Origin: an uncultured Pseudomonadota bacterium
GTDB taxonomy: Bacteria; Pseudomonadota; Alphaproteobacteria; Acetobacterales; Acetobacteraceae
Assembly: GCA_963786445.1 (NCBI GenBank)
Contig: CAWAZU010000037.1
Location: forward strand, 5,809 to 69,808
Direction: 5' to 3'
DNA length: 64,000 nucleotides
The translations under genes were made by a program, and so were the position numbers. Every line of letters begins with the position of its first letter. Positions within the stretch are counted from its first letter, which is position 1. Positions 1-64,000 of this stretch are shown here, piece after piece. The notes below the pieces were generated by a model, which did not search any database, was not told the origin of the DNA, and saw only the letters and a program-made list of their open reading frames with translations.

Positions 1-66
1 TTATCGAGATGAGGCGTCGTCCACCGCCAGTGCCATCGTGGCCAGATGGGGACGCAACGCGGCGGC

Positions 67-381
67 TCACACCAGACGGACAGGGGCGGGATAGCGGGCG
101 ACGCGAGGGTCGGTGGCCAGCAAGGTGACCTCCTCGACGAGCGCCTGCACGACCAGGATGCGGTCGAACGGGTCCTTGTGCAGCCGCGGCAGGGTCGCGG
201 TCCCCACCGCATGAGCGCCGGTAACCGGCAACTCCTCATAGCCGGCGTCGAGCAGCCCATGCCGCAGGACATGCGCCTCCCAGCGGAAATCGTCACGGCC
301 GAGCGCCATCGCTGGCTGCGCCAGAAAGCTCCTCGTCTTCGCCAACACCGTCGTCCAGCGCGGCTCACCCTGGATAACCAA
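67..381 (-). pseudogene. N-terminally truncated PIN-domain (VapC-like) toxin remnant
   Basis: The 104-aa ORF aligns to the C-terminal two-thirds of the adjacent full VapC (shared ELPVTGAHA, HKDPFDRILV.QA, ARYPAPVRLV). It lacks the N-terminal LLDTH acidic motif. An in-frame TAA sits directly upstream of its TTG start, and there is no cognate antitoxin ORF. Confidence 0.6.
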
Positions 382-413
382 GCCGGAACAAACTTAATGG
401 TTGCTACGCTCGC

Positions 414-800
414 TCAGACCAGCCGGACGGGGGCCGGATAGCGCGCGAGGAGGGGGTCGGCGGTCAGCAGCAACGCATTTTCGACGATGGCCTGGGCGAC
501 GAGGATGCGGTCGAACGGGTCCTTGTGAATCGGCGGGAGCGTGCCGGTCGCGAGCGCATGGGCGCCCGTCACCGGCAATTCGTGACAGCCGAAGTCGAGC
601 ATCGTGCGGTGGAACGCGGTCGGGTCTTGAGGGAAATCCTTGCGCCCCTGCGCGTGCTTGATCGCCATCTCCCACAGGCTCGCGGCGCTGAGCAGCAGCG
701 TGTTGGACGGGTCGGCAATCATGGTGCGGGCCGCAGCAGAGAGCATGGCCGGGCGCCCTGCCGCCCATATCAACAGATGCGTATCGAGCAGCAGTCTCAC
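414..800 (-). CDS. vapC: Type II toxin, PIN-domain ribonuclease (VapC family)
   Basis: GTG start overlaps the antitoxin stop (GTGA). N-terminal VRLLLDTHLLIW and C-terminal HKDPFDRILVAQA...LLTAD are typical PIN/VapC signatures. Length is about 128 aa. Confidence 0.8.
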   Translation of the reverse strand: MRLLLDTHLLIWAAGRPAMLSAAARTMIADPSNTLLLSAASLWEMAIKHAQGRKDFPQDPTAFHRTMLDFGCHELPVTGAHALATGTLPPIHKDPFDRILVAQAIVENALLLTADPLLARYPAPVRLV

Positions 801-1045
801 TCGTCTTCGCCATAAAACATCTTCTCGATTTCGTCGTCCCCGATCCGATCGAATTTCTCCGGCACGGCGATCTTGCCTTCCAGGAAGCCGAGCCGACGGG
901 GAGCCTGTTCTGCCGGGCGTTCGACCGCCTCGACCTTGACCATCGGTTTGCCGGCCTTGGCGATGATGAACGGCTCGCCCTTCGCGGCCTCGTCGATCAG
1001 GCGCGACAGATGCGTCTTGGCTTCGTGAATGTTGACGATGCGCAT
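797..1045 (-). CDS. Type II antitoxin, Phd/YefM family
   Basis: 82 aa. MRIVNIHEAKTHLSRLIDEAAKGEPFIIAKAGKP matches the Phd/YefM N-terminal fold signature. The stop overlaps the start of the downstream PIN toxin by 4 nt. Confidence 0.8.
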   Translation of the reverse strand: MRIVNIHEAKTHLSRLIDEAAKGEPFIIAKAGKPMVKVEAVERPAEQAPRRLGFLEGKIAVPEKFDRIGDDEIEKMFYGEDE

Positions 1046-1104
1046 GTCTCAGGCCCTCCGGACTTAGTCCGATAAACTTAGTCCATCTTCGCGCTGGCAT
1101 CAAC

Positions 1105-3338
1105 TCATAGAAAACTCATCGGGTCCACGTCCACGTCGATCCGGGCCGCCCCGCGCGGTTGCACCTTTTCGAGCCAGGACCGTAACAAGGGTTGCACCGC
1201 GATGTCGCGCCGCGTCTTCAGCAGCAGCCGCCGCCGGTGCCGCCCGCGCAGGATCGCCAGCGGCGCCGGCGCCGGGCCGAGCACCGCGATGCCGTCGCCG
1301 TGCGGTGCGGCGCGCGCCAGGTCGCGGGCGGTGGCGTCGGCCGCCTCGGCCGACTCGGCGCTGACGATCAGCGCCGCCAGCCGGCCATAGGGCGGCCAGT
1401 GGCCGGGCCGGCGCTGCGCCGCCTCGCTCGCCATGAAGCGGGCGAGGTCGCCGGCGAGCAGCGCCTGCATCACCGGATGCGCGGGGTCGAACGTCTGCAG
1501 CAGCACCTCGCCGGGCGCCTCGGCGCGGCCGGCGCGGCCGGCGACCTGGTGCAGCAACTGCACCGTCCGCTCCGCCGCGCGCAGATCGCCGCCCGCCAGG
1601 CCCGAGATCGGCATCGACCACGCCGACCAGCGTCAGATGCGGAAAATGCCAGCCTTTGGCGACGATCTGCGTGCCGATGATGAGGTCGATCTCGCGCGCC
1701 GCGATGGCGCGTGCCGCCTCGGCCGCGGCGTGCGGGCCGGGGATGGTGTCGCTCGCCATCACCAGCGTCCGCGCCGCCGGGAAGGTCGCGGCGGCTTCCT
1801 CGGTGATGCGCTCGACGCCCGGACCCACGGGCGGTGAGGCTCGCCTCGGCACCGCAGACCGGGCACGCCTGCGGGATCGGCTCGGCGTGGCCGCAATGGT
1901 GGCATTGCAGCTGGCGGCGCACGCGATGCTCGACCAGCCAGGCGGTGCAGTTCGGGCATTGCATGCGGTGGCCGCAATGCCGGCACAGCGTCAGCGGCGC
2001 GTAGCCGCGGCGGTTGAGGAACAGCATCGCCTGCTCGCCGCGCGCGAACGCCGCCTGCACCGCAGCGACCAGCGGCGGCGACGAGAAACCGCCCGCGCTC
2101 CGGCGGCGCGTCGCGCAGATCGACCAGCCGCACCGTCGGCAGCGCCGCCCCGGCGTGGCGCGAGGGCAGGTGCAGGCGGCGATAGCGCCCGGCCTCCACG
2201 TTCGCCATCGTCTCCAGGCTGGGCGTGGCCGAGACCAGCACCGCCGGCGCCGCGCACAGGCGGGCGCGCACCACCGCCATGTCGCGGGCGTGGTAGATCA
2301 CGCCCTCCTCCTGCTTGAACGCGGTCTCGTGCTCCTCGTCGATGACGACCAGGCCGAGATCGGGGAACGGCAGGAACAGCGCCGAGCGCGCGCCGACCAC
2401 CACCGGCGCCGTGCCCGCCGCCACCGCCCGCCAGGTGATCCGCCGCGTGCGCGAGGACAGGTCGGAGTGCCAGACCGCCGGCGCCACGCCGAAGCGGCGC
2501 TCGAACCGCTCCAGCCATTGCGAGGACAGCGCGATCTCCGGCAGCAGCACCAGCGCCTGCCGCCCCGCGCGCAGGCAGGACGCCACCGCCTCCAGATACA
2601 CTTCGGTCTTGCCCGAGCCGGTGACGCCATCCAGCAGCGTGACCGAGAACGCGCGCGCCGCCACCGCCTCGCGCAACGCCTCGGCGGCTTGCCTCCTGCG
2701 CGGCGGAGAGCAGCGTGCCGGGACAGTCCGGGTCGGGACGAGCGAACGGATCGCGCGGCGGCAAGGTGATCGGCACGATCAGCCCGGCATCGGCCATGCC
2801 GCGGATGACACCGGCGGTCACCGCGGCCGCCCGGGCCAGATCGGCGCCGCCGCGCGGGCCGTCGGCGAGCGCGGCCAGCACGCGCAGCCGCGCCTCGGTC
2901 AGCCGCGACTCGGGCGGCGGCGTCTCGGCGGCCTGCCAGCCGACCGGCGCGGAGTCCGGCCGCAGCGCGTTCACCCGCAGCGCCATCGCCAGCACCTCGC
3001 CGGGCGCGGCCAGCGTGTAGGCGGCGATCCAATCGACCAGCCGGCGCAGATCCTCGCGCATGCGCGGTGCGTCGAGCAGCGCGGCGAGCGGCTTCAGCCG
3101 CGCCTCCGGCACTGTGGCATCGGGCGCGCCGTCCCACACCACGCCCAGCGTCTCGCGCCGGTTGAGCGGCGCCAGCACGAGGTCGCCCGGCGCCGGCGCC
3201 ATGCCGTGCGGCACCGCGTAGTCGAACGGAGACGGGGAACGGGTAGGGCAGCAGCACCCGCACCCGCCGCAGCGACGCCGGCTCACGCGCCGGTACCGCT
3301 TCTTGCTTGCGCCCCCGCCTTCTGTCCGCCGCCGCCAT
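1105..3338 (-). pseudogene. priA: Primosomal protein N' (PriA helicase), reading frame broken five times
   Basis: PriA hallmarks appear in order but in six frame segments: [11 protein letters not shown] / FDYAVPHG...; [15 protein letters not shown]...VVIDEEHE; [29 protein letters not shown]; [10 protein letters not shown]...[12 protein letters not shown]; [21 protein letters not shown]. Junctions I reconstructed fit 1-nt indels (for example gggcctggcg near 1600 and cgcgggcggttt near 2085). Confidence 0.85.
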
Positions 3339-3376
3339 CCTATATGGTCAGGTGCATCACGCAGGGACGCACTCCC

Positions 3377-4060
3377 ATGAAATTCTTCATCGATACCGCC
3401 GACACGCAGGAAATCCGGTCGCTCGCCGCCAGCGGGCTGCTCGACGGGGTCACCACCAACCCCACGCTGATCGCCAAGTCCGGCCGCAAGATGCTCGATG
3501 TCATCGCGGAAATCTGCGACGTGGTGTCCGGGCCGGTGAGCGCCGAGGTCGCCGCCACCGAATACGACCACATCATGGCCGAGGCGGCCGTGCTGCGCCG
3601 CATCGCCCGCAACGTCACGATCAAGGTGCCGCTGACGCCGGACGGCTTGCGCGCCTGCAAGGCCCTAACCTCGGACGGCGCGATGGTCAACGTCACGCTC
3701 TGTTTCTCCGCCGCCCAGGCGGTGCTGGCGGCCAAGGCGGGGGCCACCTTCATCAGCCCGTTCGTCGGCCGGCTTGACGACATCGGCCACGACGGCATGG
3801 AGCTGGTCGCCGACATCGTGCAGATCTACGCGAACTACGACTATTTCCACACCGAGGTGCTGGTGGCGAGCGTGCGCAGCCCGCTGCACGTCATCACCGC
3901 CGCAAAACTCGGCGCGCATGTCGCGACCCTGCCGCCGGCGGTTTTGCGCAGCCTCTACAACCACCCGCTGACCGAGAAGGGGCTGGCGACCTTCCTCGCC
4001 GACTGGGCCAAGACCGGCCAGCACATCGAGGAACTCAAGACCGCGGCCGGCACGCGGTGA
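3377..4060 (+). CDS. fsa: Transaldolase-family protein (fructose-6-phosphate aldolase / TalC type)
   Basis: 227 aa. [14 protein letters not shown]...GVTTNPTLI...IKVPLT...VNVTLCFS...[15 protein letters not shown] is the short transaldolase/FSA signature. Confidence 0.85.
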
Positions 4061-4704
4061 CCGATCCGGCCCCCGAGCGCGGTGCCACGCTGCAGGCGGC
4101 CGAGATCGCCGCCTGGCTGCGCGCGCATCCGCGCTTTCTTGCCGAACGGCCTGACCTGTATCGCTGGCTGGCGCCGCCGGAGCGCGTGCATGGCGAGCGG
4201 CTGGCCGACCACATGGCGGCGATGCTGCGCGCCGAGCGGGCGCATGCCGCGGCGATGGCGGAGCGGGCCGACGGCGTGCTGGCCGCCGGCCGCGCCGCCG
4301 CCGGGCTGTCGGCGCGGGTGCAGGAGGCGGTGCTGGTGCTGATCCGTGCCGAGCACCCTGCCGAATGCGTGGCGGCGGAGCTGCCGGCGCTGCTCGGCGT
4401 GGATGCGGCCTCGCTGTGCGTGGAGGCGTTGCTGCCCGGCACCCGTCCGCTGCCGCAGGGGACGGTGGCGCGGCTGCTGGACGGGCGCGCGGTGCTGTTC
4501 CGCGACCTGCCGGACGAGGCGCGGCTGCTGCACGCCGAGGCGGCGGAACTGGCGCAGCACGACGCGCTGGTGCGCGTGCCGGGCGAGGGGCCGCCGGCCT
4601 TGCTGGCGCTGGTGGCGCGCGACGGCAGAGCGCTCGACCCCGGCCAGGGCGCAGGGGCGCTGGCGTTCCTCGGCCGGGCGGTGGCGGCGGCGCTGGGCCG
4701 CTGA
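4057..4704 (+). CDS. DUF484 family protein
   Basis: 215 aa. The N-terminal [17 protein letters not shown] and a GAF-like C-terminus match DUF484. It holds the classic position immediately upstream of xerC. The start overlaps the fsa stop. Confidence 0.7.
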
Positions 4705-4705
4705 G

Positions 4706-5618
4706 GTGCTGGCCGAGGCGGTGCGGCAGGATTTTCTGGTGTGGCTCGCCGCCGAACGCCGCGCCTCGCCGCTCACGATCGAGGCGTATGCAGCTGATCT
4801 TGCGGCATTTTTATCATTTCTGACCGGCCATCTCGGGGATGAGCCAGACACTGGCGGCGCTGGGCGAGCTACGGGCTGCGGATTTCCGCGCCTGGCTGGC
4901 GGCCGAGGCGTCTGCGGGCAAAGGCAACGCGACGCGGGCGCGGCACCTGGCGGCGGTGCGCAGTTTCTTCCGGTTCGTGGCGCGGCGGCATGGCGTGAGC
5001 AACGCCCAGGTGCGGCTGCTGACCGCGCCGAGGGTGCGCCGTCCGCTGCCGCGGGCGCTGGACCCGCCGGCGGCGCGCAGCGTGGCCGAAGACATTGGCG
5101 TGATGTCGGATGCCGCCGCGGTGCAGGCGCGCGACGTGGCGCTGTTCACGCTGCTCTACGGGTGCGGGCTGCGCATCGCCGAGGCGCTGGCGCTGAACGT
5201 CGGCGACGCGGGGCGCGCGCGACTGGGCAGGACGCTGCTGGTGACCGGCAAGGGATCGAAGCAGCGGCTGGTGCCGGTGCTGCCGGCGGTGCGCGCGGCG
5301 ATCGAGGCGTGGCTCGCTTTGCATCCGCGGCCGGTGCCGGAGGCGCCGCTGTTCCTGGGCGTGCGCGGCGGGCGGCTGGATGCGGCGGTGGCGCAGCGGA
5401 CGCTGCGCGAATTCCGCCGACTGAGCGGCTTGCCGGAGCATGCGACGCCGCACGCGCTGCGGCACTCGTTCGCGACGCATCTGCTGGCGGCGGGCGGCGA
5501 CCTGCGGGCGATCCAGGACCTGCTCGGGCACGCGAACCTGTCCACGACGCAGCGCTACACGTCGGTGGATGCGGCGCGGTTGCTGGAGGTGTGGCGGCAG
5601 ACGCATCCGCGCGGTTAG
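4706..5618 (+). pseudogene. xerC: Tyrosine recombinase XerC with one apparent frameshift near 4835
   Basis: The N-terminal SAM-like part (FLVWLAAERRASPLTIEAYAADLAAFLSFL) is in frame 2. The rest (ATRARHLAAVRSFFRF ... HALRHSFATHLL ... LLGHANLSTTQRYT) is in frame 0. The switch lies at a gggg run (ctcggggatgag). Confidence 0.8.
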
Positions 5619-5790
5619 GTCCGCGCCGGGCAGCGCTCGGCTTCTTTCCATAATATCCCTTATGCGGCAATCGTCGGGCGGGACCGACGGCGCGGCGGCC
5701 CGCCACTTGCCATGCCTGCCGCCCGGCGCGATCATCCCGCGAACGTCGCAAAAGCAACCCGACAGCGACCTGAAACCACGGAGGACCGCC

Positions 5791-6870
5791 GTGCTCGACC
5801 GCAGCCCGATCAAGGATGCACTGGGCACCCCGACCGGCCGGCGCGGCCTGCTCGGCGGATCCGCGGCCCTGCTCGCGTTCGCGGCCTCGCTGCGCGGCGC
5901 CAAGGCAGCCGGGACGCTGACGGTCGCCGATCCCGGCGGCGCCTGGTCGCCGGCCTGCGACGCGGCTTTCGTGAAGCCGTTCGAACAGGCGTCCGGCATC
6001 TCGATCGACCACATCGCCCGGCAGCACTATCCGAGCGTGGAGATCAAGGCGAATGTCGAGGCGCACACCTATAGCTGGGACGCCGTGATCGCGACGGACG
6101 CCGACGTGGCCGAGCTGTCGCCGCAGAAGCTGCTGGAGATGCTGGACTGGAGCGGTCCGGACATGGCGCAGATCATGCCCGCCGCCCGCAAGCCCGACTG
6201 GATGGGAACCGACACCTACGCGACGGTGATCGGCTATCGCACCGACAGGTTCGGCAAGAACGGGCCGGACAGCTGGGCCGATTTCTGGAATGTGGCGAAA
6301 TTTCCCGGCCGTCGGGCGATGCACAAGCACCCGATCGACACGCTGGAAGAGGCCCTGATGGCCGATGGCGTGGCAATGGACAAGCTCTATCCGATCGACA
6401 TGGACCGCGCCTTCAGGAAGCTCGACCAGATCAAGCCGCATGTGGACGTCTGGTGGACCGGCGGGGCGCAGACCACGCAGATGCTGGAGAGCGGCGAGGT
6501 GGACATGGTGCCGCTGTGGAATGCCCGCGCCCAGGTCATCATCGACGCCGGAAAGCCGGTCGGCATTTCCTGGAACCAGGGCATCTTTGCGCTTGAAGGC
6601 TGGGTGATCCCGAAGGGCGATCCGCGCGCCGACACCGCGCGCAAGTTCGTCGCGTTCTGCGCCAATGCCAAGCGTCAGGCGGAATTCGTCTCCTCGCTGT
6701 CGTACGGGCCGACCAACCCGAAGGCGTACGACTACATTTCCCCCGAGCGGGCGAAATATCTTCCGACCGCGCCTGCCAACCTCAAGCTGATGGTGCAGTC
6801 GAGCACCGAGTGGTGGGGCAGGAACAAGGCGCAGGCGATCGAGCGCTTCAATGCCTGGTTGCTGACTTAG
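5791..6870 (+). CDS. ABC transporter substrate-binding protein, polyamine (PotD/PotF)-like
   Basis: GTG start 5 nt after GGAGGA. Tat-like signal RRGLLGGSAALLAFAASL. Length and overall pattern resemble the extracellular solute-binding family 1, and ABC ATPase and permease genes follow. Confidence 0.75.
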   Translation: MLDRSPIKDALGTPTGRRGLLGGSAALLAFAASLRGAKAAGTLTVADPGGAWSPACDAAFVKPFEQASGISIDHIARQHYPSVEIKANVEAHTYSWDAVIATDADVAELSPQKLLEMLDWSGPDMAQIMPAARKPDWMGTDTYATVIGYRTDRFGKNGPDSWADFWNVAKFPGRRAMHKHPIDTLEEALMADGVAMDKLYPIDMDRAFRKLDQIKPHVDVWWTGGAQTTQMLESGEVDMVPLWNARAQVIIDAGKPVGISWNQGIFALEGWVIPKGDPRADTARKFVAFCANAKRQAEFVSSLSYGPTNPKAYDYISPERAKYLPTAPANLKLMVQSSTEWWGRNKAQAIERFNAWLLT

Positions 6871-6910
6871 CCCGGCATGCGGCCGGCGCGTCCCCGGCCC
6901 GGAGGCGGCC

Positions 6911-8002
6911 GTGACGGCGCGTAACATCAAACTGTCGATCCGCGACGTTTCCAAGACCTATGGTGCGGTGACGGCGCTCGATGCTGCCAGCCTGGACCTG
7001 GCCGAGGGCGAGTTCCTGACGCTGCTCGGCCCTTCCGGCTCCGGCAAGAGCACGCTGCTCATGCTGATCGCGGGTCTGATCGCGCCGAGCGGAGGCGAAA
7101 TCTGGATCGACGGCCGGCTCGCCACCTACCTTCCGGCCAACCGGCGCGACATCGGCGTGGTGTTCCAGAACTACGCGCTGTTCCCGCACATGACGATCGC
7201 CGAGAACGTCGCCTTCCCGCTGCGCATGCGTCGCATGGCGGCGGGGCGGATCGCGTCGGAGGTGACGCGGGCGCTGGAGATGGTGCGGCTTGCGCATGTC
7301 GCCGGCCGGTTCCCGCGCGAGCTGTCCGGCGGCCAGCAGCAGCGGATCGCGCTGGCGCGCTGCATGGTCTATGGCCCGTCCATCATCCTGATGGACGAGC
7401 CGCTCGGTGCGCTGGACCGCAAGCTGCGCGACCACATGCAGATGGAGATCAAGGAGCTGCACCAACGGCTTGGCATCACGGTCCTCTACGTCACCCACGA
7501 CCAGGACGAGGCGATGGCGATGTCGGATCGGATCTGCCTGATGAGCAGCGGGCGGATCGAGCAGATCGGCACGCCGCGCGAATTGTATTTCCAGCCGCGC
7601 AGCCTGTTCGCGGCCGACTTCCTGGGCGAATCCAACATTGTCGATGCGGTCGTCGTCGGGCGCGGCGAGACGGCGGTGCTGCGTGCCGCCGGCGGGCTGG
7701 AAATCCGCGTCGGCGCCGGCGTTCCGGCGCAGGGGCCGGTCAAGCTGATCCTGCGCCCCGAAAGCCTGCGGCTGCTGGCCGCCGGCGAGCGGGCCGACAA
7801 CGAGGCCGCGGCGACGCTGCGCGAGAGCGTATTCACCGGCGGCGCGTCCCGCCATTTCGTGACGCTGGCCAGTGGCCTCGTGCTGTCGGTCAGAGCGCTC
7901 ACCGACCGTGTGGCGCCGGTCGTGCAACCGGGCCAGGCGGTGCGGGTCGGCTGGGATCTGGACCAGGCCGTGGTGCTGCCGGCGGACGGCGCAGCGCCAT
8001 GA
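6911..8002 (+). CDS. ABC transporter ATP-binding protein (PotA-like)
   Basis: Walker A GPSGSGKST, signature LSGGQQQRIALAR, Walker B IILMDEP, and a C-terminal TOBE-like extension. Confidence 0.85.
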   Translation: MTARNIKLSIRDVSKTYGAVTALDAASLDLAEGEFLTLLGPSGSGKSTLLMLIAGLIAPSGGEIWIDGRLATYLPANRRDIGVVFQNYALFPHMTIAENVAFPLRMRRMAAGRIASEVTRALEMVRLAHVAGRFPRELSGGQQQRIALARCMVYGPSIILMDEPLGALDRKLRDHMQMEIKELHQRLGITVLYVTHDQDEAMAMSDRICLMSSGRIEQIGTPRELYFQPRSLFAADFLGESNIVDAVVVGRGETAVLRAAGGLEIRVGAGVPAQGPVKLILRPESLRLLAAGERADNEAAATLRESVFTGGASRHFVTLASGLVLSVRALTDRVAPVVQPGQAVRVGWDLDQAVVLPADGAAP

Positions 8003-9810
8003 GCGCCACCGCCACGCTGGCGGCCGGACGACGCAGGCCGCTGCGGCAGGCGGGATGGATTCAGGCCTGGCCGCTCTATCCGCTGTTGCTGCTGATCTTG
8101 GCGGTGTTCGTCTATCCGGTCGCGCAAATTCTCTGGCTCAGCGTCGTCGATCCGGCCGGCGCGCTCACGCTCGCGAACTTTGCCCGGGTCGTGCGGACGC
8201 CGGTCTATCTGCTGACGCTCGGCATCACGCTCAGGATCGCGCTGTGGACGACGCTGATCTCGCTGCTGGCCGGCTACCCGGTCGCCTATCTGCTCGCCAC
8301 GGCCGGGCCGCGCGCGCGGGACGTGCTGACCATCCTGGTCCTGATGCCGTTCTGGACCAGCTTCCTGGTCCGTACCTTCGCCTGGATGATCCTGCTGGGC
8401 CGCAACGGGGTGGTCAACCGGCTGTTGATGGCGTTGGGCGTGACCGATGCGCCGCTGCGCCTCATCTTCAACTTCACCGGCGTCATGATCGGCATGGTGC
8501 ATGCCATGATGCCGCTGGCGGTGGTGGCGATGCTGTCCGTGATGCAGCGGATCGACCTGACGCTGCTGAAGGCAGGGCGCACCCTGGGCGCGCGGAGCGG
8601 CCAGGCGTTCTGGCGCATTTATGTGCCGCTTTCCTGGCCCGGCGTGGCGGCGGCCGGCTTGCTGGTGTTCATCACCGCCCTCGGCTTCTTCATCACCCCG
8701 GCGCTGCTCGGCGGGCGGCACGAGACCATGCTGGCGCAAATCATCATTTCGGTGATCGAGGAGCTGATGGACTGGCGGTTTGCCGCGACGCTTTCGGTCG
8801 TGCTGCTGGTCGCGTCGGGGATCGTGTTCTGGCTCTATGACCGGATCCTCGGCCTCTCGACGCTCGCGGGCGGGGATCTGGCAGCAGGGCGGCAGCGGCG
8901 GCCGGGCCTGCTGGCGCAGGCCGGCGCGCTGGCCGGGCGTGCGCTGGTCACGCTGCTCGGCCGGATGTCGGACGCGGCGGAGCGCCTGTGGGAGGCGGTT
9001 GTGCCGGTGCGCGCGGGCCGTCCGCAGCCTCGCGTCGGGCGCGTCGTGCTGTGGATCGTCGTCGCCGCGATCATCGGCTTCCTGTGTCTGCCGTCGCTCT
9101 TCGTCATCCCGGTCTCCTTCACCTCGGGCAACTTCATCGACTTCCCGCCGAGCGGGTTTTCGCTGCGCTGGTATGCGGCCTATTTCGGCTCGTCGGTCTG
9201 GCTGCATGCGACGCTCCGGTCGTTCATCGTGGCGGGCGCGACCAGTGTTCTCGCCACCGTCCTCGGCACCGGCGCGTCGTTCGTGCTGGTTCGCCAGAGG
9301 CTGGTCGGGCGGATGGCGATCCTGTCGCTGATCCTGGCCCCCCTGGTGCTGCCGCGAATCATCCTGGCGGTGGGACTGTTCTATCTCTATGCGCGGCTCG
9401 GCCTGATCGGCACGGTGCTCGGCCTGGTGCTCGGGCATACGGTGCTGGCCGTGCCCTATGTCGTGATCACGGTCATGGCGGTGCTGCGCACCTACGACGA
9501 GTGGCTGGACCATGCCGCGCTGAGCCTCGGGGCGAGCTGGTTGCGGACCTTGTGGCACATCACCCTGCCGCAGATTCGGGGGGGCCTGATCGCGGGTTTT
9601 CTGTTCGCCTTCATCACCTCCTTCGACGAGCTGACGGTTGCGCTGTTCATCAGCGGCGGCAGCAGTTCGACGCTGCCGCGGGAAATGTGGAACGACCTGC
9701 TGTTGCAGGTGAACCCGACACTGGCCGCAGTCTCCAGCGTCATCCTGGTGTTCGCCATGACATTGATCCTGGCGGCCGAGGCGCTCCGCCGGCGGACGAC
9801 GGTGCGCTGA
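7999..9810 (+). CDS. Fused double ABC permease (PotB-like + PotC-like in one 603-aa polypeptide)
   Basis: There are two successive six-helix permease modules, each with an EAA-type loop region (LLKAGRTLGA... and DHAALSLGAS...), joined by an Arg/Ala-rich linker near 8880-9050. The ATGA start overlaps the ATPase gene. Confidence 0.8.
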   Translation: MSATATLAAGRRRPLRQAGWIQAWPLYPLLLLILAVFVYPVAQILWLSVVDPAGALTLANFARVVRTPVYLLTLGITLRIALWTTLISLLAGYPVAYLLATAGPRARDVLTILVLMPFWTSFLVRTFAWMILLGRNGVVNRLLMALGVTDAPLRLIFNFTGVMIGMVHAMMPLAVVAMLSVMQRIDLTLLKAGRTLGARSGQAFWRIYVPLSWPGVAAAGLLVFITALGFFITPALLGGRHETMLAQIIISVIEELMDWRFAATLSVVLLVASGIVFWLYDRILGLSTLAGGDLAAGRQRRPGLLAQAGALAGRALVTLLGRMSDAAERLWEAVVPVRAGRPQPRVGRVVLWIVVAAIIGFLCLPSLFVIPVSFTSGNFIDFPPSGFSLRWYAAYFGSSVWLHATLRSFIVAGATSVLATVLGTGASFVLVRQRLVGRMAILSLILAPLVLPRIILAVGLFYLYARLGLIGTVLGLVLGHTVLAVPYVVITVMAVLRTYDEWLDHAALSLGASWLRTLWHITLPQIRGGLIAGFLFAFITSFDELTVALFISGGSSSTLPREMWNDLLLQVNPTLAAVSSVILVFAMTLILAAEALRRRTTVR

Positions 9811-9960
9811 GCGCCGGCGGGCGCCTGGGGCCGGGCAGGACCTTGCCAACCGGCGCCGCGCGCCGCCCCCTGCGACCGCATTGACACTCCGCGATCCAGC
9901 GACCCATGCTGCCCACGCGTCATGCGACGCAGCGGCGCGCGAGGAGAATGCAGGAGCGGC

Positions 9961-10734
9961 ATGACGAATTTCGTGGTTTCCGAACAACGTGGCGCGGTCT
10001 CGCTGATCCGGCTGAACCGGCCGGAGATCCTGAACGCCTGGCACACGCGCATGCGCGAGATGCTGGTGGCGCGGCTGGAGGAAGCGGAGGCCGACGACGC
10101 CATCCGCGCCGTCGTGCTGACCGGGACCGGCGAGCGCGCCTTCTGCGCCGGACAGGACCTGAACGAGACGAAGACATTCGACCCTGACCGCGCCGAGCTC
10201 TGGATCAGGGAGTGGGAGCATCTGTACGGAACGATCCGCTCGCTGTCCAAGGCGCTCGTGATCGCACTGAACGGACTGGCCGCCGGATCGGGCTTTCAGG
10301 TGGCGCTGCTCGGCGACATCCGCATCGGCCATCCGGGCGTGACGATGGGCCAGCCCGAGATCAACGCGGGCATCGCGAGCACCACCGGGCCGTGGATCAT
10401 GCGCGAGATTCTCGGCCTGGCGCGCACCATCGACCTGACGCTGACCGGCCGCATGATGGACGCCGAGGAGTGCCGCGCGATCGGCGTGCTCAATCGCGTG
10501 GTGCCGCCGGAGCGTGTGCTGCCGGAGGCATTGGCGCTGGCCGGGGAGCTGGCCGCCAAGGCGCCGGTGGCGATGCGGCTGAACAAGGCCCGCTTCCGGG
10601 AGGTGACCGAGCCGGGCTTTCGCGATTGCATCGCCGCCGGCGTCCGCAACCAGCGGATCGCCTATGCCACCGGCGAGCCGGCGCGGATGATGGAGCGCTT
10701 CCTGGCCGAGCGGGCCGCCCGCAAACAACGCTGA
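9961..10734 (+). CDS. Enoyl-CoA hydratase/isomerase (crotonase) family protein
   Basis: RLNRPEILNAW...VVLTGTGERAFCAGQDL...ALNGLAAGSGFQVALLGDIRI is a crotonase-fold signature. Confidence 0.8.
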   Translation: MTNFVVSEQRGAVSLIRLNRPEILNAWHTRMREMLVARLEEAEADDAIRAVVLTGTGERAFCAGQDLNETKTFDPDRAELWIREWEHLYGTIRSLSKALVIALNGLAAGSGFQVALLGDIRIGHPGVTMGQPEINAGIASTTGPWIMREILGLARTIDLTLTGRMMDAEECRAIGVLNRVVPPERVLPEALALAGELAAKAPVAMRLNKARFREVTEPGFRDCIAAGVRNQRIAYATGEPARMMERFLAERAARKQR

Positions 10735-10738
10735 TCCC

Positions 10739-12319
10739 ATGTCGAATGCAGCCACGGACGGCGTTCCGGACGGCAGCGACGGGTTTCTGCCGCGCTTCCT
10801 GGCGCAGGCGTCGCAGGCCCCGCAGCGGCCGTTCGCGCGCTGCGGGGACGAGCAGGTCAGCCTGGGCTGGCTGCATCGCGCCTCCGATGCGGTGGCCGCG
10901 CAGCTGCATCGGCGGGGCATCCGGCCGGGCGATCGTGTCGCCGTCATGTTGCGCAACAGCGCCGCCATGCTGGCGGTGTTCTATGGCCTGGCGAAGGCAC
11001 GCGCCGTGTGGGTGCCGGTGAACGTGCAGCTCCAGCGCGAAGGATTGCGCTATATCCTGGAGCACGCCGAGCCGGCCCTGGTGATCGCCGAGCGGGACCT
11101 TTGGCCGGCCATCGAAGCCAGCGCGGCCGCCTGCCCGGACATCGTGTTCGCCGGCGCACCGGAAGGGCTGGCGGCCTGGCTTGCCGACCCGACCGAATTC
11201 GCGGCCTCTCTGCCGGCGGCCGACGATCTGTTGGCGATCATGTACACGTCCGGCACCACGGGACCGCCGAAGGGCGTGATGGTGTCGCACCGCATGCTGC
11301 GGCTGGCCGGCGAGGCGGTCGTGCGCGTCGCCGACCTCTGCGACGGCGACGTAATGTTCGTCTGGGAGCCGTTGTACCACATCGGCGGCGCGCAGCTGCT
11401 TGTCGTGCCGCTGCTGCGCGATGTGCGGCTGGCGATGGTGCCGCGGTTCAGCGCCAGCCGGTTCTGGCCCGAGGTGCGCGAAAGCCGTGCCACCCACATT
11501 CATTTCCTCGGCGGCATCCTGCAGATCCTGCTGAAGCAGCCGGCAGATCCGCTGGATCGCGACCATTGCGTACGGATCGCGTGGGGCGGCGGCTGCCCGG
11601 CGCCGATCTGGCGGCCGTTCGAGGCGCGCTTCGGCGTGCAGATCCGCGAATGCTACGGCATGACCGAGGCTTCCAGCATTACCACCTGCAACGACCGCGG
11701 CGTGGCCGGCGCGGTCGGGCGGCCGGTGCCCTGGTTCAGCGTCGCGCTGCTCGATCCATCCGGCCGGCCGGTGGGCCATGGCGGGCGCGGCGAGATCGTC
11801 GTCCGCACCAGCATCGCGGGTGCGATCTTTCCCGGCTATTTCCGCAATCCCGAAGCCTCGGCCAGGGCCTTGCGCGACGGTGCGCTGCATACCGGCGACC
11901 TCGGCTCCTGCGATGACGCCGGCAACCTGATCTTCCACGGACGCGTCACCGACAGCGTGCGCTGCCGCGGCGAGAACGTGTCGGCGTGGGAGGTGGAGCA
12001 TGTCGCCGCGCTGCACCCGTCGGTCGAAGACTGCGCAATGATCGGTGTCGCGGCCGAAATCGGCGAGCAGGACATCAAGCTCTTCGTCAAGCCGAAGCCC
12101 GGCCACCGGCTCGATCCGGCGGAGCTGTCGGCGTGGCTGGCGCAGCGCCTCGCGCCCTACCAGATGCCCCGCTACATCGCCGTGGTCGCGGCGTTCGAAC
12201 GCACGCCGAGCCAGCGGATCATGAAGCACCTGCTGCCGTCCGATCTTGCCGGCTGCTGGGACCGGCGGGCGGGCGGCGATGCCGGCGAACGACCAAAGAT
12301 GCAGGAGACGGCGCCATGA
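10739..12319 (+). CDS. AMP-dependent acyl-CoA synthetase/ligase
   Basis: AMP-binding motif IMYTSGTTGPPKGV, plus YGMTE, TGDLG and a C-terminal lysine-loop region. 526 aa. Confidence 0.85.
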   Translation: MSNAATDGVPDGSDGFLPRFLAQASQAPQRPFARCGDEQVSLGWLHRASDAVAAQLHRRGIRPGDRVAVMLRNSAAMLAVFYGLAKARAVWVPVNVQLQREGLRYILEHAEPALVIAERDLWPAIEASAAACPDIVFAGAPEGLAAWLADPTEFAASLPAADDLLAIMYTSGTTGPPKGVMVSHRMLRLAGEAVVRVADLCDGDVMFVWEPLYHIGGAQLLVVPLLRDVRLAMVPRFSASRFWPEVRESRATHIHFLGGILQILLKQPADPLDRDHCVRIAWGGGCPAPIWRPFEARFGVQIRECYGMTEASSITTCNDRGVAGAVGRPVPWFSVALLDPSGRPVGHGGRGEIVVRTSIAGAIFPGYFRNPEASARALRDGALHTGDLGSCDDAGNLIFHGRVTDSVRCRGENVSAWEVEHVAALHPSVEDCAMIGVAAEIGEQDIKLFVKPKPGHRLDPAELSAWLAQRLAPYQMPRYIAVVAAFERTPSQRIMKHLLPSDLAGCWDRRAGGDAGERPKMQETAP

Positions 12320-13068
12320 ACGACAGCCCTTCGGCGACGCGCGACAACGCGGCGGAGACGCAGCAGGCCCGCATCGACCTGGCCGCCGCTTTCCGGATGG
12401 CGGCCCGGCTGAACCTGCACGAAGGCGTGTGCAACCACTTCACGGTCATGCTGCCGGGGCGCCGCTTCCTCATCAATCCGAAGGGGCTGCATTTCGCGCG
12501 GATCACCGCGGGCCGCCTGATCGTGATCGATGAGCAGGGCCGCACCGTCGAGGGCACCGGCCGGCCGCCGACCACCGGCTACGCAATCCACACGCGCATC
12601 CACCTGCTGCATCCCGCGGCGCGCGTGGTGATGCACCTGCATTCGCCCTACGCCACCGCGATCACCGCGATGCAGGGCGGCCGTCTGCAGATGGTGCATC
12701 AGAACGCCGCCCGCTTCTTCGGCAGCATCGCCTATGACGACCACTTCAATGGCATCGCCGATGCGGTCACCGAAGGTGAGCGCATGGCCCGGGCGATGGC
12801 CGACAAGCGCATCCTGTTCCTCGCCAACCACGGCGTCGTGGTGGTCGGCGAAACCATCGCTCAGGTGTTCGACGACGTATATTACCTGGAGCGTAGCTGC
12901 CAGGTGCAGATACTGGCGATGCAGGCTGGCCACAAGCTGAATGTCATGTCCGATGCGATGGCGCAGAGCACGCACGACCAGTTCGCGCGCTTCGCGGTCA
13001 ACGCGGATCTTCACTTCAACGAGTTGAAGGCGATCCTGGACGAGCACGAGCCGGCCTACGCGTCCTGA
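12316..13068 (+). CDS. Class II aldolase/adducin family protein
   Basis: EGVCNHFTV..., HTRIHLLHP...VMHLHSPYATA..., LANHGVVVVG are signatures of the class II aldolase fold. The ATGA start overlaps the ligase gene. Confidence 0.8.
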   Translation: MNDSPSATRDNAAETQQARIDLAAAFRMAARLNLHEGVCNHFTVMLPGRRFLINPKGLHFARITAGRLIVIDEQGRTVEGTGRPPTTGYAIHTRIHLLHPAARVVMHLHSPYATAITAMQGGRLQMVHQNAARFFGSIAYDDHFNGIADAVTEGERMARAMADKRILFLANHGVVVVGETIAQVFDDVYYLERSCQVQILAMQAGHKLNVMSDAMAQSTHDQFARFAVNADLHFNELKAILDEHEPAYAS

Positions 13069-13453
13069 ATTCCCGGCCTGCCCGGCATCGCACCCGCAAC
13101 GGGCAAGCTGCGGTTGCGATCGCCGGCCAGATGCTCAACCGCGTGGTAAAGACCGCAGCGTAACCGTGGGCGTGACGTAACGCCTGCTTGGGGCACGCTG
13201 GACCGCCGATCGCGTCACGACGGCCACCGCCGGCGGTGCGGGCGGGTGCGATAATGACGACGCGCCACAAAATTACGCACACGTACCGAAACGACAACTT
13301 CGCAGTTATTCATGGCGCGCACCATAATCCAAGAATCGGAACATTGCGACCGGGCCAGGATAAGACACTCGTGGCTGTTGACGCGACTCTCTAGTTTGCG
13401 TGTATCACGCCGGCGTGCATCACGGCATACGAGATCCCGCTCAGTAACCCAGC

Positions 13454-13466
13454 ATCAACTGTTGAT
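13454..13466. promoter_or_regulatory. Perfect 6-1-6 palindrome ATCAAC-T-GTTGAT just upstream of the GH16 gene RBS
   Basis: Read directly from the sequence. It lies about 15 nt upstream of AAAGGAAAGGA and the ATG at 13482, within a lower-GC 413-bp intergenic region. Confidence 0.4.
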
Positions 13467-13481
13467 CGAAAGGAAAGGATC

Positions 13482-14807
13482 ATGTCCGGAACACTTAACT
13501 CGGCCGACTACCAGACGGTCTGGAATGATAACTTTACGGAAAGCGCCTCGCTCGACAGCAGCCTGTTCCCGATTCAGTGGGGCGACGCCAGCGAGTTCTC
13601 ATTCGGCGGCAATGGGCTGACACTCACCTCCAACGGCACCGCTGCGGGCTTTCTGACGCCGGACCAAGGCGCCGGCGACTCCTACGGCTACGGTCTGTAC
13701 AGCGTAGCCTTCACCATGCCGACGAGCCAAGCGGCTGGAGCCTATATCTGCCTGTGGCCGGCAACAAACGACTGGCCGGGGCCAGAGATCGATCTGACGG
13801 AACAGCTAAACGGGCAGTCGTATCTGACGGTGCATTGGCAAGGCAGCGGCGACAGCAACCAGTACCAGTCGTTCTACTTCAACGCAAATACATCCCAGCC
13901 GACCACAGTGGCAGTGGATTGGGAGGCGAACAGCCTCACCTTTTACGTCAACGGAAAGGAAGTGGTGCAATATCCGTCTGGCGGCCCCGTCCCTGTTCCC
14001 AAAGACTACGCTGACGGCGGCGAGAACGAAGCATTCGGCATCGGCAATGTCGGCCCGTCGGGAACGGCGCTGACGGTTTCCGACATGAGCTATTCCACAT
14101 CTACCGGCGGCGGCTCATCAACTTCATCTACCGGCGCCGGCTCATCAACTTCATCTACCGGTGGCGGCTCGTCAACTTCGACTTCGTCGGGATCGACCGG
14201 AACATCGCCCAGCACAACGATCGACCTATCCAGCCCCGGCACTGTGCCGGAAACATCCGCTGGCGCCGGTGTGACAGTCCCGATCACGATTTCTGACCCA
14301 GGGTCGAGCGAAGTCTACGCCTTTGTCATGAATTCGAACAACGTGGCGGAGGAGAACTGGATACCAATCAGCCTCAACAGCCTCGGCCAGGCCACCTACG
14401 ATTTCCATTTCGAAAATACCGGCGATTATGTGCTGGCGGTGAATAACACAACGACCCAAACCGATCGTGGTACCTCCTCCCCCATCACAATCACCGATCC
14501 TGCCACTGCTCCCAGCAGTACGATTGAGGTGTCGAATCCCGGCACGCAACATGTCGCCAATACAAACGCTGGTGCCACCGTTCCGATCACTTTTTCCGAT
14601 CCTGGCCTAAGCGAAGTGTATGCATTCGTCATGAATTCCCACAACGTCGCGGAAGAGAACTGGATCGCGATACCGCTGAACTCCCAGGGGCAAGCGACGC
14701 ACGACTTCCACTTCGAACATACCGGCGATTACGTGCTGGCCGTCAGCAATATCAACACCGAGGCCGACAAAGGCTGGTCAGCGCCCATCACGATACTGCA
14801 TAGCTAA
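13482..14807 (+). CDS. GH16-like beta-glycanase with Ser/Thr/Gly linker and two C-terminal repeat domains
   Basis: WPATNDWPGPEIDLTE fits the GH16 ExDxxE catalytic motif. A STGGGSSTS x3 linker follows, then two roughly 95-aa domains that are highly similar (VYAFVMNS.NVAEENWI...DFHFE.TGDYVLAV). There is no N-terminal signal peptide. GC is lower than the flanks. Confidence 0.7.
   Translation: MSGTLNSADYQTVWNDNFTESASLDSSLFPIQWGDASEFSFGGNGLTLTSNGTAAGFLTPDQGAGDSYGYGLYSVAFTMPTSQAAGAYICLWPATNDWPGPEIDLTEQLNGQSYLTVHWQGSGDSNQYQSFYFNANTSQPTTVAVDWEANSLTFYVNGKEVVQYPSGGPVPVPKDYADGGENEAFGIGNVGPSGTALTVSDMSYSTSTGGGSSTSSTGAGSSTSSTGGGSSTSTSSGSTGTSPSTTIDLSSPGTVPETSAGAGVTVPITISDPGSSEVYAFVMNSNNVAEENWIPISLNSLGQATYDFHFENTGDYVLAVNNTTTQTDRGTSSPITITDPATAPSSTIEVSNPGTQHVANTNAGATVPITFSDPGLSEVYAFVMNSHNVAEENWIAIPLNSQGQATHDFHFEHTGDYVLAVSNINTEADKGWSAPITILHS
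14100..14180 (+). repeat. 3 x 27-nt tandem repeat encoding the STG(G/A)GSSTS linker
   Basis: tctaccggcggcggctcatcaacttca occurs three times with 1-3 substitutions per unit, in frame inside the GH16-like CDS. Confidence 0.9.
14792..14803 (+). repeat. Copy H of the recurrent GAWWCTGCATAG motif (function unknown)
   Basis: GATACTGCATAG. It overlaps the last codons and stop of the GH16 gene and lies 180 nt upstream of the ATG at 14983. Confidence 0.6.
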
Positions 14808-14982
14808 ACCACGCCTGCCCGCGCTCCGATCGGGCCTTTCCCGCGGCGCCTGCGCCGCCATCTCGTGCGCATCGCGTCGTCATCCCGGTCACGCCCGCGC
14901 GAATGGCGCAAGCAACACGACAGTTCCGGGCAACCGCCCGACGCTGGGCACGTTGGCGTGAGTTGGCTTGTAGGAGGCGGAA

Positions 14983-15225
14983 ATGGCGGTGTTTGAGGAC
15001 ATGTTTAAGGGTGCCAGTCTGCCCGGTCTCGCGGTCGGAATTGGGGTGGCGGTGTTGGTGCCGGTTGTGCTGCCGGCGGTTGGGCGGGCCTTGCGGCCGA
15101 TCGCGAAGTCCGTCGTCCGCACCGGCATCACCGTCTGGCGCGAAGCCTCCTCCCAGATCGCGGAGAGCACCGGGCCGATCGTCGCCGAAGCACGGTCGGA
15201 GATGGCTGCTGCGCGCAAGTCATAG
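14983..15225 (+). CDS. Small membrane protein, paralog 1 (DUF5132-like, assigned from memory)
   Basis: 80 aa. MAVFEDMFKG + hydrophobic helix GLAVGIGVAVLVPVVLP + amphipathic tail ending AEARSEM. Clear paralog of the 19388-19636 ORF. Confidence 0.65.
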   Translation: MAVFEDMFKGASLPGLAVGIGVAVLVPVVLPAVGRALRPIAKSVVRTGITVWREASSQIAESTGPIVAEARSEMAAARKS

Positions 15226-15281
15226 CGTAGTGTCATCGAGATTTCGCCGCAGCGTCACGCGGCGGTCATGCCCGCGTGTTA

Positions 15282-15309
15282 GCCGCCCTCTCGGTCATGG
15301 AGAGGCGGC
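15282..15309 (+). other. GC-rich hairpin overlapping the RBS of the 15316 gene
   Basis: GCCGCCCTCTC-ggtcatg-GAGAGGCGGC (10-bp stem with one bulged C). The 3' arm contains the GGAGAGG Shine-Dalgarno-like tract, and the ATG lies 7 nt after the stem. Confidence 0.5.
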
Positions 15310-15315
15310 GCGGCG

Positions 15316-15648
15316 ATGTTTCACGTTGCTCACGAATTGCCGGGACGGTTGCGGCTGCGCTCCTCCCGGCTCCGGCGTGACCCGGTGCTGACGGAGGCGA
15401 TGGCGGCGCGGCTCCGCACGTCGCCGGGGGTACTGTCCGTCACCGTCAGCCCGCGCACCGGCAGCCTGCTGATCCACCACGACGGCGCCCCCGGCCGCGC
15501 CGACGCCCTGCGCGCCAAGTTCGCCGTCACATCCGGGGCGCAAGCGCCGGGTCGTAGCGTGGACGCAGCGGTGGAGCGGCTGACCGCGGCGCTGCTGGGA
15601 CACATGGTCGAACGCCTGCTCGGCGCGGTGGCGGCGGCGCTGATCTAG
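15316..15648 (+). CDS. Stand-alone HMA-like (HMA_2-type) domain protein without cysteines
   Basis: 110 aa. HELPGRLRLRSSRL....PGVLSVTVSPRTGSLLIHHD parallels the N-terminal domain of the neighbouring P-ATPase. It has no Cys, so no CxxC site. Confidence 0.65.
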   Translation: MFHVAHELPGRLRLRSSRLRRDPVLTEAMAARLRTSPGVLSVTVSPRTGSLLIHHDGAPGRADALRAKFAVTSGAQAPGRSVDAAVERLTAALLGHMVERLLGAVAAALI

Positions 15649-16208
15649 CCGCCGTCCCGCTTGTCCCGCGCCAGGTCGCGCGCGGCGAGGGCGTAGAACA
15701 GCAGCGACGACGCCGAGCCGAGGACCTGGCCACGGGCAAGCTGCAATACCCCGATGCCGACCAGCGCGCGCGATACCGACGGCAGGCCGAGGCGTCGGCT
15801 CGCCTGAAAGCCGTTCCAGAGCAATTCCACCGCATTGCCCGCGAAACGGCCGCGCGCAGCCTGCATCGCCCCCAGCCCGGCAAGACCGCCGGCAACCAGC
15901 GCCAGGGCCGGCAGGCGCCGCCCCGCGCGACGCGGCCTCGCGGGCACCGCGGGCGGCGTGCTGACGGCGAACAGTCCGGCCGACCGAGCCGCCGCCGCCA
16001 CCGGCGCGAAATCGCCTGCGTGGCGCACGACGAGGCTGCCGAGGCGGGGCGTCGCGGCCACCGCCGCCACGCCCGCCGCTGCGCGCAGGGCCGTCACGGC
16101 CGTCGCGAAGAAGGCCGTATCGCCGCGGCGCGCCGGCACCACGAGTCGCGTCCGCCCCGCGACCGCGTGCGCGACATGCGCTTGCGGCAGCCTGTCAGGG
16201 CCGGACAT
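15645..16208 (-). CDS. HMA-like domain protein with C-terminal transmembrane segments
   Basis: ATG at 16208 lies 7 nt after GGGAGG. N-terminal HAVAGRTRLVV....GVAAVAATPRLGSLVVRH is followed by 2-3 predicted TM helices (LALVAGGLAGLGAM..., ALVGIGVLQLA...). There is no Cys. Its stop shares a CTAG with the convergent 15316 gene. Confidence 0.6.
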   Translation of the reverse strand: MSGPDRLPQAHVAHAVAGRTRLVVPARRGDTAFFATAVTALRAAAGVAAVAATPRLGSLVVRHAGDFAPVAAAARSAGLFAVSTPPAVPARPRRAGRRLPALALVAGGLAGLGAMQAARGRFAGNAVELLWNGFQASRRLGLPSVSRALVGIGVLQLARGQVLGSASSLLFYALAARDLARDKRDGG

Positions 16209-16305
16209 GATGCGCCTCCCCGCCGAGTGTACCGGTGCCGCTGCGAACCGGTCGCATCCGGCGACGTTGAGGCGCGGGCACAAGGAATGCACTGGGGGGC
16301 CAACC

Positions 16306-16572
16306 ATGCCGCGCAGCTACGGGGCCGGACTTGCAACTGGAATCGCGATCAGCGTTATCGCCGCGGTGCTCGCGCCACTGTGGCGGCCGGCGGCGTCGCG
16401 CTATGGACGGCAGGCCGCCAAGGCGGCGCTCAAGCAAAGCATGGTCGCCTTCGAACTCGGCCGCGACCGCCTCGCCGAGGTATCCGAGACTGTCGCCGAC
16501 ATGATGGCGGAGGCACAGGTCGAACTCGCCGCCGACCGTGTGAACGGCGAAGATCCGGCCGAACCATCCTGA
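16306..16572 (+). CDS. Small membrane protein, divergent paralog 2
   Basis: 88 aa. It has an N-terminal TM helix GLATGIAISVIAAVLAP, then an amphipathic tail (AEVSETVADMMAEAQVE) with the same architecture as the 14983 and 19388 proteins. Confidence 0.5.
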   Translation: MPRSYGAGLATGIAISVIAAVLAPLWRPAASRYGRQAAKAALKQSMVAFELGRDRLAEVSETVADMMAEAQVELAADRVNGEDPAEPS

Positions 16573-16576
16573 CAGC

Positions 16577-19387
16577 TCAGATCGCCGCATCGCGCGCGCG
16601 CGCCTCGTTGACCAGATAGGGCACGAGGCCGCCGGCCAGAATCGCGGCGCTCGCGGCCGCGCCGACCGGGGTGACGCCGAGCAATCCGCGCACCCCGGGC
16701 AACAGCATCGCCGCCCCCTGCCCCGCCAGCGACAGCGCGATCGTGCCGGTCAGCACCCGGTTCGGCGCCCGCCCGACGCCGCGCGGACGGCAGGTGAAGG
16801 CGTGAAGCAACTGGGCAATGGTCAGGCTGCCGAAGGCGACGCTGCGCGCCTCCGCCCGGCCACGCACCAACAGGCTGCTCGCCAGCGCGCCGGACGCGAT
16901 CACCCCACCGTCCACGGCGAGCCGCCGCAGCGCCCTGCCGTCGATCACCGGAGCCTCCCGCGGCGGCGGCGGGCGCTGCATCAGCCCCGGCGCAGCATCC
17001 TCCGCGACCAGTGCCAAGCCGGGCATGACGTCGGAAACGAGGTTGATCCACAGCAGCTGCAAGGGCGTGAGCGCCGCCGCAGCGCCTCCGGCGGTCGCGG
17101 CCAGCACCAGCGCGATCTCGCTCAGATTGGTGCCGAGCAGGTATCTCGCGGCGCGACGCACATTCTCCCGCGCGGCGCGGCCGTGCCGCATGCCCGCCAC
17201 CACCGCCGCGAGCCCGTCGTCCTGCAGCACGATGTCGGCCACCTCGCGCGCCGCTTCGGCAGCGTTGCGGCCCATGGCGATGCCGACATCGGCCGCCTTC
17301 AGCGCCGGCCCGTCGTTCAGGCCGTCGCCTACCATGGCGACGGTGACGCCGGCGTTCTGCAGCACCTGCACGATGCGCAACTTCTGCGACGGCGTCACCC
17401 GTGCGAACACGTCGGTCTGCCGTGCCGCGGCGGCGAGGACGGCGTCGCTCAACCCATCCAGCGTGACGCCATCGATCACGCGCGGCCCGTCAGCACCGCC
17501 GAACCCGGCCGCGACCGCCACGGCCCGGGCCGTCGCGTTCTGGTCGCCAGTCAGCACCAGACAGTGCACGCCCGCCTGGCTCAACGCCGCGAGCAGCGCC
17601 GGCACCTCCGCCCGCAGCGGGTCGGATAGCCCGGCGATGCCCAGGAAGTCCAGGCGCGCAACCCGCGCCTCCGCCGCCGGCGCCAGGTGCGCGGACGCGA
17701 ACCCCAGCACCCGCAGACCCTCGCGCGCCATCGCGACGTTCCCTCGCTTGGCTTCGGCGCGGGCAGTCGGGTCGATTGCACACAGGTCGAGCACGGCGTC
17801 CGGGCTGCCCTTGACCGCAACCAAGGTGCCGCCGTCCGGCAGGGCGTGGAAGGTGGCCATGAAACGCCCGGATTCGCTGCGATGCTGCACGGACAGCCGT
17901 GGCTGCGCCGCCCGCAGCGCCGCCACGTCAAGGCCCGCCGCCTGGGCGCGCTCCAGCAGCGCCGTCTCGGTGGCGGACCCGAGCGGCGAGCCGTCGCCAT
18001 CGAGCTGCGCGTCGCTGCACAGCACACCGATTGCCAGCAGACGCCGCTCGTCGGCGGCGGCGATGGCGGCGACCGACATCAGATTGCGGGTCAGCGTGCC
18101 GGTCTTGTCGAAGCAGACCACCTGTGCCGCTCCCAGCGTCTCCAGCGCGTCGAGCCGGCGCACCAGTGCGCCCTCGCGCCGCATCGCCTCGATGCCCCGC
18201 GCGAGGGCCGCGGTGGCGACGGCGGGCAGCCCTTCCGGGATCGCAGCCACGGCAAGCGAGACCGACGTGGCGAGCGTCGGGCCGAGCGCCAGCCCGCGCA
18301 GCATGCCGATGCCGAACACCGACGCGCAGGCCAGCAGCGACACGCCGATCAGCCTTCGGCCAAGCTCCGCGAGCTGCCGTTCCATCGGCGTCGCGGGTCG
18401 CTTGGCGCTGCCCAGGAGGCGCTGGATGCGCCCCATCTCTGTCCGCGCCCCGGTCGCGACGGCGAGAGCCGTGCCGGTGCCGCCGGTGATCGCGGTGCCG
18501 CGGAAAACCATGTTGGCGCGCTCGGCAAGCGGCAGCTTCGCGCAGAGCGGGCCGGCGGTTTTCGCCACCGGCAGGCTCTCGCCGGTCAGCATGGCCTCGT
18601 TCACCGACAGTTCGCGCGCCTGCACGATCCGCGCATCGGCGGCGACCAGCGTGCCGGGACGCAACAGCAGCAGGTCACCCGGCACGACATCGGCGAACGG
18701 CACCTCGCGCGGCGCGCCGTCGCGCATCACGCGGGCGGTGGCAGAGGGCGGCCGGCTCAGGCCGGCGATGCGACGCTCCGAGCGGCTTTCCACGGCGTAG
18801 GCCAGGCCGCCGCTCAGCAGCAGCACACCGGCGATCGCCGCCGCTTCCAGCAGCGCGCCGGTGACCACAGAGAGCGTGGCGGCGCCGGCCAGCAGCAGCA
18901 CCGGCAGGGTCGCGAACTGGTCGGCGGCAATCGCGAGCGGCGGTCGCGGCTGACGCTGGTACAACGTGTTGCGGCTGACCTTCGCGAGTCGCGCCCGGGC
19001 CGCCTCGCTGCCGAGGCCATCCGTCGCCGAGGACTGCAGCGCGAGCGCCGCCGCACCGGCGTCCTGCGCCGGCCAATCCGGGTCCGCTTCGGGCGCCGCC
19101 GCGCGGCGGGCGGCCAGCTGCGCCAGCCGTCCGGCCACGCGCGCCAGCGGCAGCTCCGGATCGAACAGCACCAGGACGTTGCCCGTGCGCGCGCTCGCCG
19201 ACACGCCATGCACGCCGGGTTGCGCCGCCATACCCTGTTCGATGGCCGTGGCCAGGGCCGGCGCGCGACGCAGCTCCGTCAGGTGCAACCGCGCGCGGCC
19301 GGGAAGCGCGGCATGCACCACGCGCACACGCCGCCCGGCGCGACCGGCCGCGCCGGGCGGCGCGACCGCCCTGCCCCGCACATGCAC
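16577..19387 (-). CDS. Cation-translocating P-type ATPase (P2-like PEGLP type) with N-terminal Cys-less HMA-like domain
   Basis: 936 aa with TGES, IPEGLPAV in M4, DKTGTLT, TGDQ, MVGDGLNDGPALKAADVGIAMG and LLWINLVSD. The N-terminus is HAALPGRARLHL...RTGNVLVLFDP. There is no CPx metal motif. Confidence 0.85.
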   Translation of the reverse strand: MHVRGRAVAPPGAAGRAGRRVRVVHAALPGRARLHLTELRRAPALATAIEQGMAAQPGVHGVSASARTGNVLVLFDPELPLARVAGRLAQLAARRAAAPEADPDWPAQDAGAAALALQSSATDGLGSEAARARLAKVSRNTLYQRQPRPPLAIAADQFATLPVLLLAGAATLSVVTGALLEAAAIAGVLLLSGGLAYAVESRSERRIAGLSRPPSATARVMRDGAPREVPFADVVPGDLLLLRPGTLVAADARIVQARELSVNEAMLTGESLPVAKTAGPLCAKLPLAERANMVFRGTAITGGTGTALAVATGARTEMGRIQRLLGSAKRPATPMERQLAELGRRLIGVSLLACASVFGIGMLRGLALGPTLATSVSLAVAAIPEGLPAVATAALARGIEAMRREGALVRRLDALETLGAAQVVCFDKTGTLTRNLMSVAAIAAADERRLLAIGVLCSDAQLDGDGSPLGSATETALLERAQAAGLDVAALRAAQPRLSVQHRSESGRFMATFHALPDGGTLVAVKGSPDAVLDLCAIDPTARAEAKRGNVAMAREGLRVLGFASAHLAPAAEARVARLDFLGIAGLSDPLRAEVPALLAALSQAGVHCLVLTGDQNATARAVAVAAGFGGADGPRVIDGVTLDGLSDAVLAAAARQTDVFARVTPSQKLRIVQVLQNAGVTVAMVGDGLNDGPALKAADVGIAMGRNAAEAAREVADIVLQDDGLAAVVAGMRHGRAARENVRRAARYLLGTNLSEIALVLAATAGGAAAALTPLQLLWINLVSDVMPGLALVAEDAAPGLMQRPPPPREAPVIDGRALRRLAVDGGVIASGALASSLLVRGRAEARSVAFGSLTIAQLLHAFTCRPRGVGRAPNRVLTGTIALSLAGQGAAMLLPGVRGLLGVTPVGAAASAAILAGGLVPYLVNEARARDAAI

Positions 19388-19636
19388 TCAGACCGGCTCC
19401 GCGCTGCCCGGCTCGTGCATTTCGCTGCGCGCCTCGGCGGCGAGGTCGCTGGCGGTCTCGCTGACATAGCCGACGGCGCCCTGGACGCGGTCGTAGGCCA
19501 TCAGGCCCGCCTTGATCACCGCCTTGGCCGCCGGCCGCAGCACCGGGCGCAGGACAGGCAGCAGCACGGCCGCGCCGATCCCGACCGCGAGACCCGGACC
19601 AACTCCGCCCTCGAACATATTCTCGAACCACGCCAT
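19388..19636 (-). CDS. Small membrane protein, paralog 3 (DUF5132-like)
   Basis: 82 aa. MAWFENMFEGG...GLAVGIGAAVLLPVL...AAEARSEM. Its TGA stop is immediately followed by the ATPase ATG with a zero-nt gap. Confidence 0.7.
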   Translation of the reverse strand: MAWFENMFEGGVGPGLAVGIGAAVLLPVLRPVLRPAAKAVIKAGLMAYDRVQGAVGYVSETASDLAAEARSEMHEPGSAEPV

Positions 19637-19718
19637 GGCTTACCTCCACGCGAACAGGGAAAGCTGCAAAGGCTAGCGGCCGGCAGCCGTATTGCACGGC
19701 CCCTCACGCCGTGTTGCG

Positions 19719-20180
19719 TCACCAGTCTTCAACCAACACCTGTGCCGCTTGGTCCAGAATCGCGCGCCGACGCGGCGACGCGCGTTCCTGCGCCCGTGCC
19801 AGCGCACGACGGAAATGCGCAACGTGGCGGTGGTACCGGCTCGCAGCGTCATCGTCATTCCAGGCATAGCGCCGGGATCGTGTGCGCGCCGCCCCCTCGA
19901 ACCTCTGCACGGTTTCCCGCGCCAGTTGCTGCCGGTGTTCGCGCGTGCCGGAACCGGAGATCGTTTCCAGCAATATCTTGACGGCGGTTTCGGCAAGCTT
20001 GCTCATCGCGCCGCCCTCCGCCTCGGCCTCCGCCTCGAGAAACAAGGCGAGGCCGGATCTAAGCGCCGTGCGCAGCGGCCGCGCGAGCTGGGGCAGAATG
20101 ACCGGCAGCACCAGCGTCGCCGCACCCGCAGCCGCGAGCACCGCGATGTTGCCCTCCAGGGCGCTTTCAAACATGGCCAT
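19719..20180 (-). CDS. Membrane protein, paralog 4 with extended C-terminal region
   Basis: 153 aa. The N-terminus MAMFESALEGN + helix AAAGAATLVLPVILP matches the paralog family. The 90-aa charged C-terminal extension is unique to this copy. Confidence 0.55.
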   Translation of the reverse strand: MAMFESALEGNIAVLAAAGAATLVLPVILPQLARPLRTALRSGLALFLEAEAEAEGGAMSKLAETAVKILLETISGSGTREHRQQLARETVQRFEGAARTRSRRYAWNDDDAASRYHRHVAHFRRALARAQERASPRRRAILDQAAQVLVEDW

Positions 20181-20434
20181 GCGGCAGGAACGCAGATGGG
20201 GCGGCGGCGTTCGCTACCATTCGGGTCCGATCAGCGCCCCGCTGGCGGCGCTCTACGCGCCGATCGTATCGGCAGCAGCACGACGGATGCGAACGACAGC
20301 ACGATCATGCGGCCCATGGCAGCGCCTCGGAAAATGGCCATGCGCCTCCTGCGGGCGTTCGGGTGAGCCTGCGGATGCGCATGCCGCATGTCCAAAACTG
20401 GTCAGTTTCCATCAACCCCTTCCCGGTCGCCCAT

Positions 20435-21334
20435 TTAGAAGCGGAAGCCGACGGCGAGCACCGGGCCGTAGGCGACCAGATTAAGCTCACGTGAACTGCC
20501 GTCCGGCCGGACCTGGATGCTGCGGTCGGTGCCAAGGGCGGCAAAGGCAAGACCCACGTCGAGCCATCGCGTGATCAGGTAGGACGCGCCGAGCCGAGCG
20601 TTCCATCCCCATACGCCCCCATCGACACCCAGGCCCGTGATTGCCGACGCGAGCTCGATCCGCCAGTGCGGCGAGGGATAGTAGTCGGCGCGGAAGCCGA
20701 GCCATGGCTGCACGAAGTCGTAGCTGACGCTGGCCCCACCGAAGCGGGATTCTGCGAACGACACCGATGCGCTGGTCGCGAAATACGAGATGCCGGCGCG
20801 CACGTCGAAGGAGACGTTGTTGGGGGCAAAATTCGGAATGATCTGGTAGCCGATCCCCGGCGAGACGTATACGACAGAGTCGCTGGCCTCCAGCCTGGCT
20901 TGCGGCACATTGACCAGCGCCGGAAAGGTCTTGGTCTGGTGCGCCGAGATCCAATCGACGTCAAGCTCTGCGGACCATGGTCCGTAGCGGACCAGCCCAT
21001 CGCCGACGAACGCGCCGTTCAGTGAATCCACCAAGTTGGAAACCGTCACGCGGGGCCGGTTGATGCTGATATCCGTGCCGGGCGGCCGGTTCAGCCCGAT
21101 CGTCGCATTCAGCGCGGGCAGCCACAGATACGGCGTCAGCTCGACCTGAATACGATACGATCCGTCTGGCGAATAGCCATCCCGGTTAGAGAACAACTGT
21201 GCCCGCGCGGGCCCGGCAGACGTGATTGTGATCGCGAGGGCGGCCGCTACCAATACGCCCCCTGCGGCTGGCTTCGGCGGGATGTTGGCGATGCGTGCCA
21301 CACGCACGAGTTTGCCGCGATCACGGCCCATCAT
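20435..21334 (-). CDS. Putative outer-membrane beta-barrel protein
   Basis: Signal-like AALAITITSAGPARA. Alternating hydrophobic beta-strand pattern, aromatic-rich, with a terminal ...AVGFRF ending in Phe. The start is uncertain (the ORF extends to 21472). Confidence 0.55.
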   Translation of the reverse strand: MMGRDRGKLVRVARIANIPPKPAAGGVLVAAALAITITSAGPARAQLFSNRDGYSPDGSYRIQVELTPYLWLPALNATIGLNRPPGTDISINRPRVTVSNLVDSLNGAFVGDGLVRYGPWSAELDVDWISAHQTKTFPALVNVPQARLEASDSVVYVSPGIGYQIIPNFAPNNVSFDVRAGISYFATSASVSFAESRFGGASVSYDFVQPWLGFRADYYPSPHWRIELASAITGLGVDGGVWGWNARLGASYLITRWLDVGLAFAALGTDRSIQVRPDGSSRELNLVAYGPVLAVGFRF

Positions 21335-21473
21335 CGCCTCGCGCCTGCGTCGTACCAATCCGGTCAAGCCGGTCGGCTCTGCGATGCACTGGCGCGCCGG
21401 AACGGCCGACACCGGCGCCGGCACATGGCTGGCTGTTATCATGGCCGAACGGCTGCGGCCGTTCATGCGCATG

Positions 21474-21908
21474 TCAGTCGGCGAGCGATACCTTCAGGCC
21501 CTCGGCCGCCAGCGAGAGGCTCAGGCCGGACGTGGTGGACGTCAGGTGGATCACCACGCCGTTCTGGTTCCGCATCGCCGCGATGCTGCCGCCGCCGCCG
21601 AGCGTGGCGCCGGCCGCGACCGAGGTGAAGACGCCGTTGATGCCCTGTGGCGTCTTCAGCCCCTCCACGCTTCCGGCCGCGGTGTATTGGGTGACGCCGA
21701 CGCTTGCGAGCGAGACGCCGCTGATGTTGAGCGGATAGCGATTGCCCTGGAAGATGAGGGTGCCTTTGCCCCAGCTGTAGCCGATGCCTGCGGCGACGGA
21801 GCCGCCCGACAGTTCGATGACGCCATCCGGCGTCTGAGCCGAAGACGGGACAGGATGGGCCAGGAGCAGCCCGAGGCCGACGCCAAGGGTGGCGAGTGAC
21901 GTACGCAT
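21474..21908 (-). CDS. Exported Gly-rich hypothetical protein (paralog of 35332-35862)
   Basis: ATG at 21908 follows GGAGG. Signal peptide MRTSLATLGVGLGLLLAHPVPSSAQ. It shares G.L..QG..YP...G...NGVV.HL....L.LSL with the 35.3-kb lipoprotein. Confidence 0.6.
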   Translation of the reverse strand: MRTSLATLGVGLGLLLAHPVPSSAQTPDGVIELSGGSVAAGIGYSWGKGTLIFQGNRYPLNISGVSLASVGVTQYTAAGSVEGLKTPQGINGVFTSVAAGATLGGGGSIAAMRNQNGVVIHLTSTTSGLSLSLAAEGLKVSLAD

Positions 21909-22060
21909 TGCATGACCTCCTTCAGGGTATATTCCTCCGCTTCGCCAGCGCTTCTGGCGCTCCGGCAGCGGCGGAGGCCGTATTGAGGGATCCGACACGC
22001 CCCACTGAGGAGTTTGGCAAATCCCGCGGTGTCAGATTGAAATGCCGCCGGGCTTCCCGA

Positions 22061-22072
22061 CTATGCAGATTT
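22061..22072 (-). repeat. Copy A of the recurrent motif (AAATCTGCATAG on the minus strand)
   Basis: It overlaps the stop codon of the AraC gene and lies about 153 nt upstream of the start at 21908. Confidence 0.6.
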
Positions 22073-23071
22073 GGCAAGTCGCGCGGAAAAATGTGGACCT
22101 CGGAGGCGTCGCAGAGTGGTCGAAGGGCTTTCACCGAAGACGGTCCGGTAGATGACCGCGAAGCGGCCAAGTTCGGTAAAGCCGTGGCGCCTCGCGTGCT
22201 CAGCCACTGTCGCTGTCGCCGGATCAGCGCGAAGCAGCGCCCTGCGGACTCGGTTGAGCCGCCGCAGGATCAGATACCGGCGCGCGCTGATGCCGAGGAA
22301 CTCATGACAGCAAGCGCGCAAGGTCAGCCCCGACACGCCGACGGCGGCGCACAGTTCGGATATGCGCCACGCATAGTCAGGGTCCACTGCGAGCGCATCC
22401 TCGAACCGAACCATGATGCTGGCGTGCCTGCGCTTCTCCGTCCAAGCGGGACGGATTTCGGCTTCGGTCAGACATGTCACCAGCGCCACGGTCAGATCCT
22501 GCTCAAGGCTGCGGGCAACCTCGGGGTGTGTGATCATATCCGCCCGCCTCTCGGCGAACCGGCCGGCCTGGGCATACAGGCGCATCAGCCGCGCCGTCGC
22601 GCGCGCGGGCGGCCGCAGCGCCTTGCCGGTGACCGGGACGAGGAGATCCGCTCCCGAGAGCGCCCGGCCATAGCCGGCAAGGTATTCAGGTGCGAGCGAT
22701 ATCCAGCCCCAGCGGCTGGGCCCGCTGGTCCGCTGGTAGAAACGCTCGCCGCGGCAATGGAACACGACGTCACCCACGTGCAGTTCCACCCCATTCCAGA
22801 TCGGCGGCGGGTCCGAGTGGAGCGGGAACGCGATGATGTTCCGATGCCGCGTCAGCGCAATGGAGGCAATGCGGGGCAACTCTTCCCTGGCGCGCAGCAA
22901 GCTGAGGTTGTGCAAGTCGGTGCTGGTGAGGCACGCCGTGAAATCGCCGGGGGCCGTGAGGACAAGGTCGATCGACGCACCAGGAATACTGATCTCGTAG
23001 GCCTCGGGATCGATGAAGTTATATGTGCCACTCCCAGGCATTCGAAAGGCCTCGCTGCACTGGCCGCTCAC
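22061..23071 (-). CDS. AraC family transcriptional regulator
   Basis: 336 aa. The C-terminal double HTH is ISELCAAVGVSGLTLRACCHEFLGISARRYLILRRLNRVRRAL...VAEHARRHGFTELGRFAVIYRTVFGESP. Confidence 0.85.
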   Translation of the reverse strand: MSGQCSEAFRMPGSGTYNFIDPEAYEISIPGASIDLVLTAPGDFTACLTSTDLHNLSLLRAREELPRIASIALTRHRNIIAFPLHSDPPPIWNGVELHVGDVVFHCRGERFYQRTSGPSRWGWISLAPEYLAGYGRALSGADLLVPVTGKALRPPARATARLMRLYAQAGRFAERRADMITHPEVARSLEQDLTVALVTCLTEAEIRPAWTEKRRHASIMVRFEDALAVDPDYAWRISELCAAVGVSGLTLRACCHEFLGISARRYLILRRLNRVRRALLRADPATATVAEHARRHGFTELGRFAVIYRTVFGESPSTTLRRLRGPHFSARLAKSA

Positions 23072-23387
23072 CGATCGAACTCGTGATGTTCCCTCCAGCG
23101 TGCCGCACCGGTTCGGGCGTGGCTATGCGATATCGGCCGGCTTGAGCGAGCGAGTTCGCACGCTTGGCCTGGGCGCCGGTCCTGCGCAATTGCGATCGAT
23201 AAGATTGCGGTGACATCGGCAGGGCGGCCGCAACTGTCACGGTGCGGGTTGCGCGCGAGACTGTCGTCGACAACTCTCCTTCTGGTTTGGCCAGGAGCAG
23301 GAGAGCACGTTCATCCCTGCCGTGCCGCCGCAATCCTGCGCGGGAATTGCCCTTGCCGAACGGAAGAGCATCCGGGTCGGCAGACGA

Positions 23388-24011
23388 TCAGAACCAGCCC
23401 CGCGGCGCAGGCTGGATCGAGACGGCGAGCGTCTCGCTTACCACTGCGGTGATGGTGTCACCGACCTTCAACTGTGAGAGCATGGGGATTCGTGCAGGGT
23501 CGGTGACGTCCACCGTGTAGACGCCGCCGCCAGATGGGCTGACGACGTCGACACGGTGCGCCGCCATGTCGATACCCACGACGAGGCCGCTCATCTTCGT
23601 GACACGCACGCCGACGCCGCCGGGTGCCTGCGCAGGTTGGCTGGTGACCAGCGTACTTTCATCGACAGACCGTGGGGTGCCATTGCCGCCTTGCGGCTGC
23701 GAGACGACAAAGGCCACCGAACGATAGTACTTGGCGTTCACCGTATCGCCGACCTTCAGCAGGTCGAGGCGCACAATTGGTCCAGCAGTGACGGTAACCC
23801 GCGAGCCCGAACGGCCGAGAAGCGTCACCTTCCGTGTGCTGGGATCAATCGACTGGATCTTGGCGTAGACGGTCACCGCCTCGGATTCGGGCACGACATT
23901 CGCCACTGCCGGATTGCCTTGCGCCGCCGCAAAAGGCGCAAGCGACATCGGCAGGCAGGCAGCGCAGATGATCAGTGCTGCTTCCATGGCCCTTCGAGGG
24001 AACGCTATCAT
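23388..24011 (-). CDS. Exported hypothetical protein with an internal duplicated KVGD-containing beta module
   Basis: Signal peptide ...AALIICAACLPMSLAPFAAAQG. There are two similar segments (LLKVGDTVNAKYY..., QLKVGDTITAVVS...). The alternative start is 23987. Confidence 0.5.
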   Translation of the reverse strand: MIAFPRRAMEAALIICAACLPMSLAPFAAAQGNPAVANVVPESEAVTVYAKIQSIDPSTRKVTLLGRSGSRVTVTAGPIVRLDLLKVGDTVNAKYYRSVAFVVSQPQGGNGTPRSVDESTLVTSQPAQAPGGVGVRVTKMSGLVVGIDMAAHRVDVVSPSGGGVYTVDVTDPARIPMLSQLKVGDTITAVVSETLAVSIQPAPRGWF

Positions 24012-24156
24012 TGGGTCCGCTTTCCTTCGCTGCTGGATTGAGGAGCAGTATCGCGATTGCCGGGGCAAAATGGCCCGTGGCCATAACGACCGGGGCGGAT
24101 GCACCAGAGCCGAGGCTTTGCCCGCGTCGGAACCTGGGCGCGATCCGGCTGGCTGG

Positions 24157-24168
24157 CTATGCAGATTC
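24157..24168 (-). repeat. Copy B of the recurrent motif (GAATCTGCATAG on the minus strand)
   Basis: It lies in the 268-bp gap between the sulfatase stop and the 24011 start, 146 nt upstream of that start. Confidence 0.6.
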
Positions 24169-24279
24169 AGCCCTGCCTCTGGCGGATGCAGCGTCCGCAG
24201 GCAGCGGGGCGCGGCACGCTCGCAGCCGCCCGCCCCGGCCTGGCCTTGGGCGGGCGGCGTCATCGAAGCCGTGCGCCGG

Positions 24280-25944
24280 CTACTCCGTGGCGCCTTTCAT
24301 CGCCTTGATGCGTGCTTCGATTTCGGCCTTGACGGCTTCAAGATTGAAGCTCGCCCCGCGCTGCATCGGCGGGTAGTCGATGAAAGTGAGCGCGTATTCG
24401 GCGACTTTCTGCTGGAGGAACACGAATCGCCAGAATTCGTGGATGTAGAAATCCCCCACGTATTCGAACGAGCCGTCGTTGCCCCGCATGAACCCCATCC
24501 GCTCGAACGGATCGAGCCGCAGATTGGTGAGGATCGGCATATCAACGTGGACCGTTCCGCCAATCCATCCGTTTGGCTGATCGATCATCCTGAACTTCCA
24601 GTCGTCGATGCGAACCGCGCCCAGGGTCCCTTCCGCGAAATAGAAAATCTCGTGGCGGCTGGACGGTCCTTTGCCGGTCAGCACGTTGGTCTGGTCGTAG
24701 CCGTCGAGATGAACCTTGTAGGTGCTCTCACCGAGTTGCTTGCCTTTCAGCAATTCTTCTTTGATGCCCGGGCTGCCGGCGAAGGCGACCAGGGTCGGAA
24801 AGAAGTCCAGACCCGAGAAGATACCGTTCTCGACCTTGCCGGCGGGGATATGCCCCGGCCAGCGGGCGATCATCGGCACCCGCATGCCGCCTTCCATGAT
24901 CGTCCCCTTTCCGGCGGCGAACGGCGTGTTGCCGCCGTCGGGCCAGGTGAAGTTCTCGGCGCCGTTGTCGGTTGTGAACACGACGATCGTGTTGTTCTCG
25001 AGGCCGTCGGACTTCAACTTCTCCAGCACGCCGCCGACGATGTCGTCCAGCTGAGACATCACGCCTTCCTCCAGATACCACCCGTTCTCCGGCGTCAGCC
25101 GGTTCTGGTATTTGGGTGACAGATGCGAGATGACGTGCACGCGCGTGGGGTTCAGCCAGACGAAGAACGGCTTGCCGTCCTTTTCGGCCTTGTCGATGAA
25201 TTTCACGGTGTGATCGAGAATGTCCTCGTCGACGGTCTCCATGTTGTACTTGATGCCGGGCATCGGGTGCGGCGGCAGCGGCCCCTCATCGACAATTCGC
25301 TGCTTGCCGACCTTGCCCCAGCGCGGTTGCACGGTCTGATCGTCGGTGTCGGCGGCAAACGTGTGCAGCAGGTTGCGCGGGCCGATGGTGTCCTTCAGCG
25401 CCGGTGGATAAGAGTGCCAGAACGGGTCTTCCATCGCGTCGAGGTGGTAGAGATAGCCCCAGAACTCGTCAAATCCGTGCAAAGTCGGCAGGTACTGGTT
25501 CAGGTCGCCGAGATGGTTCTTGCCGAACTGGCCGGTTTCGTAGCCCAGTGCCTTCAGCGCGGTGGCGATCGTGGGGGCCGCGTCGGGCATGCCGACCTTG
25601 GCGCCGGCTTGGCCAACCGTGGTCAGGCCGGTGCGGATCGGCAGTTCGCCGGTGATGAAGTTGGCGCGGCCGGCGGTGCAGCTCGGCTCCGCGTAATAGT
25701 CGGTGAAGCGCATGCCGTCGGCCGCTAGCTTATCGAGATTCGGCGTCGTGTTATACATGAGTCCCTGGTGATACGCGCCGACGTTCGACCAGCCGACATC
25801 GTCACCCATGATGACGATGATATTGGGTTTCTGCGCCGGGCTCTGCGCCTGTGCAGAGCCGGCAGCGAACAGCGTACCGGCCAGCAGAGGCCCGATAGCG
25901 AGCCCGCTAAAAAAGCCTGGGCGATGACTTTCGCAACATTGCAC
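24280..25944 (-). CDS. Arylsulfatase (Cys-type, formylglycine-dependent sulfatase family)
   Basis: NIIVIMGDDVGW...PSCTAGRANFITG carries the C-x-A-x-R sulfatase motif. Signal peptide GLAIGPLLAGTLFAAGSAQA. The GTG start at 25944 follows AGGAG, and the ORF is open up to 25998. Confidence 0.85.
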   Translation of the reverse strand: MQCCESHRPGFFSGLAIGPLLAGTLFAAGSAQAQSPAQKPNIIVIMGDDVGWSNVGAYHQGLMYNTTPNLDKLAADGMRFTDYYAEPSCTAGRANFITGELPIRTGLTTVGQAGAKVGMPDAAPTIATALKALGYETGQFGKNHLGDLNQYLPTLHGFDEFWGYLYHLDAMEDPFWHSYPPALKDTIGPRNLLHTFAADTDDQTVQPRWGKVGKQRIVDEGPLPPHPMPGIKYNMETVDEDILDHTVKFIDKAEKDGKPFFVWLNPTRVHVISHLSPKYQNRLTPENGWYLEEGVMSQLDDIVGGVLEKLKSDGLENNTIVVFTTDNGAENFTWPDGGNTPFAAGKGTIMEGGMRVPMIARWPGHIPAGKVENGIFSGLDFFPTLVAFAGSPGIKEELLKGKQLGESTYKVHLDGYDQTNVLTGKGPSSRHEIFYFAEGTLGAVRIDDWKFRMIDQPNGWIGGTVHVDMPILTNLRLDPFERMGFMRGNDGSFEYVGDFYIHEFWRFVFLQQKVAEYALTFIDYPPMQRGASFNLEAVKAEIEARIKAMKGATE

Positions 25945-26040
25945 GAGATCTCCTGGTGGGACTGAATCCGGGCCGCTGCCATGCCGGTGGCGGCTCAAGA
26001 TCCTGTCGCGCGCAGGCTATTGGCCGGGGAGCGTCGCCGC

Positions 26041-26052
26041 CTATGCAGATTG
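26041..26052 (-). repeat. Copy C of the recurrent motif (CAATCTGCATAG on the minus strand)
   Basis: It lies 97 nt upstream of the proposed sulfatase start at 25944. Confidence 0.6.
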
Positions 26053-26137
26053 GGCGGATCGCCGCATCCGCTCGCGCCCGGCCGGCCGCGGGTGGGACCG
26101 GTCGTTCCCCCGGGCTTGCGGCCCGCCACCACCTGGA

Positions 26138-27215
26138 TCACGTACCCCTGAGCATCGTCGTGCTTAGGTGGGACGAAAGCGGCGCTCCGTGCCGGGACGC
26201 CGTTTCGAACCGCCGCAATGTCACAGACGGCAATTCCCCGAAGGTCGCACGATACATGACCGCGAACCGGCCAAGCTCCCAGAAGCCGAATTCGGTTGCG
26301 ATCGCCGTGACGTTCGCACCCGCCGGGCTGCCGCGCATCAGAGCGCGTCGTGCGAGATGCAGCCGGCGCAGGGTCAGGAATCGACGGGGGCTCATTCCCA
26401 GCGCCTCCTGGCAATATTGTCGGAGAATGCGCGCGGAGACACCCACCGTCCGGCAGAGATCGGTCACATAAAGCGGTTGATCGAGGTCAGCTTCCACTGC
26501 GTCCATGAATTTCGTCATGATCTTGTCGCGGTGGCCCGTTGACCCCGGCTGGCTCTTGACACCTTCACCGGCAAGGCAGGCCAGCAGGTACTCGCGTTGC
26601 GGCTTCGGCGAAGGCGCGTGCGACCTCCGTCCCCGGGCGAACGCGGGGCGCCATCCGGATCAGTTCGCTGGCGGAGTTGGCAAGCGAGAAAAATCGCCCC
26701 AGCGCACCGGGAGAGGGTCTGACGATCCGGGCGGATTTGACGTCGACCGGATGGCCGATCAATGCGCGGGCGGCGCAACTCAGATGCTCGGGTGACGCCA
26801 TGACCCACAGGATATCGTTGCCGGGCGCGCTGCGCTGGACGGATTCCCCTCCGGGTGCGCCGACCTTGAGCTCCCCGGCGAGCATTTGTCTTCCCCGCAC
26901 GATCGGAAGCGGACCGGTGCCAATCCACCCCGTCAGTGCCAATCTGTCGGGCGGCAACGCGACGCGCATAATCCGCGCCAAGTTCACGCGCCCATACTGA
27001 AGCAGAATGGCGCCAGCATCGATTGCGGCCAGGCTGGCGTGAAAGTCGCCAGGCTCAATCACCTTGTATTCCACGTTGACGCCACAAATTCCGGCCTGCA
27101 GATCATCAGCGTCCACAAATGTGCGTTGTAATGCCGTAATCACTACAGGCCCTGTCTCTGTTGGGTGTATTTTAACAGAATGGATAATGATTCCGATATC
27201 GGAGCACTGACACAT
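26138..27215 (-). pseudogene. AraC family regulator with one frameshift near 26570-26590
   Basis: The N-terminal sensing part (26565-27215) and the C-terminal double HTH (LCRTVGVSARILRQYCQEALGMSPRRFLTLRRLHLARRAL...ATEFGFWELGRFAVMYRATFGELP, 26138-26518) are in different frames. Read-through in the HTH frame gives a continuous QREYLLACLAGEG... linker. The 5' end is lower in GC. Confidence 0.75.
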
Positions 27216-27436
27216 TGACGTAAATCAACACCGCAGTACGGATACGGAGTGCGGCATGTATTACAGGTGCAGTCGCGAGTATTGTGGCTCAACCATATGG
27301 TGAGCGCAGCGGTATATCTTCTGTTGACTCTGCCGTAACCTCAGACGGTTCTCACCAACAGTTAATTTAGGTGTCAAATGCCTGTGTGGCCGAGCGAGTG
27401 GTCTTACCGGCTTGAACTATCGGCTCGCCGCCCGAT

Positions 27437-28771
27437 TCAGGCCGCCTGCGCCCTGCCGACCGCCGATGCCGGTCCACCCGCCAAGGTGCCGGTCGGTGCA
27501 CCGGCGTCCCACATCAGGCGCGGATCGAAGCCCTCCGCGGCGAGCATGGTCAGGATCACCACGGCACAAAACGCGACCGCTCCGGCGCCAGGCTCGATCG
27601 TGACGATCGTGCCGAACCGGACCAGCGCCCCTAGCAATGCCTCCATGAAGATGTCGATCATCGACCATCGCCCGATCCACCGCACGACATGGTAGAGCCG
27701 AGTTCGATCACGCAGCCACCCCGAGCGCCCGGTCTGCGTTGCGACCAGCATGACGGTGAGTCCGATGAGCTTCAGCATCGGCACCGCGATGCTGGCGAAG
27801 AACACAAGCGCGGCCAGCGGATACATGCGGGACGAGATCAGTTCCCGGACTCCGCCGATGATCGTGCTCGGCGTTCCGGCGCCCAGTTGGACGACGGTGA
27901 GCACCGGGTAGTAGTTGGCAGGCAGATAGAGCACCGCGGCGGCGATCAGCAACGCCCAGGTGCGCTGCACGCTGTTCGGCTTGCGCGCGTGCAGCACCGA
28001 GCCGCAGCGTGGGCAGCTTGCCTCATCATTCCCCACGACGCTGACCAGCCCGCAGGCCTCGCAACCGCGAGCATCTGCCAGCCGGCGCGGCGGCAGCGCG
28101 GGCACCGCCCCGCGGCGCCCCGGTTCGCGCCGGTCCAGTGCGTCCCATACGGCATCCCGGTCGAGCGCACCCTCCGCCCACACCATGACGAAGGTGAGCG
28201 CCAGGAGCGCGAACACACCTGTTCCGAGATCGATCGTCACCAGGTCGCCGAGTTTCACATAGGCGACAAAGACCCCGAAGACGAAGACCTCGATCATCGA
28301 CCAGGGCGTCAGCCGTTCGACCATGACGAATATGCGACGCAAGTGGCGCGGCGGTGTCGCTTCGTGCAGGCGGATCAGCACATAGAGGGTGCCTGCCAGT
28401 TTCGCGAACGGCGCCAGGGCCGTCGTGAAGAGGACAGTCGCTGCCAGCGGGCCCATTCCGCGCCGCAGCAACTCCACCGGTCCCGCGAAGAGGTCGGCAT
28501 GGTGCAGCATGCCCGCGGCCTGGACCCGCATCAGCGTCGTGGTGCAGACGACCGCCAGCAGCACGAGGGCCGAGAGGGTGAGAGCGATGCTGCGTTCCAG
28601 CGGATGCACCCGGGCGCGGCGCAGCGTGGTGGTGCAGCGGCTGCAGCGGGCAACGGTGCCGGGCGCCAGCTCCGGTATGACCTGGAATAGCCCACATCCC
28701 GGGCACTCGCGCAGAGCGGCTTCGGTAAGCCCATCGTCATCGGACGCCGCAATGGACCAGGGCGGCGTCAT
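27437..28771 (-). CDS. pqiA: Paraquat-inducible protein A family membrane protein (two PqiA modules)
   Basis: There are two CxxC...CxxC zinc-ribbon-like motifs (CPGCG...CSRC and CEACG...CPRCG), each followed by 4 TM helices. 444 aa. Confidence 0.8.
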   Translation of the reverse strand: MTPPWSIAASDDDGLTEAALRECPGCGLFQVIPELAPGTVARCSRCTTTLRRARVHPLERSIALTLSALVLLAVVCTTTLMRVQAAGMLHHADLFAGPVELLRRGMGPLAATVLFTTALAPFAKLAGTLYVLIRLHEATPPRHLRRIFVMVERLTPWSMIEVFVFGVFVAYVKLGDLVTIDLGTGVFALLALTFVMVWAEGALDRDAVWDALDRREPGRRGAVPALPPRRLADARGCEACGLVSVVGNDEASCPRCGSVLHARKPNSVQRTWALLIAAAVLYLPANYYPVLTVVQLGAGTPSTIIGGVRELISSRMYPLAALVFFASIAVPMLKLIGLTVMLVATQTGRSGWLRDRTRLYHVVRWIGRWSMIDIFMEALLGALVRFGTIVTIEPGAGAVAFCAVVILTMLAAEGFDPRLMWDAGAPTGTLAGGPASAVGRAQAA

Positions 28772-29385
28772 CGGGGCGCCGGCCCTGCTGTCAGCATGGC
28801 AGCCAGCCCGTCCGCAAGTTGGCCGACTGCGGAACTGATCGATGTCACCTCGGCGGTCGTGTCCGGCGAGGATGTCGGCGCGACGAAGCGGAACGTACGC
28901 AGGCGCGGCGCCCTCCGCCCCTTGACGTCAACTGACGCCTGGGCCTGCAGCACGAGTGCGCCGCTGGCGTCCTTGTCGAGCCGCTCGATATTGATCTCGA
29001 CCGTCGCATCGGCCGGAACGGACACGGCACCGCTCTCGTTCACGACCGCGCTCCCCGGCAGGCGCTGCCTCAGCTCCTCGGCCAGGAGCCTTCCCAGCAT
29101 CGCCGACAGCGGCTCCCCCCACCAGTCGTTGGCCATCACGTCGAGCCGATAGCCGGCCGAGGAGCGGACGATCTGCAACTGCTGCAGGTAGCGTGCGAGC
29201 GAAACCTCCCGCAGCCCGATCACTTTCGGTGCGCCGGCCTGTGTCTGCCCGGCGACGGGCGCGATCGTGTAGAGCGCCGGACGCGGCGAGCTGCAAGCGG
29301 CGACGGCGATCGCGAGCACGAAGCAGACCGCGGCGGCGGCGAGTGCAGGGCGACCCCGCGAGCTGGCTTCGCCTGCCGGCATCAC
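28768..29385 (-). CDS. pqiC: PqiC-like ABC-type transport auxiliary lipoprotein (DUF330)
   Basis: Lipobox AIAVAACSS. Size is about 205 aa and it sits directly after the MCE protein. It overlaps both neighbours by 4 nt. Confidence 0.65.
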   Translation of the reverse strand: MMPAGEASSRGRPALAAAAVCFVLAIAVAACSSPRPALYTIAPVAGQTQAGAPKVIGLREVSLARYLQQLQIVRSSAGYRLDVMANDWWGEPLSAMLGRLLAEELRQRLPGSAVVNESGAVSVPADATVEINIERLDKDASGALVLQAQASVDVKGRRAPRLRTFRFVAPTSSPDTTAEVTSISSAVGQLADGLAAMLTAGPAPR

Positions 29386-31112
29386 TCGACCCCGCCCTGG
29401 GGCCGGCCCTTGACCAGCGCCTCCGGGTGGCGCGTGAGCAGGTCGGACAGCGCCTGGATCGAGCGGACCCCGTCGTTCAGTTGAACCAGGAGCCGCTCCA
29501 GTTCGCGTTCGAACCTGGTATTGTCGCCATAGGCGGACCCGACCGATACCATCAGGCCGTTGGCTTCGGTCAGCGTCCTCTGCAGACCCGCCGCGATGTC
29601 GGGCAGTCGTTTGGCCGCGGGGGCAAAGCCCTTGTCCAGATTCTGCACCGTCGCCTGCGCGCTCGCCATTGTCGCTGCCATGGATGCGAGCGTCTGCTTG
29701 AGTTGCGCGCCTCCCGCGATGTCGTTCAGGTTCTGGGTGAGGTCGAGCACGTTCTTTCCGATGGTATCGAACGGGATGGCGTTCACCTTGGCCATCAACT
29801 CGCCTGCCGAGGCCGTCAGGCTGTTCAGCCCTCCTGAGTTGGTGGCCGGCACCACGAAGCTTGCGCCGTCCATGGTCACCGATGCCGGGGGCGCGCCATG
29901 GATGAACTCGAGTGCCACGACCTGCTGGCCGGTAAGCAGATTGCCGCTCTGCAGACTCGCCCGCAGGCCCTGCTTGAGCAGCGCGCCCACTCCCTCCGCG
30001 ACGGTGGCATAGGCGCGCTTGCCGATCCCGATCACGCGCTCCGGCTCGACATCGAAGTGTACCGGCGCCAGCACTGCATCGGCGGTGGCGTCGTAGGTCA
30101 GACGTACATCGGTGACGTGGCCAACCGTGAGGCCGCGCAGCGTCACCTCCGCGCCGGGTGCGAGGCCGCGGATCGAGCCGGTGAAGTAGGATACCAACGG
30201 AATTTTGCGGCTGTACGACGCACCTTCGGCAGCGTCCTGGTTCGGGAACAACGGAAAGGCGTGATTTACGGCGGCCATCGCGGCTGCGCTCTTGCCGCGG
30301 GGCGTATCGAAGGCAACGCCGCCCAGCAGCAGCGCGCGCAGCGATTCGAGCTGCACCTCCACGCCCGCTCCGGCCAGCTTTACGCTGACACCAGAAGCAT
30401 TCCAGAACCGCGTCTCGTCACGTACATACTTGTCAAAAGGCGCGCGCACAAATACGTGAATCGCAACGCTCTCTGCCATGTCGTCCACGTCCCAGCCCAG
30501 GACCTCGCCCACGGCGAGATCGCGGAAGAACACCGGCGAACCGACGGAGACCGCGTTCAGCCGGGCGCTGCGCAGCAGAAAGCTGCGTCCAGGCACGTCG
30601 GCTCGCAGGACGGGCGGGTCCTCCTGCCCAGCGAATTCCCGTTTTGCCTTGCCGCCGTCTGCTCCCGGCAGCATCCCGATGTAGGATCCAGAGATCAAGG
30701 TGCCGAGCCCGGACAGATTGCCGGCAAACAGCCGCGGCTTTTCCACCCAAAACACTGTCCTGTCGGTCAGCAGCGGCCGGGCTTCGCGCGTGGTCGCGAC
30801 CGTGACCAGAACGTGACTGTGGTCGCGCGCAAGAGCCAGCCTCTGCACCGTGCCAAGGGGGAAATCCCTGAACCTGAGCTGCGACTGGCCCGCCTGCAGG
30901 CCTTCGGCCCCTTCGAATGAAATCGTGATCGTTGGCCCCTCCTTGGATAGCGTGTTCCAGGCGAGCCAGAGCCCGATGACAATGGCGACGATCGGGATGA
31001 TCCAGATGATCGACAGACGCCGGGCTGCGCGAACAGAAGCGCGGCCGACGACGTGTGGGTTCGTGAGCTCGCTCATCCCTGATCTCCCTGTGCGCATGGT
31101 CGTGGACAACAC
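29382..31112 (-). CDS. pqiB: PqiB-like multi-MCE (MlaD-domain) intermembrane transport protein
   Basis: N-terminal TM helix IIWIIPIVAIVIGLWLAW, then repeated MCE-type modules (GLQAGQSQLRFRDFPLGTV..., SPVFFRDLAVGEV..., GAEVTLRGLTVGHV...). The alternative start is 31076. Confidence 0.8.
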   Translation of the reverse strand: MLSTTMRTGRSGMSELTNPHVVGRASVRAARRLSIIWIIPIVAIVIGLWLAWNTLSKEGPTITISFEGAEGLQAGQSQLRFRDFPLGTVQRLALARDHSHVLVTVATTREARPLLTDRTVFWVEKPRLFAGNLSGLGTLISGSYIGMLPGADGGKAKREFAGQEDPPVLRADVPGRSFLLRSARLNAVSVGSPVFFRDLAVGEVLGWDVDDMAESVAIHVFVRAPFDKYVRDETRFWNASGVSVKLAGAGVEVQLESLRALLLGGVAFDTPRGKSAAAMAAVNHAFPLFPNQDAAEGASYSRKIPLVSYFTGSIRGLAPGAEVTLRGLTVGHVTDVRLTYDATADAVLAPVHFDVEPERVIGIGKRAYATVAEGVGALLKQGLRASLQSGNLLTGQQVVALEFIHGAPPASVTMDGASFVVPATNSGGLNSLTASAGELMAKVNAIPFDTIGKNVLDLTQNLNDIAGGAQLKQTLASMAATMASAQATVQNLDKGFAPAAKRLPDIAAGLQRTLTEANGLMVSVGSAYGDNTRFERELERLLVQLNDGVRSIQALSDLLTRHPEALVKGRPQGGVE

Positions 31113-31401
31113 CGCGCCGCGGGCGCACAGACCCGCGCTCTTGGCGATTGAGCCCGCCAGGCCGTGACCGCGACGGCGGGCGTATCATCGCCGCGGAGCT
31201 GACGAGCAGCCGCTGCGAGGACGAGTTCGCGGCTCGGTGTCGTGCTCGATCAGTCAGAGGAGCGGTGTCGTCGACGGCGCCGCCAAGATTCCCGACGCCA
31301 GAAAACCAAACGCGGATGCTTGCGCCCCCCCGATATCCCATTGACCGGATTGCAGGAAACATCGGGTGTCAGCGACACTGTAGCGGCTTCGCCAGGGCCG
31401 A

Positions 31402-31626
31402 CTATGCAGTTTCGGCGAGCGGGGCGCCCCCGCTTTGGAACGCCGGTTGGCGATATTGCTCGCACGCTTGCTGGATCAGCGGTGACGAACACCGACGCTC
31501 CGAATACCGACCGTGTGCTGCCATCACATTGCCGTCATCCGGCCGAAATCTGCCCGTGCCTTGCGACATCGGCGCTCCCGACGCGATCCAAAAGCCACCA
31601 GCGTCCAGGACGCCGATTCTGCATAG
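31402..31626. repeat. Inverted pair of the recurrent motif (copies D and G) bounding 225 bp
   Basis: The left end is CTATGCAGTTTCGGCG. The reverse complement of the right end is CTATGCAGAATCGGCG (14 of 16 identical). It lies in the divergent region between pqiB (-) and the 31868 gene (+). Confidence 0.6.
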
Positions 31627-31867
31627 TCAGCCCATGCACCGTTGCCTCAAGATCACGCCGGCGATACTCGACGGCAACGTTGTCCATGCCAGGGAACATT
31701 CACCCGGCAACAAGGGCGGCGACCCGACCGCCGACGATGACCTGCTGTGCAGCCGACGGCATTCAACCCGCGCGGCGACACCGTCGAACAGGACATCGCT
31801 GCCTGTGCCGTCGGTAGCGCCAAGCCCGTCAACGTATCGATCATCGCGCGGAGATGGAGAGCGCGCT

Positions 31868-32461
31868 ATGCGCAATGACCCAGGTCAGACCTACGATCCC
31901 GCAGCGGTTGCCGCCAAAGGCGGCTCAGATAGACCTGGGCGAAACCTAAAGAAATGGGCGGTAGGAGAACTCAAGCAGTTTCTCATAATCACCCTGTATC
32001 TCTGGGCAATGTTGGCGCTGTTCAACTTCCATAAGACTATTGTTCTCGAACAGAATCACATCGACTATCAGTCCCAGGGATTCGCCATCGTCAACGCTCT
32101 GATATTGGCGAAAGTCATGCTGGTTGCCGAAGGTCTGCGCCTGGGCAATAGGTTTAAGGATCATCCGCTGATCTATGCAGTGCTTTACAAGAGCTTTGCC
32201 TTTGCCGTCGTCCTGGTCTGTTTCCACATCGTCGAAGGTGTGGCTGTCGCACTGTTGCGTAGCCAACCACTCACCGAAAATCTCGCCGAGTTCGGAGGCG
32301 GGGGCTTGAAAGGGATCGTGTCGGTGGGCGCGATCCTGTTCGTGGCGCTCATTCCCTTCTTCATGTTCCGCGAGGTCGCACGCGTGATTGGTGCCGACCA
32401 GCTATGGCAGCTGCTGTTCAGCCGCGGAACCAAGACGTTCACGCTGTCGGTCCAGGAGTGA
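31868..32461 (+). CDS. Hypothetical integral membrane protein
   Basis: 197 aa with 4 predicted TM helices (FLIITLYLWAMLALF, FAIVNALILAKVMLVA, FAFAVVLVCFHIV, IVSVGAILFVALIPFFMF). GC is lower than surrounding genes. Confidence 0.55.
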   Translation: MRNDPGQTYDPAAVAAKGGSDRPGRNLKKWAVGELKQFLIITLYLWAMLALFNFHKTIVLEQNHIDYQSQGFAIVNALILAKVMLVAEGLRLGNRFKDHPLIYAVLYKSFAFAVVLVCFHIVEGVAVALLRSQPLTENLAEFGGGGLKGIVSVGAILFVALIPFFMFREVARVIGADQLWQLLFSRGTKTFTLSVQE

Positions 32462-33387
32462 TGGTCACGTCTGGAAGCACTGGAGAAATCGCGATGGACG
32501 CGCCGATGTCCGGCCCCAGGCCGAAGCAGTTGTGGAAGCGCGTTTGCGCGCAGGTGCAGGCGGGAATTCGACGCTCGCTGCGAACGTGCCTGCCGGCATT
32601 GGTGATTGTCGGGCTGACGCCAGGCGGGCCGGTCGTGGCGCAGCAGTCAGCGGCCACCCCGACGCCGGCCGCTGCGCCGCCCACGATCGAGCCGGCGGCG
32701 GTCGCCATTCTCAAAGCCGCAACCGAGACACTCGCCTCCGCGAAAACCATGTCGTTCACTGCCGTAAGCACCTACGAACGCTTTGCGCTGAACGGACAAC
32801 CATTGTTCTACGCCACGCTCAATCAGGTGACGCTGCAGCGGCCGGACAAGCTGCGCGTGATCACCATCGGCGACGGGGTGCCTGACGAGTTCTATTATGA
32901 CGGCAAGACCATGACCGCCTATGTGCCGTCCCTTGACGTGGCGGCAGTGGCCGAAGCGCCGGCGACGATGGACGAGATGATCGACGCGGCATGGGACAAG
33001 GCGGCGATCTACTTTCCGTTCGACGACGTGATGCGCTCCGATCCCTATGCGGTGTTCGCGAAGGTGATGTCCTCGGCGTTCTACGTCGGCCAGTCGAAGG
33101 TGGTGGGCGGCATCACCACCGACATGGTCGCGGTGGCCGGCGAGGACGTGCAGGCGGAGATCTGGATCGGAACGGCCGATCATCTCCCACGCCTCGTGCG
33201 CGTCGTCTATCCGCACGAGCCCGCCCATGCGCTGTATCAGACCGAATATTCCGCGTGGCGTCTTGGAGAGACGTTGGCGCCTGGCGAGTTCACATCCGAG
33301 CAGGCGGCGAAGGCCAAGCGCATGCAGTTTGCGCCGCCCGGTCCGGGCGAGACGCCGCAGGCCGGCGAACCGCCGCCGCAGCGTTAA
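32461..33387 (+). CDS. DUF2092-like (LolA-fold) periplasmic protein
   Basis: FTAVSTYERF...TLQRPDKLRVITIGDG.PDEFYYDGKTMTAY...EAPATMDEMID resembles DUF2092. The start is uncertain (32461 overlapping the upstream stop, or 32494). Confidence 0.6.
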   Translation: MVTSGSTGEIAMDAPMSGPRPKQLWKRVCAQVQAGIRRSLRTCLPALVIVGLTPGGPVVAQQSAATPTPAAAPPTIEPAAVAILKAATETLASAKTMSFTAVSTYERFALNGQPLFYATLNQVTLQRPDKLRVITIGDGVPDEFYYDGKTMTAYVPSLDVAAVAEAPATMDEMIDAAWDKAAIYFPFDDVMRSDPYAVFAKVMSSAFYVGQSKVVGGITTDMVAVAGEDVQAEIWIGTADHLPRLVRVVYPHEPAHALYQTEYSAWRLGETLAPGEFTSEQAAKAKRMQFAPPGPGETPQAGEPPPQR

Positions 33388-33404
33388 CAGAGGAGCATCA
33401 TGTG

Positions 33405-34079
33405 ATGAGGACCGTTCTGTTGCTGGCAACGGGCTTGCTCTCGACCGGCCTTGGGTTGCAGGACGCGCAGGCCTGGATGCAACGGACCGCGGGCGGCGGA
33501 TACTCGCACGGCGGCAGTTACGGCGGCTTTCAGCACAGCACCAGCGTCGGGCCGCAAGGCGTGTCGCACGAAGGCAGCGCCGGCGGCTTCGAGCACGGCA
33601 CGGCCGCCAACTCGCAAGGTATGGCCCACGCCGGCGACGCCGGCGGCGCTTGGCACGGATCTGCGGCGAACTCGCAAGGTGTCGCGCATGCCAACGCGTA
33701 CGGCACCACGACGGCGTCCTCCGGGGCGTACTATCACCAGCCGCCTGCGGTGAACAACTACGCGGCTGGCGGTTGCTACAACTGCGGCGGCGGCTGGGGG
33801 GCGCCCGCCGGGGCGGCGGTGGTGGCCGGCAGCGTGGCGGCGGGCGCGATGGTGGGCGCCGCGGTCGCCAACACCGCGAATGCCAACGCCTATGCCGCTG
33901 GCGTGGCGGCCGGCGCCGTTGCACCGCATTACGCGATCGGCGCCAGCTACGCGGCACTGCCCACGGGATGCGCCTACAGCCCCTACGGGGGAGCGCCCTA
34001 CTACCAGTGCATGGGAGGCTGGATGGCGCCGGCCTACGGCGCCAACGGGGTCTACTATCGTGTTGTGGCGGCGCCCTGA
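33405..34079 (+). CDS. Exported Gly/His/Ala-rich repeat protein with Cys/Tyr-rich C-terminus
   Basis: AGGAG lies 9 nt upstream. Signal MRTVLLLATGLLSTGLGLQDAQA. There are degenerate repeats of the GG(F/Y).H....QG..H type, then CYNCGGGWG...CAYSPYGG.PYYQCMGGW. Confidence 0.55.
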   Translation: MRTVLLLATGLLSTGLGLQDAQAWMQRTAGGGYSHGGSYGGFQHSTSVGPQGVSHEGSAGGFEHGTAANSQGMAHAGDAGGAWHGSAANSQGVAHANAYGTTTASSGAYYHQPPAVNNYAAGGCYNCGGGWGAPAGAAVVAGSVAAGAMVGAAVANTANANAYAAGVAAGAVAPHYAIGASYAALPTGCAYSPYGGAPYYQCMGGWMAPAYGANGVYYRVVAAP

Positions 34080-34081
34080 TC

Positions 34082-34732
34082 ATGGGAATCGATGCATTCG
34101 CTCTACCACACAGCGCGAGGAATGCTTTGAAACCCGCATGGAGTGCCGACTGGGCGTGGGGTGTGCCACTCACGGCACTCACTCTCGCAATTCACGGCGC
34201 CGCTATCAGCATGATCGCGGTGCTGCTGACACGCACGGGAACACTGATCGAACGCCGGAGACCGGGGCAGACCGCAATGGCGCTGCTTGTGGCTGCGACC
34301 GTCGGTATCGTCGGCGGGACACTGGCGGTTCTCCATGGCGCGGAAGCGTCAATCTGGGCTGGTGCCTACCTGCTGTTGGGAGCCGTCGGCACACTGGCGG
34401 ATGCCATGCTGTATTCGGTCGACTCCATCACGGCACGCGGGTCGTCAGGGCTGGAACTCCAGCCCCACTGGAAAATGTTGGGGGCTTTGGAGGCGGTCAA
34501 TGGGTTGCTGCTGTTCGGCATCAGCACCGCGTTCCTGGTTTCCGTCATCACTGAAGTTTGGAGCCTGCTTCGCAGGTTGGCCCGCGGGCTGGAAAGGAAC
34601 CCTGCCGTCATGCCGGATAGCGAGATGGACCGAGCAGAATACGCGATCGTCCAGCACAAGCGTGGGCAGCACCAGGACCTGTTGCGGAACCGGCGCGCAG
34701 CAGCGTTGTCCGCGCTTCGCCCGCCCACATAG
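34082..34732 (+). CDS. Two-TM ion-channel-like membrane protein with degenerate selectivity-filter region
   Basis: The helix-pore-helix layout (WAGAYLLLGAVGTLADAMLYSVDSITARGSSGLELQP...LEAVNGLLLFGISTAFLVSVI) resembles the Ion_trans_2 family, but ITARGSSG replaces T.GYGD. The 3' tail runs into an IS630 remnant on the opposite strand. Confidence 0.4.
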   Translation: MGIDAFALPHSARNALKPAWSADWAWGVPLTALTLAIHGAAISMIAVLLTRTGTLIERRRPGQTAMALLVAATVGIVGGTLAVLHGAEASIWAGAYLLLGAVGTLADAMLYSVDSITARGSSGLELQPHWKMLGALEAVNGLLLFGISTAFLVSVITEVWSLLRRLARGLERNPAVMPDSEMDRAEYAIVQHKRGQHQDLLRNRRAAALSALRPPT

Positions 34733-34843
34733 GCGCGGCATCTTGGCGGCAGCCCTGGTCTCGTCGATGAGCACCAGGTACGCCGGATCGAGCACATCAA
34801 TGCAGCCGTCGTTGTCTGCCGAACCTCGGCGGACACAATGGGA
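34650..34843 (-). mobile_element. IS630-family transposase fragment (remnant)
   Basis: IDVLDPAYLVLIDETRAAAKMPRLCGRAKRGQR matches the DDE_3 region around the first catalytic Asp (consensus LVFIDETgakTnMtRlyGRAprGeR). There is no intact ORF and no inverted repeats were found. Confidence 0.55.
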
Positions 34844-34880
34844 CCTTCAGAAAGCCCATCATCGCAGAAGTCGGTGCTTT

Positions 34881-35249
34881 TCAGCTCTTGATTTTCCAGG
34901 TTCCGTCCGCCGTACGGCACCAGGTCAGGTCGTACGGACGGGGCGGCGTGCGCCCCTGCGCGGCGATCTCGTGGTGCAGGAGGTGGCAGGGGAGACCCGC
35001 CGAGTTGAAGATGCGCGCAACCGTCGAGCTGCCGTGGCTGCCGGTCGCCGGGTTGCTCCAGCCTTCGGACGCGCCGACCCGAATTGAACTCTCTGCGTTC
35101 AAACGTGCGATGCTTGCGAGCATCTGGTTGAGGTCATCGCCGGAAAGCTGCGGCCCGTATTTGCTGCTCCGGAACGGATTGATCTGCGCCAGCGCAGGCA
35201 GCGGCACCGCCAGGAGCAGAGCCATCGCCAGGCGTCGCACCGTTTTCAT
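34881..35249 (-). CDS. Exported surface-antigen-like protein (COG4520-type, assigned from memory)
   Basis: Signal MKTVRRLAMALLLAVPLPALAQ. The pattern W.NP.TG..G........G..C.......WCRT.DGTWK is typical of small alphaproteobacterial surface-antigen domain proteins. Confidence 0.5.
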   Translation of the reverse strand: MKTVRRLAMALLLAVPLPALAQINPFRSSKYGPQLSGDDLNQMLASIARLNAESSIRVGASEGWSNPATGSHGSSTVARIFNSAGLPCHLLHHEIAAQGRTPPRPYDLTWCRTADGTWKIKS

Positions 35250-35331
35250 CCCGCATTCTTCATATGATCGGCGCTGCGCAGGTGAGGCGGGCGGCGTTCC
35301 AAGCCTCTCGCAAGCGAGCATCCCCGGTCGC

Positions 35332-35862
35332 TCATTTCATCGAAATGAAAATGGCATCGCCGCCGAGGCTGAGCATCAACCCCGTCCGCTTCGCCTTGAG
35401 GTGCATGACGACGCCGTTCTCGTTCTGCATCCACAGATCGCCGCCGCTCTGCGTTCCGAATGCAAACCCATAGCGGCCCTGCGCATAGCTGCCCGGGAAT
35501 TGGCCAAGACTCGAAAGATGATAGACATCGCCTGTGGCGTCGAGGGTCGAGGCACCGATGCCGCCGATGCCGGCTCCGCCCACGGTGAACGGGTAGCTGT
35601 GTCCCTGGTAATACAGCACGCCGCTGCCGACGTTCCCGCTGGCGATATAGGCGGCCTGTACCTGGTGCATCTCCACTCTACCCGACGGCGGCTGCCCTTC
35701 CAGCGCCGTCGCGCCGCCGGGCGCCGACTGGCCGGAACAGGCCGCCAGCACCAGCGTCCAGGCACCCAGCAGCACTCCGGCGAGCACCGCTGGCCGGCAC
35801 GTCGGCTGCCGCGACTCAGCGTGCCGATCGTATGCGTGTCGGCCGCGGCCACGTGTGCTCAT
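35332..35862 (-). CDS. Gly-rich lipoprotein, paralog of 21474-21908
   Basis: Lipobox LVLAACSG. YYQGHSYPFTVGG...NENGVVMHLKAKRTGLMLSLGG aligns with the 21.5-kb protein. Confidence 0.6.
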   Translation of the reverse strand: MSTRGRGRHAYDRHAESRQPTCRPAVLAGVLLGAWTLVLAACSGQSAPGGATALEGQPPSGRVEMHQVQAAYIASGNVGSGVLYYQGHSYPFTVGGAGIGGIGASTLDATGDVYHLSSLGQFPGSYAQGRYGFAFGTQSGGDLWMQNENGVVMHLKAKRTGLMLSLGGDAIFISMK

Positions 35863-35987
35863 CCGACGATCTCTCTCTGCCCCGTTACCGCCGCCCGCGT
35901 CACTCTGTTCCCGGCACTGCACAGATGCTGGTTCCCAATCGCTCGCCGCCGCCGTGGCGAAGGGTGGGAGCAAGTGGGGATGGCTGG

Positions 35988-36076
35988 CTATGCAGATTCG
36001 ACGGTGCTCGGAATCGTGCGGCGCTGTCCGCAACTGCATGGGCTGCGGCTTCGCGCACCTGACCGAAACTGCATAG
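35988..36076. repeat. Inverted pair of the recurrent motif (copies E and F) bounding 89 bp
   Basis: The left end is CTATGCAGATTCG and the right end is CGAAACTGCATAG. It lies in the divergent region between 35862 (-) and 36246 (+). Confidence 0.6.
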
Positions 36077-36245
36077 CGGACCTCCTGCCGCCCGCCCATG
36101 GTGTCAGCACGCTTACCGGCGTGGGGAATGACGCTCTGCCCCACGCAAGCGGGACGGTGGCTATGGCGGTGGCTCGCAACCCGCCTGTTCATCCTGCACG
36201 AGGGTGCTGTTGGCTACGACGAAAAAGCATAAGGATGGGACTCAC

Positions 36246-36644
36246 ATGCTGAAAGCTGCACTATGCACAGGCTTGGCGCTGACGGGCATTTCGCTGCCGG
36301 CAATGGCGCAGGCGCCGCGGACGAGTGACTGGATGAACATGACAGTCAGGAAGCAGCAAGCCTCGGGCTGCGACGAAATGTCGTGGAACCTGCGGCGCGA
36401 CGAGCAGAACCAGATCCGCGGCGTGATCTGGTACACCGGCGGCGCGGGCGTCAGCAGCGCGCTGGGCATGGCCAATCCGGATGGAACGTTTACCATCAAG
36501 GTCACGCCAATCTACGGCAGCGGGCCGAACGGCACCGTCACCGGCCAGCGCAACAAGGACGGCAGCATCGATGCAAACCTGACCGGCCCGGTCTGCTCGA
36601 CGGGCAAGATGCACCTCATGGCAGGGGCAACCTCGACGCAGTAG
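36246..36644 (+). CDS. Exported hypothetical protein
   Basis: 132 aa. Signal MLKAALCTGLALTGISLPAMAQA. There are two Cys residues in the mature part. I recognise no family. Confidence 0.5.
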   Translation: MLKAALCTGLALTGISLPAMAQAPRTSDWMNMTVRKQQASGCDEMSWNLRRDEQNQIRGVIWYTGGAGVSSALGMANPDGTFTIKVTPIYGSGPNGTVTGQRNKDGSIDANLTGPVCSTGKMHLMAGATSTQ

Positions 36645-36827
36645 GAACGGCGACGGAGCGACCGGGTGCGGTGCTGGATGTGCCGGGCGTTCGACTGAGC
36701 GCCCGTTCGTCCCGGCCGGTCCGACCACACGGCCAACTGCCAAGCTGAGGATGCCCGGCGAGGTGCCTGCAAGATGTCCAAACTCGGCCGCAGAAAACCG
36801 ACCCAAGGAGAAGCGTCGGGGAGGGCC

Positions 36828-38165
36828 ATGCGAACCGGCGCGCTGCGGGTGGGTTCGATCATCGCGGCCGTTTCGCTGATCCTGCCGCCGCCTGCATTCG
36901 CGCAGACCGCAGCGCCCGCGGCTGCTTCGGCGCCACAAGCCGCAGCCTCTGCCGACTTCAACCCTGAGCAGCTTGATGCGCTGCTGGCGCCGATCGCACT
37001 GTATCCGGACACGCTGCTCGTGCAGGTGCTGATGGCATCAGCGTTCCCGCTCGAAATCGTCGAGGCGTCGCGCTGGCGGGACAAGGACAGCAACCAGGCA
37101 CTCACCGGCGATGCACTGGCGAAGGCGCTGGAGACGCTGGGCTGGGACCCGAGCGTGAAGTCGCTGGTGCCGTTCCCGCAGGTGCTCGCGCAGATGAACG
37201 AGAACCTGAGCTGGACGCAGCAGCTTGGCTACGCGTTTGCCGCGCAGCAGGGCGATGTGATGGATTCCGTCCAGCGGCTGCGCGCGCAGGCGCAGGCCGC
37301 CGGCACGCTCAAGACCACCGAACAGCAGGTGGTCACGACCCGAGCCGTCGTGGACGACGAGGGCGCGCCCACGCCGCAGCAGACGGTCGTGATCCAGCCG
37401 GCGAACCCGCAGGTGGTCTATGTCCCCAGCTACAACCCGACGGTCGTCTACGGCACCTGGCCCTATCCAGCGACGCCGCCGGTGTACCTGCCGCCACCGC
37501 CCGGCTATGCGATCGGGACCGCGCTGGTTACCGGCATGGCGTTTGCGGCCGGGGCCGCGGTGGTCGGTTCGTTGTGGGGCTGGGCCTCGCCGGGCTGGGG
37601 CTGGGGACGCAGCAGCGTCAATGTCAACGTCAACCGCTACAACCACATCACCGTCAACAACGTCCATCGTGCGAACTTCAGCGGCAACCAGTGGCGCCCG
37701 CCGCCGGCGGGCGTCGGCGGCCGGCCGGTGCGGCCGCCGGGCGGCCCGGTCGGCGTTCCGCAGCGCGCCAACGGCCTGCCGCCCAACGCCATCGGACGGC
37801 CCAGCGTGACGGTGCCGGCCAGCGCCGTGAACCGCCCCAATATCGGCGCCGGCGGGAACCGGACGAATGTCGGCCAGGTCACTATCGGCGGCGGCAACAC
37901 GACCAACCGCCCCGGCGTCGGCAGCGGCAACGCCGCCAATCGGCCAGGGGCAACGCCGCAGCGCCAGGTGGCAACTCCCAATCGGCCTGCCGCGCCGCCC
38001 AGAGTCGCGACCAACCGGCCGAACAGTGCGTTTTCGGGCGTCAACGACGGCGCGCGGACCGGCCAGTTCCAGGCGCGCGGCGCGCAGAGCCGCGCCATCC
38101 AGCAGCAGGCACGCGGCGGCAGTGCGGGCGCGCGGAACCCGGGCGTCGCTCGGCGGCCGGGCTGA
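36828..38165 (+). CDS. DUF3300 domain-containing exported protein
   Basis: LDALLAPIALYPDTLLVQVLMASAFPLEIVEASRW is the DUF3300 signature. It has a Pro/Gly/Asn/Arg-rich low-complexity C-terminal half. The ORF is open from 36774. Confidence 0.75.
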   Translation: MRTGALRVGSIIAAVSLILPPPAFAQTAAPAAASAPQAAASADFNPEQLDALLAPIALYPDTLLVQVLMASAFPLEIVEASRWRDKDSNQALTGDALAKALETLGWDPSVKSLVPFPQVLAQMNENLSWTQQLGYAFAAQQGDVMDSVQRLRAQAQAAGTLKTTEQQVVTTRAVVDDEGAPTPQQTVVIQPANPQVVYVPSYNPTVVYGTWPYPATPPVYLPPPPGYAIGTALVTGMAFAAGAAVVGSLWGWASPGWGWGRSSVNVNVNRYNHITVNNVHRANFSGNQWRPPPAGVGGRPVRPPGGPVGVPQRANGLPPNAIGRPSVTVPASAVNRPNIGAGGNRTNVGQVTIGGGNTTNRPGVGSGNAANRPGATPQRQVATPNRPAAPPRVATNRPNSAFSGVNDGARTGQFQARGAQSRAIQQQARGGSAGARNPGVARRPG

Positions 38166-38177
38166 GGGGACAAAGCC

Positions 38178-39146
38178 ATGAGCGACCGCTTCGCCGCGCG
38201 TGCCCTGCTGGCCGCCCTGGCGCTTGCCGGTGGCTGCGTCCTCGGCGGCCTGTCGCCGCATCCGGCCTGGTCGGAGAGCGCGACGGCGCAGGCTGCCCGG
38301 ACCTTCGGCACGCCGGACGCGGCAGTGGACGCGCTGATCGCCGCGCTGCGCGGCAATGATGAGAACGCGCTCCCCGCCATCCTCGGACCTGGCAGCAGCA
38401 AGCTGATCGACAGCGGCGACCACGTTGCCGATACCGAGGCGCGCAAGAGGTTCGTTGCGTCCTACGACGCCAAGCATGCGATCGTCGCCGATGGCGCCGA
38501 CCGCATGGTGCTGCACGTGGGCGTCAACGACTGGCCGATGCCGTTTCCCCTGGAGCAGGCCGGTGGGCGCTGGTATTTCGACAGCCGCCGTGGCGCGCAG
38601 CACATCGTGGACCGGCGGATCGGCCGCAACGAGATCGCCGCCATCCGCACCGCGCTCGCCTTCGTCGATGCCGAAAAGCTGTATTTCAGCCTGATAAACG
38701 AGTCCGGCGCCGGTCAATACGCGCAACGCCTGGTCAGCTCACCGGGTCAGCGTGACGGCCTCTATTGGCCAGCCACCGACGGCGAACCGGAAAGCCCGCT
38801 TGCGCCGCTGGTCGCACAGGCGCAGGACGAGGGCTATCCGGGTGAACTCGTCGCCGGCAAGCCGGCGCCGTACCAGGGCTATTTTTTCCGGATCCTCAAG
38901 GGCCAGGGAGCGAATGCGCCGGGCGGCGCCATGGACTACATCGTTGACGGGCGCATGACCAAGGGCTTCGGCCTGATCGCGTGGCCCGCCCGCTATGGCG
39001 CCTCGGGGATCATGACGTTCGTCGTCAATCAGGACGGCATCGTGTTCCAGAAGGATCTCGGGCGGCAGACCGGTACTCTCGCGCCTGCGACGAAGCTGCT
39101 CGACCCCGACCTGAGCTGGGCGCGCGTCGACCTCGCCGATCAGTAG
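38178..39146 (+). CDS. DUF2950 family exported protein
   Basis: FGTPDAAVDALIAAL......LGP......D.V.D...R..F...Y...H and WPMPFPL...GRWYFD, plus YFRIL...G.NAPGGA..Y, are DUF2950-like. This is the usual partner of DUF3300. Confidence 0.7.
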   Translation: MSDRFAARALLAALALAGGCVLGGLSPHPAWSESATAQAARTFGTPDAAVDALIAALRGNDENALPAILGPGSSKLIDSGDHVADTEARKRFVASYDAKHAIVADGADRMVLHVGVNDWPMPFPLEQAGGRWYFDSRRGAQHIVDRRIGRNEIAAIRTALAFVDAEKLYFSLINESGAGQYAQRLVSSPGQRDGLYWPATDGEPESPLAPLVAQAQDEGYPGELVAGKPAPYQGYFFRILKGQGANAPGGAMDYIVDGRMTKGFGLIAWPARYGASGIMTFVVNQDGIVFQKDLGRQTGTLAPATKLLDPDLSWARVDLADQ

Positions 39147-39335
39147 CCGCCTTCCGCCGGCGGCGCGGGCGCGTCTGCTCGCGGTTCCCAAGATGGTCGA
39201 TGTCTGCCGGAAGCTCCCTGAAACGGTTGTTCGGGATCGAGCCATGGCGGATGATAAGGGCGGCCCGGAATCGGCCGGGGCCGTTACCAGATGCGACGGC
39301 GGCTTCTGGTCTTCGCCGATATCGTGGGAGGTTTC

Positions 39336-40388
39336 GTGACCGAACCAGCAGGACGGACAATAAGGCAGCGTGCGCTGTTCGGCTTTGACACGGCGTGGCT
39401 CGCAAAGCATCGCGAACCGGCCCTCGAACCCGAGCTGCCGATCATCGATCCGCATCATCATTTGTGGGACCGCGACTCACGCTACCTGTTCGACGAGTTC
39501 TCCGCCGACGTCGCGACCGGACACGACATCCGCGCGAGCGTGTTCGTGCAGTGCGACGAGATGTATCGTGCCGACGGCGACCCGGCCTTGGCGCCGGTGG
39601 GCGAGACGGAATTCGTGAACGGTGTCGCGGCAATGAGCGCGAGCGGCCAGTACGGCCCTGCCCGCGTCTGTGCCGGGATCGTCGGGTTTGCCGACTTCCT
39701 GCTCGGGGCGCAGGTCGATGCGGTGCTGGAGGCGCATCTCCGCGCCGCCGGCGACCGGTTCCGCGGCATCCGCGCCCGCTCGGTCTGGGATGCCGACCCG
39801 ACGATCAAGGGATCGGCCAGCGACTTCCCGAAAGGCCTTCTGCTCGACGCGCAGTTTCGCGAAGGCTACGCCCGCCTCGCCCGCTACGGCCTGTCCTTCG
39901 ACGCCTGGCTGTTCCATCCGCAGATCCCCGAGCTTGCGGACCTCGCCGGGGCATTTCCCGACACGATGGTCGTGCTTGATCATATCGGCGCCCCACTCGG
40001 CATCGGCGTGTATGCCGCAAAGACGGACGAGGTGTTCGAGCACTGGCGTCGCAACATGGCCGAACTGGCCCGGCGCCCCAACGTCGTGGTGAAGCTCGGC
40101 GGGCTGGGCATGCACCTGTTCGGCTTCGACGTCGACTTCGCGCATCGCGACTCCCCGGCCCCCTCCGAGGAACTGGCGCGGCTCTGGCGCCCCTACCTGG
40201 AAACCTGCATCGAAATCTTCGGCCACGACCGCTGCATGTTCGAGAGCAATTTCCCGGTGGACAAGCGGGCCGCCAGCTACGCCGTGCTGTGGAACGCATT
40301 CAAGCGGGTGGCCGCCGCCAGCTCGGCCACGGAGAAGGCCGCGCTGTTCCACGACACCGCCCGGCGGGTGTACCGCTTGGCGGTCTGA
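39336..40388 (+). CDS. Amidohydrolase-2 family metal-dependent hydrolase
   Basis: GTG start follows GGGAGG. IIDPHHHLWD..., VVLDHIGAP..., MFESNFPVDK are amidohydrolase_2 (TIM-barrel) motifs. Confidence 0.75.
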   Translation: MTEPAGRTIRQRALFGFDTAWLAKHREPALEPELPIIDPHHHLWDRDSRYLFDEFSADVATGHDIRASVFVQCDEMYRADGDPALAPVGETEFVNGVAAMSASGQYGPARVCAGIVGFADFLLGAQVDAVLEAHLRAAGDRFRGIRARSVWDADPTIKGSASDFPKGLLLDAQFREGYARLARYGLSFDAWLFHPQIPELADLAGAFPDTMVVLDHIGAPLGIGVYAAKTDEVFEHWRRNMAELARRPNVVVKLGGLGMHLFGFDVDFAHRDSPAPSEELARLWRPYLETCIEIFGHDRCMFESNFPVDKRAASYAVLWNAFKRVAAASSATEKAALFHDTARRVYRLAV

Positions 40389-40415
40389 CAGGGCGGCGCC
40401 GCAAACCCGCGCCGG

Positions 40416-41933
40416 CTAGGCAAGGTAGCACTGCGCGGCGATGCGCGCCTCCGTCAACGCCTCGCCGCCCAGTTCGCCGGCGATCTCGCCGTGGCGGAAG
40501 ATCAGGACGCGGTGGCAGAGGTGGGCAAGCTCGTCGTATTCGGCGGAGGCGATCAGGACCGCCGTGCCGGAGGCCGCGATGTCCGCGATCTTCTGCAGCA
40601 GCTGCCGCCGCGAGCCGACGTCCACGCCCTGCGTCGGCTCGTGCAGCAGCATCGCCAGCGGATCGGTCCGCAGCCATTTCCCCAGCAGCGCCTTCTGCTG
40701 GTTGCCGCCGCTCAGCGTGCGCAGCCGCCGGTCGGGATCGGCGGGGCGCACATCGAGCATGTCGAGCACAATCTGCACCGCCCGTCGTTCGGCCCGATGG
40801 TGCAACCAGCCATTCCGCATGAAGCGGCCGCCGTCCGTCATCGCGACGTTCTCCAGCAGCGTCGCGTTGGGGATGCCGCTCTGGCGCTGCCGGTCGGCCG
40901 GCAGCAGCGCCATGCCGGCTTCGATGGCCCGCTCCGGCGTGAGACCGGGGAGCGGCCGGTCCCCGACCCGCACGGTGCCGCCGCTCGCGCGCTCCGCGCC
41001 GAACACGAGGTAGGGCACCTCGTCGTGTCCCATGCCGAGCAGGCCGGTCAGGCCGAGGATTTCGCCTGCGTGGACATCGAAGGTGGCGTTGCGCACCATG
41101 CGGCCGCAAAGTCCCTCGACACCGAGGACGCGCCGGCCGCACGCCGCCGTGCGGGCGGGATACAGCGTCTCCAGCTCACGGCCCAGCATTGCCGCGACGA
41201 GTTGCCGCGCGCTCGTCTGCGCGGTCGTGACGGTCTGCACCAGCTGCCCGTCGCGCAGCACCGAAACCCGGTCGGCGATCTCCATGATCTCGTCGAGCCG
41301 ATGGCTGACGAAGATCACCCCGGACCCGCGCCGCGCCACATCCCGCATGGCGCCGAACAGGGTCTTGACCGACGGCGCAGGCAGGAAGGCGGTCGGCTCG
41401 TCGAGCACCAGGACGTCGCCGCGCCCGTGGTCGAGGTCCTGCATCGCGCGCGCGAAACCGAGCAGGGCGCGCTCGGCCGCCGGCACGTCGCGGACGCGCG
41501 TATCGGGATCGATGTCCAGCCGCATCGCGGCGAGCGTCTCCCGTGCCGCCCGCCGCTCCTCCGGCCAGCGCACGCGGCCGTAGGACGTCGTCCGGTATCG
41601 TCCGGCGCGCAGGTTCTCCAGCACCGTCATGGTGCCGACGACGCCCACGTCCTGATGCAGGAAATGAAGCCCGAGCCGCCGCGCGTCCCCGGGCCGGATC
41701 GGCAGGGGGACGCGCTCGCCGCGCAGCGCGACGCTGCCGCGGTCGGGCGCGTGATAGCCCGACAGCAGCTTGATGAGCGTGGACTTGCCGGATCCGTTCT
41801 GGCCGATCAGCGCGTGGATCTCGCCCGTGCGGACATCGAGATCGACCGACGACAGCACCCGCACGCCGCTGAAGCTCTTGGTAAGGCCGCGGAGTTCCAG
41901 CAGGGCGGGCCGACGGTCCGGCATGGCCGGCAT
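40416..41933 (-). CDS. Sugar ABC transporter ATP-binding protein (duplicated ABC domains)
   Basis: 505 aa. Walker A GQNGSGKST. There are two signature motifs (SHRLDEI context and LSGGNQQK), typical of the RbsA/MglA type. Confidence 0.85.
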   Translation of the reverse strand: MPAMPDRRPALLELRGLTKSFSGVRVLSSVDLDVRTGEIHALIGQNGSGKSTLIKLLSGYHAPDRGSVALRGERVPLPIRPGDARRLGLHFLHQDVGVVGTMTVLENLRAGRYRTTSYGRVRWPEERRAARETLAAMRLDIDPDTRVRDVPAAERALLGFARAMQDLDHGRGDVLVLDEPTAFLPAPSVKTLFGAMRDVARRGSGVIFVSHRLDEIMEIADRVSVLRDGQLVQTVTTAQTSARQLVAAMLGRELETLYPARTAACGRRVLGVEGLCGRMVRNATFDVHAGEILGLTGLLGMGHDEVPYLVFGAERASGGTVRVGDRPLPGLTPERAIEAGMALLPADRQRQSGIPNATLLENVAMTDGGRFMRNGWLHHRAERRAVQIVLDMLDVRPADPDRRLRTLSGGNQQKALLGKWLRTDPLAMLLHEPTQGVDVGSRRQLLQKIADIAASGTAVLIASAEYDELAHLCHRVLIFRHGEIAGELGGEALTEARIAAQCYLA

Positions 41934-41953
41934 CGGCCCTGTCGCGCCCCCGT

Positions 41954-43084
41954 CTATGGCAGGCCCCAGAGCTTGCGGTACTCGGCGACGAAGTCGCCGC
42001 CGAACAGCGCGTTCTCGTCGTTGGACACGTTCTCCAGGTTCGCCTTGACGAACAGCCGCAGCGGAATCTGCTCATCGACGGCCGTCAGGCCGAGCATCCC
42101 GCGCGCCACCTCGTCGATCGCCGCCCAGCCGCACCACACGTCCGGCTCGCCCACGTCCGCGACCTGCACGTTGCCCTGGCGGATCCAGTTCAGATTGCCG
42201 TCCACGGCATCGGACCCGACGACCGCGGGCGGGTTGCTGAGATTGGCGGCCTTGATCGCCGGCACGATGTAGATCGCCTGCGCGTCGTAGGTCGGCAACA
42301 CCGTGGTCACGTCGGGATCGCGCCGCAGCAGCGTCTGCGCCATCTGCCCGAGCCGCACGCCGAGATTGCCGACCTGGGTGTCCTGCACGATGACGGTGCA
42401 GTCCGGGCACAGCGTCTTGAACTCGTGCCGCATCCCTTCGACGCGCGACACCTCGCCCGGGAACTCGTTGTCGCCGAAGATCAACACATGCGCCTTGCCG
42501 CCCGAACTGGCGATCGCATAGTCCGCCTGGATCTGGCCGGAGTGGTAGAACGAGATCGTCACGTGGGCGAAGGTGCCGGGCACCAGCGGCGCCGCCTTGT
42601 CGGCCGTCAGCGCATCGACCACCGGAATCTTGGCGGCGAGCGCGTCAGCGGTCGGCCCCTTCATCAGTTCCGGCGAGGCGCCGACCGTGACGATCCCGTC
42701 GGCGTGCTGGCTGACGGCCTGCGCCATGCCGCGGTTCCACTCCGACACGTCGCCCTTGCCGTCGAACAGCGTGGTACCGAGGCCGGCGACCTTCGCCGCG
42801 GCTTCGACGCCGTGGGCGATCGTGGCAACGAACGGGACCGCCATGGTCGATGTGATGATCCAGACGTGCTTGCCCTTCAGCTTGCCGATGTCGAAGCCGG
42901 CGCCAGGGGCAACGAAGCTCGGCCGCGCCTCGGCCTTCGCGACCTCGGCCTGGGCCTGCGCAACCCCGTCGGCGGCCTGCGACGGCGCGGCCGGCAGCAG
43001 CGCCCAGGCGGCGCCGGCGGCAAGGAAGAGCATGGCGGCGCGGGCGCGGCGCCCCCACCGGATCGGACGTTTCAGCGAGCGCAT
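41954..43084 (-). CDS. Sugar ABC transporter periplasmic substrate-binding protein
   Basis: Signal AAMLFLAAGAAWALLPAAPSQA. It has a periplasmic-binding-protein type I layout and sits between the permease and ATPase genes. Confidence 0.75.
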   Translation of the reverse strand: MRSLKRPIRWGRRARAAMLFLAAGAAWALLPAAPSQAADGVAQAQAEVAKAEARPSFVAPGAGFDIGKLKGKHVWIITSTMAVPFVATIAHGVEAAAKVAGLGTTLFDGKGDVSEWNRGMAQAVSQHADGIVTVGASPELMKGPTADALAAKIPVVDALTADKAAPLVPGTFAHVTISFYHSGQIQADYAIASSGGKAHVLIFGDNEFPGEVSRVEGMRHEFKTLCPDCTVIVQDTQVGNLGVRLGQMAQTLLRRDPDVTTVLPTYDAQAIYIVPAIKAANLSNPPAVVGSDAVDGNLNWIRQGNVQVADVGEPDVWCGWAAIDEVARGMLGLTAVDEQIPLRLFVKANLENVSNDENALFGGDFVAEYRKLWGLP

Positions 43085-43164
43085 TCGAGACTCCCTCCTG
43101 TTGTTTCCTTGCGGCCTGTTCCGGCGACGGACGCGGATCGCCGCGTCCGTGCCGGCGAAGTCGG

Positions 43165-44104
43165 CTAGACGGCCTGCCCCCGCGCGACCAGGCGCGCAAA
43201 GGTCACGGCGATCAGCAGGGCGATGCCGTTGAACATCTCCTGCACCCAGGACGAGGAGCCGAGCAACTCCAGGCCGGTGACGCCGGTGATCAGCAGGTAG
43301 AGCGCGACGACGGTGCCCCAGGCGTTGAAGCGGCCCGGCTTGATCGTGGTCGCGCCGAGAAAGGCGGCGGCGTAGGCCGGCAGCAGGAAGCTTGGCCCGA
43401 CGGACGGATCGGCGGCGCCGAGTTGCCCGGCGGTGAAGACGCCGGCAAGCGCACTGATGGCCCCCGAGGCGATGAAGGCGCCGAAGCGCAGCCGGTCCAC
43501 GCGCAGCCCGACGAGTCGCGCCGCCTCCCGGCCTTCCCCCACGAAGTAGAGGTTCCGCCCGAGCGGCGTGTGCTCGTAGACGTACCAGAGCAGGAACGAG
43601 AGCGCAAACGCCAGGTAGACCGGCACGGGAAAGCCGAAGACCCGGTGCTGCACGAAGGTGCTGAGCGGCGGCGCGACCGTGTCGAGGATCTGCCCGCCGG
43701 AGACGGCCAGCGTCAGGCCGGTGAGAATCGTCGAGGTGCCGAGCGTGCCGATGAAGGCGTTGACGCCGACCCGGACGACGAAAAACCCGTTGAGCGTCCC
43801 GGCCGCCACGCCGACCAGGATGGTGGCGACGACCACGGCCGCCGAGCGGCCAGTGCATCTCGCCGGTGAAGAAGGCGGTCAGCACCGCGGCGGCGCCAAG
43901 CATGGAGCCGATCGACAGGTCGAACTCCCCGGTGGTGAGCGGCAGGGTCAGGCCGAGGGCGAGGATCATCAGCACGGCCTGCGAACTGACGATGGTCCGC
44001 ATGTTGCCGAGCGTGAAGAAGGTCCGCGGCAGTAGAATGGAGAAACCGACGAGGAAGGCGGCGAGCGCGATCACCACGGCATAGCGGTAAACGATCAGGC
44101 GCAT
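43165..44104 (-). pseudogene. Sugar ABC permease (RbsC/AraH type) with one frameshift near 43840
   Basis: The N-terminal 85 aa (MRLIVYRYAVVIALAAF...LTTGEFDLSIGS...) are in one frame. The remainder (VVVATILVGVAAGTLNGFFVV...) is in another. The junction is at ggccgctcggcggcc. Confidence 0.75.
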
Positions 44105-44326
44105 CGCCGGCCCGCGCTTCCGCCCGCCCCCGTCCGGCCGGACGCCCGCCCCGAGCGGATGCGCGAGCGTGTCCTCGAGCGCCGCCCCGGCCGCGCCGCG
44201 TGGACGCCGTCTCCCCTCATCCCGGCCGTTGCCGCGGTCCTGCTGCATGCGACCAACGATGCCTTGCATTCGCGATCCGACGCCAGCTAATATATTACCA
44301 CCATATCAGAGACCGCCTCAAGCGCA

Positions 44327-45172
44327 ATGACGTGTCTGATGTTCACGCCCGCCCTGCGCAGTGACCGCGCCCTCAAGGCGTGGTCGTACGGCGTCGATTC
44401 GGTCATCCTCGACCTCGAGGACGCGGTGCCGGCGGATCGCAAGGACGAAGCGCGGGCCGCGGCTGCGTCCCTGCTCGGCACGCTGGCGAAGCCCTGGACG
44501 GTGCGCATCAACGACCTCGCATCCCCGTGGTGGCGGGACGACATCGCGTCGGTGCTGCACCCCAACCTGGCCTGCCTCATGGTCCCGAAGGTGCAGTCGG
44601 CGGATATGATCTGCGCCGTCAGCGATATATTGGGGAGCCATGAGGCGCGGGTTGCCCGGCCGGAGCCGGTCCGGCTGCTGCCGATCATCGAAAGCGTGCA
44701 GGGCCTCGCCGAGGCGCGCGCCATCGCCCGGGCGAGCCGCCGCGTCGCCGCCCTCACCTTCGGCGAGGGCGATTTCTCACTCGATCTCGGCCTCGACTGG
44801 GACCCGTTCGGCACGACGCTGACGGTGGCCAAGGTGCAGTTGGTGCTCGACTCCCGGCTTGCCGGGATCGAACCGCCGCATGCGGGCGCCTATCCGCGCC
44901 TGCGCGACGACGAGGGGCTGGAGCGAAGCTGCGCATTGGCGAAAAGCCTCGGCTTCGCCACCAAGCACTGCATCCATCCGGAGCAGGTGCCGACGGTGCG
45001 GCGCGTGTTCGCGCCGGCGCCGGCGCGGCTGGCGCAGGCGCGCGAGATCGTCGCGCGGTTCGAGGCCGCGCTCGCCGGCGGCTCCGCCGCGATCGAGGTG
45101 GACGGCGGCTTCGTGGACTATCCCGTGTATCGGCGCGCACAGCAGACGCTCAGGGATGCGGAACGGCCATGA
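44327..45172 (+). CDS. HpcH/HpaI aldolase / citrate lyase beta (CitE)-like CoA-ester lyase
   Basis: MFTPA...D.VILDLEDAV......AR and IESVQGL...FGEGDFSLDLG are CitE-family motifs. Confidence 0.75.
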   Translation: MTCLMFTPALRSDRALKAWSYGVDSVILDLEDAVPADRKDEARAAAASLLGTLAKPWTVRINDLASPWWRDDIASVLHPNLACLMVPKVQSADMICAVSDILGSHEARVARPEPVRLLPIIESVQGLAEARAIARASRRVAALTFGEGDFSLDLGLDWDPFGTTLTVAKVQLVLDSRLAGIEPPHAGAYPRLRDDEGLERSCALAKSLGFATKHCIHPEQVPTVRRVFAPAPARLAQAREIVARFEAALAGGSAAIEVDGGFVDYPVYRRAQQTLRDAERP

Positions 45173-45224
45173 ACGCGCCGTGCTGCCGCCAGGCCGCGCC
45201 CGCATTGGCGCAGGACTAGCGGCG

Positions 45225-46412
45225 ATGGGCTTGTTCAGCGGATACCGCGTGGTCGATGTCGCGACCCTGTTCGCCGGCCCGCTCGCCGCGACGCTGCTCG
45301 GTGACCACGGCGCCGAGGTGATCAAGATCGAGCACCCGCGCGGCGACGACGTCCGCCGCTGGGGCGGGCAGAAGGATGGCAAGTCGCTGTGGTGGAAGGT
45401 GATCTCGCGCAACAAGCGTTGCGCCGCGATCGACCTCAACCACCGGCAGGGCCAGCAGGCGGTCCGGGACCTGGTCGCGCACGCGGATGTCCTGGTCGAG
45501 AACTTCCGGCCCGGCCGGATGGAGGCGTGGGGCCTGGGTTGGGAGGACCTGCACCGTCTCAACCCGCGCCTCGTGATGCTGCGCATGACCGGGTTCGGTC
45601 AGCAGGGGCCATACAGCGGCTTCGCCGGATTCGGCACGCTGGCCGAGGCGATGAGCGGCTTCGCCGACATCACCGGGCAGCCGGACGGGCCGCCGACCCT
45701 GCCGCCCTTCGGGCTGGCCGACGGCATCGCCGGCATCGCCGGCGCTTTCGCGGTCGCCGGCGCGCTGCTCAAGCGCGAGCGCACCGGCGAGGGCGAACTG
45801 ATCGACGTGGCGCTCTACGAGCCGCTGATGTGGATCCTCGGCTCCTCCCTGGTGGAGTTCGACCAGCTTGGGATCATCCAGAAGCGCAGCGGCAACCAGT
45901 CTTCCCGCTCCTCGCCGCGCAATACCTATCCGACGAAGGACGGCAAATGGATCGCGCTGTCGGCCAGCGCGGATTCGATCGCGCGCCGCGTGCTGACGGC
46001 CATCGGCCGCCCCGACCTCGCGACCCATCCCGACTACGCCACGAACCGCGAACGCATCCGTCGCCGCGACCAGATCGACGCGCTGGTCACGCAATGGACC
46101 ATGAGCCTCGACCAGGCCGAGGCGCTCGCGGCGCTGCGCGCCGCAGATGCCGCCGTCGCGCCGATCTACGACGTAAGCCAGGTCGCGGCCGATCCGCATT
46201 TCCGTGCGCGCGGCAGCGTGACGACGGTGGACGATCCGGATTTTGGGCCGTTGACCATGCAGGGCGTGTTCCCGCGGGTGGTCGGCGACCCGGCCTCGAT
46301 CCGCACGACGCCGCCCGACGCGATCGGCGCGCAGACCGATGAGGTGCTGCGGGAGGTCGGCTACGACGCCGACCGGCTGGCGGCGCTGCGCCGGGACGGA
46401 GCGATCCGCTGA
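45225..46412 (+). CDS. Family III CoA-transferase (CaiB/BaiF)
   Basis: RVVDVATLFAGPLAATLLGDHGAEVIKIE...DVLVENFRPG...LNPRLVMLRMTGFG is the CaiB/BaiF signature. Confidence 0.85.
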   Translation: MGLFSGYRVVDVATLFAGPLAATLLGDHGAEVIKIEHPRGDDVRRWGGQKDGKSLWWKVISRNKRCAAIDLNHRQGQQAVRDLVAHADVLVENFRPGRMEAWGLGWEDLHRLNPRLVMLRMTGFGQQGPYSGFAGFGTLAEAMSGFADITGQPDGPPTLPPFGLADGIAGIAGAFAVAGALLKRERTGEGELIDVALYEPLMWILGSSLVEFDQLGIIQKRSGNQSSRSSPRNTYPTKDGKWIALSASADSIARRVLTAIGRPDLATHPDYATNRERIRRRDQIDALVTQWTMSLDQAEALAALRAADAAVAPIYDVSQVAADPHFRARGSVTTVDDPDFGPLTMQGVFPRVVGDPASIRTTPPDAIGAQTDEVLREVGYDADRLAALRRDGAIR

Positions 46413-47089
46413 TGCCCGCAATCTCGCAGACCAAGACCGACCGCGCCATCCGCGAAATCCGCGCCCGCATCCTGAACCGCCAGTTGCGGCCAGGCGAGAT
46501 GGTGCGGCAGGGCGCGCTCGCCAGCGAGATGCAGCTTGGCATCACGCCGGTGCGGGAGGCGCTCCTGCAACTCGCCAGCGAAGGGCTGGTGACGAAGATT
46601 CCCTATGTCGGGGTCGTCGTCGCCGACATGACCGCCGAGTCGACGCACCAGATCTACGAGGTGCGCCGGCTGCTGGAGGCGTATGCGACGCGCCAGGCCT
46701 GCTTGCGGGCGACCGCCTCGGAGATCGCGCATTTCCGCGACGCCAACGAGCACATGGCGGCAGCACTCTCCGCCGAGGAGCCGGAACGCTATAGGCAACT
46801 CAACCAGGATTTCCACATGGCGATCTATCGTCTGGCCGGGAATCCCGCGCTGCACGAGATCATCGCGGCGCAATGGCGGCGGTTCCCGCGCGACACGCTC
46901 GTCCTGATGGAGCACCGCATGGCACAGTCCCTCGCCGAGCACCGCAAGATCGTCGCGGCCTTCGAGCAGCGTGACGCAGGCTATGCCGAGGCGCTGATGG
47001 CGGCGCATATCGGCGCGGCGCAGCATGAGGTCGCCGCCCTGGTCACGGAGCGCTCGCCTTCTCCCGACAGCACCGGCGCCGCGCCATGA
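46412..47089 (+). CDS. GntR family transcriptional regulator (FCD C-terminal domain)
   Basis: The N-terminal winged HTH (IRARILNRQLRPGEMVRQGALASEMQLGITPVREAL) is followed by an FCD-type helical domain with His residues. Confidence 0.8.
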   Translation: MPAISQTKTDRAIREIRARILNRQLRPGEMVRQGALASEMQLGITPVREALLQLASEGLVTKIPYVGVVVADMTAESTHQIYEVRRLLEAYATRQACLRATASEIAHFRDANEHMAAALSAEEPERYRQLNQDFHMAIYRLAGNPALHEIIAAQWRRFPRDTLVLMEHRMAQSLAEHRKIVAAFEQRDAGYAEALMAAHIGAAQHEVAALVTERSPSPDSTGAAP

Positions 47090-47808
47090 GCGGCCACGGG
47101 CTTTACCGGCCGCAGGCCACCCTGCGGGACGAGGACTTCGAGCGCATCGCGCGGGCGGGATTCGGACGGCGCATGGGCATCGGCCACCGTCCCGCCGTGC
47201 TGTGCATCGACGCGCAGCGCTACATGTTCGGCGAAGACGGGCGCGACGACGCCTATCCGTCGAGTTGCGGCCCGGAGGCCCGCCATGCGCTGCCGCGGCT
47301 GCAACGACTGCTCGACGCCGCCCGGCAGCGCGGATGGTTCGTCGTGTTCACCCGGTTCGTCATCGACGACCCGGAGGACATGGGAGTGTACGGCCGCAAG
47401 CGCGCGTTCTCCGACTCGCCGAACTGGTGCCGGCGCGGCACGCCGGGCGCCGAGATCGTGCCGGACCTGGGCCCGCGCGGCGGCGACCGCGTGATCGTCA
47501 AGAAGAAGCCGAGCGCCTTCTTCGGCACCCCGCTCGCCGCGATGCTGATCGACCGCGGCGTGGACACCGTCATCGTCTGCGGCGGTTCCACCAGCAACTG
47601 CGTGCGGGCCACGGTGTTCGATTCCTCCTCCTACAATTTCCGCACGATCGTGGTGGCCGACGCGGTGATCGACCGCGTGAAGGCATCGCAGGAGATGAGC
47701 CTGTTCGACATGGACCGCCAGTTCGCCGACGTGATGTCGCTGGACGCGCTGCTGGAGATGGCCGGTGGCCCCGACCCGCGCGGCGGTGCGGCGCACGCGG
47801 ATGGCTGA
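47086..47808 (+). CDS. Isochorismatase-family cysteine hydrolase
   Basis: VLCIDAQ..., KKKPSAFFGTPL...L...GVDTVIVCGGSTSNCVRAT carries the catalytic Cys motif of the isochorismatase/amidase family. Confidence 0.8.
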   Translation: MSGHGLYRPQATLRDEDFERIARAGFGRRMGIGHRPAVLCIDAQRYMFGEDGRDDAYPSSCGPEARHALPRLQRLLDAARQRGWFVVFTRFVIDDPEDMGVYGRKRAFSDSPNWCRRGTPGAEIVPDLGPRGGDRVIVKKKPSAFFGTPLAAMLIDRGVDTVIVCGGSTSNCVRATVFDSSSYNFRTIVVADAVIDRVKASQEMSLFDMDRQFADVMSLDALLEMAGGPDPRGGAAHADG

Positions 47809-48733
47809 CCCGGAGCGCAGCATGGAACCGGCGCGCGACTTCGTCGGCTACGGGCGGCATCCGCCAAGGGTGGAGTGGCCGGACGGGGCGCGGGTCGCGC
47901 TCAGCCTCGTGCTGAACTACGAGGAGGGCAGCGAGCGTTCGTTCTGGGCCGGCGACGCCCGCAACGAGGGGCTCGGCGAGGTGCCACGCGCCGTCGATCC
48001 ATCGTACCGCGACCTCGCGACGGAATCGGTCTACGAGTACGGCAGCCGCGCCGGCGTCCAGCGCCTGCTGCGGCTGTTCGACCGTTGCCGGGTCCGCTGC
48101 ACCCTGTTCGCCGCAGCGGTCGCGCTGGAGGTCAATCCCGAAATCGCCGCCTGGGCGCGCGAGTCCGGCCACGAGGTCTGCGGCCACGGCTATCGCTGGA
48201 GCGAGGACTGGACGGTCTCGCGCGAGGAGGAAGCCGAGCGCATCCGCCTTGCCGTCGCCTCGATCGCGGCCACTGTCGGCCAGCGTCCGGTCGGCTGGTA
48301 CAACCGCTGGATGCCGAGCCGGCACACGCGGGCGCTGCTGGTCGAAGAGGGCGGGTTTCTCTATGACTCGAACGCCTACAACGACGACCTGCCCTACTAC
48401 GTGACGGTCTGCGGCAAGCCGCATCTCGTGGTGCCGTACACGCTCACCTACAACGACAGTCACTACACGTACGGCCATTTCGGCGGGCCGGACGATTTCC
48501 TCGCCTATTGCAGGCGCGGCCTCGACTATCTGTGGGAGGAAGGGGCGGACGTGCCGCGGATGATGTCGATCGGCCTGCATCCGCGCCTGACCGGGCAGGC
48601 CGCCCGCGCCAGCGCGCTGCGCGATTTCATCGAATACGCGCTGGCCAAGGACCGGGTATGGATCGCCACGCGCGCTGAAATCGCCTCCTGGTGGCGCTTG
48701 CGACAACCTCCGGCTGCAGGCGTCGCGCAGTAG
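47801..48733 (+). CDS. Polysaccharide-deacetylase-fold protein, PuuE allantoinase-like
   Basis: RDFVGYG..PP...WP.GARVALSLVLNYEEGSE...YEYGSRAGV.RLL... resembles PuuE. The start overlaps the upstream gene by 8 nt. Confidence 0.7.
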   Translation: MADPERSMEPARDFVGYGRHPPRVEWPDGARVALSLVLNYEEGSERSFWAGDARNEGLGEVPRAVDPSYRDLATESVYEYGSRAGVQRLLRLFDRCRVRCTLFAAAVALEVNPEIAAWARESGHEVCGHGYRWSEDWTVSREEEAERIRLAVASIAATVGQRPVGWYNRWMPSRHTRALLVEEGGFLYDSNAYNDDLPYYVTVCGKPHLVVPYTLTYNDSHYTYGHFGGPDDFLAYCRRGLDYLWEEGADVPRMMSIGLHPRLTGQAARASALRDFIEYALAKDRVWIATRAEIASWWRLRQPPAAGVAQ

Positions 48734-48750
48734 GCGGTTCCATCCGGCGG

Positions 48751-51700
48751 TTACCGGAAGCTTCTTGTCGGCACCCGGATGCCCTCGTGGCGCCCCATTG
48801 CTCCCGAAGCTTTCTGGCTGCCGCTCGGGCCGCCGCCTGCCTCGCGCGGATCAGGCCCATTCTGGTGCGTGACGCCATCGCCGCGACCATGCGGCACCGG
48901 AAACGGTTGCTGTCGGTTCCCGACACTGCGGAGCAAATCCGACAAGTCCTCGACCTGCTCCGCCACCACGTGAATGACGTCGCCCTCGCGCTGCACGCGG
49001 CCCCGGCACGCGAGCATGCTGGCGGAGAGGACGATCCGGCGCTGCCGCTCGAACAGGCTTGACCACACGACCAGATTGGCGATGCCGGTCTCGTCCTCGA
49101 GGGTGATGAAGATGACACCGGTCGCCGTGCCGGGACGCTGCCGCACCAGCACCAGGCCCGCCACGGTAACGCGCTGACCGTCGCGGCTGGCCAACAGATC
49201 GGCACAAGGGAGGATGCCGCGCGGCCGCAACTCGCCCCGCAAGAACGTCACCGGGTGCTGACGCAGCGTCAGGCCGACGCTGGCATAATCCTCCACCACA
49301 TTGCGCCCGGCGGGCATCGGCACGAGCGGCACCGGAGGTTCGACGATCTCCGGCTGCGGGGCGCGTCCCTTGTCGGCCGCGGCGAACAGCGGCAGCACTT
49401 CAGTTCGCAGGCCGCGGATGGCCCACAACGCCGCACGCCGCTCCAGGCCGAGACCCTGGAATGCATCCGCTTCGGCGAGCCGTTCCAGGGCCGCCGGCGG
49501 GACACGTGTTCGTCGCAACAGTTCATCGACCGAGGCATAGGCGTGGTCGCCGCGTGCAGCGACGATCTCCGCGGCATGCGCATTCGACAGACCTTTGATC
49601 ATGCGCAGGCCAAGACGCACCGCGGAAAAGCGGCCCGCCGCCGGCTCCAGCGTGCAGTCCCAGCGACTGTGGTTGACGCAGACCGGCCGGACCTCGACAC
49701 CATGCTCGCGGGCATCGCGCACGATCTGCGCCGGCGCATAGAACCCCATCGGCTGCGCGTTCAGCAGCGCGCAGCAGAAAACGTCCGGATGGTGGCATTT
49801 CATCCACGAACTCGCGTAGGCGATCAGCGCGAAACTCGCTGCATGGCTCTCAGGAAAACCATAGGAACCAAAGCCCTCGATCTGCGAGACGGTCTGCTCC
49901 GCGAACTCGCGCGTGTAGTGACGCTCGACCATGCCGCTGATCAGCTTCTCCTTGAAGTGCGCAATGCCGCCGGTGACCTTGAACGTCGCCATCGAGCGCC
50001 GCAGCTGATCGGCCTCGCTCGGCGTGAAGCCGGCGCAGACGATGGCCACCTGCATCGCCTGCTCCTGAAACAGCGGCACGCCCAGCGTCTTGCCGAGCAC
50101 CCGTTCCAGTTCCGCCGTCGGAAAGTTCGGCTTCTCCTTGCCTTCGCGCCGGCGGAGATAGGGATGCACCATGTCGCCCTGGATCGGACCAGGGCGGATG
50201 ATCGCAACCTCGATGACCAGATCGTAGAAGGTGCGCGGCTGCAACCGGGGCAGCATCGCCATCTGCGCCCGGCTCTCGATCTGGAACACGCCGATCGTGT
50301 CGGCCTTGCGGATCATGGCGTAGGTGGCGGGATCCTCCGTGGGCACGCTCGCCAGATCGAGCCGCTCGCCGCGATGCTCCTCCAGCAGATCGAAGGCACG
50401 ACGCATGCAGCCGAGCATGCCGAGCCCGAGCACATCCACCTTCATCCAGCGCAGGATGTCGATGTCGTCCTTGTCCCACTCGATGACCTGCCGGTCCTGC
50501 ATCGCCGCCGGCTCGATCGGCACCAGCTCGTCGAGCCGGTCGCTTGTCAGCACGAACCCGCCCGGATGCTGGCTGAGATGCCGGGGAAAGCCGATCAGTT
50601 CGCGGGCCAATTCGAGCGTCAGGCGGAGGCGCCGGTCCTGCAGGTTGAGGTTGAGCTCGGCCGCGCGCTCCTCGGTCACGCCGTCTTCCGACCATTCCCA
50701 GAGCTGCGAGGCGAGCGCGCTGGTCACGTCCTCGGTCAGGCCCATCACCTTGCCGACCTCGCGCACGGCGCCGCGGGCGCGGTAGCGGATCACGGTGGCG
50801 CAAATGGCGGCCCGGTCGCGGCCATAGCGCTCGTAGACCCATTGGATGACCTCTTCGCGTCGCTCGTGTTCGAAATCCACGTCGATGTCGGGAGGCTCCT
50901 TGCGCTCGGCCGAGACGAAGCGCTCGAACAGCAGGCCCGATCGCACCGGGTCGATGCTGGTGATGCCGAGCACGTAGCAGACGGCACTGTTCGCCGCGCT
51001 GCCGCGTCCCTGGCAAAGAATGCCCTTGGATCGCGCAAAGCGGACGATGCTGTTCACCGTGAGGAAATATGGCGCATAGCTGAGGTCCGCGATCAGCCGC
51101 AGCTCATGCTGCAACTGCCGCTCCACGCCCTCCGGCAACCCTGCGGGATAGCGCTGCGGCGCGCGCTCGCGGACCAGCTTTTCCAACGTCTGCTGTGGCG
51201 TCAGCGCCGGATCCTGAACTTCGTCGGGATACTGGTAGCGAAGATCGGTCAGGGAGAACCGGCACCGTTCGACGATCTCCCGCGGGCGGGCGACGGCCTC
51301 GGGATGACGTGCGAAAAGCCGCGCCATTTCGTCGGGGGATTTCAGGCATCGATCCACGGTGCGCTCGCGCCGGAAGCCCGCCTGCTCGATCGTGCAGCCC
51401 TCGCGGATGCAGCTGACCACATCCTGCAGGATGCGTCGTTCCGGCACGTGATAGAGCACGTCCCCGGTCGCGACCGTCGGCACACGCGCAACCTGCGCCA
51501 TGTCGGCCAGCATGCGCAGCCGTCCCGCGTCGCCCGGCCGGCGGCGCAGCGTCAGCGCGAGATAGCCCCGGTCGGGAAAACCCGTCCGCAGAGCTGCGAG
51601 GCTATCCGCGAGCGCGGCATCCGGGGCGTCCGGCAGAAGAACGACGAGCAGGCCGTCACCATACGCGACGAGGTCCTGCCAACCCAGTTCGCAGGCCCCC

Positions 51701-52005
51701 TTCCCTGCCCGCCCCTTGCCGAGCGTCAGCAGGCGACAGAGCCGTGCGTACGCAGCCCGGTCGGTCGGATAGACGAGGACCGGCAGACTGTCGCGCAGAT
51801 CCAGCCGGCAACCGACCACGAGCCGGACGCCGGCTTCCTCGGCGCGCTGATGCGCCCGCGCCATGCCGGCCAGCGTGTTGCGGTCGGTGATGCCGATCGC
51901 CGGCAGACCAAGCAGGCGGGCCTGCGCGAACAACTCCTCGATATGCGATGCGCCGCGCAGGAAGGAGTAGTTCGAGGTGACCTGCAGTTCCGCGTAGCCG
52001 GTCAC
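48751..52005 (-). CDS. dnaE2: Error-prone DNA polymerase III alpha-like subunit DnaE2 (ImuC)
   Basis: 1084 aa. [25 protein letters not shown] and pol III alpha core motifs, and an OB-fold C-terminus. It follows imuA and imuB. Confidence 0.9.
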
Positions 52006-52250
52006 GGCTTGTCCGGCTCCCGGTCGGCCGCCCTCGTGTGGCGGCTCGCGCTCGGCGCCGCGGCATCCGGCTCCTTCATCAGCCGGAAGCCGCAGCGCTG
52101 CAGATGCTCAACGAGGTGCGCGGCCGTGATCTGCGCCATCAGGCTGCTCGATTGCGGGAACGGTCTGCGACCGTCGAACCGCAGGGCGAACGACAGCGCT
52201 TCGGCGATCTCCTCAGGTGTGGCGGCACGAAGTTCGAAGCGGTCGGCCAT
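52002..52250 (-). CDS. Small hypothetical ORF between imuB and dnaE2
   Basis: 82 aa. It starts 18 nt after the imuB stop, and its TGA overlaps the dnaE2 GTG (GTGA), which suggests translational coupling. I recognise no family. Confidence 0.4.
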
Positions 52251-52268
52251 GGATCACCGTGAGGGAAC

Positions 52269-53793
52269 TCAGAAAAATCCGTGCAGGAACCAGCGAAGGT
52301 CGCCGGTCGCGGGATCGACGGCGTCACCGCTGCGGTAGAGCCAGAACCGGCGGCCTGCCTCGTCCTCGACCTGCCAATAGTCGCGGGTTGCGCTGCGCTC
52401 GCGATCGGTCGCCCACCACTCTCCGGCGATGCGCTCGGGTCCATCCGCCCGCCTGATCCGGTGCCGCCTGCGGCGCCAGATGAACTGTGCCGGCGGGTGG
52501 TCGGGCAGCATCGCCAGGGCCTCAACCGGCTGCGGCGGCTTCAGCAGGCGGGCGGGCCGCGGCAGAGCGGCGGGCCAGGCGGTTTTGGTCGGCGGGGTCA
52601 GCGGCCCGATGCGGCGCACGCTGCGCTCCGGCACATCGCTCTCGACCGGTGCGGCACGGTAGACCCGCCGGGCACCCAGCCTGTTCACCAACCGGTCGAC
52701 CAGCACCGACACGTCAGGGCCGGTGTTCTCGCCTGCGATGAGACCCGCCCGCGGCTGTTCGAAGGTCAGCTTCTCGGTCAGTGGCGCCGCCAGATGCATG
52801 GCCTCGATGCCAAGCCCGGGATCGACCCGTTCGAGCTGCTCGTCCAGCAGCCTGGCCAGGTGGTCGGGCCGGTGGCTCGGGCGGGCGGTGCCGACACGGA
52901 TCAGCTGCTCGCGTGCGGTCGACGCGCTCGAAGGTCAGATCGAGCCGCCGCGCCCCCTGGCCGCGGCGTTCGAGCTCGGCACACACCATGCCGGACAGAC
53001 GGGCGATCACGCCGGACAGGGCCTCCGGCGTCAGCAAAGGCTCGGGGAATGCCAGCCGACCGGCCACCATATCCGGGGGCGAGATCGGGTCGATGGGCTC
53101 GCGGAGGCGGCCCAGCGCCTGATCGAGACGGCGAACGAGCTCCGGGCCGAACCGCAGGGTGAGCGGCGCCCGCGGCGCCGCCAGAAGCTGGTCGAGGCGT
53201 TCGAAGCCGAGCCGTACAAGACCCGCAATCGTCTCATCTGGCAGCCGCAGGGCGGCGATCGGCAACGGGCGGAGCGCGGCTGCCATCTCGCCGGCCGGCA
53301 CCACGGTCACGGCGGCCTCCGCGTATCGCGCGACCGCCCAGGCGGTGCCCGCCGTGTCAGCGATCGCGACCCGGGACGCGACGCCGGCCCGCGCGAGGCG
53401 CTCGACGAGATCCGCGAGCATCCCGGCCTCGCCACCGAACAGGTGTGCGCACCCCGTGGCGTCGATCCAGACGCCATCAGGCCGATCGGGCGCCGTGAGC
53501 GGTGCATAGCGCAGGCACCATGCGGCCAGCTCGTCGAGCGCCCGTGCATCGCCCTCCGGCTCCGCCATCACCACGGTCAGGCCCGGCACCACAGCCTGGG
53601 CCTGTGCGAGCGGCATGCCCGCAAACAGGCCCAAGGATCGGGCGACCCGGTCCGCGGCAGCCACAATCTGGCGGCGGCCGTCGCGGGCGGCAGTGACCAA
53701 TGGCCTATCCGCCGGCGGCACGACGGCGTTCGGGGGGCGCCGCAACCGGTCGGTCGGCCAGGTCGGCAGGAAGACCGAGATGACCCGTCGCAT
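52269..53793 (-). pseudogene. imuB: ImuB (Y-family polymerase-like) with one frameshift near 52915
   Basis: The N-terminal 290 aa (MRRVISVFLPTWPTDRL...) and the C-terminal 175 aa (...HLAAPLTEKLTFEQ...WFLHGFF) are in different frames. Read-through of the downstream frame gives continuous EQLIRVGTARPSHRPDHLARLL. Confidence 0.8.
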
Positions 53794-54487
53794 CGCTTGC
53801 CTCCACGATCCAGGATGCCGGTTCGCCGCCGCGGCAGCGCACCAGGTCGAGCCGCCAGCGCGGCCGTGCCAGGCCGGGCGTTGCGGGGGAATGCGCCAGC
53901 AGAGGCGGCGAAGGCAGGGCCGTGACGCGCCATCGGGTCACGGCGGCCGTCGGCTCGCCGACCAGCGCGTCGTCATGGCTGCGGCTGCGCCTGAGTGCGA
54001 AGCAGGTCACGCCGGACTGCTCCGCCGCCAATTGCAGGCGGCGCGATGCGGTCAGCGTCAGTCGGCCCGACAGCTCGCCCACCACGCCCGCCAGCCCGGC
54101 ATGGCGCAGGCCCTCCTCCATGGTCAGGAGGACGGTCCTGGACTTGCCCGCCTCCGCGTAGATGACGCGATCCGGATGCAGCCCGACGGCATCGAGCGCC
54201 GGCGCGAACAGATCCGGCCGCTCCAACACCCACAGGGCCTGGCCGGGCAGCCTTGCCAGGACGCCGGCGGTCAGCAGCGCCGCGGCGGCGCCGTGCTCGA
54301 TGTCCGGTCCGCCCCCCGCCACCTCATGCAAGGCGCCGAGAGCCAGGCCGCCGCCGGGCAGCCGGGCATCGACGGCCGGAATCCCGAACGGGAGGCTCGC
54401 GATGCCAGCCCTTGCCGGTCGCCCGACAGGGGCGATGCTGGCCTTCAACGCGGCCAAACGGGCTGCTGTCGTGTTACCTTGTTCCAC
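53705..54487 (-). CDS. imuA: ImuA (RecA-fold SOS mutagenesis protein)
   Basis: 260 aa. LPFGIPAVDARLPGGGLALGALHEV... is typical of ImuA. It is the first gene of the cassette, and its 3' end overlaps the imuB start region. Confidence 0.8.
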   Translation of the reverse strand: MEQGNTTAARLAALKASIAPVGRPARAGIASLPFGIPAVDARLPGGGLALGALHEVAGGGPDIEHGAAAALLTAGVLARLPGQALWVLERPDLFAPALDAVGLHPDRVIYAEAGKSRTVLLTMEEGLRHAGLAGVVGELSGRLTLTASRRLQLAAEQSGVTCFALRRSRSHDDALVGEPTAAVTRWRVTALPSPPLLAHSPATPGLARPRWRLDLVRCRGGEPASWIVEASDATGHLGLPADLADRPVAAPPERRRAAGG

Positions 54488-54519
54488 CGTGCCCCTCGCA
54501 CCACCTCGCGAAGAGCCGA

Positions 54520-54534
54520 GAACATATAGAGAAC
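54520..54534 (-). promoter_or_regulatory. Alphaproteobacterial-type LexA (SOS) box GTTC-N7-GTTC
   Basis: The forward strand reads GAACATATAGAGAAC. It lies 33-47 nt upstream of the imuA start at 54487. Confidence 0.75.
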
Positions 54535-54671
54535 CCCTGCCCCGAGTCGAGTCCTCTTCAGCCTCGGCAGTGACGCAGTTTCAACGCGAGCGACCGCAAA
54601 ACGCCTGCCCCCATCGCAGGCTAGTATGTTTCTATGTCGGAACATTTTAGGCGTGCGGGGGCGCCGCGCGG

Positions 54672-55229
54672 TCAGGCGGGAACGGGCGGGATGCCGGGGA
54701 CGGGCGGGGAGAGGATGCGGGGCCGCGCGCGCGGCGGCGGCCGGGGACGGCAGGCGGGACGGGACGGGGCCGCCGGCCGGACCGGCGGCGGCGGGCGCTG
54801 CGCGGGCGGCGGCGGGCGGACGCCCAGCATTTGGCAGAGCGGGCGGAGCAGCCGCCCGGCCTGGGGGGCTGCGGCGAGCAGGTCGGCCATCGCCGGATCG
54901 GCGAGCAGGTGCTGCAACTGCGAGGCCGCGGACGGCGGCCTGCGGCAGCCGGCGCACGAGCCAGGCGACGCCGCGCGGCAGCCGCAGCGGCGGGGGCCGG
55001 GCCGGGCGGGGAGAGCGGAGGCGGCGGCGCGGCGGCGGCAGCGTGCCGGCGCGGACTTTTGCCGCGAGGCGGGCGAACCGCTCCGCGGTGCGGCGCAGCC
55101 GCGACCAGAGCAGCAGCATCAGCGGCACGGCGAGCCAGGCCCGGCGCCGCGCGCGGCGATGGCGCGGCGCAGGCCCTCGACCAGACGGGCAAAACGGTCG
55201 GCCAGGGCGGGGGAAGCGGCGGGTGGCAT
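54672..55229 (-). pseudogene. Pro/Arg/Ala-rich conserved-looking hypothetical, apparently split over three frame segments
   Basis: Collinear pieces are MPPAASPALADRFARLVEGLRRAIAARG / PLMLLLWSRLRRTAERFARLAAKVRAG...VAWLVRRLPQAA / QLQHLLADPAMADLLAAAPQAGRLLRPLCQMLG, in frames 2, 0 and 2. Extreme GC makes this call weak. Confidence 0.3.
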
Positions 55230-55341
55230 GGCAGCGATACTAACACGACCCCCGGCGGGCTGGGCAAGCCAGCGCCGGATCGTGCTCGGCGCAAAGCTGG
55301 CGCCGCAGCAAGTCCGCCAACTCGGCCACACGGCCCACTGA

Positions 55342-55393
55342 GTAGATTCCGAAACCCTCCGCGCGCCGCCTTGCGTAGATTCCGAACCTCCTC
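55342..55393 (+). repeat. Two direct copies of GTAGATTCCGAA(N)CC(T)CC, with a third related copy at 58699-58718
   Basis: 55342 GTAGATTCCGAAACCCTCC; 55375 GTAGATTCCGAACCTCCTC; 58699 GTAGAATCCGAGCCTTCCCC. All are on the plus strand. Confidence 0.5.
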
Positions 55394-55666
55394 ACAGATG
55401 ATGATGTCGATATTATTCGGCCTGACGTCGTTGCCCGAAGCCTCAAGATAAAACAACGGCGGCAGGCGCTCAAACGTCTTGATTGCGTAAGACGACCAGA
55501 TAACGGTCAGATATGTTACAGTACAATAAAGGGTACATCAATGCAATCACGTGCAGGTTCCTCCGCTTGCCCGGCCATCTTGCGTTTGTTGTCTGCCGCT
55601 TCGGGACATCGTAGAGCACAAGATCGGCCGACTGTCCGCGCCGCTGCACCAACTCGAAAGCATGCT

Positions 55667-56527
55667 GTGGTGCGCTCCGGTACCCAATTTGCGCTGGCCA
55701 TCGGTTTTGCCATCGCAGGTTACGGCAGCGCAAGGGCGGACCCAATAACATTTACATGGGATCCGTCGGCCATTGGTCTTACCACCTCGCCAGCAAACTC
55801 GCAGATTGTGGCCGACAACTTCAACGTGTCCGATTTTTTTGACGTGACTGTGGCCAGCAACGGCGCCTTTACCGAGAGTTCCGCACTGACGGCCTTGCAG
55901 TTCCTGAACGGCGGCAATCCTGTCGCGCTGAACGGTCTGCAATCCACCTACAGCTTCTACGTCACCTTCTCCTCCACCGGCATGCAGGCTCCAGTACCCG
56001 CGCTGGGCTCGGGGCTCTCATCGCCCGGGGCGTTCACCACCGGCAACTACACCTTCTGGGCCAATCCCAACAGCCAACCCGTCGTGACACCCGTCCCCGG
56101 CGGCGCGCCGGTCATCAGCGGCAATGCGGGCGCGATCCCGCTGTTCAGCGGAACGCTTGTCAATGGAACGAGCACACTGACCGCGCCCGCCGGCGGCGGC
56201 TATTCGCCCACCGCCAATCTGGATTTGACGCTGACCGCCTGCTCGGCGGCGGGACAGCCTCTGGCGACCGGCGGCACCTGCACCGGCAATGAGACCGCCT
56301 TCTTCGTCAATCCGCCGCCGGCCGCCTTCAACCTTGCCGTCAGCAACTTCAGCGCCACCCCCTCGGTCACCACGCTCGCGGCGGGATCTTCGACCTTCCT
56401 CGATGTCGATGGCGGCGGCGGCAACGTGACCTTTGCCAGTGATATTCCGGAGCCGGCCTCATTGGTGGTCCTGGGTTCCGGCCTGATCGGGCTGGGAATG
56501 GTGCGCCGCCGCCGAATCAATGGCTGA
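55667..56527 (+). CDS. PEP-CTERM sorting-domain exported protein
   Basis: The C-terminus IPEPASLVVLGSGLIGLGMVRRRR is PEP + TM helix + Arg cluster. Signal-like FALAIGFAIAGYGSARA. The GTG start was chosen by signal position, and the ORF is open from 55541. Confidence 0.75.
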   Translation: MVRSGTQFALAIGFAIAGYGSARADPITFTWDPSAIGLTTSPANSQIVADNFNVSDFFDVTVASNGAFTESSALTALQFLNGGNPVALNGLQSTYSFYVTFSSTGMQAPVPALGSGLSSPGAFTTGNYTFWANPNSQPVVTPVPGGAPVISGNAGAIPLFSGTLVNGTSTLTAPAGGGYSPTANLDLTLTACSAAGQPLATGGTCTGNETAFFVNPPPAAFNLAVSNFSATPSVTTLAAGSSTFLDVDGGGGNVTFASDIPEPASLVVLGSGLIGLGMVRRRRING

Positions 56528-56647
56528 CATCGCTGGGCGCCAGCGGTTGACAGGTGGCGACGACCGGACATCGCCGCGTGTGTTTGTGAGACAGACAAGC
56601 CACGGGCCGACGGGAACTCCCCCGAATGTCCGGCAAAAGTCGCCGGC

Positions 56648-58633
56648 ATGACCGACGCACCGCACTTTCGCTACGATCTCGCGTTCGAACGAAACCTTGG
56701 GTGGATCACCGAAGCCGAGCAGCTTGCCCTTCGCGGCAAATGCGTTGCGATCGCCGGCCTGGGCGGCGTTGGCGGGGTCCATCTGCTGACGCTGGCGCGA
56801 CTCGGGATCGGCGCATTCCATATCGCGGACTTCGACACATTCAGCGTCGCCAACTTCAATCGGCAGATTGGTGCGACAGTCCAGACCATCGGTCGCCCGA
56901 AGGTCGACGTGCTCGATGAAATGGCGCGCGCCATCAACCCGGAGCTCCGGATACGGCGGTTCGACACGGGGGTCACAACCGAGAACATCGACCGGTTCCT
57001 GGACGGTGTGGATCTGTTCGTGGATGGCTTTGACTTTTTCGTCATCGACATGCGCCGCCAGGTCTTCAGCCGTTGCAGGGAACTGGGCATTCCGGCGGTC
57101 ACGGCCGCACCCGTCGGCCTGGGAACGGCATTCCTGGCGTTCACGCCCCGGGGGATGACATTCGAGGACTATTTCCGGCTGGAGGGACACCGGGAGAACG
57201 AGCAGTACCTTCGCTTTCTCCTGGGTCTCACGCCCAAGGGCCTGCATCGCGGATATCTGATGGATCGCACGCGGGTCGATCTGGCCGCACAGCAGGTCCC
57301 CTCGACGATCGCCGGCTGCCAGCTTAGCGCGGGCGTCGCGGCGGTCATGGCGATCAAGTTGCTGCTCGGACGGGGCGATGTGAAGGCCGCACCGTACCAC
57401 CATCACTTCGACGCCTATCGCGCCAAGCTCTCGGTCACCAGGCTGACGTTCGGGAACGCCGGACCGATCCAGCGGCTCAAACTTGCCTTTGCCCGGAAGG
57501 CTTTCGCCGGAATGGTGCAGCGCGCGCCGGCTGGCGATCCCGAAATCGCCCAGTCGCCGATTGCGGAAATCCTGCGCGCCGCGCGCTGGGCACCGAGCGG
57601 CGACAATGCGCAGCCGTGGCGTTTCGAACTGCTCGGCGACGACGCCGTCGCCGTCCGCCTGACGAAGCCGGACGCTGACAATGTCTACGAATATCGCAAC
57701 GGCGAACCGCTGCTGCTCGCCGGCGGCATGCTCCTGGAGAGCCTGCGTATCGCTGCGACCGCGCACGGCAGGACCATGGAGTGGCGGCACGAAGGCTCCG
57801 GCTGGCCCGACCGCATCGTCGTGCGTTTCGCGCCGGTGCCGGGTCTGGAAGTTGACGTTCTCAACTCTTATCTCGGGCTGCGATCGGTGAATCGCCGGCC
57901 CTACCGGATGCGGCCGCTCCACGAACAGGAGCAGGCTGCGCTGAAGGGTGCGCTCGGCGACCGGCTCGTCCTCGACTGGTATCCCCGGCTGGTGCAGCGT
58001 GGGCAATTCGCGTGGCTCAGCGCTCGGGCGACTGATATCAGACTGCGCGCGCCGGAAACTTTTCCAACGCACCAGCGGGTCGTCGATTGGCAGCGCATGC
58101 TCAGCCCCACCGGCGTTCCCGCCGGCGCGCTGGGCCTCGGCCGCCCGACGCTCGTGCTGATGCGCTGGGCCATGCGGAGCTGGCCGCGGATGCGCATCCT
58201 GAACGGCTTCGGCAGCACGGCAGTGGCTGCGGTTCAGATGGATTTCGCGCCTATTCTGGCCAGCGCCGCGTGTTTCACCGTGCGATTGGCGCGGTCCGCA
58301 CCGGCAGCGGAGGACCATGTGCCATCGCTGCTGCTGGCGGGCCAGCATCTGCAACGCTTCTGGCTAACCGCGACCCGCCTCGGCCTGTCGCTGCAGCCGT
58401 TGCTGGCCATGCTGATCTTCGCGGATTATGGCGAAGGCAAGCCGGCGTTCACCGTCAACGCTGCGGTCCAGAACAAGTCGGCAGCTCTCGCGAGGTCGTT
58501 TCGGCAGACCCTTGGCGCCGGCGCGAGCGATTTTATCTTCGCGGGCCGGATCGGCGAGCCACGGGCCACGCGGGCCGATTGCCGGTCAGTGCGGCGTCCT
58601 CTTGTCGAGCTCCTCCAGCAAGGGATTGGTTAG
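56648..58633 (+). CDS. ThiF/MoeB-type E1-like adenylyltransferase fused to a nitroreductase-like domain (Rv1355c/MoeY-like, from memory)
   Basis: The N-terminal 270 aa carry the Rossmann motif IAGLGGVGGVHLLTLARLG and NFNRQ. The C-terminal 380 aa carry RWAPSGDNAQPWRF and a second nitroreductase-like half. 661 aa. Confidence 0.7.
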   Translation: MTDAPHFRYDLAFERNLGWITEAEQLALRGKCVAIAGLGGVGGVHLLTLARLGIGAFHIADFDTFSVANFNRQIGATVQTIGRPKVDVLDEMARAINPELRIRRFDTGVTTENIDRFLDGVDLFVDGFDFFVIDMRRQVFSRCRELGIPAVTAAPVGLGTAFLAFTPRGMTFEDYFRLEGHRENEQYLRFLLGLTPKGLHRGYLMDRTRVDLAAQQVPSTIAGCQLSAGVAAVMAIKLLLGRGDVKAAPYHHHFDAYRAKLSVTRLTFGNAGPIQRLKLAFARKAFAGMVQRAPAGDPEIAQSPIAEILRAARWAPSGDNAQPWRFELLGDDAVAVRLTKPDADNVYEYRNGEPLLLAGGMLLESLRIAATAHGRTMEWRHEGSGWPDRIVVRFAPVPGLEVDVLNSYLGLRSVNRRPYRMRPLHEQEQAALKGALGDRLVLDWYPRLVQRGQFAWLSARATDIRLRAPETFPTHQRVVDWQRMLSPTGVPAGALGLGRPTLVLMRWAMRSWPRMRILNGFGSTAVAAVQMDFAPILASAACFTVRLARSAPAAEDHVPSLLLAGQHLQRFWLTATRLGLSLQPLLAMLIFADYGEGKPAFTVNAAVQNKSAALARSFRQTLGAGASDFIFAGRIGEPRATRADCRSVRRPLVELLQQGIG

Positions 58634-59032
58634 TGGGGGACCTTGTCGAAGGGGTGAATGGCCGCCTTTTGAAAACCGCGTTCTTCACGGGCGACTAAGT
58701 AGAATCCGAGCCTTCCCCTTGTCGCCGACGTTGCTACCATGGCACCATCGCCATGAGGCGAACTTGATGCGACCGAGGAGGGTTGAGCTCCGCTGATCGC
58801 TAACGCTGCTGCGCGCCGGCGTCCTAAGGTTACACAGCCGCCCCGTTCGCACACCGTTCGGCGGGTTCAAATCCGACCATCCGCGTACACGGACGCTGGT
58901 TCGCGGCGTGACCGGCTCGTGCGGCCGATCGGAGCGAAACAGGCGGGTCCCGAACAGTTTTCTCGGAGCCCGTGTCCCCATGCGCTTGTCCGCGAATTTG
59001 GTTAAGACCAGTGGAGCTTGCCAGGCATTTCC

Positions 59033-60925
59033 ATGCATATAAACTCAAAGGAGCAACGTAAATCACCTCGCCATTTGGATCAGCTGCGACAGCAGACGGT
59101 TCTAGCAAAATTCGGTGAACTCGCCCTGAAGTCCGACAGCCTGGATAAGATTTTGGCCGAGGCCTGCCGTCTCGTAGGCGAAGGGCTGGGCACCGACCTC
59201 GCCAAGGTGATGAAGTTGGAGGATGACGGCGAGACGTTGCTGGTGCGTGCCGGCGTCGGCTGGAAGCCAGGCATCGTCGGCGTGCTGACCCTCAAGGTGG
59301 CGGACAGCACGTCGGAAAGCCTTGCCCTCAAGACGGGAGACCCGACGATCTCCCCGAACGTCGCGACCGAGACGCGGTTCAAGTATCCGCAGTTCCTGAT
59401 CGACAACGGCGTCAAGGCAATGGCCAACGTGGCGATCATCGGGAGCGAAGGCAGGCCCCCGTTCGGCATCCTGCAGATCGACAGCCGCGAGCCCCGCCAG
59501 TTTACCGACGACGACACCGCTTTCTTGCGCAGCTATGCAAACCTCATCGCGGCGGCCGTGGACCGTTTGCGTGTGATCGGGGAGATGCGCCATGCGCTGA
59601 TCGAGGCATCGAACGCCCGGGATGAGGCGGATCGCGCCAGCCACGCCAAATCGCGGTTTCTGGCGAATATGAGCCACGAGTTGCGCACGCCGTTGAACGG
59701 CATCCTGGGCTACGCCGAGCTGCTGCGTGTCGAAGGCGGGCTGAGCGTCATTCAGAAGGCGCGGGTGGACGCCATGAGAGGTCCGGGCGCGCACCTGCTC
59801 CTGATGATCAACCGCGTGCTCGACCTGTCGGGGATCGAGGCCGAGCTCGTCAAGCTGGAACCGGTCGAATGTGATTTGCGCAGCCTCGCGGAGACATGCC
59901 TCAGTTTCGTCCGGCCGGCGGCGGAGGCAAGAAGTCTCAGGCTCGGCCTGGTCGCGGCGCCGGACATGCCGCCCACCGTCTTCATCGACCCCGTGCGGCT
60001 GCGGCAGGTGCTGCTCAACCTGCTCGGCAACGCGGTGAAGTTCACGAAGCAAGGCTCCGTGGAGTTGCGCCTGCGGCGGTCGTCGGACAAAGCCAGGCTG
60101 CTTGTCGAGGTGGTGGATACCGGACCAGGCATACCGGCGGAGCAGCGCCATCGCCTGTTCCGGGAATTCGAGCGGCTCGATGCCAACAGCACCAGCTTGG
60201 TCGAAGGCACCGGCCTGGGCCTCGCCATCTCGGCCCGGCTCGCAGCCTACATGGGCGGCCGGCTTCACTATGAGGACAACCCGCCGGGCGGCAGCATATT
60301 CCGGCTGGAACTTCCGCTGGCGGCCGGCTCGCGTCCCGCACCACCTCCAGCCAACGTACCTGCCCGCGGCCCACCGGATACTCCGGCAGTCCCAACTCCT
60401 GCGCGCGCTCTACGCGTGCTGGTCGTCGATGATATCGCCATGAACCGCGACATCGCCGGCTCGCTCCTGCGCGCCGGCGGCCACGAGGTCGCTTACGCTG
60501 AAGGCGGGGCGGCGGCGGTCGAAGCCGTTGCGGCCGGAGATTTCGATGTTGTTCTCATGGACGTACGCATGCCTGAAGTGGACGGGATCGAGGCGACACG
60601 CCGCATCCGCCTCCTGACGGGTACCCGACGGCAGGTGCCCATCGTGGCCCTGACCGCGCTGGCCTTCCCCGAACAGGTTGAGATATGCCGCCGAGCGGGC
60701 ATGAAAGGCCACGTGACCAAGCCCTTTACTCTGGATACGCTGAACGATGCGATCGCGCGCGCCACTCGCGAAGCGCAGGCAGACGGCGAAGTCGCGGCAG
60801 CAGGGCCCGAAGTTCCGCCAACGGAAGTTGCGGCGAGCCACACGGACACCGTCCCCGTTTCCCGCCCCTCCCTCGCACCTGGCACCACCGGTGCTGAATC
60901 TGCGAGCGTTCAAGGCACGGGCTGA
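59033..60925 (+). CDS. Hybrid sensor histidine kinase (GAF - HisKA - HATPase - REC)
   Basis: GAF-like N-terminus ([12 protein letters not shown]...FGILQIDS). H-box [18 protein letters not shown] boxes [27 protein letters not shown]. Receiver LVVDDIAMN...[12 protein letters not shown]...KP. Confidence 0.85.
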
Positions 60926-61238
60926 CTCTCTCGCACCCGAGAAGCTCGCCGATTATGTCCGGACCATCGCCGGGCGCACCGAAGATATCCTGCGTGGGCT
61001 GTGCATGCCGGACGCCTTGGCAACCAACGACACCAAGCTTGCCGACGCTGCGCACGCCCTCGCGGGCAGCGCCATCATGTTCGGCTTCGAGCGCCTGGCG
61101 GCCGCAGCCCTTGGTTTCGAGCGCGCCGTCCAGACCGGTGCCGTAGAGACACCGGCTTTTGCCGACGATCTCCGTGCCGCCGCGACGATCACGCTTGAAG
61201 AAATCCACACCCGCAACGCGGACCGCGCGGAGGCGTGA
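60891..61238 (+). CDS. Hpt (histidine phosphotransfer) domain protein, or frameshifted C-terminal Hpt of the kinase
   Basis: AAHALAGSAIMFGFERLA fits the Hpt H..KG.A..G motif. The candidate GTG at 60891 overlaps the kinase 3' end by 35 nt in another frame. Confidence 0.55.
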   Translation: MLNLRAFKARADSLAPEKLADYVRTIAGRTEDILRGLCMPDALATNDTKLADAAHALAGSAIMFGFERLAAAALGFERAVQTGAVETPAFADDLRAAATITLEEIHTRNADRAEA

Positions 61239-61265
61239 ATCGCGCGTTGGCAACGAAAGGCGGGA

Positions 61266-62237
61266 TTACTGCGTCCCTCGTGCTGATCCGTGCAACACGG
61301 CCGTGGCTGCCGTCGGGGGGCTCCACCCTGTCGGAACCGGCGAGGCAGCCGCGAAGCGGTCGAGGTCGGCGAGCGCGGACTGCAACAGCCGGCCGGAAAA
61401 CCCTGAGCTATCTGCCTGGAACTCGTGACTCAGCATGCGCAGCTTCAACGCAACATCGGCCGCGTCCCGTGCCGGAGTCCGAGCGAGGCGCTCGCCAGCG
61501 AGCCATCCGGCGCCGATACGGCTCGCGCGTTCGTCGTCGAATATGCTGCCATCATTGGCCGGCGCGGTTGCGGCCGGGAGCATGCCGAACCAGGTCCCGC
61601 CATCGGTCAGGTAGTTCCAGACCTGCCATTGTTCAGACCGCATCCGGGCGAGCACAATGGCGATGTTGCCGACCGTTGGCTGGCGGATCCCGTGGTAGGA
61701 TACGAGGGGACCGACCGGCTGGAAGTGGATGCCGTTCCGCTGATTCAGTCGCAGCAGACTCGGCTCCATGACGGCCAGCCAATGGGTCAATCCCATGTCG
61801 CTGCTGATCTGCACGACCCCGCGCAGCAGCGCCAGCCGCAGCAGTGACGCGGTCGCGCAAGAGATCCGTCGCTGCTTGGAGATGGCGAAGCGCGATACCT
61901 CGCCTGTCGTGCGCAGCGGCAGGGGACGAAACCACGACGCGTCGCACAGGCGCTGCATCGGGAAACTGTCGTCCAAATTGGCCAGATTGGCGGCGAGAAC
62001 CCTGACAGTTCCGACGACCTCGCCATCGCTGGCATGACGCAGAAGAGCGTGACGGGAGCGGGCGTCGAATTCGTCAGTCTCCTCCTCCCCCACGGCGCTT
62101 TCGAATCCACGCTCAACGCAATAGACCTGATGGCGGAGGCGAAATACCTCGCGCAGCTGCTCGGCGCTTGTAGCCTGTTCCAGGGTAAACTGGGTTGCGG
62201 CGAGCGAGATCTCGTCGCCAGTATCTGGAACGTCCAT
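61266..62237 (-). CDS. GNAT-fold N-acyl amino acid synthase-like acyltransferase (PEP-CTERM/exosortase-associated type) with C-terminal extension
   Basis: ATG at 62237 lies 7 nt after GGAGG. LRHQVYCVERGFE...DEFD..S.H.LL...VGTVR...SRFAISK resembles the FeeM/autoinducer-synthase-like fold. About 100 extra C-terminal residues have no recognisable motif. Confidence 0.6.
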   Translation of the reverse strand: MDVPDTGDEISLAATQFTLEQATSAEQLREVFRLRHQVYCVERGFESAVGEEETDEFDARSRHALLRHASDGEVVGTVRVLAANLANLDDSFPMQRLCDASWFRPLPLRTTGEVSRFAISKQRRISCATASLLRLALLRGVVQISSDMGLTHWLAVMEPSLLRLNQRNGIHFQPVGPLVSYHGIRQPTVGNIAIVLARMRSEQWQVWNYLTDGGTWFGMLPAATAPANDGSIFDDERASRIGAGWLAGERLARTPARDAADVALKLRMLSHEFQADSSGFSGRLLQSALADLDRFAAASPVPTGWSPPTAATAVLHGSARGTQ

Positions 62238-62733
62238 AGCCACCCTCCTGAAAATCGGCAAGCGCTATGCGAATTCATCACGATTGTATATCATGATGTT
62301 CGCGGCATAAAATTAACAATTTCCGAAATGTTCAAAATTAATGAGTTTATCGCGACGCGGCACGGGTCCATTTTACGAGATCCCGCAACAATATAAGAGA
62401 TCAGTGATATATTGTGGGAAGTTACGTATCTGCAGAGTTGACGCCTATTGAAAAACCTCTGTGCCATTCCTAACCTCTTCTACCGGTGCATACAAGATAA
62501 TATTGGATTGGCGAGAATGCTACGGTCATTCGACGCGCCACTCGCGCAGGTTCAAGGAACATTTGCGGCCCCTGCCAGCCAATCCCGGCAGCAATGGAAC
62601 CACTATGCCGCCGGGAGGGACCAACATCACGATGCGTAGCATCGTAACGAGATAGCAAATGGTTCTCTGAGGTTGCGGCACGATGATTGCAAACTTGTGT
62701 GCGACGTTACGATGACCGGTATGGAGGAGTTCA
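62238..62733. promoter_or_regulatory. Unusually AT-rich 496-bp divergent intergenic region
   Basis: Visibly AT-rich, with tracts such as ataaaattaacaatttccgaaatgttcaaaattaatgagtttatc. It lies between the acyltransferase (-) and the double-receiver regulator (+). Confidence 0.5.
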
Positions 62734-63729
62734 ATGCCCCGTGCGTCAAACAATCAGACTCCGCGAGCTCGCATCCTGATCTTGGAAGATGACCCGCTGC
62801 AGGCGCAGATCCTCGAATCCGTCATGGTTGCCGCGACCTTCGAGGTGGATGCCGTCAGCAGCGGGCTGGACGCGGTGCGGCAGATGCAGCGGGTTCACTA
62901 CGACGTGGTCGTCGTCGATTACCAGGTTCCCGAGATCAATGGCCTCGCACTCGCGAAATTGGCCGACGACTTCATGGGGCCGGTGGTCCGGCCCATTCTG
63001 ATCGCACTCACCGCGACGCCGGAGCATCTGCGCGCCATGGAGAGCGGAGCGCACAGCGCATTCGACGCCGTCATTGGCAAATCCTCAGATTTCTCTTCGC
63101 TCCTATCCGCCATCACCCGCTGCCTCGCAGCCATGCCCGACAGCGCGACGCGGCAGACGGCCGAGTCCTCGCTCCTCCGCAAGGACCGGCTGGATTACGA
63201 GGCAGAGCCGTGCCGTCCGGGAGCCCAGGGCGACGATCCCGGCCCGCCGCGGATTCTCGTCGTCGAGGACGAGGAGTGCCAGCGATTGCTGCTGACATCC
63301 GTACTCGAGCAGCGAGGATATGTTGTTGAGAATCTTTCCAATGGCCTGGAGGCGGTCAGGCAAATTCGCGAGGGCTGCTACGACCTGGCTCTCGTCGACT
63401 ACAATTTGCCCGAGATGGACGGCCTGGCGGCGGGAACGCTCATACTGGATCTGCTGCAGGAGCATTTGCGCCCAAGGCTGATCGCTCTGACATCGACGCC
63501 AGCTCGGCTGCGCGACCGAGAAATGCTGGTCGGCAGCGTATTTGACGAGATTATCGAAAAGTCCACCGATCTGCATGACTTGATCTGTGCGGTGGATCGT
63601 CATCTGAGATCTTCGCCCAATCCGGCAACGCGGCGCGCTGCGCGCATCCACTCCGGCGATGGCGCCGTCAAGGACGGCAAATCACTTGAACCGAAGTCCC
63701 ATGCGGCAGGGATCGCCGGGGTTGGGTAA
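62734..63729 (+). CDS. Response regulator with two receiver domains and no output domain
   Basis: GGAGGAG RBS. REC1 is ILILEDDP...VVVVDYQVPEINGL...K. REC2 is ILVVEDEE...LALVDYNLPEMDGL...K. 331 aa. Confidence 0.8.
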   Translation: MPRASNNQTPRARILILEDDPLQAQILESVMVAATFEVDAVSSGLDAVRQMQRVHYDVVVVDYQVPEINGLALAKLADDFMGPVVRPILIALTATPEHLRAMESGAHSAFDAVIGKSSDFSSLLSAITRCLAAMPDSATRQTAESSLLRKDRLDYEAEPCRPGAQGDDPGPPRILVVEDEECQRLLLTSVLEQRGYVVENLSNGLEAVRQIREGCYDLALVDYNLPEMDGLAAGTLILDLLQEHLRPRLIALTSTPARLRDREMLVGSVFDEIIEKSTDLHDLICAVDRHLRSSPNPATRRAARIHSGDGAVKDGKSLEPKSHAAGIAGVG

Positions 63730-63749
63730 CCTGTGAGCGTCTTGCCTGA

Positions 63750-64000
63750 TGCCGCGCGGCTTCGGCGGCCCGCGTGCCGTTCCTGCGCTTCTTCGACGGG
63801 TTTCGGATCAGCTGTGAAGTCAACACGCTGGACCTGGTCGACGATGCCGCCACCCGCGCCATGATCGACGACGACCTGTTGCGCGCGCCCGCGCCCGCGC
63901 CCTCGACCCGGAGCGGCCGGCGGTGCGCGGCACGGCGCACAACTTGGACACGTTCTTCCAGGCGGGCGAGACGGCGTCGGCCTTGCTGTGCGCGGCGAGT
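63750..64000 (+). pseudogene. 5'-truncated, frameshifted remnant of pyruvate:ferredoxin/flavodoxin oxidoreductase (PFOR/NifJ-like)
   Basis: ARVPFLRFFDGFRISCEVNTLDLVD..., then in another frame ALDPERPAVRGTAHNLDTFFQAGE. These match PFOR residues around 150-230 (consensus VPF.HFFDGFRTSHE ... NPEHP.VRGTAQNPD.FFQ.RE). An in-frame TGA sits at 63747-63749, and the upstream space is occupied by the regulator gene. Confidence 0.55.

Follow-up and report, generated by a model that had tools for sequence, protein, structure and literature searches.

The 661-aa ThiF–nitroreductase fusion protein encoded in the window (the whole stretch of 64,000 nucleotides that was analyzed) is best explained as an oxazolone synthetase of the OxzB/TrzS type that acts on a small N-acyl amino acid within a pepA–oxzB–NAS module (Table 1), a reading to which we assign a probability of roughly 0.8. 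The support from this analysis comprises homology, conserved catalytic motifs, synteny and co-occurrence, and the chemistry was shown in homologs by others; the nearest of the experimentally tested enzymes are ~40% identical or less to the window fusion. We infer the substrate and product in this organism, along with any functional tie to PepA. The ThiF-like domain would adenylate the carboxylate of this N-acyl amino acid, the amide oxygen of which would then close a 5(4H)-oxazolone ring, and the flavin (FMN) oxidase domain would subsequently desaturate the α–β bond using O2. The predicted product is an N-acyl oxazolone or, once the ring opens, an N-acyl dehydro-amino acid. The enzyme is predicted to be cytoplasmic, with a small molecule rather than the exported PEP-CTERM protein as its target; it probably makes a small-molecule lipid and does not modify PepA.

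The first-pass annotation, made from the DNA letters alone, had likened the fusion to the adenylation and flavin-dependent oxidation of azoline/azole peptide maturation and had suggested that it may be tied to exosortase cargo. It was right about the kind of chemistry (adenylation, flavin oxidation and a five-membered heterocycle), but, because of the function of OxzB and TrzS and the presence of the NAS partner, a small N-acyl amino acid and not the PEP-CTERM protein is the most likely substrate. Modification of exosortase cargo by the fusion enzyme is a minority possibility.

Table 1. Features of the pepA–oxzB–NAS region, in coordinates of the window.
Feature	Coordinates	Strand	Description and basis
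11-mer GTAGATTCCGA, two copies, 33 nt apart	55342..55385	+	~290 bp upstream of pepA
pepA-like gene	55667..56527	+	secreted PEP-CTERM protein, flocculation-associated PepA family; NF033554 and PF07589
ThiF–nitroreductase fusion gene (oxzB-type)	56648..58633	+	661 aa; Pfam/NCBIfam domains, oxzB-type homology
ThiF-like adenylating/cyclizing domain, residues 15–264	56690..57439	+	PF00899, 137 bits; PRK08223, 419 bits
Acg-type double nitroreductase-fold (flavin-dependent oxidase) domain, residues 297–655	57536..58612	+	PF00881, NF047509, Rv1355c-family model
11-mer, third copy, GTAGAATCCGA	58699..58709	+	66 nt downstream of oxzB stop
Hybrid histidine kinase (GAF-HisKA-HATPase-REC)	59018–60925	+	domain matches; between oxzB and NAS gene
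Hpt gene	60747–61238	+	domain matches; overlaps hybrid histidine kinase
NAS (N-acyl amino acid synthase; OxzA/TrzA-type)	61266..62261	-	TIGR03694, 183.3 bits, cut-off 111.95

Domain architecture and conserved motifs of the fusion enzyme

Open reading frames and domain profiles bear out both genes of the first-pass annotation, the PEP-CTERM gene and the fusion gene, at the positions it gave (Table 1). They likewise support its call of an adenylating domain joined to a double nitroreductase domain: PF00899 covers residues 15–264, and the nitroreductase/Acg models fall within 297–655, with PF00881 covering 297–341, NF047509 (Acg family) covering 308–588 (E 3e-22) and the Rv1355c family model covering 298–655 with its C-terminal half. 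Pfam and NCBIfam searches of the fusion recovered only the ThiF and nitroreductase domains and no leader-recognition domain. The single polypeptide thus has the ThiF domain first, followed by a nitroreductase-superfamily flavin oxidase domain, as in OxzB and TrzS, and more than 1600 homologs have this architecture.

The motifs singled out in the first pass, IAGLGGVGGV (residues 35–44), NFNRQ (69–73) and RWAPSGDNAQPWRF (313–326), are all present. An alignment of 21 homologs showed the ThiF residues GxGGxGG (37–43), D61, N69/R72/Q73, K85 and D126 to be invariant, and the adenylation residues of the ThiF fold also align with TcdA. Judged from the shared ThiF motif, D126 is the putative equivalent of TrzS D217. 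In the oxidase domain, the FMN-type nitroreductase motif RWAPSGDNxQPW (R313–W324) and RSVxRR (412–416; R412/R416) are invariant in the same 21 homologs.

The AF2 model of the fusion (pLDDT 81) displays two folded regions with a low-confidence joining stretch at 289–299. The best solved relatives of the ThiF domain are TcdA, ThiF and MoeB by sequence, and ThiF, AclA, MoeB and MccB by fold. In the fold search with the whole fusion, the best 50 matches listed were all on the ThiF-like (E1) domain, so that the Acg-like assignment of the C-terminal half comes from NCBIfam only. The protein is not a member of PRK07877, the 'Rv1355c family protein' equivalog to which TrzS belongs (144.6 bits against a cut-off of 476), and also scores below the cut-off of PRK14851 (394 against 1170 bits); its subfamily therefore differs from that of TrzS.

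The pepA gene and its conserved linkage to oxzB and NAS

The open frame of pepA reaches upstream to an ATG at 55541. The likely start is the GTG at 55667, which gives a signal peptide, VVRSGTQFALAIGFAIAGYGSARA, cleaved before DPITFTWDP as read from the sequence; in an alignment, the mature N-terminus lines up with those of relatives. The protein shows all the hallmarks of the floc_PepA family (NF033554): a score of 95.3 bits against a cut-off of 80, the signal peptide, a C-terminal PEP-CTERM domain (PF07589, residues 301–324, 24 bits with the cut-off at 20.7) and, on contig 25 of the same genome, an exosortase found by profile search (186 bits). It is the only PepA-family gene above cut-off in the genome, where about five further PEP-CTERM matches are weak. 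AF2 predicts an all-beta protein (pLDDT 82), and a fold search against the PDB returned no significant match (best E 0.013, TM ≤ 0.24); hence, it offers no mechanistic hint. Control of pepA by sigma-54 and PrsR was considered and rejected: a profile search found no PrsR above cut-off, the ~210 bp upstream of pepA lack a −24/−12 consensus with up to two mismatches, and matches across the window are at chance level.

The pepA gene lies 120 bp upstream of the fusion gene on the same strand. It was described in the first pass as the only co-directional neighbor, but the hybrid histidine kinase and Hpt genes are also on the plus strand. The NAS gene was overlooked there. It lies 2.6 kb from oxzB on the opposite strand, with the two signaling genes between, is also matched by the Pfam FeeM, Autoind_synth and GNAT models, and is the only NAS copy found in the genome; it likely provides the substrate on which the fusion enzyme acts. 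The family name of TIGR03694 is 'PEP-CTERM/exosortase system-associated acyltransferase'.

The absences recorded by the first-pass annotation held up. No YcaO was found in the genome (86% complete), and the gaps 56528–56647 and 58634–59017 contain no convincing small ORF, Rfam match or terminator-like site, the small ORFs in the latter being featureless GC-rich frames. A precursor peptide near the fusion gene was accordingly rejected, and the combination of a YcaO cyclodehydratase and a precursor peptide that marks TOMM/azoline loci is not found here.

We surveyed gene neighborhoods at 62 well-flanked loci carrying the fusion gene. The PEP-CTERM linkage noticed in the first pass proved conserved, with a PEP-CTERM gene no more than 1.5 kb from the fusion gene in 31 of them and in 14 of the 15 closest; the PepA-family HMM matches 25 of these 31 neighbors, and the first 1 kb of the flanks holds 27 of their 47 PEP-CTERM ORFs. 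The pairing of pepA with the fusion gene exceeds chance. A NAS gene is present within 3 kb of oxzB in 39/62 loci, abuts it in 31/62 and was found at 13 of the 15 closest relatives' loci; among these closest relatives, it borders directly on the fusion gene. A PEP-CTERM gene adjoins without NAS at six of the 62 (e.g., locus G017), and neither is present at 17. The only genes widely common to the window and the other loci are pepA, oxzB and NAS, which most likely form a conserved three-gene module. Three flanking window genes had one matching locus each; none of the other loci compared had a match to the kinase, Hpt, double-receiver regulator or imuA/imuB/dnaE2 genes. The signaling genes (kinase, Hpt and double-receiver) were therefore rejected as members of the module.

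The same association appears at the level of genomes. Among 61 relatives, a full-length OxzB is present in six genomes, the same six that have PepA above cut-off, whereas an exosortase is present in 21. Among 401 sampled genomes of the phylum, PepA occurs in eight, all of them within the 16 that carry an OxzB-type ThiF gene, and in seven of these eight the two genes are ~2.5 kb or less apart. As the genomes counted are related, these figures overstate independence. In the sampled alphaproteobacterial and other proteobacterial families, PepA and the ThiF cyclase co-travel more tightly than either does with exosortase generally. Five of the genomes sampled, all from other families, have a ThiF-only gene next to PepA, and a search of the surrounding 16 kb detected no oxidase half, which implies that the partner staying with PepA may be the cyclase alone. 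Where such a gene adjoins PepA, the product may not be a desaturated oxazolone.

Comparison with characterized oxazolone and PEP-CTERM systems

As described by de Rond et al. (bioRxiv 10.1101/2020.06.11.147165), OxzB of Pseudoalteromonas rubra uses ATP to turn N-acyl tyrosine into tyrazolones, and the OxzA/OxzB pair is found there and in other alpha-, beta- and gammaproteobacteria. The window protein carries its ThiF and nitroreductase domains in a single polypeptide and in the order seen in OxzB. It is 41% identical over residues 6–656 to the product of an oxzB-type gene in an oxzAB-like operon of Pseudoalteromonas ardens, a congener's homolog rather than the assayed enzyme, and the NCBIfam profile of the window fusion and the Pseudoalteromonas oxzB-type protein is identical. 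A TIGR03694 acyltransferase lies upstream of the P. ardens gene across a 4 bp gap. The partner N-acyltransferase in the window belongs to this same NCBIfam family as OxzA, but is outside any oxzAB operon, 2.6 kb downstream and on the opposite strand; the immediate neighbor of the fusion gene is instead the PepA-type PEP-CTERM gene.

TrzA/TrzS of mycobacteria and Rhodococcus correspond to Rv1356c/Rv1355c ('MoeY'), and TrzS is a ThiF-cyclase/FDO fusion that catalyzes ATP-dependent cyclization and then O2-dependent desaturation in obligate order (Kleetz et al. 2025, PMC12856293). The two steps are uncoupled in its D217A and R540A variants, and R540 and Q651 are flavin-binding residues of its oxidase domain (PMC12856293). 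Thus, the first-pass statement that Rv1355c/MoeY-like fusions lack a demonstrated function is superseded: OxzB and TrzS (= Rv1355c) make N-acyl oxazolones from N-acyl amino acids by cyclization and desaturation, consuming ATP and O2. The window protein has the conserved ThiF aspartate and the Acg-like flavin domain in common with TrzS, but belongs to another subfamily, with residues 298–655 as the best listed stretch on the Rv1355c model. TrzS is from actinobacteria and has c-di-GMP turnover genes as neighbors. To our knowledge, actinobacteria are not among the taxa with described exosortase systems.

In M. tuberculosis, TyzA, TyzB and TyzC carry out N-acylation, ThiF-type cyclization and FDO desaturation, respectively (Grigg et al. 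2023, PMC10404671). There, cyclase and oxidase are separate proteins, unlike the window fusion; this split state is resembled by the ThiF-only genes beside PepA. Among solved proteins, the one nearest to the ThiF domain in sequence is the tRNA t6A cyclodehydratase TcdA (E 2e-16), which is likewise driven by adenylation and is not a sulfur-transfer E1. However, TcdA acts on tRNA, lacks an oxidase domain and aligns only with residues 32–157 of the window protein.

PepA is a flocculation-associated PEP-CTERM protein of Aquincola tertiaricarbonis and Zoogloea resiniphila (PMC9850573). The NF033554 match, signal peptide and PEP-CTERM tail are shared by the window protein, but it is a distant member of the family (95 bits compared to ~200 bits for the best matches among the sampled genomes), and the window system differs from the published one in showing neither a PrsR above cut-off nor, upstream of pepA, a sigma-54 site. 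The published pepA–prsT arrangement (PMC9850573) is matched in one sampled genome, where ThiF, PepA and PrsT genes are consecutive. NAS genes were linked to PEP-CTERM/exosortase loci by Craig, Cherry and Brady in 2011, as cited by others, and in Stieleria maiorica a PEP-CTERM gene is part of the cluster for stieleriacine, an N-acyl dehydrotyrosine (PMC7293339). The published inference from this linkage, as far as these sources convey it, is a functional tie to exopolysaccharide and biofilm. Those reports concern the acyltransferase, with the Stieleria paper making no mention of ThiF or nitroreductase; here, the PEP-CTERM gene, which encodes a protein specifically of the PepA family, has the ThiF-type cyclase as its tightest partner. 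The enzyme type is already characterized. The OxzA/OxzB preprint (bioRxiv 10.1101/2020.06.11.147165) does not mention PEP-CTERM, and the PepA paper (PMC9850573) is silent on ThiF, nitroreductase and acyltransferase genes.

Alternative readings and wider implications

The tightness of the PepA–ThiF cyclase linkage admits a different use of the same chemistry, which we regard as unlikely. The ThiF-type cyclase would be a dedicated partner of PepA, and the activated N-acyl amino acid, an acyl-adenylate or reactive oxazolone (azlactone), would serve as an acyl donor that covalently lipidates PepA or an exosortase–exopolysaccharide component instead of being released as a free metabolite. Oxazolones are readily ring-opened by water and alcohols, as published, and are thus chemically competent donors; the ThiF-only versions beside PepA would yield the more reactive saturated oxazolone. 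In some genomes the linkage to PepA is tighter than that to NAS (the six loci with the PEP-CTERM gene only), and recombinant Aquincola PepA runs as three bands, which its authors ascribed to processing and modification. Against this, the characterized homologs release free oxazolones, no transferase is evident in the module, and the PepA body leaves the cytoplasm, where the enzyme resides, with no dedicated exporter in the window. Further, beyond the PEP-CTERM tail no residue is invariant across the PepA family, which leaves no obvious conserved acceptor site. We give still less credence to direct action on the PEP-CTERM protein, the first-pass idea, by a RiPP-like maturase that adenylates a carboxylate of PepA itself and oxidizes the product, a very improbable reading despite the conserved adjacency of the two genes, their co-directional spacing with no terminator-like site between, and the precedent of the ThiF-like enzymes MccB and PaaA acting on peptides. 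Depending on the locus, pepA is upstream or downstream of oxzB and on the same or the opposite strand, so neither co-translation nor operon coupling is a conserved feature. PepA is exported by Sec, and the sequences of its C-terminal tails vary. No YcaO was found in the 86%-complete genome and no leader-recognition domain in the fusion. The conserved NAS partner points to small molecules, as do the substrates established by experiment for OxzB and TrzS.

The 'MoeY' label implies a MoeB/ThiF-type E1 acting on a sulfur carrier in molybdopterin or thiamine synthesis; the ThiF and MoeB models, which match weakly, speak for it, as do some database names ('sulfur-carrier protein adenylyltransferase'). 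This is hardly credible for the window protein: all ThiF/MoeB equivalog scores (58–83 bits) are far under their cut-offs (266–647), and the sequence has neither CxxC zinc motifs nor a rhodanese domain. The moaD–moaE and thiS genes are on other contigs, and another contig also holds a second, weaker ThiF-family match. The molybdopterin/thiamine operon context that the first-pass annotation named, together with a missing PEP-CTERM linkage, as the finding that would overturn its proposal does not hold: moaD/moaE are near just one of 81 homologous loci, and a sulfur-carrier context for the gene was rejected. The 'MoeY/molybdopterin biosynthesis' annotation is wrong for the fusion family.

Returning to the oxazolone synthetase, the conservation of the pepA–oxzB–NAS module suggests that its lipid and the floc/exopolysaccharide-associated PepA probably serve one cell-surface or aggregation program. 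According to Kleetz et al. (2025, PMC12856293), what bacterial N-acyl oxazolones do physiologically has yet to be resolved. The recurring pairing with PepA across many bacteria is a clue to what oxazolone lipids are for. Were lipidation of PepA or another exosortase-system component to hold true, PEP-CTERM cargo would gain a lipid anchor, the existence of 'exosortase-associated' acyltransferases would be explained and oxazolones would be assigned a physiological role.

A minor feature of the locus is an 11-mer, GTAGAWTCCGA, which was not found in the relatives' loci. Its copies bracket pepA–oxzB in the window (Table 1), the genome holds a total of seven, and the occurrence of the motif is non-random.

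Fusion enzyme architecture and its characterised relatives

The product of oxzB combines an N-terminal ThiF domain (residues 15-264; PF00899, 137 bits; PRK08223, 419 bits) with a nitroreductase fold at residues 297-655, which is matched by PF00881, by NF047509, a model of FMN oxidoreductases of the Acg family (E 3e-22), and by the Rv1355c model over its C-terminal half. These searches confirm the two domains proposed in the first-pass annotation, and all three motifs quoted there are found in the protein. An AlphaFold model (pLDDT 81) displays two folded regions with a weak linker between them, the ThiF half matching structures of ThiF, AclA, MoeB and MccB. The closest solved relative of the ThiF part by sequence is TcdA (E 2e-16), a cyclodehydratase driven by adenylation, with which the invariant ThiF positions align. 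In an alignment of 21 homologues (55-72% identity), these positions comprise the nucleotide-binding loop G37-G43, D61, N69/R72/Q73, K85 and D126; the oxidase part features an invariant flavin-type motif (R313-W324) and R412/R416.

The family had been described as Rv1355c/MoeY-like and lacking a demonstrated function, a view that is out of date because the chemistry of both OxzB and Rv1355c/TrzS has been shown. OxzB of Pseudoalteromonas rubra, a ThiF-nitroreductase di-domain protein, is an oxazolone synthetase that uses ATP to convert N-acyl tyrosine to tyrazolones; its substrate is made by the adjacent N-acyltransferase OxzA, and 56 OxzB homologues from alpha-, beta- and gammaproteobacteria mostly adjoin an oxzA gene (bioRxiv 10.1101/2020.06.11.147165). 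TrzS, i.e., Rv1355c ("MoeY"), carries out ATP-dependent cyclisation followed by O2-dependent desaturation of an N-acyl tryptophan from TrzA, the two steps being separated by the variants D217A (ThiF domain) and R540A (oxidase domain) (PMC12856293). TyzB plus TyzC constitute a split form of the same activity pair (PMC10404671). Oxazolones do not survive acid or methanol (PMC12856293).

Over residues 6-656, the window protein is 41% identical to the oxzB-type gene product of Pseudoalteromonas ardens, where that gene follows a TIGR03694-positive acyltransferase gene by 4 bp, and the NCBIfam profiles of the two fusion proteins are nearly identical. It fails the Rv1355c equivalog (145 bits versus a cut-off of 476). 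These sequence comparisons group it with Rv1355c/TrzS in one enzyme type, within which it represents a proteobacterial subfamily; it is a further example of an already known kind of enzyme. In a same-genus genome (G001:C10:116066-118071; L008, L010 and L013), the fusion gene is represented by three separate matches that differ in frame, pointing to a broken copy or to errors of assembly; a NAS (N-acyl amino acid synthase) gene lies ~1.8 kb from it.

Conserved neighbours of the fusion gene

Features in and around the oxzB locus
Feature	Coordinates	Strand	Remarks
imuB frames	52714-53793; 52269-52799	-	IMS domain; DUF6504; apparent split gene
GC-rich segment	54445-55456		open frames on both strands
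GTAGAWTCCGA copies	55342-55352; 55375-55385; 58699-58709		three copies
pepA (PepA-family PEP-CTERM gene)	55667-56527 (open frame from 55541)	+	Pfam PEP-CTERM; NCBIfam NF033554
oxzB (ThiF-nitroreductase fusion gene)	56648-58633	+	661 aa; Pfam/NCBIfam domain matches
Hybrid histidine kinase	59018-60925	+	between oxzB and NAS
Hpt gene	60747-61238	+	overlaps hybrid histidine kinase
NAS	61266-62261	-	TIGR03694; FeeM and autoinducer-synthase Pfam models
Sigma-54-like site	62676-62690	+	CGGCACGATGATTGC
Double-receiver regulator	62734-63729		

The window NAS, absent from the first-pass annotation, is the sole copy found in the genome and, at 183 bits, exceeds the cut-off of 112 for TIGR03694 ("PEP-CTERM/exosortase system-associated acyltransferase"). 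The kinase and Hpt genes share the strand of oxzB; therefore, the PEP-CTERM gene is not, as had been stated, its only co-directional neighbour. The reported lack of a YcaO and of an obvious precursor peptide was borne out: no YcaO was found in the genome (86% complete), and a search of the two intergenic gaps gave no credible small ORF, Rfam match or terminator-like site.

We called ORFs in 80 homologous loci from species-representative genomes and four from relatives, searched them with purpose-built HMMs, and counted the 62 distinct loci in which the fusion gene has 3 kb or more of flank to each side. A NAS gene lies within 3 kb in 39/62 loci, abutting the fusion gene in 31. The co-occurrence survey that had been called for likewise recovered a PEP-CTERM gene within 1.5 kb in 31 of the 62, 25 of which match the PepA-family HMM. 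Both genes are near the fusion gene in 25 loci, NAS without PEP-CTERM in 14, PEP-CTERM without NAS in six and neither in 17. Among the 15 closest relatives, a NAS gene is present in 13 and a PEP-CTERM gene in 14. The first kilobase holds 27 of the 47 PEP-CTERM ORFs found across the 10-kb flanks; the sampled neighbour proteins pass or approach NF033554 (the floc_PepA model), with a few from the PEP-CTERM families EDSAP-1 or THxN. The usual order in Acetobacteraceae-type relatives is pepA, oxzB and a convergent NAS, with pepA on either strand. Only these three genes are widely common to the window and the other loci, in which no counterparts of the window kinase, Hpt, double-receiver regulator or upstream imuA-imuB-dnaE2 cassette were found.

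Published work ties NAS genes to PEP-CTERM/exopolysaccharide loci and biofilm composition, and likewise N-acyl dehydrotyrosines, i.e., ring-opened oxazolones (PMC7293339). The searchable literature draws no connection between oxazolone synthetases and PEP-CTERM proteins, and the sole paper in it with both "PEP-CTERM" and "oxazolone" has them in unrelated passages. PEP-CTERM goes unmentioned in the OxzB preprint (bioRxiv 10.1101/2020.06.11.147165), as do genes for ThiF, nitroreductase or acyltransferase proteins in the PepA paper (PMC9850573). In a Rubrivivax table, "UBA/THIF-type" genes are entered without comment within a PEP-CTERM/EPS cluster.

PepA and its co-occurrence with OxzB

The product of frame 55541-56527 (+) matches the Pfam PEP-CTERM domain, ends in a VPEP-type sequence, a hydrophobic stretch and RRRRING, and, at 95.3 bits, exceeds the cut-off of 80 for NF033554 (flocculation-associated PEP-CTERM protein PepA). 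Both this ORF and that of the fusion enzyme exist as first described. Starting pepA at GTG 55667 yields a normal signal peptide; the mature protein then begins with DPITFTWDP, a stretch that aligns with relatives. The predicted model of the window PepA is confident and all-beta, with long antiparallel strands (pLDDT 82, pTM 0.77); a Foldseek comparison with solved structures gave no significant match (best E 0.013).

Among 61 relatives, full-length OxzB is present in six genomes from five genera, and exactly those six have PepA over the cut-off, the two genes being adjacent in all five besides the window's own; for comparison, NAS is found in 10 of the 61 and an exosortase in 21. In an even sample of 401 genomes from the phylum, 16 have an OxzB-type ThiF gene, either fused or on its own, and eight have PepA (E <= 1e-15). 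All eight fall among the 16, with the two genes within ~2.5 kb in seven. These counts are not independent events because the genomes are related; the pattern nonetheless spans several families. A stand-alone PRK08223-type ThiF gene (~285-330 aa) lies beside PepA in five loci, L113-L117 (genomes G391, G413, G407, G313 and G079), its product sharing 51-59% identity with the window protein over the N-terminal half of the latter; three of the five have a NAS gene 3-4 kb off, and G391 has six PepA copies near the ThiF gene. In 5/6 loci, a search over 16 kb turned up no oxidase half. One phylum-sample locus, which runs in the order NAS, sugar-nucleotide genes, a serine protease, a ThiF-only gene (PRK08223, 417 bits), PepA (169 bits) and PrsT, matches the published pepA-prsT arrangement of the floc former Aquincola (PMC9850573).

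A putative oxazolone pathway and its alternatives

The fusion enzyme probably (at a rough probability of 0.8) converts the NAS product to an oxazolone. NAS would put an acyl group on an amino acid, the ThiF domain would adenylate the carboxylate of this N-acyl amino acid for ring closure to the oxazolone through the amide oxygen, and the flavin domain would desaturate the ring using O2. Such chemistry has been shown in homologues; we infer its occurrence in this organism. Lacking a signal peptide and dependent on ATP and flavin, the fusion enzyme would act on a small molecule in the cytoplasm.

This location, set against the export of PepA, makes a direct, RiPP-like modification of PepA by the fusion enzyme quite improbable. 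An indirect route is somewhat less so, though still unlikely: a reactive oxazolone or adenylate could serve as the acyl donor lipidating PepA or another exosortase-system component. Three bands were reported for PepA and interpreted in the PepA paper as processing plus modification (PMC9850573), which is consistent with this route, whereas the PepA-family alignment has no invariant residue outside the sorting tail. A sulfur-carrier role is the most remote of these, as the fusion protein has neither a CxxC zinc motif nor a rhodanese domain, and moaD/moaE and thiS of this genome are on other contigs. The first-pass annotation had set against its own proposal the prospect of homologues unlinked to PEP-CTERM and sitting in molybdopterin/thiamine operons; the homologues instead have conserved neighbours, and moaD/moaE occur near one in just 1/81 loci.

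Beyond the oxazolone pathway, the locus shows several minor features. The Hpt ORF overlaps the kinase 3' end in another frame; a coupled gene and an Hpt domain that has become detached are both conceivable. The 11-mer GTAGAWTCCGA (0.02 copies expected in the window; only seven in the whole genome) brackets the pepA-oxzB pair with its three window copies and was not found in the relatives' loci. It could be a regulator site specific to the lineage, or else an insertion trace. The GC-rich segment (~1 kb, 73-74% GC), without a match to Pfam or NCBIfam models, has imuA on one side and, on the other, the AT-richer region that precedes pepA. The site CGGCACGATGATTGC, which departs from the sigma-54 -24/-12 consensus at one position, precedes the double-receiver regulator gene by 44 nt; window-wide, such matches are at chance level. 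Finally, imuB of the imuA-imuB-dnaE2 cassette (52269-53793) appears split into two overlapping frames, which suggests a frameshift or sequencing error.
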